Positions 1 to 40,130 of a stretch of DNA of 40,130 nt are shown piece by piece; the first letter of the stretch is position 1; each line of letters begins with the position of its first letter. Source of the DNA: a virus (lineage: Duplodnaviria; Caudoviricetes); IMG/VR virus record IMGVR_UViG_3300032334_000790, positions 1 through 40,130 of that record; one strand, 5' to 3'. The notes under the pieces are model-generated. The model did no database searches, was not told the DNA's origin, and was given only the letters and a program-made list of their open reading frames with translations. Both the position numbers and the translations under genes were made by a program.

Positions 1-123
1 GCAAAAATAAATGATTGACTGGGATGGTTTATTTATTGGCGTAGTTGTTGGCGGCTTTATTGCATTGTTGCTTGAGGCATATCTCAATGACTGATCAGAC
101 CGAAGATCCCGTTTTAAAAAAGC
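1..123. repeat. Terminal direct duplication (identical to 40008..40130); indicates a circular/complete contig
   Basis: GCAAAAATAAATGATTGAC...TTAAAAAAGC is present at both ends. Confidence 0.95.
11..94 (+). CDS. Small hydrophobic peptide (27 aa, MIDWDGLFIGVVVGGFIALLLEAYLND)
   Basis: Hand-translated; single TM-like stretch; overlaps the next ATG. Confidence 0.45.
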   Translation: MIDWDGLFIGVVVGGFIALLLEAYLND

Positions 124-185
124 TTAAAAAGCTAAGAAAGAAAATAAAAAAACTAAAACACGCTATAAGACGGATTAAAAAGTGA
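87..185 (+). CDS. Small Lys-rich peptide (32 aa, MTDQTEDPVLKKLKKLRKKIKKLKHAIRRIKK)
   Basis: Hand-translated; GAGG upstream; stop overlaps the GTG of the next gene. Confidence 0.45.
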   Translation: MTDQTEDPVLKKLKKLRKKIKKLKHAIRRIKK

Positions 186-400
186 CCGACGAAGTTGATA
201 AGCCGAAACATTATATCGGTCATCCTAGCGGAATTGAGTGTATAACTGTGACCGAACACATGAATTTTTGCCTTGGCAATGCCATGAAATATCTATGGCG
301 GGCAGGGCAAAAAGGCGATGCTGTGACCGATTTGAAAAAAGCCCGCTGGTATATTGACCGAGAGATTGACCGATTGACTAGGCTTATTGTGACCGAATAA
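182..400 (+). CDS. DUF3310 / SaV-like phage protein
   Basis: VDKPKHY...IECI...FCLGNAMKYLWRAGQK...DLKKARWYI signature. Confidence 0.85.
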   Translation: MTDEVDKPKHYIGHPSGIECITVTEHMNFCLGNAMKYLWRAGQKGDAVTDLKKARWYIDREIDRLTRLIVTE

Positions 401-416
401 ACCAAGCGAGGTAAAA

Positions 417-695
417 ATGACCGATGAAGAATTAATTGCAGAGCCAATTTTGTCTGAATATCAAAAAAAAAGAATTGCTTTGCGTGATATTTATATAAAA
501 GAATATAAAAAAGCTAAAGCAAATCTTATGGTTGCAGAAAATGAACTATATAAAAAATACAAGCGCGAACTTTCACCATACAAAACAAAAGTTTCCCGCG
601 TTAGGTCAAACTATAAGCAAGCATTGAAACGAATAGAAAACAAATGGCTTAAAAATAATCCCGGTAAAGAACTTCCAGAAATTAAAATTTGTTAG
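417..695 (+). CDS. Hypothetical basic coiled-coil protein
   Basis: GAGG RBS; 92 aa ORF in operon context. Confidence 0.65.
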   Translation: MTDEELIAEPILSEYQKKRIALRDIYIKEYKKAKANLMVAENELYKKYKRELSPYKTKVSRVRSNYKQALKRIENKWLKNNPGKELPEIKIC

Positions 696-704
696 GGGGC
701 AAAA

Positions 705-959
705 ATGCGTAACGTGTTGATTATGAGTCTATTTCTAATCATGACCGATTATGTCTCAGCGCAAGAGCTTGCGACACAGCATCGGTTTTATGATAGCAAC
801 GGCAATTACACTGGCTCAGCTATGACCGATAACATGACGGGCAGGACAGATTTTTACGGGCAGCAAGGTCAATATGTTGGTGACGCGCAACCGAACGGAA
901 ACGGCGGTTATTATTTTTATGATCAAAGCGGCGTCAATGTGGGATCAATGACCGAATAA
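705..959 (+). CDS. Small exported protein with YD-x-x-G beta-hairpin repeats
   Basis: N-terminal signal-like segment; repeats FYDSNGNYTGS / FYGQQGQYVGD / FYDQSGVNVGS. Confidence 0.65.
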   Translation: MRNVLIMSLFLIMTDYVSAQELATQHRFYDSNGNYTGSAMTDNMTGRTDFYGQQGQYVGDAQPNGNGGYYFYDQSGVNVGSMTE

Positions 960-1052
960 AAAGGTTGCGTATGTCATAGCTGACCTTCAAACTATTGACA
1001 CTGACCGGATAATGTGAGAGAAAAAGGCATAGCCGGTAACGGCTGCGTGATT

Positions 1053-1081
1053 TGCCCGCCGTTTTGAGCGGGCATTTTTTT
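1053..1081 (+). terminator. Intrinsic terminator at the convergence of rightward and leftward units
   Basis: TGCCCGC-loop-GCGGGCA followed by a T run. Confidence 0.7.
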
Positions 1082-1292
1082 ATTCAAGCCCTATCAGTTT
1101 TCGAGCGGGCTTACAGTTGATCAAAATATACATGACAAGAGACACAGAACCGGGAACCGTATTCGGTTTGCCGTGTCTCTCTCCATGTTCCCACGCTCTT
1201 AATGTTCTTTCGTCAACGCTAAGCAAATCGGCCAAGTCATTGACCGATAAGCCTAGCTGATTGCGCGCCTCTTTTAATTCGTCGGCGGTCAT
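1080..1292 (-). CDS. XRE/Cro-type helix-turn-helix protein
   Basis: ELKEARNQLGLSVNDLADLLSVDERTLRAWEHG. Confidence 0.85.
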   Translation of the reverse strand: MTADELKEARNQLGLSVNDLADLLSVDERTLRAWEHGERHGKPNTVPGSVSLVMYILINCKPARKLIGLE

Positions 1293-1513
1293 TTAGATAG
1301 CGCCCAATTTGCTATTTCGCCAGCCGATAGCCCGTCGCTGAAAGCATTTCCTATTTTATCACATAGCCATTTTTTATGGCGCTCTATATTGACGGTATCT
1401 TCTGGATCAACACCTTCAAAAAATTTGACGGAAGCAATAGCATAAGCCTCATTGGCTTTGTCTATTTGTTCCTGTGTTGCTTCCCAATTATCGGCATTAA
1501 ATGGTTTTGTCAT
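1289..1513 (-). CDS. Hypothetical protein
   Basis: Coupled to the HTH gene (ATGA overlap). Confidence 0.65.
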   Translation of the reverse strand: MTKPFNADNWEATQEQIDKANEAYAIASVKFFEGVDPEDTVNIERHKKWLCDKIGNAFSDGLSAGEIANWALSK

Positions 1514-1524
1514 TGTCCTATTCC

Positions 1525-2052
1525 TTATGCTGCTAGAGCTGCTTTGAGAAATTCTCTTGCCGCTTCGGTTAAATTATCGTTAGCCGCTATTTTTTCGGCT
1601 ATGTCAGATTTGACGCCGAAGCGAGCAAAGAAAGCCGCCCATTGCGTTTTGTCTAGTTTTGCCAGAATAGCCGCCGCCGCGTCAATTTTGCGCTGTGTGA
1701 CGCGCTGAGCTGATTTGCGGGCCGGTTTGATTGCTGGCTCTTGAACCGTTGGCGCTTCTGCTTGATTGTTGAACCGATAAAGCGGCTTGCCGTTTTTGTC
1801 TTGGCCAACAATTTCCGCCTGAGCAAGAATAGATGCCGCAAGCGGTTTGTTATAAATAGACAACCCTTTGCGACGTGCCTTTTGTTCTGCGCTCAAATAA
1901 TCGCCGTAAACTTTACCAGTTTTAACGTTTACATATTTACCAGAAATTTCGAATACGTTTCCGTTATTGTTATTTATTAAGCCGGGTTTATTCCATAGCT
2001 CTTCGCACTGTTTTTTGATTTGCGCTGCGGTTAAGTGCTCAGAATGTTTCAT
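1525..2052 (-). CDS. Hypothetical protein
   Basis: AAGGA RBS; 175 aa. Confidence 0.7.
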   Translation of the reverse strand: MKHSEHLTAAQIKKQCEELWNKPGLINNNNGNVFEISGKYVNVKTGKVYGDYLSAEQKARRKGLSIYNKPLAASILAQAEIVGQDKNGKPLYRFNNQAEAPTVQEPAIKPARKSAQRVTQRKIDAAAAILAKLDKTQWAAFFARFGVKSDIAEKIAANDNLTEAAREFLKAALAA

Positions 2053-2168
2053 TTGTCTGTTTCCTTTTGAGGCGGGCGCTGGCCCTTAGATGAAAAAATA
2101 GACGATAGGCTGTAAAAGCAGGGTAGCTGCTAACGCGAAGGCTAGGCAGTAAAGAGTCTCAATAGCCA

Positions 2169-2441
2169 TTAGACTGCCTCCGTCACAGCGTAGTCTTTGA
2201 TCATGTGTTTGGCTATTTCATACCAATTAACATCGGCAAGAAACGCTAAAGCATAATCAACGGCGAATCCGTCATTGCCTTCGCAAATTAATTCTTCGGC
2301 GTATTCTTTAAGAATTTGAGAAAGATCATAAGGATCTTTTTCTTCTTGAATCCATTCACGCGGTTCCATGCCGTCGAATATTTCAAGATTAACGCGCCAT
2401 GTGGCGTAGTTAGTCCAACCGTTATAATCTGTGTTTGTCAT
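2169..2441 (-). CDS. Conserved acidic phage hypothetical protein (YNGWTNYATW family)
   Basis: GGAGA RBS at 2449-2453 favours ATG at 2441; motif YNGWTNYATWRVNLE...VNWYEIA. Confidence 0.75.
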   Translation of the reverse strand: MTNTDYNGWTNYATWRVNLEIFDGMEPREWIQEEKDPYDLSQILKEYAEELICEGNDGFAVDYALAFLADVNWYEIAKHMIKDYAVTEAV

Positions 2442-2488
2442 TGTCATGTCTCCATAATGGCGGGTGAAAACCCTTAGTGACAAGAATA

Positions 2489-2517
2489 GATATAGTGGGT
2501 AAATTACCCGCAGTCAA
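2489..2517 (-). promoter_or_regulatory. Leftward sigma70-like promoter with a palindromic operator in its spacer
   Basis: Minus strand TTGACT-N17-TATATC; inverted repeat GGGTAA-A-TTACCC at 2497-2509. Confidence 0.6.
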
Positions 2518-2569
2518 TATCAAATAAGCAGAAACATTAAATTATTTTCACGCCAGCAACTCGAAAGAA

Positions 2570-3145
2570 TTGGCAAGAGTGCAGATAGTGTCACAGACAG
2601 ATAACAAGCCCGCTAAAAACAAATCATCGCCAGAAAAAGAAGCGCGCGAAAAGAATAAAAGCGGTAGACCTAGCTCATACTCAGAAGAGTTAGCGCAAGA
2701 GATATGTAAGAGAGTATCACTAGGAGAAAGCCTCAATGCGATAAGCAAAGAGGAAAACATGCCTAGCCATGATACAATCTACAGGTGGCTGAGAGAAGAG
2801 AAAGCATTCTCTGATAATTACGCGCTCGCCCGCGAAGAACGCGGCTTAACTTATGGCGATAAGCTCAGCGATTTGATTGATAGTGTATTAGATGGAACAT
2901 ACCCGCCCGATGTTGCCAGGGTTGCTATAGATGCTTTGAAGTGGCAGGCAGCAAGGCTTGCGCCTAAGCATTACGGCGATAAACAAGAGGTTACGGTCAA
3001 TCAGACTGTAAGCATTGCGCACGCTGATGCTTTGATGGCGTTAGCAAATAAAGCGCGTGAGGCTAAGCTATTATCATCCCCGAATGTAATAGACATAACA
3101 CCACAACGGTTTGTTGATCCCATACCAGATGAACAAGATCAATGA
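2570..3145 (+). CDS. terS: Terminase small subunit (Sf6 gp1-like)
   Basis: GRPSSYSEELAQEIC...MPSHDTIYRWL...IDALKWQAARLAPKHYGDK; upstream of terL; exact start uncertain. Confidence 0.85.
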   Translation: MARVQIVSQTDNKPAKNKSSPEKEAREKNKSGRPSSYSEELAQEICKRVSLGESLNAISKEENMPSHDTIYRWLREEKAFSDNYALAREERGLTYGDKLSDLIDSVLDGTYPPDVARVAIDALKWQAARLAPKHYGDKQEVTVNQTVSIAHADALMALANKAREAKLLSSPNVIDITPQRFVDPIPDEQDQ

Positions 3146-3190
3146 CTTAACGCGCTGTGTGTGTAGTTTGTGTGTGTTGACTGTGTGTGG
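3137..3190. repeat. IHF-like site followed by three TGTGTGT(A/G) repeats about 12 bp apart
   Basis: GATCAATGACTTA then TGTGTGTAG / TGTGTGTGT / TGTGTGTGG. Confidence 0.6.
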
Positions 3191-3315
3191 CGCTATTAGG
3201 GACAAGGCGACATAGACCCCCCCCCTATGGTGTGACCACCCCTGGGGGCGGCTGCTGTAGCATGCCTCCTCCCTCTACAAAAAAATATAAAAAATCTTTC
3301 CGAACCGCAGGTGAG

Positions 3316-3501
3316 ATGATCCGTTTTAAAGACGATCCCCTAGCTGAATTGAAACAGCGTGTCGCTAATCTTGAGACTGAATTGAGACTACTGAAGTCTC
3401 ACCTTGAGACAAAACCAGTCTCACAAGTCTCACGCCCTTGGGTAACTGCTGGCGTGTCTAAGGCGACGTGGTATCGCCGCAAGCAATCTAAGGTTTCGTA
3501 A
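3316..3501 (+). CDS. Small coiled-coil protein with C-terminal HTH-like motif
   Basis: RPWVTAGVSKATWYRR resembles the PW...G.S..TWYRR helix-turn-helix motif; ATG at 3316 preferred over GTG at 3187. Confidence 0.6.
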   Translation: MIRFKDDPLAELKQRVANLETELRLLKSHLETKPVSQVSRPWVTAGVSKATWYRRKQSKVS

Positions 3502-3740
3502 TGAGACTGTATTTCAATCGTTGCCGTGTGTGTGGACAGGCGCATGATGTTGGCGCTCCGCATAAGTTTGGCAAGGCTGCTGATGTTAGGCGAGGTCAGC
3601 CCTCACAATTGACTCCAGAAGCCATAGAAACTCTCAGCAGCGCCTTTGGTGGTGTATCCCCCGCTGATACACCACCCACCCCTATAGGGGCCTCTCAGCG
3701 TCGTCCTGGGCGTCCAAAAAAAATAGAAAGCAATGCCTGA
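3501..3740 (+). CDS. Hypothetical protein (CxxC-H putative Zn motif, C-terminal GRP AT-hook-like motif)
   Basis: CRVCGQAH...H and RRPGRPKK; coupled start. Confidence 0.6.
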   Translation: MRLYFNRCRVCGQAHDVGAPHKFGKAADVRRGQPSQLTPEAIETLSSAFGGVSPADTPPTPIGASQRRPGRPKKIESNA

Positions 3741-4845
3741 TCAACGAGAAACCACACTAAGCGCTTATACGCCTACGTGGCGAGATAGGCTTGCTGGTTT
3801 ATTGATGGGCGATGCCCCCGCTTCTCCAGAGCGGAGAAACTTTGTCGGCGGTTTACTTGGTTCTACTGGATTAGGTTCAAACGGCGCTGGTGTTGTTGAT
3901 GCAACTCCGTTAGGCGGCTTGCTAAGTATGCAAGAGGCGAAGAATCCTAGAGAGGCTTCGTTGGCTATGCTTGGTTTATTGCCGGGCGCAAATGTAGCGA
4001 ATAAGGCGGTTAGCGCTGCTGAACATGCTGCTCCTGCTGCTGAGCGATATATAACCGCGTATCATGGTTCGCCGCATAGCTTTGATCGGTTTGACACGTC
4101 AAAAATAGGCACGGGCGAAGGCGCTCAAGTTTATGGGCGGGGGTTGTATTTTTCTGACAATGAGGATGTAGCAAAAGGTTATCGAGACGGTCTTTCGTCA
4201 AGCAATGTTCTTTCAGCTGATGGTCGCCGTGTAGACGATATGCCTGGTCATGAGCGCGAGGTAATGAACTATCTCGTTAGAACTGGCAAAACTCCGGAAG
4301 ATGCAGTTAAGCATTTTACCGCCCAAGCTGAAAAAGATAATGAAATGATGAGAGCATTAGAAATGCCCGTTTCATCATCTGCAAAAGATCCGAGAATTGA
4401 ATTTGCAAAAGGTTTATCTGCTACGCCGGATTTTGAAAGCGTTCCAAGCGGTAGAATGTATCAAGTTCGGATCAATGCTGACCCTGAACATTTTCTTGAT
4501 TGGGATAAGCCACTTAATCAACAATCTGAAGTTGTTAAAAATAAAGTTTTAAATAGTCGCAATTTTATTAACAGAACAGATCCAGAAGAAAGATTTAATT
4601 TAACTGGAAAAGATATTTACGGGATGGGGCATGATCAACTCAAAAATTCTGGTATTCCTGGAATTAAATACTTAGATCAGGGATCACGTGGCGGCGGCAA
4701 GGGAACAAGCAACTACGTTGTTTTTAATGATGACATTGTTGATATTATGAAGAAATACGGTCTAGTCGGCTTATTAGGCGGTGGCGCTGCTTACAATGGT
4801 ATGGGGCAACAGCAACAGCAACAGCATCAGCCAGATGAAATGTAA
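3733..4845 (+). CDS. ADP-ribosyltransferase-fold protein of the polyvalent-protein type, with a Gly/Leu-rich N-terminus
   Basis: AYHGSPHSFDRFD..KIGTGEGAQVYGRGLYFS...GIPGIKYLD...NYVVF. Confidence 0.65.
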   Translation: MPDQRETTLSAYTPTWRDRLAGLLMGDAPASPERRNFVGGLLGSTGLGSNGAGVVDATPLGGLLSMQEAKNPREASLAMLGLLPGANVANKAVSAAEHAAPAAERYITAYHGSPHSFDRFDTSKIGTGEGAQVYGRGLYFSDNEDVAKGYRDGLSSSNVLSADGRRVDDMPGHEREVMNYLVRTGKTPEDAVKHFTAQAEKDNEMMRALEMPVSSSAKDPRIEFAKGLSATPDFESVPSGRMYQVRINADPEHFLDWDKPLNQQSEVVKNKVLNSRNFINRTDPEERFNLTGKDIYGMGHDQLKNSGIPGIKYLDQGSRGGGKGTSNYVVFNDDIVDIMKKYGLVGLLGGGAAYNGMGQQQQQQHQPDEM

Positions 4846-6239
4846 TGTCTAGCATACAGACTGCGTTTGAAGCGTTTGTAGAAGAATATCGGGATCATCC
4901 TGTTTTATTTGTTGAGCAGGTATTGGAGGCTAAGCCTCTTACTTGGCAAAAAGATTTTTTAAATGCGATTGCTTCTGGCGAGAGAAGAATCTCGGTAAGA
5001 GCGGGCCACGGTGTTGGTAAGTCTACAGCTTGCTCTTGGGCGTTAATATGGCATTTGCTAACGAGGTTTCCACAGAAAGCAATATGCACAGCGCCTACGG
5101 CGGGGCAATTGTTTGATGCTTTATTCTCGGAAGTGAAGCACTGGATTAATCGCTTACCCCCCTCATTGCGGGATGCAATAGAGGTTTATTCGGACAGGAT
5201 TGTTCAAAAAGGAACGCCTGAGAGTAGTTTTATCTCTGCTAGGACATCGAGTGCTGAGCGGCCTGAAGCCTTGGCGGGTGTTCACTCTGAGCATGTGCTT
5301 TTAATCTGCGACGAGGCAAGTGCTATCCCCGAAGCCGTGTTTGAGTCTGCGGCGGGTAGTATGTCCGGTCACTCTGCTACAACGATCCTGATTGGAAACC
5401 CGACCAGAAATACGGGTTTATTCTTTAGAACACACCATAGTCTGTCGTCTGACTGGAAGACGATGCACGTTAGTTGTTTAGATAATCCTTTGGTGGCAAA
5501 TGACTTTATTAGTCAAATTAAAGCAACCTATGGCGAAGGCTCTAACGCTTATAGGGTGCGGGTGCTTGGTGAGTTTGCACTTCATGATGATGACGTCCTT
5601 ATTTCTGCTGAGCTTGTTGATGGAGCTATGCAGAGGGATGTTGTTCTTAACAACACGGAACCCCTGATATACGGGGTGGACGTTGCTCGTTTTGGTGACG
5701 ATAGAACTGTAATCTGTAAGCGACAGGGCAGCGTTGTCGTTGGCTTTAAGCATTGGACGGGCGAAGACTTAATGGGAACAGTCGGAAGGATTGTTCATGA
5801 AGCAAGTCTGGATAAGCCTGAAGAGATTTGTGTTGACTCTATTGGACTTGGTGGTGGTGTTGCTGACCGTCTTCGTGAACTGGGTCATAACGTCAGAGAC
5901 GTCAACGTATCGGAGTCCTCTGCGCTCAATCAGCAGGCGGCGCGATTAAGAGACGAATTATGGATGGCGACGAAGGACTGGTTAGACACCCGTTCTGTAA
6001 AGCTACCAAAAGATGATGATTTACGGGCAGAGCTAACCGGGCCAACATATAGTTTTACCAGTAACGGCAAGATTAAAGTAGAGGGTAAGTCTGAGATGAA
6101 GCGCCGAGGAATGCGCTCTCCTGACTTGGCTGACGCGCTTTGTTTGACCTTTGCAAGTCAAGCAGCCGGGGTGGGTGGACGGGCGCTGCGGTGGGTTCCC
6201 GGCAAGCCATTAAAACGGAATTTATCGGGGATAGTGTGA
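4845..6239 (+). CDS. terL: Terminase large subunit
   Basis: Walker A AGHGVGKS, Walker B LICDEA, GNP motif, nuclease motifs GVDVARFGDD and SPDLADA. Confidence 0.95.
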   Translation: MSSIQTAFEAFVEEYRDHPVLFVEQVLEAKPLTWQKDFLNAIASGERRISVRAGHGVGKSTACSWALIWHLLTRFPQKAICTAPTAGQLFDALFSEVKHWINRLPPSLRDAIEVYSDRIVQKGTPESSFISARTSSAERPEALAGVHSEHVLLICDEASAIPEAVFESAAGSMSGHSATTILIGNPTRNTGLFFRTHHSLSSDWKTMHVSCLDNPLVANDFISQIKATYGEGSNAYRVRVLGEFALHDDDVLISAELVDGAMQRDVVLNNTEPLIYGVDVARFGDDRTVICKRQGSVVVGFKHWTGEDLMGTVGRIVHEASLDKPEEICVDSIGLGGGVADRLRELGHNVRDVNVSESSALNQQAARLRDELWMATKDWLDTRSVKLPKDDDLRAELTGPTYSFTSNGKIKVEGKSEMKRRGMRSPDLADALCLTFASQAAGVGGRALRWVPGKPLKRNLSGIV

Positions 6240-6424
6240 CAGCGGAAAGTTGTGGAATTAAGGATTATTTACAATCCTTAATTGAACAAATACGGCACGA
6301 AGAAAGAGAACGTGCGGCGCAAATCGTTGAAGATTGGCCGGTTACGACAAATTACATTGTTCAAAAGATTTATGTGGAACAACGTCGCAAAGACATAGCA
6401 AAAGCCATACGAGAGCAGAAATGA
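6236..6424 (+). CDS. Hypothetical protein (ERERAA helix type)
   Basis: GTG overlapping the terL stop; EERERAAQIVE...IAKAIR. Confidence 0.55.
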   Translation: MTAESCGIKDYLQSLIEQIRHEERERAAQIVEDWPVTTNYIVQKIYVEQRRKDIAKAIREQK

Positions 6425-7119
6425 TCAACGTTGCCTGTGTGCTCAGCAATGTAGGCGAGCTCTATGGCGTTGATTATGTTTATAAGCTGAAAAGATCCTT
6501 TGAGCGGCATTTAAATACTGATTATCGGTTTTACTGTTTTACCAATGTTCAGATCCCCGATGTGGCTACAATTGAGCTACGTCATGATTGGCATGGCCTT
6601 TGGTCTAAGATTGAAATGTTTCGGCCCCACGCTTTGAGCGGGCCGACTCTTTATTGTGATTTAGACGTAATTCTAACTGGCGACGTTACAGAACTGGCGA
6701 AATATAAAAGTAGAGCCGGTTTCTTTATGATTGATGACGTGCCTGAATATCCCCAGGTCGATAATTCTACATTGATGTGGTGGGATAGCGATAATCCTGC
6801 TTGGTATGGGATTTACGAAGAGTTTGCCCGTCGGCCACGTCATTTTATGGAAAAGCATAGTTGGGATGGCGCTAAGCCTGAAAACTTTGCGGATCAATCT
6901 TATATCGCTGAATATTTACGGTTCTTTGGAAAGAAGCCCGTTCATTGGCAGAAATGCTTTCCGAAAGAATGGTTCAAGATTTTTTCTGCGCATGGCCGCA
7001 TGACTGAGGATGCTCAGAAATGGGAACCTAATGATGGTTCTCGCTTTTGGTATGCCTTGGGTCAGCCTAAAGCGCATCAGAAAACACACCTGCCTCTTGT
7101 AGAGAAGAATTGGATTTAG
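6421..7119 (+). CDS. GT-A fold glycosyltransferase
   Basis: INVACV...YVYKL...FYCFT, WSKIEMF, DxD (YCDLDV), NSTLMWW, DQ; start ATG 6421. Confidence 0.75.
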   Translation: MINVACVLSNVGELYGVDYVYKLKRSFERHLNTDYRFYCFTNVQIPDVATIELRHDWHGLWSKIEMFRPHALSGPTLYCDLDVILTGDVTELAKYKSRAGFFMIDDVPEYPQVDNSTLMWWDSDNPAWYGIYEEFARRPRHFMEKHSWDGAKPENFADQSYIAEYLRFFGKKPVHWQKCFPKEWFKIFSAHGRMTEDAQKWEPNDGSRFWYALGQPKAHQKTHLPLVEKNWI

Positions 7120-7121
7120 CC

Positions 7122-7388
7122 ATGGTCAAGAAAACCGGCAAAGCTGCTCAGCCTGTATGGGTAAAGAAGGGCCAAGCGGCCAAAGTAGGCCCGACGCCTC
7201 ACCCAAATGGTCTATCTAAACTTGGCGATTCGTTTGCAAAGATAAATGCAAATCCAAATCTAAAAGACAAAGTAGGCAATGGCCGTATTGAACATGATGA
7301 GATGAATAACCCTAAAGGCATTTCAAGCAAGAAGCCTGCGCCAATGAAGCCTGCAATGGGTAAGATGCGCCAGCCAAAGGGCCTCTAA
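7122..7388 (+). CDS. Small basic Lys/Pro-rich protein upstream of portal
   Basis: ORF abuts the portal start. Confidence 0.6.
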   Translation: MVKKTGKAAQPVWVKKGQAAKVGPTPHPNGLSKLGDSFAKINANPNLKDKVGNGRIEHDEMNNPKGISSKKPAPMKPAMGKMRQPKGL

Positions 7389-9644
7389 GTGGAAGACTAT
7401 AAAAACAACCGCAATGGTGGCGGAGCTCATGGCGAGTCATATGCGGAAGGCGCTCCTTGGTCTGGCCGTGAAGGCGAGATGTCTGAAACTGAGTTTTCGG
7501 CCTCTGTAAAGCAGTCCATTGATGATGCAGTAGATTATATAGACGGATTTATTGCGCCTGCGAGAGCGAAAGCAACGAGTTTCTATCGCGGCGATCCATT
7601 TGGCAATGAAGAAGAGGGCCGTTCTCAGATTGTCATGACGGAACTGCGTGATGTTACGCAAGCCGTTATTCCATCCTTATTGCGCATATTTACGGCAAGT
7701 GAAAATGTCGTTGAATATATGCCGCGTAATGAGGCGACAGTTGAGATGGCTGAGCAGGCCACTGACTATGTTAATTTCATCTTTTATAATGACAATCCTG
7801 GCTTTCAGGTATTGCACAATGTCTTCAAAGACGCGCTTGTTAGAAAAACGGGTATTATTAAATGGCGCTGGTCAGAAGACCTGGAAATATCGGAAGCTGA
7901 ATATACGGGATTAGATTTAGGGCAAGTAGCTGTTTTAGAATCTGATCCTGAAGTTGAAATTGTTGAAATTAAGATTGAAGAAATAATTGAGGTTGAACCA
8001 GATCCTATAACGGGTATGGAGCAGCCTCCGATTGAAAAACTTTATGTTCGAATACGCCGCTCACGGCCTAAAAACCGTGTTGTGATTGAGGCGGTTCCGC
8101 CAGAAGAATTTCTTATTTCCCGCGATGCGCGTAATTTAGATACGGCGATGTATGTCGGCCATCGTTCGCTCAAAACCATGAGTGAGCTTGTGGCGATGGG
8201 CTATGATCGTAAAGAAGTTGAGGAATACGCCGGTCAGGGTGATGTCTTCTCAATTAATACGGAAGCTCAGACACGTAATCCGGCTATTTTGAGCTTTATG
8301 AACCATGCGGATAACCCCGATGGTTCGCTAAGAAGAGTAATTTATGTCGAAAGCTATGTCCGTATTGATAAGGACGGCGACGGCATAGCTGAATTAAGAA
8401 AAGTATGCTCCATCGGTAACGCCCATTATATTTTACATGATGAGGTGGCAACTGATGTTCCTTTCTGCGTGTTCTGTCCAGATCCAGAGCCGCATATGAT
8501 TATTGGCCAGTCTCTAGCTGATCAAGTCAACGATCTTCAGGTTATCAAGTCTGCAATTGTGCGCAACACAATGGACAGCTTGGCTCAAGTCATTCATCCG
8601 AGGACGGTTGTAGTCGAAGGCCAAGTGAACCTGGACGACGTGATGAACACCGAGACTGGCGCTATCATTAGAGCCCGTCAGCCTGGAATGGTTCAGGCGC
8701 TATCGGAGCCATTTGTTGGTCAGGCAGCAATGCCGATCATACAATATATGGACGAGATCCGAGCTCAAAGAACCGGGATTACACAAGCCTCGCAGGGATT
8801 AGATCCTGATGTATTACAGTCCACAACGGCTATGGCGGTATCGGCAACGGTTCAAGGTGCACAAGAGCGTATTGAATTAATTGCAAGAATATTTGCTGAA
8901 AACGGCATGAAACGCTTATTCCGTGGATTGCTACGGATGGTTTGTCGCCATCAAGATCATGCGCGTGTTCTTCGCCTAAGAGGCAAATGGGTAAATGTCG
9001 ATCCACGCTATTGGGATGCAGACATGGACGTATCTGTGAATGTGGCGTTTGGCCATGGCACAGATCATGATCGTATGCAGTTCATGTTAATGCTTGCACA
9101 AAAGCAAGAGCAAATCATGCAATTGCTTGGGCCAAGTAATCCGCTTTGCGATATCAGCCAATATCGAGCAGCCTTGGCGAAGATTACTGAGCTTGCGGGT
9201 ATTAAAGACGTATCTCGTTACTTTAATAATGTCTCGCAAGAGCAAGCTATGCAAATGGCCCAGCAAGCTAGTCAGAATAAGCCGCCTGATCCTAATCAGA
9301 TGCTTGTTCAAATTGAGCAGCAAAAGGCTCAAGTAGCTCAGATCAAAGCTCAGGCTGATGTCGTAATTAATCAGCAGAAGCTAGATATTCAGCGTGAAGA
9401 AGCCATTATGCAGGATGCGCGTGAAAGAGAGCGTATTCAAGCTGATGCAATGCTAAAGGCTGCTGAGATACAGGCTAAATATGGTTCACAAATCGACATT
9501 ACGCGTCTTGAGCGCATGTTTGACCATGACCGTGAAGTTATACTTGCTCAGATAAAAGCTGACAGCGCTGAGCGGCAGAGCAAATTAAACGCTCAATCTC
9601 AACAGCAGAATGTCCCTAGACAATATGACCCCCGACCAATTTGA
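7389..9644 (+). CDS. Portal protein (P22-like, long C-terminal coiled coil)
   Basis: 751 aa after terL; FKDALVRKTGIIK, VPPEEF, DGDGIAELRKV; Gln-rich helical tail. Confidence 0.9.
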   Translation: MEDYKNNRNGGGAHGESYAEGAPWSGREGEMSETEFSASVKQSIDDAVDYIDGFIAPARAKATSFYRGDPFGNEEEGRSQIVMTELRDVTQAVIPSLLRIFTASENVVEYMPRNEATVEMAEQATDYVNFIFYNDNPGFQVLHNVFKDALVRKTGIIKWRWSEDLEISEAEYTGLDLGQVAVLESDPEVEIVEIKIEEIIEVEPDPITGMEQPPIEKLYVRIRRSRPKNRVVIEAVPPEEFLISRDARNLDTAMYVGHRSLKTMSELVAMGYDRKEVEEYAGQGDVFSINTEAQTRNPAILSFMNHADNPDGSLRRVIYVESYVRIDKDGDGIAELRKVCSIGNAHYILHDEVATDVPFCVFCPDPEPHMIIGQSLADQVNDLQVIKSAIVRNTMDSLAQVIHPRTVVVEGQVNLDDVMNTETGAIIRARQPGMVQALSEPFVGQAAMPIIQYMDEIRAQRTGITQASQGLDPDVLQSTTAMAVSATVQGAQERIELIARIFAENGMKRLFRGLLRMVCRHQDHARVLRLRGKWVNVDPRYWDADMDVSVNVAFGHGTDHDRMQFMLMLAQKQEQIMQLLGPSNPLCDISQYRAALAKITELAGIKDVSRYFNNVSQEQAMQMAQQASQNKPPDPNQMLVQIEQQKAQVAQIKAQADVVINQQKLDIQREEAIMQDARERERIQADAMLKAAEIQAKYGSQIDITRLERMFDHDREVILAQIKADSAERQSKLNAQSQQQNVPRQYDPRPI

Positions 9645-9885
9645 TAATTTTAAGCGGGAAGTCAAAGACTTCGCAAGTTCAGACGCAATAGAAGAATTAT
9701 TAATTCGTCTGGAAAATAAATTCACGCAGGACTGGAAGGATAGCGCCCCGTCAGAAACGGATAAGCGCGTATATTCTTATATGATGGTTCGTGCGTTGGA
9801 TGCGCTACGCAATGAGATCAAATCCGTTGCGTTAGGCGATGCGGTAAACGCTTGGAACCGCGAAAGAAAATCCAAGGCCGTTTAA
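9610..9885 (+). CDS. Small conserved head-module protein
   Basis: Between portal and scaffold. Confidence 0.7.
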   Translation: MSLDNMTPDQFDNFKREVKDFASSDAIEELLIRLENKFTQDWKDSAPSETDKRVYSYMMVRALDALRNEIKSVALGDAVNAWNRERKSKAV

Positions 9886-9896
9886 GGACAATTTAA

Positions 9897-10907
9897 ATGA
9901 ATGCAACCGAGCAACCCGCCTCTGGCGGATTCGGGCTAATGGATGCTGCCCAACGCTATGAAGGCATCCTCGCGTCTGAAGAAGGCGGGAACGAGGAACA
10001 ATCAACGCAAGCGGTAGAATCCGAAGAACCACCACCCAAATCTGATGAAGAAGAGGGGGAGGTTGCTGCTGAAGCATCGGAAGAGACTGAGGGTGGTGAA
10101 CCCGATCCTGATGTTGAAGCCACCGACGACGCTGAAACTGACGAAGCGCCTCAAGCCGACGATATCAAGCTCACCGTTAAAATTGACGGCAAAGAGCAAC
10201 AAATCACGGCGAAAGAAGCTGCCGAAGGTTACATGCGAACGGCGGATTATACGCGAAAGACGCAGGAAGCCGCGGAGTTAAGGAAAGAAGCCTTAACGAT
10301 TAGGCAAACTGCACAGCAGGAACGCGATGTATTAGCTCAACTGATTCCAGTTGTTCAGGCGGAATTGCAATCATTGCAAGTTCAAGAGCCTGACTGGCAG
10401 AAGCTCTACAACGAAGATCCTCTGGAATATGTGCGTCTAAAGGATGCGTGGCGTGATCGTCAAGATCGTATAAACGCTTATAATGCAGAAAAACATCGTA
10501 TCTCGCAGGTCAAACAGATTGAGCGAGATCAAGAGTTGCAACAGGCGCTTGTCGAAGGTCGGGCAAAACTTCTTGAGAAGAACCCGCAATGGAAAGACGC
10601 CAAACGTTGGAATGAAGACGTAAGAAAGATGACTGCAACAGCCGTCTCTGAAGGTTTTTCAGAAGACGAATTGCAGTATATCACTGATCCTCGCACCATT
10701 GGCATATTGCGTAAAGCAGCGGCCTTTGACGAGCTCATGTCTAAAAAGCCAACACCAGTTCAATCGAAGTCACCAAAGGTTGCTTCACCTGGCTCATCTG
10801 CAAACGCTCCTAAAGCCCGCTCAGAAGTTTCTCGCGCAAAGCAACGTCTCGCTAAAACGGGCCGAGTGCAAGATGCAGCGGCCTATTTCGAAAACTACAT
10901 CGAATAG
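9897..10907 (+). CDS. Capsid scaffolding protein
   Basis: Acidic N-terminus, VKIDGKEQQIT..., GYMRTADYTRKTQE, C-terminal RLAKTGRVQDAA. Confidence 0.85.
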   Translation: MNATEQPASGGFGLMDAAQRYEGILASEEGGNEEQSTQAVESEEPPPKSDEEEGEVAAEASEETEGGEPDPDVEATDDAETDEAPQADDIKLTVKIDGKEQQITAKEAAEGYMRTADYTRKTQEAAELRKEALTIRQTAQQERDVLAQLIPVVQAELQSLQVQEPDWQKLYNEDPLEYVRLKDAWRDRQDRINAYNAEKHRISQVKQIERDQELQQALVEGRAKLLEKNPQWKDAKRWNEDVRKMTATAVSEGFSEDELQYITDPRTIGILRKAAAFDELMSKKPTPVQSKSPKVASPGSSANAPKARSEVSRAKQRLAKTGRVQDAAAYFENYIE

Positions 10908-10918
10908 GGTGAATTGAA

Positions 10919-11896
10919 ATGGCAATAGTAACTAATACGCTTACCCGATATGACGGGTATCGCGCAGTCCGTGAGGACTTAGCAGATGTGATTTATAATA
11001 TTGCTCCCGTAGATGTGCCAATGATGAGCAACATCGGACGTGAGAATGTTAAGAACACATATTTTGAATGGCAGATAGACAATCTTGCTAGTGCAGTCAC
11101 GACGAATGCACAGCTTGAAGGTGATGACGTAGCAAGCACAAGCGATGCTCGTACCGCCACAAACCGCGTAGCGAACTACACGCAAATCTCTCGCAAGCTC
11201 GTCCAGACTTCAGGCACTATTGAAGCAGTCGATAAAGCAGGCATGCGCTCATATTTAGCTTATGAATTGGCTAAGGCCTCTTCTGAGTTAAAGAGAGACA
11301 TGGAAGCTACGATCACGTCAAACAACGCTGCTGTCGCTGGTAACAATACGACTGCACGTCAAACGGCTGGTCTTGGCGCTTGGCTGCGCACGAACGTTGT
11401 AAAGAACGGTTCTACCGATCCTTCAATGTCTTCGACCAATGACGGCTTCCCACAAACGGCCCGCACACTTGGAACGCAGATCACATTCACTGAAGCGATG
11501 CTCAAGAGCGCAATTCAGAAAGTGTGGACGCAAGGTGGCGATCCTAAAGTTCTGATGACTGGGCCGTTTAACAAAACTGTTGCTTCTACCTTCACGGGTA
11601 TTGCGCAGATTCGTTACAACGTTGGCGATGTTGAGCCTGCTGCAATTATTGGAGCGGCTGACGTATATCTTTCGGATTTTGGTGAGGTTCGTATTGTTCC
11701 TAACCGTTTCCAGCCAGAGCGTCAGGCTTACGTCCTTGATCCTGAGTATGCTTCAATCGGCTATCTCCGTAACTTCCGCACAGAAGTTCTTGCAAAAACG
11801 GGTGACGCTGAGAAGAGAATGATTGTTGTGGAGTATGGCTTGAAAGTTCGCACTGAGAAATCTCATGCGATTATTGCCGATCTGACGACTTCGTAA
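10919..11896 (+). CDS. Major capsid protein (DUF5309/SU10-type)
   Basis: REDLADVIYNI, FEWQID, NYTQI, ELKRDME, LAKTGDAEK; follows scaffold. Confidence 0.92.
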   Translation: MAIVTNTLTRYDGYRAVREDLADVIYNIAPVDVPMMSNIGRENVKNTYFEWQIDNLASAVTTNAQLEGDDVASTSDARTATNRVANYTQISRKLVQTSGTIEAVDKAGMRSYLAYELAKASSELKRDMEATITSNNAAVAGNNTTARQTAGLGAWLRTNVVKNGSTDPSMSSTNDGFPQTARTLGTQITFTEAMLKSAIQKVWTQGGDPKVLMTGPFNKTVASTFTGIAQIRYNVGDVEPAAIIGAADVYLSDFGEVRIVPNRFQPERQAYVLDPEYASIGYLRNFRTEVLAKTGDAEKRMIVVEYGLKVRTEKSHAIIADLTTS

Positions 11897-11917
11897 GACT
11901 AACTTACATCAACATTA

Positions 11918-11949
11918 GGGAAAGGGAGGGGGAAACCCCTCCTTTTTTT
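11918..11949 (+). terminator. Intrinsic terminator after capsid gene
   Basis: GGAGGGG-GAAA-CCCCTCC then T run. Confidence 0.85.
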
Positions 11950-11954
11950 ATTCT

Positions 11955-12257
11955 ATGCGCAAAGTAATGGATCACGATCCCACTACAGGGATCAGCCATG
12001 TATTCTACTACGACGAGATGACGGATGAAGCTACAATTGTAGCAGAGCAAGATGTCTCTAGTGTCGTAGAGCTTAATAAAAAATCATATAATGAGACGCA
12101 TGGTAAGTTTGGCGAGTTTAGTAAAGTCGCCTCGCTACCGTTGGTTGTTTATAATGATCTTCAAAAGAAGGGCATTTTAAATGATCCTAAAGCTCTCAAG
12201 CGCTGGTTAAATGATCCAGACAACCGTTTCTTTAGAACAAGGCCTGGCACCATATGA
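11955..12257 (+). CDS. Conserved head-associated hypothetical protein
   Basis: QDVS..., KVASLP, WLNDPDNRFFRT motif typical right after this capsid type. Confidence 0.75.
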   Translation: MRKVMDHDPTTGISHVFYYDEMTDEATIVAEQDVSSVVELNKKSYNETHGKFGEFSKVASLPLVVYNDLQKKGILNDPKALKRWLNDPDNRFFRTRPGTI

Positions 12258-12919
12258 CAGCGCCATCTGTAGCAATTTGTCTGCCCTGTAGAGATCAGGT
12301 CAATACAGGCTTTGCGTATGACTTAGCTGTATTAACGGCTAATTGGAGTGCAACACATATTCCTGAAGGCGGTAAACTTTACGTGTTTACGTCTATGGGA
12401 ACGCTCATTGCTAACCAGAGACAAGAATTAGTCTTAGAAGCAATGCAGGCGGGTTGTAGTCACATTCTGTTTTTAGATACTGACATGCGCTTCCCGAAAG
12501 ACACGCTTGATCGTCTTATGGCGCATAATCAGCCAATTGTTGCGGCGAATTACGCAACACGGCGTATGCCCGTAAAGACTGTGGCATTTAGCTCAGATCA
12601 GGGATGGGACTGTGTTTATACAACGCCTGAAAGCGAAGGTTTAGAAGAGGTTCATTCCGTTGGAATGGGCGTCATGCTTATTCAGCGTGAAGTTTTTGAG
12701 AAGATGGAATTGCCGTGGTTCCATTTGGGCTACAGCATGAAAACCCATTCATTCAGTGGCGAAGATATTTTCTTTTGTCGCTCAGCCCGAAAACACGGCT
12801 TTAAGGTTCTTATTGATCACGGTCTTTCTAAGCAAGTTAAGCATATTGGTTCATTTGAATATGCTCACGAACACGCTGAGGTTTGCAAGCAGGAATCCGA
12901 TGATCTCAGCAAATCGTAG
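12254..12919 (+). CDS. GT2-like (GT-A) glycosyltransferase
   Basis: HILFLDTDM (DxD), GMGVMLI, GEDIFFC, H-x-G. Confidence 0.8.
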   Translation: MTAPSVAICLPCRDQVNTGFAYDLAVLTANWSATHIPEGGKLYVFTSMGTLIANQRQELVLEAMQAGCSHILFLDTDMRFPKDTLDRLMAHNQPIVAANYATRRMPVKTVAFSSDQGWDCVYTTPESEGLEEVHSVGMGVMLIQREVFEKMELPWFHLGYSMKTHSFSGEDIFFCRSARKHGFKVLIDHGLSKQVKHIGSFEYAHEHAEVCKQESDDLSKS

Positions 12920-12939
12920 AGATTAAAGGATTGTAGAAA

Positions 12940-13602
12940 ATGACCACTTTCGCAGATCCGGCGTTTACAGCTACTTTCCAAGGTTTATGTAACAAGGTTG
13001 CAGATACGCTTAATAGGCAGGATCTTACAGCAGTTATCCCAGATTTTGTTACTTTGGCGACAACACGCATTCAGCGTGATATGGCTAGGGTAAAACATCC
13101 ATTTATGGTCAAGCGGGCGCAAGCGTCTGTTATTGATAATTACGTTCCGTTACCAACTGATTATATCTCAGTCTATCAAATGATGGATCAGGATACGTCA
13201 GTTAATATTGATTATATTTCGCCTGATCAGACTAAGAATGTTTATGCGGGAACGAGTTTTGTTTCTCGCAATAACAGTAAGCAGATTTATTATACGATTA
13301 TTGGAAATAGAATAAGGCTTTATCCGATCCCTGGCCAAACAACCCCGGATACATTGGATCTTTGGTATTATGCAAGACTAACGCCTCTTAACAATACAAC
13401 GACAACCAATTGGGTATTGTCGCGTTATCCTGATCTCTACTTATACGGCTCTCTATTGCATTCCGCTCCTTATCTCAAGGCGGATGAAAGAATGTCTGTA
13501 TGGGAGGGTGCGTATCAGACGATATTGGCTGACATAGAAGTTGAAGCTGATCGTTCTATTCGTTCGCAAACTAAACTGAACGCAACAAGACGCAGTTTCT
13601 AA
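12940..13602 (+). CDS. Head-tail adaptor / tail tubular protein A-like
   Basis: LNRQDLTAVIPDFV..., TTNWVL..YPDLYLYGSL..SAPYLK.DER. Confidence 0.8.
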   Translation: MTTFADPAFTATFQGLCNKVADTLNRQDLTAVIPDFVTLATTRIQRDMARVKHPFMVKRAQASVIDNYVPLPTDYISVYQMMDQDTSVNIDYISPDQTKNVYAGTSFVSRNNSKQIYYTIIGNRIRLYPIPGQTTPDTLDLWYYARLTPLNNTTTTNWVLSRYPDLYLYGSLLHSAPYLKADERMSVWEGAYQTILADIEVEADRSIRSQTKLNATRRSF

Positions 13603-13617
13603 CTAAGGACTTAAACA

Positions 13618-14025
13618 ATGGCTGTAACTTACAACGCTACACTTAAAACTAACCGTATGCAGTTAGTCGCTGACTTAATTGCATCAAAGGTTGCTGCATC
13701 ATCAACCGGCGCAGCTTCAGCTGGAACGCTAGTTATCGGCACATCGTCGCTTTCTGGTGCAACGGGTGTATTGGCCAGCTTCACGCTATCATCAACTCCT
13801 GGCACTGTTGCCGGTGCGGTTCTGACGATTTCTGGAACACCATTAACGGCGACTGCTTCTGGAACGGGAACGGCAGCTTTAGCTGAAATCCGTAACAACG
13901 CCGGTACGGTGATTGTTTCTGGCCTGACGGTTGGAACGAGCAGCGCTGACATCATCATCAATGCGACGGCGGTATCTACCGGCCAGACTGTATCGCTGAC
14001 GAGCGGCACAATTACTCACGGCTAA
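13618..14025 (+). CDS. Virion structural protein (Ala/Thr/Gly-rich beta protein)
   Basis: Composition and tail-module position. Confidence 0.7.
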   Translation: MAVTYNATLKTNRMQLVADLIASKVAASSTGAASAGTLVIGTSSLSGATGVLASFTLSSTPGTVAGAVLTISGTPLTATASGTGTAALAEIRNNAGTVIVSGLTVGTSSADIIINATAVSTGQTVSLTSGTITHG

Positions 14026-14044
14026 TTGAAGAGAGCGCCAAGCT

Positions 14045-15304
14045 ATGGTGAAATTACTAAACCGAGCTAAAATGGCCACGGCCACAACTGGCACTGGCAC
14101 TATTACGCTTGGCTCTGCATCTTCTGGCTATCAGTCGTTTGCGTCAGCTGGCATAGCTAATGATGATACGGTTAGCTATGTGATTGAGGATGGCATTGCC
14201 TGGGAATACGGCACTGGCACTTATACCTCGTCAGGCACAACATTAAGCCGCACGTTAGGTCAATCTAGCACTGGTTCGCTGTTAAATCTGTCTGGCTCGG
14301 CTACTGTATTCTTAACGGCATTGGCTGCTGATATTGTCACGCCAGGCGGCGCGTTAGGCACACCATCTAGCGGCAATCTTGCTAACTGCACATTCCCGAC
14401 ATTAAATCAGAATACAACTGGGACGGCGACTAACGTCACTGGGACGGTTGCGGTTGCTAATGGTGGAACGGGTGTAACAACTAGCACTGGAACGGGTAAC
14501 GTAGTTCTTTCGACTAGCCCCACATTAGTGACGCCAGTTTTAGGCACGCCCACGTCTGGTAATTTTTCTACAGGCACATTTACCTGGCCGACGTTTAACC
14601 AGAATACGACAGGGACGGCCGCTGGCTTATCAGCCACATTAGCCGTCACATCTGGCGGCACTGGCGTGACTACTAGCACCGGCTCCGGCAGTGTTGTTCT
14701 GTCTACTAGCCCGACGCTTGTAACGCCTAACCTTGGAACGCCGACTAGCGGCAACTTGGCGAACTGCACGTTTCCAGCGCTTAATCAAAATACCACTGGA
14801 ACGGCAGCAAATGTTACGGGGATTGTGGCTGTAGCCAATGGCGGCACAAACGCATCTGCCGCCGGTATTACTGCGTTCAACAATATAACGGGCTATACGG
14901 CCTCTGGCGCTACGGGAACGACAAGCACGAATATCGTATTTTCGACTAGCCCAACGATTACGACGCCGACGTTATCTAACCCTACCGTCACTAACTACAC
15001 AGAAACCGCATACGCTATCGGTAATACAAGCACAGCGGTAACTATCTCGCTTGCTAATGGCACTGTGCAGACTGCGACGATGACAGGTAATTGCACGTTT
15101 ACGATGCCTTCCGTATCTGCTGGTAAGTCATTCGTTCTTATACTTAGCACTGGCTCCGGCTCATATACTGGCACGTTTACGAGCGTTAAATGGCCTTCTG
15201 GAACTGCACCAACATTAACAACCACGGCAAGCAAGTGGGATATTCTATCGTTCTTTAGCGATGGCACATATTGGTATGGTTCAGCTTTACAGGCTTTCGC
15301 ATAA
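14045..15304 (+). CDS. Tail fibre protein with internal repeats
   Basis: [16 protein letters not shown]-terminus; repeated GTP(T/S)SGN...[12 protein letters not shown] and VAVANGGTG blocks. Confidence 0.8.
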
Positions 15305-18222
15305 TGTTTGCAGCTAAGAACGAATTACTGACGCGGCCATCTGGCGGCTATCAAATCAGCCGCAGCCTACGTTTTCGCTCGTCTGCAAGCGCGTTTTTGA
15401 GTAGGACGCCAAATAACGCAGCTACATCCAGAAGAAAGTTTACTTTTAGCGTCTGGATAAAAAGGGGTGGGATTGGCGCTCTAAGAGAAATATTTTTAGG
15501 CGGTTTGAGTGGGGTAAACGATTGCGGCGCGTACTTCAATAGCAGCGATAGAATTGAGTTTTATCAGAGAACGTCTGGAACAATACAAGGTTATATATCA
15601 ACTAATGCTGTATATCGTGATCCATCCGCTTGGTATAGTTTAGTATTTATTTATGATAGCGATAATGCAACGCCTGCTGACCGTATGCAAATTTGGGTCA
15701 ATAATGTCCGTCAATCCGTAGTAGTAAACAATCAATTATCTACCGGTATTGACAGTTGGTTTGGCACAAATGCTAACAGTTATTCCAATTACATTGGAGC
15801 GGATGCTGGAACATCATCATACTTAGACGGTTACCTAGCCGAAGTAAATTTCATTGACGGCCAACCATTAACGCCAAGCTCATTTGGCGCTTACGATAGC
15901 AACGGCGTCTGGCAACCCGCTAGATATACGGGAACATATGGAAATAATGGATTTTATTTGCCGTTCTCGGATAACTCATCTGTAAATGGAACTGGTGGCA
16001 CATCGTCTGCAAATGTTACTTATGGAGCAGGATTAGGCGGTTGGACTATCGTAAACAACTTAAATGCTATACCTGCTGGAACTGTAGTATCTGCTATTGG
16101 TGTATATCAAACATCCTCAGAGACAGGCGACTACGCTTATATAGTTCAATCTAACGGTTCTAATTCATTTACCGTTGTTGCTTCGACCGCTTTATTTAAT
16201 CATAGCGGCACTGGCTTAGAGTTCTTTAAACTTACTAGCCCTTATACAATACCCGGAACCGGCACATTCTACCTTGCAAAATATTCGTCTGGTTCTGGGT
16301 TGAATTGGGGCCACGACAGCGCGTCATCGACATCTTGGCAATATTTTGTGGGAACTGTATCTGGGACGCAAACTTGGAGTACTTATGCGTCGGCATACAC
16401 ACAGCCAGCCTTAGTTTACAGAGCAAACACGGGCCTAACATCTGATAGCTCTGGCAATGTCAACTTTTGGCAAGGTAACAACATAAGCGTAGCATCCGGC
16501 ACAACATACGACAGTATGATTGACAGCCCAACTAATTACTCTGACGGCGGTAATGGGCGGGGGAATTATGCGGTTTTAAATCCGTTAAGCAATCCAAACT
16601 CTCCAATATTTACTCTTTCTAACGCAAATCTAAACTATTCTTGTTCAGCAAGCTATGGTAACGCGTCAAAAATGGCTGTTGTTAGTTCTTTTGCGCTGTC
16701 ATCGGGTAAATGGTATTGTGAGGCGACAGAGACTTCAACAAACTCTGCTTTTGGTATTACGAGTGGGTTAGTTTCCGGCGGCACCTCCATAGGCGTAAAT
16801 TATGCGATTATCTATAATGGTGGCGCGGCAGGAAGCGCCGCCACATATTCTGGAACAACGCCAGCATTTACTACTAATGATGTAATTGGGCTTGCGTTCG
16901 ATGCAGTAGCATTGACATTAGCAATTTACAAGAATGGTGCATTGCAAGGAACTTTTTCCGGGATTGAAGCAAGCGTAAGCAATTGGTTCTTTCTACAAAC
17001 TATAAACTCAAGCAGTAGCGCAACCTCATCCATTTGGAACTTCGGTCAACAGCCATTCCGCGGAATGTATGTCTCCGGCTCTGGCTCATCTTTTGTCGGA
17101 ACAGGCGCTCCACCATCCGGCTTCGTCGCGCTCAACACCCAGAATTTACCAACGCCGACTATTGCTAACGGCGCGCAGTATATGGCGGCGGTGACTTATA
17201 CGGGTAATGGTGGAACGCAGACCGTAACAACTACAAGCTCTAATAGCGGTAATAATCCTCTTGGCACAACATTCCAGCCAGATATGGTATGGTATAAAGC
17301 AAGGTCTGCCGCTATCGGTCACGGTGTTGAAGATGTTGTCAGAGGTGTATCAAAAGTTCTTCAAACAAACGGAACATTTGCAGAAGCCGCTGTTTCTGGC
17401 ATTACAGCGTTTAATTCAAACGGTTTTACATTAGGGTCTGACGCTGTAGGAAACCAAAACGGCACAACTTATATCGGCTGGCAATGGAAAGCTGGCGGCA
17501 CAGGCGTATCCAACACATCCGGCTCTATCACAAGCACAGTAAGCGCTAATCAGTCGGCTGGATTTAGTATAGCAACTTGGACAGGAACAGGTGCTACAGG
17601 TGCAACCGTTGGACACGGACTTAATATTTTGCCAGCTATGGTTATTATCAAAAAACGTAACGTATCGGAATTTTGGTATGTAGCGCATTCCGGTTCTGGT
17701 TACAGCATAAACTACGCATATCACCTTTTCCTAAATACAGCAGGATCTATATCTGGTGGTAACGATCCGTATTATTTGAGTACGCAAATATCGACTACTT
17801 CTAACGTATTATCTCTAGCTGATGGAACCGCTAATAACGGGGGTAATCAAAGTGGCACAACATACGTTGCCTACTGTTTCGCCTCCGTTGCGGGGTATAG
17901 TGCTATTGGTAGCTACACAGGTAATGGTAGTGCTGATGGGGCGTTTGTTTATCTTGGATTTAGGCCAAGATTTGTGATGATTAAGTCCACAACATTGGTT
18001 CAGCCTTGGAACATATTTGATACATCTAGAGACCTATATAATGTTGAAGGACAATATTTGCAGCCCAGCAATTCTGGGGCCGAAGCGACGTTTGCTACTT
18101 TGGATGTCACCAGCAATGGGTTCAAACTGAGAACGTCCGGCGCACACGCAAATTCCTCAGGCGATTTGTTAATTTACGCCGCCTTTGCAGAAAACCCATT
18201 CAAATATTCAAGAGCGAGGTAA
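15304..18222 (+). CDS. Large receptor-binding/fibre protein with LamG (concanavalin-like) and SPRY-like domains
   Basis: SRSLRF, RDPSAWY, YLAEVNFIDGQ, SSGKWYCE, FQPDMVWYK, AFAENPFKYSRAR; ATG at 15304. Confidence 0.8.
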   Translation: MFAAKNELLTRPSGGYQISRSLRFRSSASAFLSRTPNNAATSRRKFTFSVWIKRGGIGALREIFLGGLSGVNDCGAYFNSSDRIEFYQRTSGTIQGYISTNAVYRDPSAWYSLVFIYDSDNATPADRMQIWVNNVRQSVVVNNQLSTGIDSWFGTNANSYSNYIGADAGTSSYLDGYLAEVNFIDGQPLTPSSFGAYDSNGVWQPARYTGTYGNNGFYLPFSDNSSVNGTGGTSSANVTYGAGLGGWTIVNNLNAIPAGTVVSAIGVYQTSSETGDYAYIVQSNGSNSFTVVASTALFNHSGTGLEFFKLTSPYTIPGTGTFYLAKYSSGSGLNWGHDSASSTSWQYFVGTVSGTQTWSTYASAYTQPALVYRANTGLTSDSSGNVNFWQGNNISVASGTTYDSMIDSPTNYSDGGNGRGNYAVLNPLSNPNSPIFTLSNANLNYSCSASYGNASKMAVVSSFALSSGKWYCEATETSTNSAFGITSGLVSGGTSIGVNYAIIYNGGAAGSAATYSGTTPAFTTNDVIGLAFDAVALTLAIYKNGALQGTFSGIEASVSNWFFLQTINSSSSATSSIWNFGQQPFRGMYVSGSGSSFVGTGAPPSGFVALNTQNLPTPTIANGAQYMAAVTYTGNGGTQTVTTTSSNSGNNPLGTTFQPDMVWYKARSAAIGHGVEDVVRGVSKVLQTNGTFAEAAVSGITAFNSNGFTLGSDAVGNQNGTTYIGWQWKAGGTGVSNTSGSITSTVSANQSAGFSIATWTGTGATGATVGHGLNILPAMVIIKKRNVSEFWYVAHSGSGYSINYAYHLFLNTAGSISGGNDPYYLSTQISTTSNVLSLADGTANNGGNQSGTTYVAYCFASVAGYSAIGSYTGNGSADGAFVYLGFRPRFVMIKSTTLVQPWNIFDTSRDLYNVEGQYLQPSNSGAEATFATLDVTSNGFKLRTSGAHANSSGDLLIYAAFAENPFKYSRAR

Positions 18223-18224
18223 CA

Positions 18225-18761
18225 ATGTCCTTCATTCTCGACGGGCGGTTTCTCCCGCTTGACACTCCATTTGAACACGATGGCACAAGCTATCCTGCTA
18301 ACTGGCTTAGACTTGCAACACCAGAAGAACGCGCAGCGATTGGCATTACAGAGGTTGTCGAACAGCCAAGGCCGGATGATCGTTTTTTCTGGGTTAGCGG
18401 GCCTAATGACGATGGCTCTTGGACTGCAATTCCAAAAGACCTAGACGGCCTTAAAACAAGCTGGACAGCGCAATTTAAGCAGACAGCTTACACAATGTTG
18501 CTCCCCTCAGATTGGCTCATCATCCGCAAGCAGGAAATCAACACAGACATCCCCGCCGATTGGACAAGCTATCGTGAAGCCGTTCGCACAACGACTGCAT
18601 TAGCCATCAGCGATATGGAAGCGACGACTGACATTGAGGCGTTTATCGCTTCTGTGACCTCGGTTCAGTGGCCGGTTAGCCCAGACAATCAGCCGATAGC
18701 CCAAGCTCCAGAGCAACCTGTAGAGCCAGTAATTTCGCCAGAATTACCTCCCGCACAATAA
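18225..18761 (+). CDS. Tail fibre assembly/chaperone-like protein
   Basis: YPANWLRLA, L.PSDWLIIRK.E, YREAVR; follows fibre. Confidence 0.7.
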   Translation: MSFILDGRFLPLDTPFEHDGTSYPANWLRLATPEERAAIGITEVVEQPRPDDRFFWVSGPNDDGSWTAIPKDLDGLKTSWTAQFKQTAYTMLLPSDWLIIRKQEINTDIPADWTSYREAVRTTTALAISDMEATTDIEAFIASVTSVQWPVSPDNQPIAQAPEQPVEPVISPELPPAQ

Positions 18762-18773
18762 GGTTTCGCTTAT

Positions 18774-19355
18774 ATGCTAGGATTTAGCCCATTAGCAAAA
18801 GCGCCCCTTGCCGCGAATGCGCCAGGAACGCTACTTGCAGCCCTAGCAGCTACAGAAGCTCAAGATACAGCAGCAGTTAATGTTGCGATTACATCTACAC
18901 TTTCGTTAGCCTCAACTGAAGCTCCAGACGTTGCCGCGTTTGTTATGGCTGCTGGTGACGTTGTTGCCTACCTAGCCGCGACAGATGCACAAGACACGGC
19001 ATCCTTTACCGCTATCGCCAGCAATGGGATGGTTCTGGCAGCTACGGAAGCGCCGGACGTTGTTGCAATTAATGTAGAGATGATTTCTGGCGCATATCTG
19101 TTTGTTACAGAAGCGCCTGACACCGTTGCATTCGCTGTCAATAACCAAAACATCTATTTTGATTTAACTGAAGCTCCAGACGTTGCGGCATTCGCAATCA
19201 ATATGTCTGGCACAATGGCTATGGCGGCTACAGAGACGCCAGATAGTTATGCGCAAAAAGCATACATCTTATGGCTTGAGCCAGATCAGCCAGACGACCC
19301 AACAATCTGGGTGCCAAAGAATGACCCCGCACCTTACCTGACGACGGTGATATAA
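18774..19355 (+). CDS. Structural protein with about 21-aa ATEAPD repeats
   Basis: MLGFSPLAKAPLA N-terminus; seven (A/S)TE(A/T)(P/Q)D repeats. Confidence 0.7.
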   Translation: MLGFSPLAKAPLAANAPGTLLAALAATEAQDTAAVNVAITSTLSLASTEAPDVAAFVMAAGDVVAYLAATDAQDTASFTAIASNGMVLAATEAPDVVAINVEMISGAYLFVTEAPDTVAFAVNNQNIYFDLTEAPDVAAFAINMSGTMAMAATETPDSYAQKAYILWLEPDQPDDPTIWVPKNDPAPYLTTVI

Positions 19356-20404
19356 TGGCTAATACATACACCCCGACATACAACCTCATCCAACCAGAGG
19401 TTGGCGCTGATACGAATGCCTGGGGGACGCATATCAATACTGACTTATCAACCGTTGATACGCATATGTTGTCACGCGCTTTGACAACATCACAGACTGC
19501 CGTTGGCCCTATGGTGTTTGGTCAGACATTTCGCGTTAATGGTGCGGTTACATTTGATAGCACATTGCTTGTTACTGGTAATACCACATTATCTGGAACA
19601 TCAGCGCATACTGGCGCTGCAACCTTTGGCTCAACATTAGCTGTTACAGGTGCAACCACTTTATCAAGCACATTAGCTGTTACAGGAGCAGCAACACTAT
19701 CAAGCACCCTAGCTGTAACAGGCGCAACTACGCTTGCCTCTAATGGCTTAAATGTCGGGTCTGGCCAGCTTAATGTTACTGGCGGCAATGTTTCAATGTC
19801 TGGCAATTTGGCTGTTACAGGAACGTCTGCACATACTGGTAACGCTACTTTTACAACCTTGTCAGCATCCGGCGCTGCTACGCTTTCTAGCACCTTAGCG
19901 GTAACTGGTGCGACGACGCTTAACGCAGCAACTACAATAAATCTTGCCTCTGCTGGCGCATTAAACATTAATACGAGCGGAAATCTAAATGGTCTACGCT
20001 TCTATAGCGGCGGCACTATTACAGGCCAGATTGGAGCCAGCACAACATATCCATTCTATGTATCGAATGCAGCCGGAACGGCAATGTTTTACACCGATAC
20101 ATCTGGCAATTTTACTGCTACTGCGAATATCTCAGCTTACTCGGATGCTAAGTTAAAGACTAATGTCAGAACGATAGATGACGCGCTCACATTAGTTGAG
20201 CAGTTAAGAGGCGTCTATTACGATAGAATAGACAGTGGCGAACAGGGTATAGGCGTTATCGCTCAAGAGCTAAGAGGCGTATTCCCGCAAGCAGTTCACG
20301 ATAATGATGGCACCTTATCTGTGTCCTATGGCAATCTAGTAGGCCCACTTATTGAGGCTGTTAAGATATTATCTGATAGAGTTAAAAAGCTAGAGGTTAG
20401 ATAA
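19355..20404 (+). CDS. Tail fibre with C-terminal intramolecular chaperone (peptidase S74)
   Basis: GA(A/T)TLSSTLAVT repeats; YSDAKLKTNV...GVIAQE...LIEAVK. Confidence 0.85.
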   Translation: MANTYTPTYNLIQPEVGADTNAWGTHINTDLSTVDTHMLSRALTTSQTAVGPMVFGQTFRVNGAVTFDSTLLVTGNTTLSGTSAHTGAATFGSTLAVTGATTLSSTLAVTGAATLSSTLAVTGATTLASNGLNVGSGQLNVTGGNVSMSGNLAVTGTSAHTGNATFTTLSASGAATLSSTLAVTGATTLNAATTINLASAGALNINTSGNLNGLRFYSGGTITGQIGASTTYPFYVSNAAGTAMFYTDTSGNFTATANISAYSDAKLKTNVRTIDDALTLVEQLRGVYYDRIDSGEQGIGVIAQELRGVFPQAVHDNDGTLSVSYGNLVGPLIEAVKILSDRVKKLEVR

Positions 20405-21042
20405 TGACCTTACCAACATCTGGCACATTGTCTCTAGATGCAATTCATACCGAGTTTAATCTTGGTAGAAATCTAGGAGCCTATCGCGGTGTCAAATGGT
20501 TTAGGGATGATAATACTAGAGGGTTTTTTGATAATAGTGCTACGGGTAATTTCCCGCCAATCGACTTTTCTGAGTTTTATGGCAAGCGACCACTTAGCAG
20601 CATTTCTGTCCCAGTTGGCCAAGTCACTACATATACAGGCGCAGGAACATATAGTTTTTCAGTGAACTTTTTTTACAATACGCTGTTTATTGAAGTTCGT
20701 GGCGGCAATGGAACTGATGGTCAAGACGGTTACAGTCAAAACGAATTGCAATTCGATTTTAGCGGCAAACCCTTTATCGGCCCTAAATGGTATAACGGCG
20801 CAGACGGCGTTGCTGGCACAGCTTCATCTTTCGGTAGCTGGATATCTGGAGCGGGTGGCGCTGGTGGCGCTGGAGCTACCGGCTCTGGCGGTTTTGGCAA
20901 AACGAGTGGCCAGCCTGGCACATACAACTCAACCACTATTAACGCAGAAACTAATTCATCAGCCCCATTAAAAGGCTCAAGCGTTAGTTGTATAGTGGGT
21001 GGCGGCTCTGGGGCATATGTTCGCATAACGGTGCAATCCTAA
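20404..21042 (+). CDS. Gly-rich fibre-tip adhesin-like protein
   Basis: MTLPTSGTLSL..I..EF N-terminus and GAGG repeats, following an S74 fibre. Confidence 0.7.
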   Translation: MTLPTSGTLSLDAIHTEFNLGRNLGAYRGVKWFRDDNTRGFFDNSATGNFPPIDFSEFYGKRPLSSISVPVGQVTTYTGAGTYSFSVNFFYNTLFIEVRGGNGTDGQDGYSQNELQFDFSGKPFIGPKWYNGADGVAGTASSFGSWISGAGGAGGAGATGSGGFGKTSGQPGTYNSTTINAETNSSAPLKGSSVSCIVGGGSGAYVRITVQS

Positions 21043-22859
21043 TGACATTTGTTCCTATTAAATTCCCGCCTGGCGTTATTCGTCAAGCTACGCCGTACGA
21101 TACGGCAAATGTCTGGTGGGATACATCAAATGTGCGTTGGCTGTCTGGCGCCCTAATGCCTATTGGTGGAAGCACACGTATTTCTTCCGACCCGCTACCA
21201 TCTAAGGTTAGAACGCTTTTTCAGTGGCGTGATAATGCTTCTAGAGAATGGACGGCAGTAGGACACGAAAGCGGCGTAAGTGTCCTCTTTGGGTCGCTAA
21301 CTGACGTCACGCCAGCTGGCTTTCTGGGTATGTCAGGTGTTGCTGGTGGCGGTTATGGTTCTCTTGATTGGGGAACGGACGTTAGCCCAATATCAGACCC
21401 TTCTGGAACCACAATTGCCTCATCTGCTATTGTTACGATTACTAATGCATCACCGGCAGTTATAACCTGGACTGATCACGGATTAACGTCTGACGACGTT
21501 GTAAGGTTTACAACAACTGGTGCATTGCCTAGCGGTTTAGTTGTTGGAACGTCATACTATGTCATACCTGTAACAACAGACACGTTTAGAGTTTGCCTTG
21601 CATCTAGTGGTAAAAACGGCGCAGCAATTAATACAACGACTGCTGGCTCTGGTGTTCACACTGCTAACTGGATTGTTGGTCAGGATAATTACGGCAGACA
21701 ACGTAGTTCTAACCCGCCAATTTTCCGCAAACCCGACCATTGGTCATTTGCTTCATTTGGTGAGGATCTTTTAGGCGTCTGTTCATCTGATGGCAGGTTA
21801 TTGCATCTAACACCTACCACTGGCGTTGTTCCTAAGATGGATGTTCCATCTAACGCCCCTACAGGCAACTACGCTATGGCCGTTACTGCGGAACGTGCCG
21901 TGATGTTAATGGGTGTTGGCGGAAACCCTAGACGTGTTCAATGGTCTGATTTTGAGAATTATAATAGTTGGACGCCTACATCTACTAATCAAACAGGATT
22001 TATTGATCTTGAAGCATCGTCGCCAATTATTACCGGCGTGCGTGTTAAGGAAGGCATTTTAGTTTTAACGCAACATGAATGTTTTCTTGTTCGCTATGTT
22101 GGTGCTCCTTATTATTACGGTGTTGAAAAACTAGGATCAACGACATTCTCTGCCCCTTGTGCAATTTCTTCCGGCGGCTCTTACACAGTTTGGTTTGGTG
22201 AGGAAGGTTTCTGGGTCTACTCAGGCGGCGCAATTCGCCTTCTTGATTGCCCGATGTTTGGCGATATCAAACAAAACTACGACCCATTGTATGGGAACTA
22301 TCGTTCTCACATGCATGAAAACGGGGCGTTCCCAGAGTTTTGGTTTGACTATCCCGATATTAATGCACCTGACGGTGAGCCAAACCAGTATGTCATATGG
22401 AACTATTCAGATAATATCTGGATACGTGGGCAGCGAAACGTAACAGCGGCAATTGGTGCTATCACTGCTAATTATCCAGTAGCAGCTAAAATAGATAACA
22501 ACATCTATCAGATGGAAGACGGCTGGACGGATGACGGCACATCTAGAGTTGGTAATGTTTGGGCTGAGACATCTGTTTTAGATTTCGGCCAGGGCGATAG
22601 CTACATTGAATTAAACCAAGCACTGGTAGCTAGTGACCCAGATAGCGACGTTAATAACTATCAGATTAGATTTTATTCCAGATACGCGCCTAATCAGTCA
22701 GAGGCGACTTTTGGCCCTTATGTTCCGAGGTCTGACGGCTATACAGATACAAGGGTATCCGGCAGAGATATCCGCTTAAGAGTTGAAGCTACGAATGACG
22801 ATTACTGGAGCTTAGGTCAAATCCGTTTTGACGTGCAGAAGAATGGTGGCCGCCGATGA
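21042..22859 (+). CDS. Tail tubular protein B / DNA stabilisation (nozzle) protein
   Basis: PIKFPPGV, NVRW, VQWSDFEN..W.P; beta-propeller-like; ATG at 21042. Confidence 0.8.
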   Translation: MTFVPIKFPPGVIRQATPYDTANVWWDTSNVRWLSGALMPIGGSTRISSDPLPSKVRTLFQWRDNASREWTAVGHESGVSVLFGSLTDVTPAGFLGMSGVAGGGYGSLDWGTDVSPISDPSGTTIASSAIVTITNASPAVITWTDHGLTSDDVVRFTTTGALPSGLVVGTSYYVIPVTTDTFRVCLASSGKNGAAINTTTAGSGVHTANWIVGQDNYGRQRSSNPPIFRKPDHWSFASFGEDLLGVCSSDGRLLHLTPTTGVVPKMDVPSNAPTGNYAMAVTAERAVMLMGVGGNPRRVQWSDFENYNSWTPTSTNQTGFIDLEASSPIITGVRVKEGILVLTQHECFLVRYVGAPYYYGVEKLGSTTFSAPCAISSGGSYTVWFGEEGFWVYSGGAIRLLDCPMFGDIKQNYDPLYGNYRSHMHENGAFPEFWFDYPDINAPDGEPNQYVIWNYSDNIWIRGQRNVTAAIGAITANYPVAAKIDNNIYQMEDGWTDDGTSRVGNVWAETSVLDFGQGDSYIELNQALVASDPDSDVNNYQIRFYSRYAPNQSEATFGPYVPRSDGYTDTRVSGRDIRLRVEATNDDYWSLGQIRFDVQKNGGRR

Positions 22860-23098
22860 GTGTCCCATTACCGCAGCCATCCTTTGGCACAGTTCCTAGA
22901 CAATATGACCCAGGTTATTTCTCAGCATTTATGTCGCTACTGTCTAGACGCTTAAGTCTATTAGCTGGCCCAAACATTGTGCAGCAGCAAATATTACTAC
23001 AGGCTCCTAATGGGACTGTGTATGAGGTGACGGTTAATAACTCTGGTGTGATTACCACAGCTGTAGCAACGCGTGGCGATGTTCCACCACCAATCTGA
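22856..23098 (+). CDS. Small tail protein
   Basis: LQAPNGTVYEVTVNNSGVI motif; coupled start. Confidence 0.65.
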   Translation: MSVPLPQPSFGTVPRQYDPGYFSAFMSLLSRRLSLLAGPNIVQQQILLQAPNGTVYEVTVNNSGVITTAVATRGDVPPPI

Positions 23099-23447
23099 GT
23101 TAGAAAAACGCTTAAAAAGAGCGTTAGCTCTTGGTGGCAACACACATACGATAGATGATATCTACCAAGCAATAGCTTGCGGAACAATGCAATGTTTCGT
23201 TAATGGCGACAGCTTTGCAATTACAGAAGTAATCAATGCGCCTCAGAAACGCTTTTTAAATGTGTTTCTAGTTGTAGGCGATCTTAGTATTTTAGAGCTG
23301 CATGATGATGTCGAAGCCTTCGCTAAACAAGCTGGCTGCGAATTTATGCAAGCCTATGGGCGTCCAGGTTGGAAGCCAAAAATTAAATCTCTCGGATGGG
23401 AACCAGATCGGATTGTGTTCCGACGCAAGATAGGACAAAGCCAATGA
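23073..23447 (+). CDS. GNAT-like internal virion assembly protein
   Basis: TEVI, AKQAGC, GRPGW motif; precedes ejection proteins. Confidence 0.7.
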   Translation: MAMFHHQSELEKRLKRALALGGNTHTIDDIYQAIACGTMQCFVNGDSFAITEVINAPQKRFLNVFLVVGDLSILELHDDVEAFAKQAGCEFMQAYGRPGWKPKIKSLGWEPDRIVFRRKIGQSQ

Positions 23448-24658
23448 GTGGAGGAGGAAGCTCTCAGCCTCAAATAATGATGATGCCGCAGCAACAGCAG
23501 GCAACAACCACAAATCAGTTGCCATCTTGGGTGCAGCAGGCAGGTCAAGAAAATTATAATCTTGCCAAGCAAATAGGTCAGCAGCAGATGGGGCAGTATT
23601 ACACTGGCCCGCGTGTAGCTGATATGAATCAAGGCCAGCTTAACGCTATTAACTCTCTGAACAATAACGTCGGCTCATATGATCCTGCGTTTAATAGCGC
23701 TATGGGAACGGCGAATAATCTGCAAGGGTTTACGCCTAACCAGATTAACGCTCAGTCTTTAGCTGGCACTAATCTGAATCCATATATGAACCCATATACC
23801 AACAATGTAATTAATTCATCTATGGCGGTATTGGATCAGCAGCGTCAAAACAACTTGAATACTAACCGTGATCAGGCGATTGCCTCTAAGGCTTTTGGTG
23901 GATCACGTCAGGCAATTCAAGATGCTATAACTAATTCTCAGTATGGTTTGCAGGGCGCTAATATGGCGGCAAACCTTTATAACCAGAATTTCCTGAATGC
24001 TCAGAATGCAGCTAATCAGGATATCGCCAATAACATGCAATCTCAGCTTGCTAATCAAAATGCTGGATTGCAAGGCGCTAATCTTAATCTGAATGCTGCT
24101 AATCAGCTAGGTAACTTAGCCTCTAGCCAGCAGCAAAATTACTTAAATGCTCAGAATGCGGCGTTAGCTGGAAGTGGCATGCTTCAGCAACAACAACAAA
24201 ATCAGCTCGGAGCTGCGCAGCAACAATTTGCTGATATGCAGCAAAGCTATATTAATCCGCTTAACATGCAAATCTCAGCCTTGGCTAATACGCCATACAA
24301 TACGTCAAGTAGCACTAATTCATCGGGCTTTACGTCTCAGCTCTATCAGCCAACATCAAGCAGCGCGCTTATGTCTGGGCTAGGTGGCGCTCTTGGTGGC
24401 TTGGGCGCTCTTGGTAAGTTCATGTCTGATGAAGACGAAAAGATGAACGTCAAGAAGCTCGGCAAAGATCCCATCACTGGCATTCCAATGTATGCCTATG
24501 ACTATAAGGACGATGTTGACGAAGCCAAGGAAGAGGGGAAACCAATGCCGCCAAAGCGCGTTGGCCCTATGGCTCAAGATATTGAAGAAGTTGCGCCAAG
24601 TAAGGTGCGTAAAGTTGGCGGCAAAAAAATCGTTAATCTTGGCTTTGGACGTGGCTGA
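23444..24658 (+). CDS. DNA ejection/pilot protein with C-terminal S74-like domain
   Basis: MSGGG start; Q/N-rich; YMNPY, AFGGSR; C-terminal SDEDEKMNVKKLG...YAYDYK...GPMAQDIE. Confidence 0.75.
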   Translation: MSGGGSSQPQIMMMPQQQQATTTNQLPSWVQQAGQENYNLAKQIGQQQMGQYYTGPRVADMNQGQLNAINSLNNNVGSYDPAFNSAMGTANNLQGFTPNQINAQSLAGTNLNPYMNPYTNNVINSSMAVLDQQRQNNLNTNRDQAIASKAFGGSRQAIQDAITNSQYGLQGANMAANLYNQNFLNAQNAANQDIANNMQSQLANQNAGLQGANLNLNAANQLGNLASSQQQNYLNAQNAALAGSGMLQQQQQNQLGAAQQQFADMQQSYINPLNMQISALANTPYNTSSSTNSSGFTSQLYQPTSSSALMSGLGGALGGLGALGKFMSDEDEKMNVKKLGKDPITGIPMYAYDYKDDVDEAKEEGKPMPPKRVGPMAQDIEEVAPSKVRKVGGKKIVNLGFGRG

Positions 24659-25341
24659 TGAAGCTAACACCGGCAGATATTGAATATCTTCGCAAGGCTG
24701 CGGCTAGGGATAATTACAACCCTAACGATGCTTTAAAAGTATTTGACTATGAAAGCTCCAATCGTCCTGATGTATGGGGCGGTAAGGATAAGAAATACTT
24801 TGGAATATTCCAGGCTGGCAATTCAGAGCGTAAACAGTTCGGCATAGATACCAAACATCCTAATGCTCAGAACCAGATAGATGCGTTTGGCAAGTTCCTT
24901 GCTGCCCGTGGCTATAAGCCAGGTATGGGCCTGTTGGATATGTATTCGACAGTTCTTGCAGGTTCGCCCGGTCATTATAACGCCAAGGATATGAATGGCA
25001 GCGTTCTAAGCCATGTTGCTAAAATGACTGGCAAGGATGCGCCAGAAATATCATCAACTGATAAAAAAGCCCTTACAGGTCTTTTAAATAGCATCTCAAG
25101 CAATGATGAAGAAGATCCTGATTTAGAGGCTTCTTTATCTTATGCGCCTCAAAGCGCTCTTGGCGATCAAGATCAAGCAGGAATTGATTACGAAAAGATG
25201 GCGACTTCTCTGTTGGCTCCACAACAAGAGCAAGAAGCCTATCAGCCTACGCCGATGATGCCGATACAGCATTTAAATAATCCTCGCCAGCTACCTAATT
25301 TGGCTCTCATGAAACTGCGTCAGCGCGGCTTACTAGGATAA
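24658..25341 (+). CDS. Virion-associated lytic transglycosylase-like ejection protein
   Basis: YES...YFGIFQ lysozyme-fold motifs; GLL motifs. Confidence 0.6.
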   Translation: MKLTPADIEYLRKAAARDNYNPNDALKVFDYESSNRPDVWGGKDKKYFGIFQAGNSERKQFGIDTKHPNAQNQIDAFGKFLAARGYKPGMGLLDMYSTVLAGSPGHYNAKDMNGSVLSHVAKMTGKDAPEISSTDKKALTGLLNSISSNDEEDPDLEASLSYAPQSALGDQDQAGIDYEKMATSLLAPQQEQEAYQPTPMMPIQHLNNPRQLPNLALMKLRQRGLLG

Positions 25342-25346
25342 CAACC

Positions 25347-25841
25347 ATGGATCAGAATTTCGGCCCTATGGATTGGGAACAGCTTCTTGCGCGTATTCCT
25401 TCAATGCAAAGCGCTCCTGCTTTAGCTGACGTTCTTGGTATTCGTAAAAAAGCTCATGCTCAAGAAGCGCCGCCTATGATGTCTCAGGGCTATGGTTCAC
25501 TACCAACTCCTGCACCTGCACCAGCGCCTCCACCACAAATGCCGCCGCAACAACCAGCAACTCCGGTTCATCATATGTCTAAATACGATGATCCTGTAGA
25601 TCCATCGGTCTTGGCAAGCGCTGATCGTGTTTCTTCTGGTTGGAATGGTGAGTTTTCCCGTCCTGAAATGTCTCGCTATAGCGATTTAAATACTAGCGGC
25701 TTTGGGAATATCGGCGGCTTATTATTTGGCAAGGATTCCTTGCGCGGTGGAACTGCATACGATGAAGACGGCAACTTCCGTGGCATGTTCCCTATGGCCA
25801 AGGGCCTACTTTCTAAAATCTTCGATACTGAGGGATACTAA
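25347..25841 (+). CDS. Pro-rich probable internal virion protein
   Basis: Position within the ejection cluster. Confidence 0.6.
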   Translation: MDQNFGPMDWEQLLARIPSMQSAPALADVLGIRKKAHAQEAPPMMSQGYGSLPTPAPAPAPPPQMPPQQPATPVHHMSKYDDPVDPSVLASADRVSSGWNGEFSRPEMSRYSDLNTSGFGNIGGLLFGKDSLRGGTAYDEDGNFRGMFPMAKGLLSKIFDTEGY

Positions 25842-25843
25842 TA

Positions 25844-26914
25844 ATGGCTGGTTTATTTGGCTTAGAATCTCTGCTTGGCGGTGGCGATAAAAATGCGATT
25901 AATCAGACTTATGGCGTTCCACAGGGGATCGTAGATAATTCGAACTACGATTCAATGATTGGTCTTGGCGGCTTGCTTATGGCTGCTGGCCAACGTCAGA
26001 CGCCACAGCAACGAGCTCAGATGCTCAGCCAGCTTGGCAATGCTGTATCAGCGGGTGATCGTAGTCTCTACACTGGCGCTCAGTCTTATCTGATGGGTAA
26101 AAAATACCAAGATGAAGCCGGTATGTCTGCTCTAAGAAAGAAATATTTAGAAGCTCAGACAAATCATCTAGCAGGTAAGGGAACCGGGCATTGGGCGTCT
26201 CAGGAAGAATTGCCACCTGGCTATGATGGTAAGAACCCTATCTGGATTGGTGAAGACGGGCCTAAAGCTGTTGGCTCCGGCGGAACAACGATTAACAATG
26301 TCGCTAATCCAATTGTTAAGGGCGTAGGGGAGCAATTTGCCGACAGCATAGATAAAGCTAAAACGGCTGTAGGAACGATTAGATCAATCAATGCTGCTAG
26401 AGAGCAGCTTGATATGCCTGGCGGTATTACAACCGGATTGGGCGCTAATGCTCAGCTTGATTTTAAAAAGGCTGCGTCATTATTTGGCGCTGATCCTGCA
26501 CAGGTTACAAATACGGAGAGCTTTAGAGCCGCTATTAAGCCTATCGTTTTGGCGAACGTTAAAGCTCTTGGCGCTGGCAACGCTATCTCAAACGCAGACC
26601 GTGAGTTTGTTGAGAAAGCTATTGGCGGCGATATTAATCTGGATGAAAGTTCAATCCGGCGCATTCTGGATATTAATGAAAGAGCGGCTAGGTTCACTAT
26701 TGAAAACCACAATAAGACCGCCGAAAAAATGCTAAAGACAACGCCTGAATTATCTCAAATGGCTCCGTTGATTACGATTGATATGCCTGAAGCGTATCAG
26801 AGGAAACAGTCTGATCCATTAGCTGCTGCAAGAGCGGCTATTCAGGCTGGCGCTGATCGTCAGGCAGTAGTTAATCGCCTTCTTAAATCTGGTATAAATC
26901 CAAAGGGACTCTAA
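25844..26914 (+). CDS. Probable DNA ejection protein
   Basis: Helical Gly/Ala-rich; GAGNAISNADREF motif. Confidence 0.7.
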   Translation: MAGLFGLESLLGGGDKNAINQTYGVPQGIVDNSNYDSMIGLGGLLMAAGQRQTPQQRAQMLSQLGNAVSAGDRSLYTGAQSYLMGKKYQDEAGMSALRKKYLEAQTNHLAGKGTGHWASQEELPPGYDGKNPIWIGEDGPKAVGSGGTTINNVANPIVKGVGEQFADSIDKAKTAVGTIRSINAAREQLDMPGGITTGLGANAQLDFKKAASLFGADPAQVTNTESFRAAIKPIVLANVKALGAGNAISNADREFVEKAIGGDINLDESSIRRILDINERAARFTIENHNKTAEKMLKTTPELSQMAPLITIDMPEAYQRKQSDPLAAARAAIQAGADRQAVVNRLLKSGINPKGL

Positions 26915-28188
26915 TGCCCGATATTTCATTTGATGATCTTATCCCGAAAAAGAACAAAAATTCGGGCCTGTCATTTGATGACTTGATACCTCAGCAAAAG
27001 CAGAAGTCAGCGCCTTATAGTGTCTTGCCTGTAAGCGAGGATGAAAGAGGCGTTCCTCGCTTTGATAGCAATGCTGGCATATTTGGAGCTATCAAGCGCG
27101 CTGTTACCTTGCCCGGCGATGTTGTTACTGGCCGAGTAGATCCGATGAGCGAAGAGGGTATTTCTAGGGCTACTGATCTAGCAGAAATAGCTTCGCCTGT
27201 AAGTGCTGCTGCCAAAACGATGCGTCCTGGGTTGGTCAAAACGCCTACCAAAGATGAATTATTAAATGCTGGCAGAACAGGCTTTGATAAAGCTAGGGAT
27301 ATGGGCGTAGATTATTCGTCCAATTCAATAAAAGATTTTGCTGCTACTTTGCAAAGACAATTAGAAGCTGACGGAATATTAGAGCACGACGCTCCAAAAA
27401 CGACAGTGCTTTTGAATAATTTACAATCACCCCCGCCAGATAGTGTTGTTCCAATGTCTGCAATGATGTCATTGCGCAAGAACCTTGGCCGTAAGATGCG
27501 GGACTTTAATAATCCTACGGAGCAAGAGGCAGCGGGCAGGGCTCAAAGCTCACTTGATGATTTTATGGCTAATCCTTCGCCACAAAGCATTGTCTCCGGC
27601 CCAGGTCAGGAAGCCACTCAGATTTTCAGAGATGCTAGAGGCAATTATGCGGCAGGTAAGCGAGCCAGAACGCTGGACGATGCAGATTATAGAGGTGATC
27701 TAAACGCTGCTACCGCTAACTCAGGAATGAATGTTGATAATGCTATTCGCCAGCAGGCTAAATCGCTTCTTCTAAATCCTAAAAAATTAGCAGGTTTTTC
27801 TAAAGAAGAAATAGCCGCGTTAGAAGATGTTGCTAAGGGAGATACTACAAGAAACTCTCTTCGTAAAATTGGAAATATACTTGGTGGGGGTGGCGGTCTA
27901 GCTAGTATGGTTGGCGGTCTTACAGGTGGTGCGGCTGGCGCATACTTTGGGAGCCCTGCTGCTGGAGCTCTTTTAGGCGCAGCGGTTCCTACAGCGGGTA
28001 TGGCGGCTAAGACTGGCGCTAACATGCTTGCTGAACGGGCAATGAGCAACGTCAATAATACGGTTCGTCAGCGCTCGCCTCTTTACAATTCTCTATTACA
28101 ACAGACGCCGGGGCGTCCTATTTCCCCGAACTTACGCAGTCTGCCTATGCGCGGTTTGCTTTTAGGTCTGCCTCCCGACCAAATCTAA
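26914..28188 (+). CDS. Probable DNA ejection protein
   Basis: Two N-terminal SFDDLIP repeats; Gly-rich hydrophobic C-terminal segment. Confidence 0.7.
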   Translation: MPDISFDDLIPKKNKNSGLSFDDLIPQQKQKSAPYSVLPVSEDERGVPRFDSNAGIFGAIKRAVTLPGDVVTGRVDPMSEEGISRATDLAEIASPVSAAAKTMRPGLVKTPTKDELLNAGRTGFDKARDMGVDYSSNSIKDFAATLQRQLEADGILEHDAPKTTVLLNNLQSPPPDSVVPMSAMMSLRKNLGRKMRDFNNPTEQEAAGRAQSSLDDFMANPSPQSIVSGPGQEATQIFRDARGNYAAGKRARTLDDADYRGDLNAATANSGMNVDNAIRQQAKSLLLNPKKLAGFSKEEIAALEDVAKGDTTRNSLRKIGNILGGGGGLASMVGGLTGGAAGAYFGSPAAGALLGAAVPTAGMAAKTGANMLAERAMSNVNNTVRQRSPLYNSLLQQTPGRPISPNLRSLPMRGLLLGLPPDQI

Positions 28189-28296
28189 GCAGTTATATCG
28201 TAGTTATATTTAACCGTATCGCTTTGGCGATGGCGGCGATGGCGCTTGTGTGCCGAATCTGTCTCGTAAAAACATCAAAACAATCATGAGCTTTCT

Positions 28297-28722
28297 ATGA
28301 TCAACAGTCGCAAGATTGAGGATTTGCATCCTTACGTCGCTAAATTGTGTCGGGCCTTTGTTGCCGCCTGTAAGAAAGATGGGATTGATATTCTCATTAC
28401 ATCAACATGGCGTGATCATGAGTCTCAAAACGCTCTTTTCGCGCAAGGTAGAACTAAGCCCGGCAAGATCGTTACTAACGCTAGAGGCGGCAGTTCATTC
28501 CATAATTACAAACTCGCGTTTGACTTTGTTCCTATCGTCAATGGCAAAGCGCAATGGAATGACATCGCTACATTTAAACGTGCTGGCGCTATTGGCAAAA
28601 AGGTCGGCCTAGACTGGGCGGGCGATTGGAAATCATTCCGTGAATACGCCCATCTGCAATGGACTGGCGGCCTATCACTCGCTCAGCTACGCGCTGGCAA
28701 GAAGCCGGTAGAGCCAAAATGA
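28297..28722 (+). CDS. Endolysin, M15-family L-Ala-D-Glu peptidase
   Basis: R...Q..L.AQGRT.PG.IVTNA, SFHNY..AFD, WAGDW, E..HLQ. Confidence 0.9.
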   Translation: MINSRKIEDLHPYVAKLCRAFVAACKKDGIDILITSTWRDHESQNALFAQGRTKPGKIVTNARGGSSFHNYKLAFDFVPIVNGKAQWNDIATFKRAGAIGKKVGLDWAGDWKSFREYAHLQWTGGLSLAQLRAGKKPVEPK

Positions 28723-28862
28723 TTAAAGAACTCATCCACTCAATCTTAGCGCTTCTTGTTCTGGTCTGCATTCTCTTTGGTGCTGCGGTCTTAACTGGCT
28801 GCGACACAGTTAAATACGCCGAGTGCATTGCTAGAGATAATACACGCAACCCTTGTAACTAG
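28719..28862 (+). CDS. Small lipoprotein (47 aa)
   Basis: Signal peptide with lipobox LTGC; ATGA overlap with endolysin stop. Confidence 0.65.
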   Translation: MIKELIHSILALLVLVCILFGAAVLTGCDTVKYAECIARDNTRNPCN

Positions 28863-28871
28863 GAGATAAAT

Positions 28872-29051
28872 ATGACTGCTTTTTTTGCTAACTGGAAAAC
28901 CTCCCTTCCTGGCTTACTCGCTCTTGCCACTGTTCTTTGGAATGCTTGGCAGACAAAAACAGTTTCTTGGGAAGATTTACAGGCCGCTCTTATCGGCGTT
29001 GGATTGTTGGCTGCCAAAGATTTTAACGTCTTAGGCGTTCCTCATAAATGA
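28872..29051 (+). CDS. Holin-like small membrane protein (59 aa; absent from ORF track)
   Basis: AGGAG RBS; MTAFFANWKTSLPGLLALATVLW...IGVGLLAAKD, two TM segments. Confidence 0.7.
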   Translation: MTAFFANWKTSLPGLLALATVLWNAWQTKTVSWEDLQAALIGVGLLAAKDFNVLGVPHK

Positions 29052-29287
29052 TCACAGTAATTTTAAATCTTATCGGCGGGCTGTTCTCACTCGCCGGTAA
29101 GGTCTTTGAATTTATGTATGCACAAAAGCTGATTGATGCTGGAAAGACAGCGCAACAATTAGACGATCTTAGAGGCCAAGTCGATGCTGCGAGAAAAGCC
29201 GTTGAGTTGCGTGAAAAAGCTAGGATTGCTGCTGAGCTTAACCCTTCTAGCGTCATGCAACCAGACGACTTTACCCGCCCTGACTGA
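29048..29287 (+). CDS. Inner-membrane spanin (Rz-like)
   Basis: N-terminal TM plus coiled coil; overlaps a lipoprotein ORF. Confidence 0.65.
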   Translation: MITVILNLIGGLFSLAGKVFEFMYAQKLIDAGKTAQQLDDLRGQVDAARKAVELREKARIAAELNPSSVMQPDDFTRPD

Positions 29288-29411
29288 CCGCGCTGCATTT
29301 TGCGATGTAGCTAGACCTATTTATTGGTCACGCAGAGATACGCCGAAGACAGTAGAACAAATTAAAGAACATAATGCCGTAGGCAAATTATGTGGTTGGG
29401 GGAAAAAATGA
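29184..29411 (+). CDS. Outer-membrane spanin (Rz1-like lipoprotein)
   Basis: Lipobox LASC; FC..ARPIYWS..DT..T..QI..HNA...CGW. Confidence 0.7.
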   Translation: MLREKPLSCVKKLGLLLSLTLLASCNQTTLPALTDRAAFCDVARPIYWSRRDTPKTVEQIKEHNAVGKLCGWGKK

Positions 29412-29653
29412 TCCGTAGCGAAGAAGGATTTTTTAAACATGCTGTTGAAGCAATAGATATTGTTTTTACAACCGCTGGCGAGAAAACATCTGCTGCGGTT
29501 TCTGTCGCTATGATTAGCACACCAGTATGGAAAATGTGGTTACAGAATATATCTGAAACAGCCGCGTTAATTGCCCCGCTGTTGGGCTGCCTGTTTCTTG
29601 GCCTTCAAATTTTACTCAAGGTTATGGAAATAAGCTCCAATAGGGGGAAATGA
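29408..29653 (+). CDS. Small membrane protein (possible second holin/antiholin)
   Basis: Hydrophobic C-terminal segment; ATG 29408 overlaps upstream stop. Confidence 0.55.
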   Translation: MIRSEEGFFKHAVEAIDIVFTTAGEKTSAAVSVAMISTPVWKMWLQNISETAALIAPLLGCLFLGLQILLKVMEISSNRGK

Positions 29654-30768
29654 TGTTGCAAGCTCCAGGCAAAAGCCAACTGGATCAGAGCGTATTGGAA
29701 AAAAGCAAACAGGCATTTGAAGCAACCGGCAACATTACTAAAGCAGCAGAATTATTAGGCATATCACGTAGGGCTTTGCAGCATAGGTTGAAATATATTA
29801 ATAATCCGGCGCAAGGAAAGTTTTCAGCGCCTAAACTTCCATCTTCACTTCCAACAATAGAAGAACTTTTAGAGCGTCGCACGGCTCAAGGCGATAGATC
29901 ATTAGCAGCAGATGAAGCCAGACATCTTATTCCAATTGATGTGCACATTGATGGGCCTTTTGGCTTGTGGGTATGGGGCGACCCGCACATAGACGACGAT
30001 GGTTGCAACCTTCGTTTATTGCGTGAACACGTTGAATTAGCAAAACACCCTCAAATCCTCTCAAGTCACATCGGGGATATAGGGAATTTTTGGATAGGGC
30101 GCCTTTCACGTTTATACGCTCATCAATCAACATCAGTTCACGAAGCTATTATGCTTGCCGAATGGTTGTTGACGCAGCATGACAATGTATTTTGCGTTCT
30201 TGGCAATCATGATTGCTGGCAGGGCGGTGGGATGGAAAATCCTATCAACTGGATCTTAAAACACGCGCAAGGTGTGACTGAAGAACATGGGGTAAGGATA
30301 GCCTTAAACTCACCTAATGGGGTAGTAACCCGCGTAAACGCTCGTCACGACTTCCCAGGCCGAAGTCAATACAACATCAATCACGGCATGCGGCGTGAAC
30401 TGGCCTTTGGCCATAAAGATCACATTCTTGTTTCAGGCCATTTACACTCAGGCGGCGACCAAGGTTTAGCTCACGATGGCGACGGAATGGTGAGCCAGTT
30501 AGTGCGCGTTAGCGGCTATAAGCAGGTCGATCATTACGCCAAGCAACTGAATTTCCCGCCTCAGAAAATTCATCCATCAGCGCTGATTATTATCAATCCC
30601 GATGAGCCAGAAACCAGCCGCGCAAGGGCATGGTGCGCTCCTACTGTAGAGATTGGCGTGAAACTATTAGACGCCATTAGAGCCGATTATTTAGCGAGTA
30701 AGTCAAAGGTGACTAATGCAAATGAGAGATCAGCTAAAACAAGTAACAAAAAATCACTTATTCGTTAG
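29650..30768 (+). CDS. HTH-fused calcineurin-like metallophosphoesterase
   Basis: GNITKAAELLGISR HTH; GDPH, GD, GNHD, GHLH motifs. Confidence 0.85.
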   Translation: MMLQAPGKSQLDQSVLEKSKQAFEATGNITKAAELLGISRRALQHRLKYINNPAQGKFSAPKLPSSLPTIEELLERRTAQGDRSLAADEARHLIPIDVHIDGPFGLWVWGDPHIDDDGCNLRLLREHVELAKHPQILSSHIGDIGNFWIGRLSRLYAHQSTSVHEAIMLAEWLLTQHDNVFCVLGNHDCWQGGGMENPINWILKHAQGVTEEHGVRIALNSPNGVVTRVNARHDFPGRSQYNINHGMRRELAFGHKDHILVSGHLHSGGDQGLAHDGDGMVSQLVRVSGYKQVDHYAKQLNFPPQKIHPSALIIINPDEPETSRARAWCAPTVEIGVKLLDAIRADYLASKSKVTNANERSAKTSNKKSLIR

Positions 30769-30997
30769 TAATATTTACGATCAATTGTTGAAAGGCAGCT
30801 TAGATGTTGCGGAAGCCTACAGCAAAGCCTGCGTAGCGATATACGAATTAGACGCTGAGCTAAATGAACTAAGAAGCAAAATCAGCGCTGGCTACGTTAG
30901 GGCCGATACCTCCCACATCAAATGGCAATCTAAGCATATCCCTCAACCCGTCGATAATGGCGATGAGTGGATAACAACAGGGGCAGAACATGGATGA
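30716..30997 (+). CDS. Hypothetical protein
   Basis: Coupled ORF; SAGYVR motif. Confidence 0.55.
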   Translation: MQMRDQLKQVTKNHLFVSNIYDQLLKGSLDVAEAYSKACVAIYELDAELNELRSKISAGYVRADTSHIKWQSKHIPQPVDNGDEWITTGAEHG

Positions 30998-31211
30998 TGA
31001 TTTTGAGTTCATAGAAGCACCAGACGGACAAATATTCATGCTGCAAGACAAAATATCAGCCCGCACGTTGTCATATATTACTTTGCTTCTTGAGGCTCGG
31101 AATCTGAAAGATCCAGAACTGATTGCCGAAGCGATGGAAATGCTCAAAGCAATACGGATGTCAGTATTGATCCGTGAGCCTCTTGGCGTCGTTAAAGGCG
31201 GAAGGGCTTAA
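30990..31211 (+). CDS. Hypothetical protein
   Basis: Coupled ORF ending VVKGG. Confidence 0.6.
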   Translation: MDDDFEFIEAPDGQIFMLQDKISARTLSYITLLLEARNLKDPELIAEAMEMLKAIRMSVLIREPLGVVKGGRA

Positions 31212-31279
31212 TCAGCGAACAAACCGTGAGCATATTGTGTGTAGTTTTGTGTGTAGTCGGAATGTCAACTAGACACAGT

Positions 31280-31294
31280 GTTCACGGCCTGTTC
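31280..31294. promoter_or_regulatory. Alphaproteobacterial LexA box in attP arm
   Basis: GTTC-ACGGCCT-GTTC. Confidence 0.6.
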
Positions 31295-31350
31295 TGGTTT
31301 TATGAGTCCGTTTGTTCTCATTTTATTCCGCGCCTAAGTGTTTGATTTTA

Positions 31351-31408
31351 TGGCGGAAGAGGTGAGATTCGAACTCACGGTAGGCTTTCACCTACGGCGG
31401 TTTTCAAG
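31351..31408 (-). tRNA. 3' half of tRNA-Ser(TGA), the attP core (not a complete tRNA)
   Basis: Minus strand CTTGAAAACCGCCGTAGGTGAAAGCCTACCGTGAGTTCGAATCTCACCTCTTCCGCCA: anticodon loop, long variable arm, T-loop, CCA. Confidence 0.9.
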
Positions 31409-31453
31409 TCTTGCGTATAAACCGCTTTAACTTATTGATTATATTTAATGTTT

Positions 31454-32515
31454 TCATTGAAGGGTAAAATTTTGTGTGTGATTTTGTGTGTAAATAACAG
31501 GACTGGCGGCTGACTTAGACGCCTTACTTTCTTCCAACGTCAAAAATTCAAGATACATTTCTGTAACTTTTATGCTGCTATGACCCATGTGCTTTTGCAA
31601 GTCGTAAATACTCATTCCACCTTTCAGCGCTTCGACCGCAAATAAATGCCGCAAATCGTGGAAACGATGACCTATAAAAACACGACCTTGCTTGGTCATT
31701 TTAGCCCTTACAGCGCGACGAATGTGCGTGAAGTCTGATGCGGCCATCGTGTATGGCGTTCCATCCGCCTTTGGTAAAATGTAATCGCCATTTTTAGGAA
31801 AATTCTTAAAACTTTCCAAAGCAACCGCATTTAACCTAATAACGCGGCGCTTATTTCCCTTTCCAATGACTTCTAAAGTTCCAGCGTCAGTATCAAATCT
31901 CTCCCACTTTGCCGTCACTAACTCATTTTGACGACAACCAGTCAGCCAAGCGGCCAAAATCAATCGCCCAAAATTAGGCGATGATCCATCAATCATCATA
32001 TAAATTTCTTCATGCTTTGGAAGCTGGATGGGATCACGGCGCTCTTTAAGAATTTTACGTTTGGATAGGGTAGGGTTGCCCTCACGCCAGCCCATAGCCT
32101 CAGCATAAGTCAATACGCGGCTAATAGCCGTTAAATCTCTTCTGATAGTTGCTGGCTTTACGCCCGATCTGCGCCGAATAGCAATATATTCAGCAATCAT
32201 AATGCCATCTATGGCGTCAATGGTAAATTTACGAAAATATGGTTCGGATTGTTTTAACGACGATCCATAACGTCGCGCCGTATTAGGCCCAATTTGTCCC
32301 ATTTCATGGGACACCCATTCAGAAACCGCGTCCCCCCAATAAACAACCTTAATATTATTCCATTTTGCCTTTTTTATCTCGTCAATTGTTTTGTCCCTGA
32401 CTTTCCTTGCAATTTTAATATCGCTTGTGTGAAGCGATCTTCTGAAGAGCTGCCCACGGACTGAAGCCTGTAACCAATAGACTCCGTTGCGTAAGTAGAG
32501 ATTTTTTTCTGACAT
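31454..32515 (-). CDS. int: Tyrosine integrase
   Basis: TGCRQNEL, GKGNK, FHDLRH, MGHSS, TEMY catalytic motifs. Confidence 0.97.
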   Translation of the reverse strand: MSEKNLYLRNGVYWLQASVRGQLFRRSLHTSDIKIARKVRDKTIDEIKKAKWNNIKVVYWGDAVSEWVSHEMGQIGPNTARRYGSSLKQSEPYFRKFTIDAIDGIMIAEYIAIRRRSGVKPATIRRDLTAISRVLTYAEAMGWREGNPTLSKRKILKERRDPIQLPKHEEIYMMIDGSSPNFGRLILAAWLTGCRQNELVTAKWERFDTDAGTLEVIGKGNKRRVIRLNAVALESFKNFPKNGDYILPKADGTPYTMAASDFTHIRRAVRAKMTKQGRVFIGHRFHDLRHLFAVEALKGGMSIYDLQKHMGHSSIKVTEMYLEFLTLEESKASKSAASPVIYTQNHTQNFTLQ

Positions 32516-32685
32516 TCTAATTCCCTCTCTATAATAAACTTTCGCAATTTTTCTTTATCGAAAGTCCAATTCCCCCCAATTTTACCAGCCCCAGGCAAAG
32601 CGCCGTTATTTGCCATTCGCACAACAGTTTCTTTTGTTAAGCCTAAAATATTTGCGGCTTCTTTGGATTTGACGCGCTCTTTCAT
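32374..32685 (-). CDS. xis: Excisionase-like HTH protein
   Basis: EAANILGLTKETVVRMANNGALPGAGKIGGNWTF; overlaps int start. Confidence 0.8.
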   Translation of the reverse strand: MKERVKSKEAANILGLTKETVVRMANNGALPGAGKIGGNWTFDKEKLRKFIIERELECQKKISTYATESIGYRLQSVGSSSEDRFTQAILKLQGKSGTKQLTR

Positions 32686-33057
32686 TTAACTGTCCTTAAA
32701 CATATTTCTGCGTGGCAAGTTAAATTGGCTTTTATCTATTTTTATTGGCTTCTCGTATTTTGTGAAGCCTCTGCTCTTTAGGGTAGGTTTTTTCCTGACG
32801 CCCAAATGCTTAGCTTCCCGCCTTTTCGCCTGCGCAATTTGTTGAACATCAACTTTCGTTTTTTCATCATGGCAAGGAACGCAAAGCAGCTTCGCATTTT
32901 CAAGCGTCGGCTCTCCGAGTAGTCCATCAGCCCTAACATGATCTATTTCCCATTTCTTAGCTAAAGCACCACAACCTTCACAGTAGATATTGTTGTCTTT
33001 GGTGGCTCTTTTAATCACAGCCACCTTGATGGCTTTGCTAAACTCCTTGCGCGCCAT
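32686..33057 (-). CDS. HNH endonuclease
   Basis: CEGC...EIDH...NAKLLCVPCH; start MARKEF at 33057. Confidence 0.85.
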   Translation of the reverse strand: MARKEFSKAIKVAVIKRATKDNNIYCEGCGALAKKWEIDHVRADGLLGEPTLENAKLLCVPCHDEKTKVDVQQIAQAKRREAKHLGVRKKPTLKSRGFTKYEKPIKIDKSQFNLPRRNMFKDS

Positions 33058-33349
33058 TATTAACGGCTCTCCAAACAATCGCACTTCTGCCAGATTTATT
33101 TGGGCGCCGTTCTCCTGTGTCAGAAATAACTCCGCGAATAGCCATCGGCCTAAACCTCGGAGATATAGAAACAATATTAATACCCAAATATTCAGCAACT
33201 TGCTCTGTCGTCATGGCGCCATTATCTTGCAAGGCAGATAAAACCATGTGTTGAAGGTTAGTTACATGCGGCTGAATATCATCAGCAGCCATGTGACTTG
33301 TGTTAGGATCAGAATTTCGTGCGTAAGCGCGGTTTGAAGAAATATTCAT
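33038..33349 (-). CDS. Winged-helix DNA-binding protein
   Basis: ARNSDPNTSH, GAMTTEQVA, SPRF, SGRSAIVW. Confidence 0.7.
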   Translation of the reverse strand: MNISSNRAYARNSDPNTSHMAADDIQPHVTNLQHMVLSALQDNGAMTTEQVAEYLGINIVSISPRFRPMAIRGVISDTGERRPNKSGRSAIVWRAVNNGAQGV

Positions 33350-33738
33350 TACGCGACCTCTTGTTGTTCAGTTTCAAATTTGACGTCTTTCTCAGCGCCA
33401 AAAGCTGCAATTAACTCCAATAGGTTTGTCATTTCTTGTTTGCTCATAGAGCTTGTGCGAAGCCCTAAAACTACAAAGCCGCCTTCAAGACCTGGGACTA
33501 CTTTGGCCTTACGCAGAGAAGCGGTAAAAACATCTTTCCAATCCTCTGCGCTTAGCTTTTCGCCATACCAATCAACTTGACGCGCTATGTCTCCAAGCCT
33601 CGCCCACAACAAACGATTTTGGTCGGCTGTTCTGCATGGCTTTTTGAAGCAGATAAAAGTTCCAGGCGGTGCTTTAGCCACCCAACCTTTTATTTTATGC
33701 TTATCTTCGTCGTTGTTTATTGATAACCAGTTAGGCAT
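33349..33738 (-). CDS. ninB: NinB/Orf recombination mediator
   Basis: RTADQNRLLWARLGDIARQV.W...L..EDWKD...TSSM. Confidence 0.9.
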   Translation of the reverse strand: MPNWLSINNDEDKHKIKGWVAKAPPGTFICFKKPCRTADQNRLLWARLGDIARQVDWYGEKLSAEDWKDVFTASLRKAKVVPGLEGGFVVLGLRTSSMSKQEMTNLLELIAAFGAEKDVKFETEQQEVA

Positions 33739-33739
33739 T

Positions 33740-34003
33740 TTAGTTCCAAGGAATCTCGTCGTCTAAATCTTGATAAGCAGGGCGCTTGTCTGGCGAAGGA
33801 GCATTAGGTTTTTCTGCATCTAAAAGTTCATATTTGAGCTTTTGATATGGCTCGCCGTCTCTTGTTTTATTTGTCCAAGCGCTAACGCGATACATAAAGC
33901 CTTTAATCATCACGACGCCTTTTGCATTAGGTCTGCTATCTCCAGGCTGTTTATCTTTGTTCTTAAATAACGAGCCTTCCATATCTTTATTTTCATAAGC
34001 CAT
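33740..34003 (-). CDS. Single-stranded DNA-binding protein-like
   Basis: GSLFKN, SAW, acidic tail DDEIPW. Confidence 0.65.
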   Translation of the reverse strand: MAYENKDMEGSLFKNKDKQPGDSRPNAKGVVMIKGFMYRVSAWTNKTRDGEPYQKLKYELLDAEKPNAPSPDKRPAYQDLDDEIPWN

Positions 34004-34005
34004 TG

Positions 34006-34494
34006 TTATTTCTCCTTACGAATTGTTATTGCGCCTGTTTTTGACTTGGATGCTTTAATGCCGTGGCCAAAAGCCTCTTGGACATCTGGCTCAACAAGTT
34101 CTTTGATGCGTTTAGCAGCAGCCTCAAACGCTTTTGATGGTGCATAATTTTGATGCCAATCACTGGCAGCATCCGCCCAACTATTGTTGCCGGTCATATC
34201 GACCTTACGCACAGCTTCTATGGGTGCCGGAATATGAACAACAATTGGTTCATCACCAGACTTCACGCATTCCCAAAAATGACGCTCAGCGGCTATTAAT
34301 TGATCCTGATAAATTAGGTCAGCATCGACCTCAAATACCTTCCACTTTTGAGTACCGAAAAATACGCTCAAAAATGCTTTCTGATGGCCACAAACACGCA
34401 TGTTGTGTTGTAACTGGGGAAAATAGCGCTCAAGTATAGCTTCCTCAGTCTGGAAGGCGCTAACGTGCTTTGCTTCAAATATTGCTCTAGACAT
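34006..34494 (-). CDS. C-terminal half of YqaJ/lambda-exonuclease-type nuclease
   Basis: FEAKH (ExK motif), YFPQLQHNM.V, LSVFFG, FW..V; own AGGAG RBS. Confidence 0.8.
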   Translation of the reverse strand: MSRAIFEAKHVSAFQTEEAILERYFPQLQHNMRVCGHQKAFLSVFFGTQKWKVFEVDADLIYQDQLIAAERHFWECVKSGDEPIVVHIPAPIEAVRKVDMTGNNSWADAASDWHQNYAPSKAFEAAAKRIKELVEPDVQEAFGHGIKASKSKTGAITIRKEK

Positions 34495-34747
34495 TGATTT
34501 TCTCCTGCAAATTTAATTCAGCAGGCCATTCCATCCAATGCGTCATTTTTTGAATGCCGTTTTCAAGCATTATATTGACAGGCTCACCTACAATGTCTGT
34601 AAATGCCTCAGTCTCAATGTCCCAAATAACTGGGCCAAATACTTTCTCCCATATTGAACCATCATCATCAGACAAGTATCTGCGCTCAACGCGCACTAAT
34701 AATTGCCCTTTTTTTGGTGCTGTTTCAGCTGGCTCCCAATTAAGCAT
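34487..34747 (-). CDS. DUF551-like small protein inserted within the exonuclease gene
   Basis: WEPAETAPK.G...LLV N-terminus and THWM.WP C-terminus. Confidence 0.7.
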   Translation of the reverse strand: MLNWEPAETAPKKGQLLVRVERRYLSDDDGSIWEKVFGPVIWDIETEAFTDIVGEPVNIMLENGIQKMTHWMEWPAELNLQEKINV

Positions 34748-35042
34748 CTGTCTCTCCGTCTAATGTGCAAAGCATGAATGGAAATTCAGCGCTTATCTGC
34801 TGATCGCCTTGACGCGTTACAGTCTTTCCTGTTTCTTCCTCGAACCAGATGACGTTAAAAGCCTCGGTAAAAGAACCCATGCGAACTGGCAAAACGCGTG
34901 ACAGATCCTCCGGCTCAATTTCACCGCGCTTTTCTTTCCAAAGACGCAAAATCTTTTCTGCGTCACCAGACATAATGATGTTTGCGTCTGATCCACCAAG
35001 ACCTTGCTTGCGGAAATCTTTTTGCTGTTTTGTAAGGCTCAT
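34740..35042 (-). CDS. N-terminal half of YqaJ/lambda-exonuclease-type nuclease
   Basis: R..GLGGSDA, LW.EK.G, G..TE, CTLDG then stop. Confidence 0.85.
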   Translation of the reverse strand: MSLTKQQKDFRKQGLGGSDANIIMSGDAEKILRLWKEKRGEIEPEDLSRVLPVRMGSFTEAFNVIWFEEETGKTVTRQGDQQISAEFPFMLCTLDGETDA

Positions 35043-35452
35043 GCTGCCTCCACAACAGGTTTAAGATCAGTTTTGTCGGCAAATTCATCTTCAGAATAAA
35101 CGCCATAAAGACCAGCAAGTTTAATAATTACTCTGTCTTTGGCGCGCTTCTCAGCCATAGCCCAAACATACGGAGCCATGCGGCCAGATACGCGGTAATT
35201 GGCGTTTACAAGGGCCTCGCCTATTGACCATTCACGCCATTCGCCACGCCAGCCCGTAACTAAGATAACCGCCTCATCACGCTCTGATCGAATAATTGTA
35301 GGAGGTTCAAAAGCAATTTCTAAAGCGGCAGCAAGACGTTCCAAGGCTTTATGTTTTACAACGTAACTCGTTTGTATCTGCCAAACGTCATCACGATTAA
35401 GGGCAACATCATGATTAGCAAATAGTTCTTTTATATCGTTGAGCGCGCTCAT
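35039..35452 (-). CDS. Putative single-strand annealing protein (RecT/Rad52-like fold, short form)
   Basis: GEA...MAEKRAKDRVIIKLAGLYGVYSEDE; adjacent to exonuclease; ATG 35452. Confidence 0.55.
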   Translation of the reverse strand: MSALNDIKELFANHDVALNRDDVWQIQTSYVVKHKALERLAAALEIAFEPPTIIRSERDEAVILVTGWRGEWREWSIGEALVNANYRVSGRMAPYVWAMAEKRAKDRVIIKLAGLYGVYSEDEFADKTDLKPVVEAA

Positions 35453-35630
35453 AAATATCCCTTTCTTTTTTAGCTTGCTGAATAGAGCGAATACCGTCCC
35501 GCAACCATTCGCGGGCGTTTTTTTTGCTTGGGAAATCAACATTAAGCAGTTTGCTTAGACGCAGACTTGAATGAGCCATGCGACGACAGAACGCGGCATG
35601 TTCAAGACAATCATTGAACCAAGGCGTCAT
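35415..35630 (-). CDS. Hypothetical protein
   Basis: Overlapping ORF chain. Confidence 0.5.
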   Translation of the reverse strand: MTPWFNDCLEHAAFCRRMAHSSLRLSKLLNVDFPSKKNAREWLRDGIRSIQQAKKERDIYERAQRYKRTIC

Positions 35631-35793
35631 TTTTAGGATCTGGCCCCATAAGAACTGCGTAAGCCAGCGCTGTGTAACGCTGCTTAGTCGTTAGGGTTTG
35701 CACATGTGTTTGAATGAGAGTGTCAGGCCACAAATCTGGCAGGCCCTCATCGACCGTCCAAAGTTTGTAAGCGTCTAAGATGAGATCCGACAT
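35611..35793 (-). CDS. Hypothetical protein, first gene of the leftward early operon
   Basis: GGAGA RBS at about 35803-35807. Confidence 0.6.
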   Translation of the reverse strand: MSDLILDAYKLWTVDEGLPDLWPDTLIQTHVQTLTTKQRYTALAYAVLMGPDPKNDALVQ

Positions 35794-35821
35794 TGCATGT
35801 ATTCTCCAAATCGGTTAGGAG

Positions 35822-35873
35822 AGAATAGCACGAAATGTGGATATAACAATAATTAATTCCAACAAAAGTGGAA
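35822..35873 (-). promoter_or_regulatory. PL-like promoter with two operators
   Basis: Minus strand TTGTTA-N16-TATTCT; operators TAGCAC-N5-GTGGAT (35826-35842) and TTCCAA-N5-GTGGAA (35857-35873). Confidence 0.6.
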
Positions 35874-35886
35874 TTATTTTAGATTA

Positions 35887-35922
35887 GAACATATTGCGAA
35901 CATCCAAAAATAGCTCTATACA
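35887..35922 (+). promoter_or_regulatory. LexA box overlapping a rightward promoter
   Basis: GAAC-ATATTGC-GAAC (35887-35901) overlapping TTGCGA-N17-TATACA. Confidence 0.7.
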
Positions 35923-35990
35923 AAATATACTTTAGAGGACATATTACATGGGCTATATAAAAGAACTTCAACACAACAGGATAGAAAGTC

Positions 35991-36167
35991 ATGCAGAATC
36001 AAATAGTTACGCCTGCGGTGGGGGGGGGCTCGTATGCTGAGCGTGATCTAAAGATCATTGCCCTGCATATGGCTGCTTTATTGCCCGATAACAAAGATGC
36101 CGCGCTTCAAACGCATGACCTTTTAAAGGCGCTAATTGATGATTGGCTTTATAAAGACAAATCTTGA
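35991..36167 (+). CDS. 58-aa protein, candidate SOS-inducible antirepressor (absent from ORF track)
   Basis: Hand-translated MQNQIVTPAVGGGSYAERDLKIIALHMAALLPDNKDAALQTHDLLKALIDDWLYKDKS; downstream of LexA box; convergent with cI. Confidence 0.55.
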   Translation: MQNQIVTPAVGGGSYAERDLKIIALHMAALLPDNKDAALQTHDLLKALIDDWLYKDKS

Positions 36168-36448
36168 CTAGCTTCTGGCTCAGCTTCTACAGCCGCAAGC
36201 GCTGTGGCTAGGCTCAATGGAAGCCCTGACGTCTCACCACGATATATGTAGTCGAGCGTAGCGCCAGTAAATCCGCATATTTTAATAGCAAAGGGAACCG
36301 GCACAGGTCTAAAGCCGGTTTCCCAATTGTTATAACGGCTTATGTCAGCGCCAATTAGCTTAGCAAGCTGTAATTGGGTTTTTAAGCCCTTAGCTTTCCT
36401 CAATAAACGTAAGCGAGAGCCAATCGCAATCGGGCTTTGGGCGTTCAT
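36149..36448 (-). CDS. cI: CI-like immunity repressor (XRE HTH only, no S24 peptidase)
   Basis: IGSRLRLLRKAKGL.TQLQLAKLIG.DISRYNNWETG...TLDYIYRG; about 99 aa from ATG 36448. Confidence 0.8.
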   Translation of the reverse strand: MNAQSPIAIGSRLRLLRKAKGLKTQLQLAKLIGADISRYNNWETGFRPVPVPFAIKICGFTGATLDYIYRGETSGLPLSLATALAAVEAEPEASQDLSL

Positions 36449-36463
36449 TAACTTTTTCTTAAC
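36448..36463. promoter_or_regulatory. CtrA box at repressor start
   Basis: TTAA-CTTTTTC-TTAAC, perfect TTAA-N7-TTAAC. Confidence 0.6.
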
Positions 36464-36530
36464 GCCAAAACTTGTGGATAGCAATCCACGGAAAAAACTT
36501 ATTGACGAATCCACGATAAGTGGATAATTT
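36463..36530 (+). promoter_or_regulatory. OR operators and PR promoter
   Basis: ATCCAC-N5-GTGGAT (36509-36525) inside TTGACG-N17-TAATTT; further GTGGAT/ATCCAC half-sites at 36474 and 36484. Confidence 0.7.
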
Positions 36531-36537
36531 TAGTTTC

Positions 36538-36774
36538 ATGCCAAATCACTTGCTCACCGTCGCTCAAGTTATAACCGCGCTAGGCGGATCTAAAGCTGCG
36601 GCGAATTTATTTAATATTGGTCAAACTGCCGTTGGTAATTGGCGAACCCGCAATTGGTTGCCACCACACACGTTTCCTTTAGTTCAAAAGGAATTGTTGG
36701 CGCGTGGTTTAACAGCAGACATTAGCCTTTGGAGGTTTGAGCGAAAGAAGAGGTGTCCAAATGACATCGCTTGA
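36538..36774 (+). CDS. cro: Cro-like protein (probably leaderless mRNA)
   Basis: TVAQVITALGGSKAAANLFNIGQTAVGNWR; ATG about 7 nt after -10. Confidence 0.8.
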   Translation: MPNHLLTVAQVITALGGSKAAANLFNIGQTAVGNWRTRNWLPPHTFPLVQKELLARGLTADISLWRFERKKRCPNDIA

Positions 36775-36958
36775 GGCTTGGTCGCTCGAATACCTGATGA
36801 CGCTTGCACTTGAAGGCAAGCCAATTTTCACACTTGCTGATCGTATGGAAGCCTATGAAGCGGCAGATATTGATATGTCTGGCTGCACTCAGGATGAAAT
36901 TTACACAGCAGATCAAGAAGCTCACGCAATCCAATTAACAAAACGGATTGCAGCATGA
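36761..36958 (+). CDS. Hypothetical protein
   Basis: GAGG RBS, ATG 36761. Confidence 0.6.
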   Translation: MTSLEAWSLEYLMTLALEGKPIFTLADRMEAYEAADIDMSGCTQDEIYTADQEAHAIQLTKRIAA

Positions 36959-37027
36959 AATTCTGCGAAGGTCTTCTCTTTACCTCGCTGAATAGCGCCG
37001 AACCTCGCGGCGTTTTCTCCCAAGACT

Positions 37028-37060
37028 TGCCCTCGCGCCTTCTGGTGCGGGGGTTTTTTT
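37028..37060 (+). terminator. tR-like intrinsic terminator
   Basis: CCTCGCGCC-TTCT-GGTGCGGGG then T7. Confidence 0.75.
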
Positions 37061-37082
37061 AGTCAAATTAAAGGGCGTTTAA

Positions 37083-37343
37083 ATGAGCAACCCTTACAAA
37101 ATTTTACAAACTACGGCTGAAATTCAGCTTGTCGCACGTCTATCTGGCGAAGGGTTGACGATAGAAGGAAACATTAAATTTCCTAACGAAAAACTCCTTC
37201 TTTCAAGCCTACAGGATTTAATCAATCTACGCTTCGAAGAAATTGGTGGAGTAAATGAAAAACTTGCTGACTCTGCCAAAGAAGAAGCCCTTCGTTTAAT
37301 TACTGAAGGCAAAGATGCTGCCTCCAAAAAATATAAAAGGTAA
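37083..37343 (+). CDS. Hypothetical protein
   Basis: ORF in rightward early operon. Confidence 0.6.
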   Translation: MSNPYKILQTTAEIQLVARLSGEGLTIEGNIKFPNEKLLLSSLQDLINLRFEEIGGVNEKLADSAKEEALRLITEGKDAASKKYKR

Positions 37344-37346
37344 GCA

Positions 37347-37631
37347 ATGCGCGAGACAGTAATCAACACTGAAAACCAATACGTTGACTGGTTTATAGAC
37401 GCCCACCGTGGCGATGTAGCTGTTTATCATAGCTACGAAATTGTCAGCAAACTCAGAAATCTTTTGTGTGATGCTAGGGCAAGAAAAGAAAATGATATTC
37501 CTACAAATGAAGCCAGAGAATTGAACGCATTAGCACATCGCGCACACATGCACATGCAAGTGACTAAAAAAGTTGATCTCGTTCAAAGACGTAGAAACGG
37601 GATTAATGAATATCTTGTGGTTAAGCGATAA
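37347..37631 (+). CDS. Hypothetical phage protein
   Basis: W...A..GD..VYH...LVQRR...YL motif. Confidence 0.65.
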   Translation: MRETVINTENQYVDWFIDAHRGDVAVYHSYEIVSKLRNLLCDARARKENDIPTNEARELNALAHRAHMHMQVTKKVDLVQRRRNGINEYLVVKR

Positions 37632-37988
37632 ATGAAAGAGGCTCAAATACAAAGCGCTATTGTTAAGTATTTGCGCCTTGTTCTTCCCAAAAATTACCGT
37701 TGCTTTGCCGTTCCTAACGGCTCTCAGCGATTGCCGAATGGAAGACCAGCCAATGCCGTTGCTGGATTAACGCCAGGCGTTCCTGACCTAGCAATTGTTG
37801 GTGATGGAAGGATTTTTTTTATCGAAGTGAAATCCAAAAAAGGGCGTCTGAGTGAAGCTCAAAGCGAGTGGGGAGACTTCTGCATTTATCAAGCGATGGT
37901 GCCGTGGGCCTGCGTTCATTCTGTTGATGAAACAAGACACGCTCTTAATGAATGGGGAATAAAAACAAAGGAGTCAGTTCAATGTTGA
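37632..37988 (+). CDS. VRR-NUC nuclease (Holliday junction resolvase-like)
   Basis: EAQIQ, GVPDL, FIEVKSKKGRLSEAQ. Confidence 0.88.
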   Translation: MKEAQIQSAIVKYLRLVLPKNYRCFAVPNGSQRLPNGRPANAVAGLTPGVPDLAIVGDGRIFFIEVKSKKGRLSEAQSEWGDFCIYQAMVPWACVHSVDETRHALNEWGIKTKESVQC

Positions 37989-38530
37989 GTAATGCGCAGC
38001 AATTATATGAGATTTACAAATCTGCTCGCTCTAACATGCGCATGGAGCAAAAACTAAATTTTGTAAACACTGATCTTGTTCGGCCAGTTATCGAAGAAAC
38101 CGTTGAGCCAGTTATCGAAATCAAAGAAGAACCTTTGAGCAAATGGCAATTAAGAAAATTGAGACAAGCTCTCGATGACGCCCTTCAAGACGATTATGAA
38201 GCTGAAAAAGTTTTTAGGCCAAAATTAAAAACCATTGTGACTGCCGTAGCGCGTGAATTTAATTTCACCATTAACGATCTTCTTTCTCACAGAAAGCCTT
38301 CGGATATTGTAACGGCTCGATTTGCGGCGATTTATCTGGCTCGCAGACTTACGCTGCTTTCGACGACAGTAATAGGCAAGGGGCTAGGCAATCGGGATCA
38401 TTCCACGATTGTTCATGCTTTACGGCGCTTTCCTGAAATGATGAATGAGAACGATCAGTTGCTTGAGCGTGTTTTGCGTCTTGAAGAAAAACTAAAGATA
38501 GAAGCTGAGCAGGACAATGCCAAAAGATAG
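37982..38530 (+). CDS. DnaA domain IV (C-terminal HTH) protein
   Basis: IVTARFAAIYLARRLT.LS...IGK.LG.RDHSTIVHA. Confidence 0.85.
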   Translation: MLSNAQQLYEIYKSARSNMRMEQKLNFVNTDLVRPVIEETVEPVIEIKEEPLSKWQLRKLRQALDDALQDDYEAEKVFRPKLKTIVTAVAREFNFTINDLLSHRKPSDIVTARFAAIYLARRLTLLSTTVIGKGLGNRDHSTIVHALRRFPEMMNENDQLLERVLRLEEKLKIEAEQDNAKR

Positions 38531-38744
38531 ACGCGCTTTACAAGCGATAGACAATTTAATCCTCGCCCTCCGGCGGGGACATTTTTCATTTACAGCTACC
38601 GAATGCGCTTTGATGGCAGATGACTTAGCTTACGCCAGGGATCTGTTTTCGAATGTGGTCATTCGTAAAAAAATCAAGCAACAAGAAAAGACAAAGACGG
38701 GAGATATTCGCTCTGTAATGCAAGAGGACATTAGCCGCAAATGA
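38517..38744 (+). CDS. Hypothetical protein
   Basis: AGGA RBS; coupled ORF. Confidence 0.55.
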   Translation: MPKDRRALQAIDNLILALRRGHFSFTATECALMADDLAYARDLFSNVVIRKKIKQQEKTKTGDIRSVMQEDISRK

Positions 38745-39367
38745 GCCTCGTAGCAGCCATTAGAACGATGTTGGAGAAGGGCTTATCTGTAGAGCAAGCC
38801 TTGATTGCGGCTGAAGCCATTGAAGCATCTTCAGAGCAAACAGACACACGTTCGACCGCTGCTAAGCGTCAAGCACGATATCGGGAAAGAAACCGTAACG
38901 AAACCGTAACAAAGCGTAACGAAGCGTCACACGTTACGGTTAGTGACGCAAAGGTTTCCCCCTCTCTTTCCCCTAAAGAAAAGTCTCCCCCTAATACCCC
39001 CTCTAAAGAAATAACCCCTAACTCTCCCCCATCCAAACGCGCCGGGCCGGAATTTTCGATTTTTTGGCAGGCATGGCCCAACAAGGTTGGCAGACCAGCG
39101 GCAGAACGAGCGTTCAAACCTGTAGCCGGAGAGCTTGAAGCGATTTTGGAAGGCTTGCAGCGATACATTCGAGACAAGCCGCCGGATAGACCGTGGCTGA
39201 ACCCTGCGACGTTTCTGAATCAACGTCGATGGGAAGATCAGCCCGCCGAAAACGTGGCGCAATTCATCGCCAAGCCCAAAGAGCGTGATCTGAGAAACAT
39301 CCCCGATAATTTACTTTCCGCAGAAGATTACTGGAAAAAACGTAAGCAGCAGAAGGAATGGGCATGA
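38741..39367 (+). CDS. Replication initiator (lambda O-like organisation)
   Basis: AKRQARYRER, central iteron-encoded linker, F..FW..WPNKVG, PATFLNQRRWED. Confidence 0.8.
   Translation: MSLVAAIRTMLEKGLSVEQALIAAEAIEASSEQTDTRSTAAKRQARYRERNRNETVTKRNEASHVTVSDAKVSPSLSPKEKSPPNTPSKEITPNSPPSKRAGPEFSIFWQAWPNKVGRPAAERAFKPVAGELEAILEGLQRYIRDKPPDRPWLNPATFLNQRRWEDQPAENVAQFIAKPKERDLRNIPDNLLSAEDYWKKRKQQKEWA
38894..38948. repeat. Iteron-like repeats, probable replication origin
   Basis: CGTAAC x3, CGTCAC, then inverted GTTACG and GTGACG at about 10-bp spacing. Confidence 0.65.
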
Positions 39368-39927
39368 TGGCGCCAGCGGTCAAAAGAAAATCCCCACAGC
39401 TTACGAGTGCAACGTATTTGCAGGGCGTTTTGGTCGCGGCAGACGTGCCTGATCCATATGAGCCAGACAAACCGCTTCGAGTGATGAAAAACTTACGTGA
39501 GCACCCCTTGCACATGCTGGCGCATAGAAACGTGATTAATTCCGCTCAGCAATATGCTGGCGAAAAATACAGGGCTAACTATGAACGGGCAGTCATAGGC
39601 GCGTCGATTGCAATTGATTACAGCCGTGACCGAGTTGACGGCGGGCCTACACCTGAACCGCTGACCGAAAGCCGTCAGAAGGCCATTGAATGGCTCAAAC
39701 GAGTTGCAAGCTACCCTGGCATTGGAAAGCGTGGAGACGCAATTCTGAGTCAAATTTGCGGGCAAGGATTTGGGATAGCTGAGTGCGCAAGGAATTTAAA
39801 ATACCCAGGGCCAAGAGGCGAAGGTTTTGTCTCACATAGGCTTGTCGAATGCTTGGACACCTTGCTTGAGTTTATGGGCGACGTAGCTAAAGGGCAGCGG
39901 TCTGACATCAGGACTTACCGTGATTAG
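39358..39927 (+). CDS. Putative late transcriptional regulator (DUF6456-like, Q position)
   Basis: PL..LA.R..I...Q..AG..YR, DYSRDRVDGG, C-terminal HTH-like segment. Confidence 0.65.
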   Translation: MGMMAPAVKRKSPQLTSATYLQGVLVAADVPDPYEPDKPLRVMKNLREHPLHMLAHRNVINSAQQYAGEKYRANYERAVIGASIAIDYSRDRVDGGPTPEPLTESRQKAIEWLKRVASYPGIGKRGDAILSQICGQGFGIAECARNLKYPGPRGEGFVSHRLVECLDTLLEFMGDVAKGQRSDIRTYRD

Positions 39928-40007
39928 GCGGGCGTCAATATTTATCATGGCAATGCCGATAATAATCATTTTGACCGTGGGTTTTATGTTTCAGATTTTA
40001 ATGAAGG

Positions 40008-40130
40008 GCAAAAATAAATGATTGACTGGGATGGTTTATTTATTGGCGTAGTTGTTGGCGGCTTTATTGCATTGTTGCTTGAGGCATATCTCAATGACTG
40101 ATCAGACCGAAGATCCCGTTTTAAAAAAGC
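40008..40130. repeat. Terminal duplication of 1..123
   Basis: Exact sequence match. Confidence 0.95.

Follow-up and report, generated by a model that had tools for sequence, protein, structure and literature searches.

Several phage enzymes encoded in two pieces have been described. The DNA polymerase of gene 43 in the Aeromonas phages 44RR and 25 is split into 43A and 43B, and the halves co-purify and are active; a spacer alone occupies this break in one phage, and in another the gap holds an extra gene that possibly invaded an already split gene (PMC2988022). According to the same account, the Aeh1 nrdA gene is split by mobE and the split NrdA is fully active, and the T4 topoisomerase is split by mobA (PMC2988022). 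The so-called fractured genes include those with split inteins and the halves of an SbcD-like nuclease, which lie around a Vsr-like ORF without an intein (PMC2677866). For lambda exonuclease, the catalytic and phosphate-binding residues are E85, D119, E129, K131, and R28, as given in PMC7496540 and PMC3118119.

This study analyzed a stretch of viral DNA of 40,130 nucleotides (hereafter, the window) that carries an exonuclease resembling lambda exonuclease (Red-alpha)/YqaJ (PF09588), LHK-Exo, SXT-Exo, and SPP1 G34.1P in fold, profile, and motif residues. The likeness to lambda exonuclease/YqaJ extends to the position in a module with a candidate annealase, SSB, and NinB. The family members are single chains in the descriptions that we drew on, whereas the window subunit is encoded on two genes and cut between the D and ExK strands; the YqaJ-type feature of all motifs on one polypeptide is thus absent, and the window protein also has an extra C-terminal domain.

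Among the split enzymes, gene 43A/43B, as far as it is described in the account cited, is the closest parallel, with its possible later invader of a pre-existing split. It differs in being another enzyme, in having a seg homing endonuclease as the invader, and in its spacer, whereas the insert-less relatives of the window halves overlap by 8 nt; moreover, repeated switching with intact alleles was seen for the lineage of the window exonuclease. The Aeh1 nrdA and T4 topoisomerase breaks lie, like that of the window, in a functionally critical region, but there the insertion of a homing endonuclease makes the split, whereas here the split exists without the insert and the passenger has no nuclease match. 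An endonuclease gene of the mobE/nrdA type was absent from the break, at which 10 of the 12 split loci listed have nothing. The fractured genes likewise comprise a phage DNA-metabolism gene in two ORFs with a gene between them, although the intein or endonuclease described there is found in neither form in the window and SbcD has another nuclease fold. A literature search that covered titles and abstract openings, largely from outside the subscription journals, did not turn up a YqaJ or lambda exonuclease described as split. Reassembly of split phage enzymes is already documented, and what appears to be new, as far as the literature was searched, is a split in the YqaJ/lambda exonuclease family. 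We consider it probable, at roughly three chances in four, that the window encodes a predicted two-chain exonuclease subunit made by coupled translation, a reading based on sequence comparison and structure modeling.

The two halves and the recombination module

The 40,130-bp window represents a complete phage genome, with direct repeats at its termini, and carries integrase, repressor-like, portal, capsid, and tail-fibre genes. Its relatives and the labels of the sequencing runs suggest a temperate phage of a freshwater alphaproteobacterium. Several further genes were observed on the plus strand: two glycosyltransferase-like genes within the head module (6334-7119 and 12254-12919), a gene after the lysis genes (29650-30768), the 372-aa product of which combines a Fis-type HTH at the N terminus with a metallophosphoesterase-like domain, and a gene adjoining the replication initiator for a protein with a DnaA C-terminal HTH domain (37952-38530). 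A 175-aa ORF without a PHROG match lies opposite the late-gene strand (1528-2052, minus strand). The features of the exonuclease region are as follows.

34740..35042, minus strand: N-half of the exonuclease, 100 aa, ending TLDGETDA before the stop, with R11, the GGSD motif, E60, and D95
34487..34747, minus strand: passenger ORF (the insert), 86 aa, DUF551-like by features only
34006..34494, minus strand: C-half, 162 aa, starting MSRAIFEAKH, with E7-x-K9, Y24-x-x-Q27-x-Q29, and an extra C-terminal domain of ~65 aa
34740..34747, minus strand: 8-nt start/stop overlap closing the N-half, with the ATG 5 nt before the N-half stop; lineage-wide break point
34754..34757, minus strand: Shine-Dalgarno-like GGAG within the Gly96-Glu97 codons, which follow that of the catalytic Asp; 6 nt upstream of the start codon of the insert
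34502..34506, minus strand: AGGAG from the end of the insert, identical in the relative L039; predicted to be the ribosome-binding site of the C-half and located 7 nt upstream of its start codon
33740..34003, minus strand: single-strand DNA binding protein, phrog_18154, E 1e-8; next gene of the recombination module
33349..33738, minus strand: NinB/Orf recombination mediator, Pfam NinB, E 6e-38
35039..35452, minus strand: candidate annealing protein, 137 aa, the stop of which overlaps the N-half start

The insert/C-half junction is also an 8-nt start/stop overlap. An earlier note on this DNA had described three ORFs coupled by overlaps, with D-G-E codons that double as the ribosome-binding site of the insert and an insert end that supplies AGGAG and ATG for the C-half; the coordinates, the overlaps, and both signals (GGAG at 34757-34754 and AGGAG at 34506-34502) were all confirmed on the minus strand.

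The module runs leftward in the order candidate annealase, two exonuclease halves, SSB, and NinB, and no intact exonuclease copy was found elsewhere in the complete genome. On slender evidence, the gene at 35039..35452 is likely the partner annealing protein of the exonuclease. Its product is 61% identical to that of a Pam5 gene annotated as a recombination protein, and in phage BDU-MI-1 its homologue directly follows an intact exonuclease homologue; the family also neighbors exonuclease homologues in other phages. Language-model features placed the product in a Sak cluster at 0.87 only and in clusters of an unnamed family without a Pfam match at 0.97; its single-sequence fold was uninformative (pLDDT 41), and no relatives of the gene were found among viral contigs. 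An ERF annealase lies immediately 3' of the exonuclease in four of five split and two of two intact relatives tested. Because ERF follows the exonuclease in these close relatives and the window candidate belongs to a different family, the partner annealase appears to have been swapped. In the split relative L095, a 201-aa gene (3305-3907) without a Pfam match stands in place of ERF.

The N-half matched Pfam YqaJ PF09588 (E 6e-9; profile positions 4-98 of 150; 36.7 bits against a cut-off of 22), whereas the C-half had no Pfam YqaJ match. Both halves matched phrog_434, the N-half at 59-150 and the C-half at 157-309 (E 3e-18 for the latter); with three residues after the first match and two before the second, about one residue is missing at the break. 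TIGR03033 was matched below its cut-off, as it was by an intact relative. No intein sequence was found at the break; set against the intact profile, the last residue of the N-half and the first of the C-half adjoin to within about one residue.

The fold was placed through an intact relative, P0005, which is 91% and 93% identical to the two halves, and not through the window halves themselves. The AlphaFold model of P0005 (84-row alignment) had a pLDDT of 93, and a Foldseek search with it returned 3sm4 (lambda exonuclease) and 3syy (LHK-Exo) as the best matches (E 9e-9), as well as 3slp (E ~1e-8). Sequence searches of solved structures with P0005 and the alignments A1 and A2 as queries gave no relevant match, and the fold search alone placed the protein. 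The break maps to the turn of a beta-hairpin between strands 95-97 and 101-108 of the P0005 model, which bears out the earlier placement in a loop between two strands.

To assess conservation, we relied on A2, which holds 25 N-type rows (the query and 24 of 63 matches, chosen by rank and a length of 99-109 aa), and A1, which holds 24 C-type rows (the query and 23 of the 120 matches listed, chosen by a length of 162-180 aa); the stand-alone halves in them reach down to 56-57% identity. R11, S18, E60, D95, and the GGSD motif were invariant in 25/25 rows of A2, and E7, K9, Y24, Q27, and Q29 in 24/24 rows of A1. The counts of LDG (34/34) and ExK (29/29) are partly circular, the rows having been chosen by the same motifs. 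From motif order and the fold match, and not from residue-level superposition, we infer that R11, E60, and D95 correspond to R28, E85, and D119 of lambda exonuclease, and E7 and K9 to E129 and K131.

Selection was estimated from pairwise Nei-Gojobori dN/dS, with pairs kept at a dS of 0.1-1.5; the pairs are not independent. The medians for split loci were 0.16 for the N-half (15 of 55 pairs usable) and 0.11 for the C-half (11 of 55), compared with 0.16 (257 of 4560) and 0.21 (201 of 4560) for intact loci. Between the window and L039 the values were 0.058 and 0.106, although mosaicism weakens window-specific values. The split loci L005 and L045 have synonymous differences inside the junction itself, and their dN/dS is still 0.11 and 0.07. 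Neither half shows signs of decay, as the earlier note had stated: dN/dS resembles that of intact genes and the motif residues are invariant. Since the window flanks are closest to the intact loci L001 and L044, part of the measured constraint may date from the intact state.

A model of the N+C complex scored 0.86, and the best of three controls scored 0.00; the mark for this score was reached by 116 of 157 solved pairs and 2 of 215 mismatched pairs. Contacts agreed in at least 98% between model runs, the partner pLDDT was at least 88, and the modelled interface included residues 1-10 of the C-half and 59-60 and 94-100 of the N-half. Because halves of split genes tend to pass through likeness to the intact fold, the model speaks for the fit of the halves and not for binding. 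The conserved residues, purifying selection, start signals, and complex model together favor the earlier proposal of a heterodimeric enzyme, predicted to have its active site composed from both chains, alongside a passenger gene that is not a nuclease.

The same break with and without a passenger

The title of the earlier note had the exonuclease split by an unrelated gene. A search of relatives for the same split revealed that the break recurs, mostly with nothing in it. We classified 281 rows, namely the window and 280 loci from scans, many of them repeated, among the matches listed; these comprised 239 intact, 30 split, and 12 unclassifiable rows; once duplicates among those matches were merged, 132 different intact proteins and 12 different split loci remained. 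Ten of these 12 split loci are insert-less, and in each of them the C-half begins in the +1 frame at an ATG placed 5 nt upstream of the stop codon of the N-half. The other two, the window and L039, contain the insert, the ATG of which occupies that same site. An ATG is therefore found 5 nt ahead of the N-half stop in 12/12 distinct split loci among the matches listed, and the shared break extends to ~55-60% identity.

Stand-alone halves are also numerous in the protein collection, in which proteins have no DNA context; one N-half cluster has 43 members. Judged from proteins only, 40 of 42 short N-half proteins stop 2-6 residues past LDG, and 39 of these 40 finish in [D/N][A/E/G], which spells ATG in the next frame. 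A genome scan returned six alphaproteobacterial loci; since all six are intact across the junction, no host is tied to the split form. The best matches among annotated phages are single-piece, and the near-full-length ones are at most 36% identical. Among the best 150 of 4394 matches in a 50%-representative profile search, 14 short or odd proteins were inspected; P0228 and P0375 begin like split C-halves, the other 12 look like truncated intact genes, and a clear second split lineage was not found among the 14.

We then compared contigs from 8 of 13 listed runs. In X1, possibly the source run of the record, one contig spans the whole stretch. Diverged contigs from X3 (same study) and X5 (another study) span the N-half, insert, and C-half, and the layout is the same in L039. 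In X7 and X10, contigs skip exactly 253 nt, the presence/absence stretch at 34491-34743, and retain the insert-less split junction; pieces of the insert are present as well. X2 has an insert piece and a contig that skips 284 nt with 31 other letters, a net 253 nt, whereas in X9 and X11 a stretch of 300 nt is replaced by 46 other letters, a net 254 nt, a length that points to an in-frame intact form. All three allele types, namely intact, split, and split with the insert, coexist among public DNA contigs. The insert is thus a DNA polymorphism and not an intron; no RNA dataset was among the runs listed for this stretch. Because the identical break occurs without the insert in relatives and in the X7 and X10 contigs, which lack exactly the 253 nt and are still split, the passenger did not make the split, and the causal claim in the title of the earlier note is not supported. 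The split likely came first and the passenger later.

The 253-nt stretch is flanked by a repeat of the 7-nt overlap motif, imperfect in the window and perfect in L039; the latter agrees with entry through recombination at the gene junction. Of the earlier description of the insert as DUF551-like, the likeness stood by language-model features (0.92), but no significant match was found in Pfam, PHROGs, or NCBIfam. Homologues of the insert form five clusters at 73-97% identity, and versions of 84 aa exist (P0125-P0127). Two scans of viral contigs returned nothing real, one of them giving two short motif matches in an unrelated protein, and phage GenBank records held no match. The window and L039 inserts differ at three positions, all non-synonymous and two of them in overlap codons. 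P0128, a homologue with 73% identity and overlap-type ends (MHN..., ...NG), has the same contig count and the same longest contig as the C-half P0018 (59% identical), and the two possibly represent a second, older insert-bearing lineage.

These data bear on the reading that the insert-less split works and the window's insert allele is weak or dead, yielding too little C-half, and drifts because the exonuclease is dispensable. Recombination exonucleases can be dispensable for temperate phages, and the insert, near-identical over diverged backbones, is young here. Nonetheless, the insert restores both overlaps and supplies AGGAG for the C-half, it lies between intact halves on the different backbones of the window, L039, X3, and X5, and P0128 with its overlap-type ends hints at an older insert lineage. 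We consider a failing insert allele unlikely.

History of the split and transfer of the junction

The C-half tree comprised 140 rows, namely all 29 split rows and 111 intact rows thinned at 80%. Every split row fell in one group of 45 rows (SH-aLRT 83-84) with 16 intact genes inside it. On a 64-row tree, 14 changes of state were needed, at least six of them forced by well-supported branches (quick trees with a simple model), and monophyly of the split rows alone was rejected (AU p 3e-41). The N tree was less resolved, and its main well-supported set did not take in 5 of the 34 split halves; given this and the support of 83-84, a single origin of the split is not established.

At the break, the linkers of the nested intact genes are of about a dozen unrelated kinds, as judged by eye.

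L001, L003, L041, L043, L044, L122, L154, and L163; P0022, P0023, P0035, P0037, P0042, P0057, and P0060: nested intact exonucleases with varied linkers

Of the 22 intact proteins that fall inside the group with the split rows, a list picked from the tree and including near-duplicates, 11 have a Glu after LDG, as opposed to 1 of 173 outside that group. A 2-nt indel and a few substitutions set the L041 linker apart from the split junction, also by eye. Because the retained Glu is what the Shine-Dalgarno codons encode, most nested intact genes read as re-fusions, and these junction relics suggest re-fusion of split genes.

Comparison of the window, L039, L002, and L004 shows a junction patch of ~85 nt with 0-3 differences per 30 nt, whereas the flanks near it differ by up to 12 per 30 nt. 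Within window positions 34455-34790, the junction is near-identical to those of L002, L004, and L039 and both flanks are closest to the intact L001 and L044, a pattern of recent patch transfer. Since short junction patches recombine states between backbones, the direction and the count of the switches are uncertain.

Such patches could also be resistance alleles, with the split kept or spread by conflict at the site, in which a homing endonuclease or a host defence acts on the D/ExK DNA; this is compatible with a working two-chain enzyme. The contrast between patch and flanks and the dozen linkers fit conflict of this kind, and split phage genes are described as often associated with homing endonucleases (PMC2988022, PMC2677866). 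Against it, neither the break nor its immediate surroundings contain a nuclease gene, and the HNH-like gene further downstream, a Pfam HNH match in the window, occurs alike in intact (L001, L003, L154) and split (window, L045, L029) loci, as seen by eye. The alleles are also mosaic over their entire length, and constraint on the start region can explain some of the patch identity. Such conflict as the cause seems improbable to us.

Translation of the second half and the proposed enzyme

The GGAG at 34754..34757 precedes, and would serve, the insert in the window and the C-half in insert-less relatives. GGAG at the D-G-E codons was present in 8 of 11 split loci and absent in the other three, compared with 4 of 127 intact loci, and the median anti-SD duplex energy at that site was -6.6 kcal/mol in split and -3.0 kcal/mol in intact loci. 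The penultimate N-half codon was GAT in 11/11 split loci examined.

If a +1 frameshift, a ribosome hop, or RNA splicing joined the frames, a single chain would result, the latter two being alternatives raised in the earlier note. The C frame is always +1 in insert-less loci, with an SD-like site upstream, and 2 of 11 loci have an exactly matching codon on which a hop could land. The other nine lack it, however; the last sense codon of the N-half varies (GCC, GCT, GAA, GAG) so that no slippery codon is common, an ATG is present in all, and the C-half leaders span 6 to 15 codons. The insert RNA has no Rfam match and no unusual structure (fold z -0.74), the insert-less form exists as DNA, and a 253-nt insert would break a frameshift. 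Recoding is very improbable in our judgment, these data speak against the earlier splicing and hop alternatives, and re-initiation is likely favored. If the halves are already separate proteins, the passenger is easily explained, with a start of its own and a newly supplied ribosome-binding site ahead of the C-half. An assembly artefact or a decaying pseudogene, suggested by a metagenome-assembled record and by X1 as its possible source run, is almost certainly not the explanation, given the same layout in the independent assemblies of X3, X5, and L039, the low dN/dS, and the many stand-alone halves.

The exonuclease is encoded as two genes cut in the hairpin turn between the strand of the catalytic Asp and the Glu-x-Lys strand, and under the preferred two-chain reading the two chains would fold together into one active subunit. 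The ribosome would halt at the N-half stop and re-initiate at the overlapping ATG; in the window it would do so twice, through the passenger, which carries its own AGGAG for the C-half. The N chain would contribute the Arg of the 5'-phosphate pocket and two acidic metal ligands, and the C chain would contribute the Glu, the Lys, and the YxxQxQ helix. By analogy with lambda exonuclease, three N+C pairs may assemble as a ring, which would resect the ends of double-stranded DNA in the 5'-3' direction for an annealing protein. The split would be old, a later recombination event at the start/stop overlap would have brought in the passenger, which would travel between alleles on a short junction patch, and the intact genes nested among the split ones would mostly be re-fusions.

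It is conceivable, although rather doubtful, that phages toggle the nuclease between one and two chains, through conflict at the catalytic hairpin or because free halves are useful, either by mixing between co-infecting phages or by tuning the ring through unequal amounts; the break would then be a safe landing site, and cargo would ride in the region coding for the active site, with expression that keeps pace with recombination.

For annotation, the locus carries a warning: Pfam YqaJ does not match the C-half, and the pair resembles a pseudogene. The locus would also provide a ready-made split nuclease for mechanistic studies, such as mixing of subunits in the ring, or for conditional recombineering. 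With three coexisting allele types and about a dozen linkers among nested intact genes, the lineage amounts to a natural experiment on how genes split and fuse. Should the two halves prove active together, the catalytic core of lambda exonuclease would be buildable from two chains that meet at the active site.
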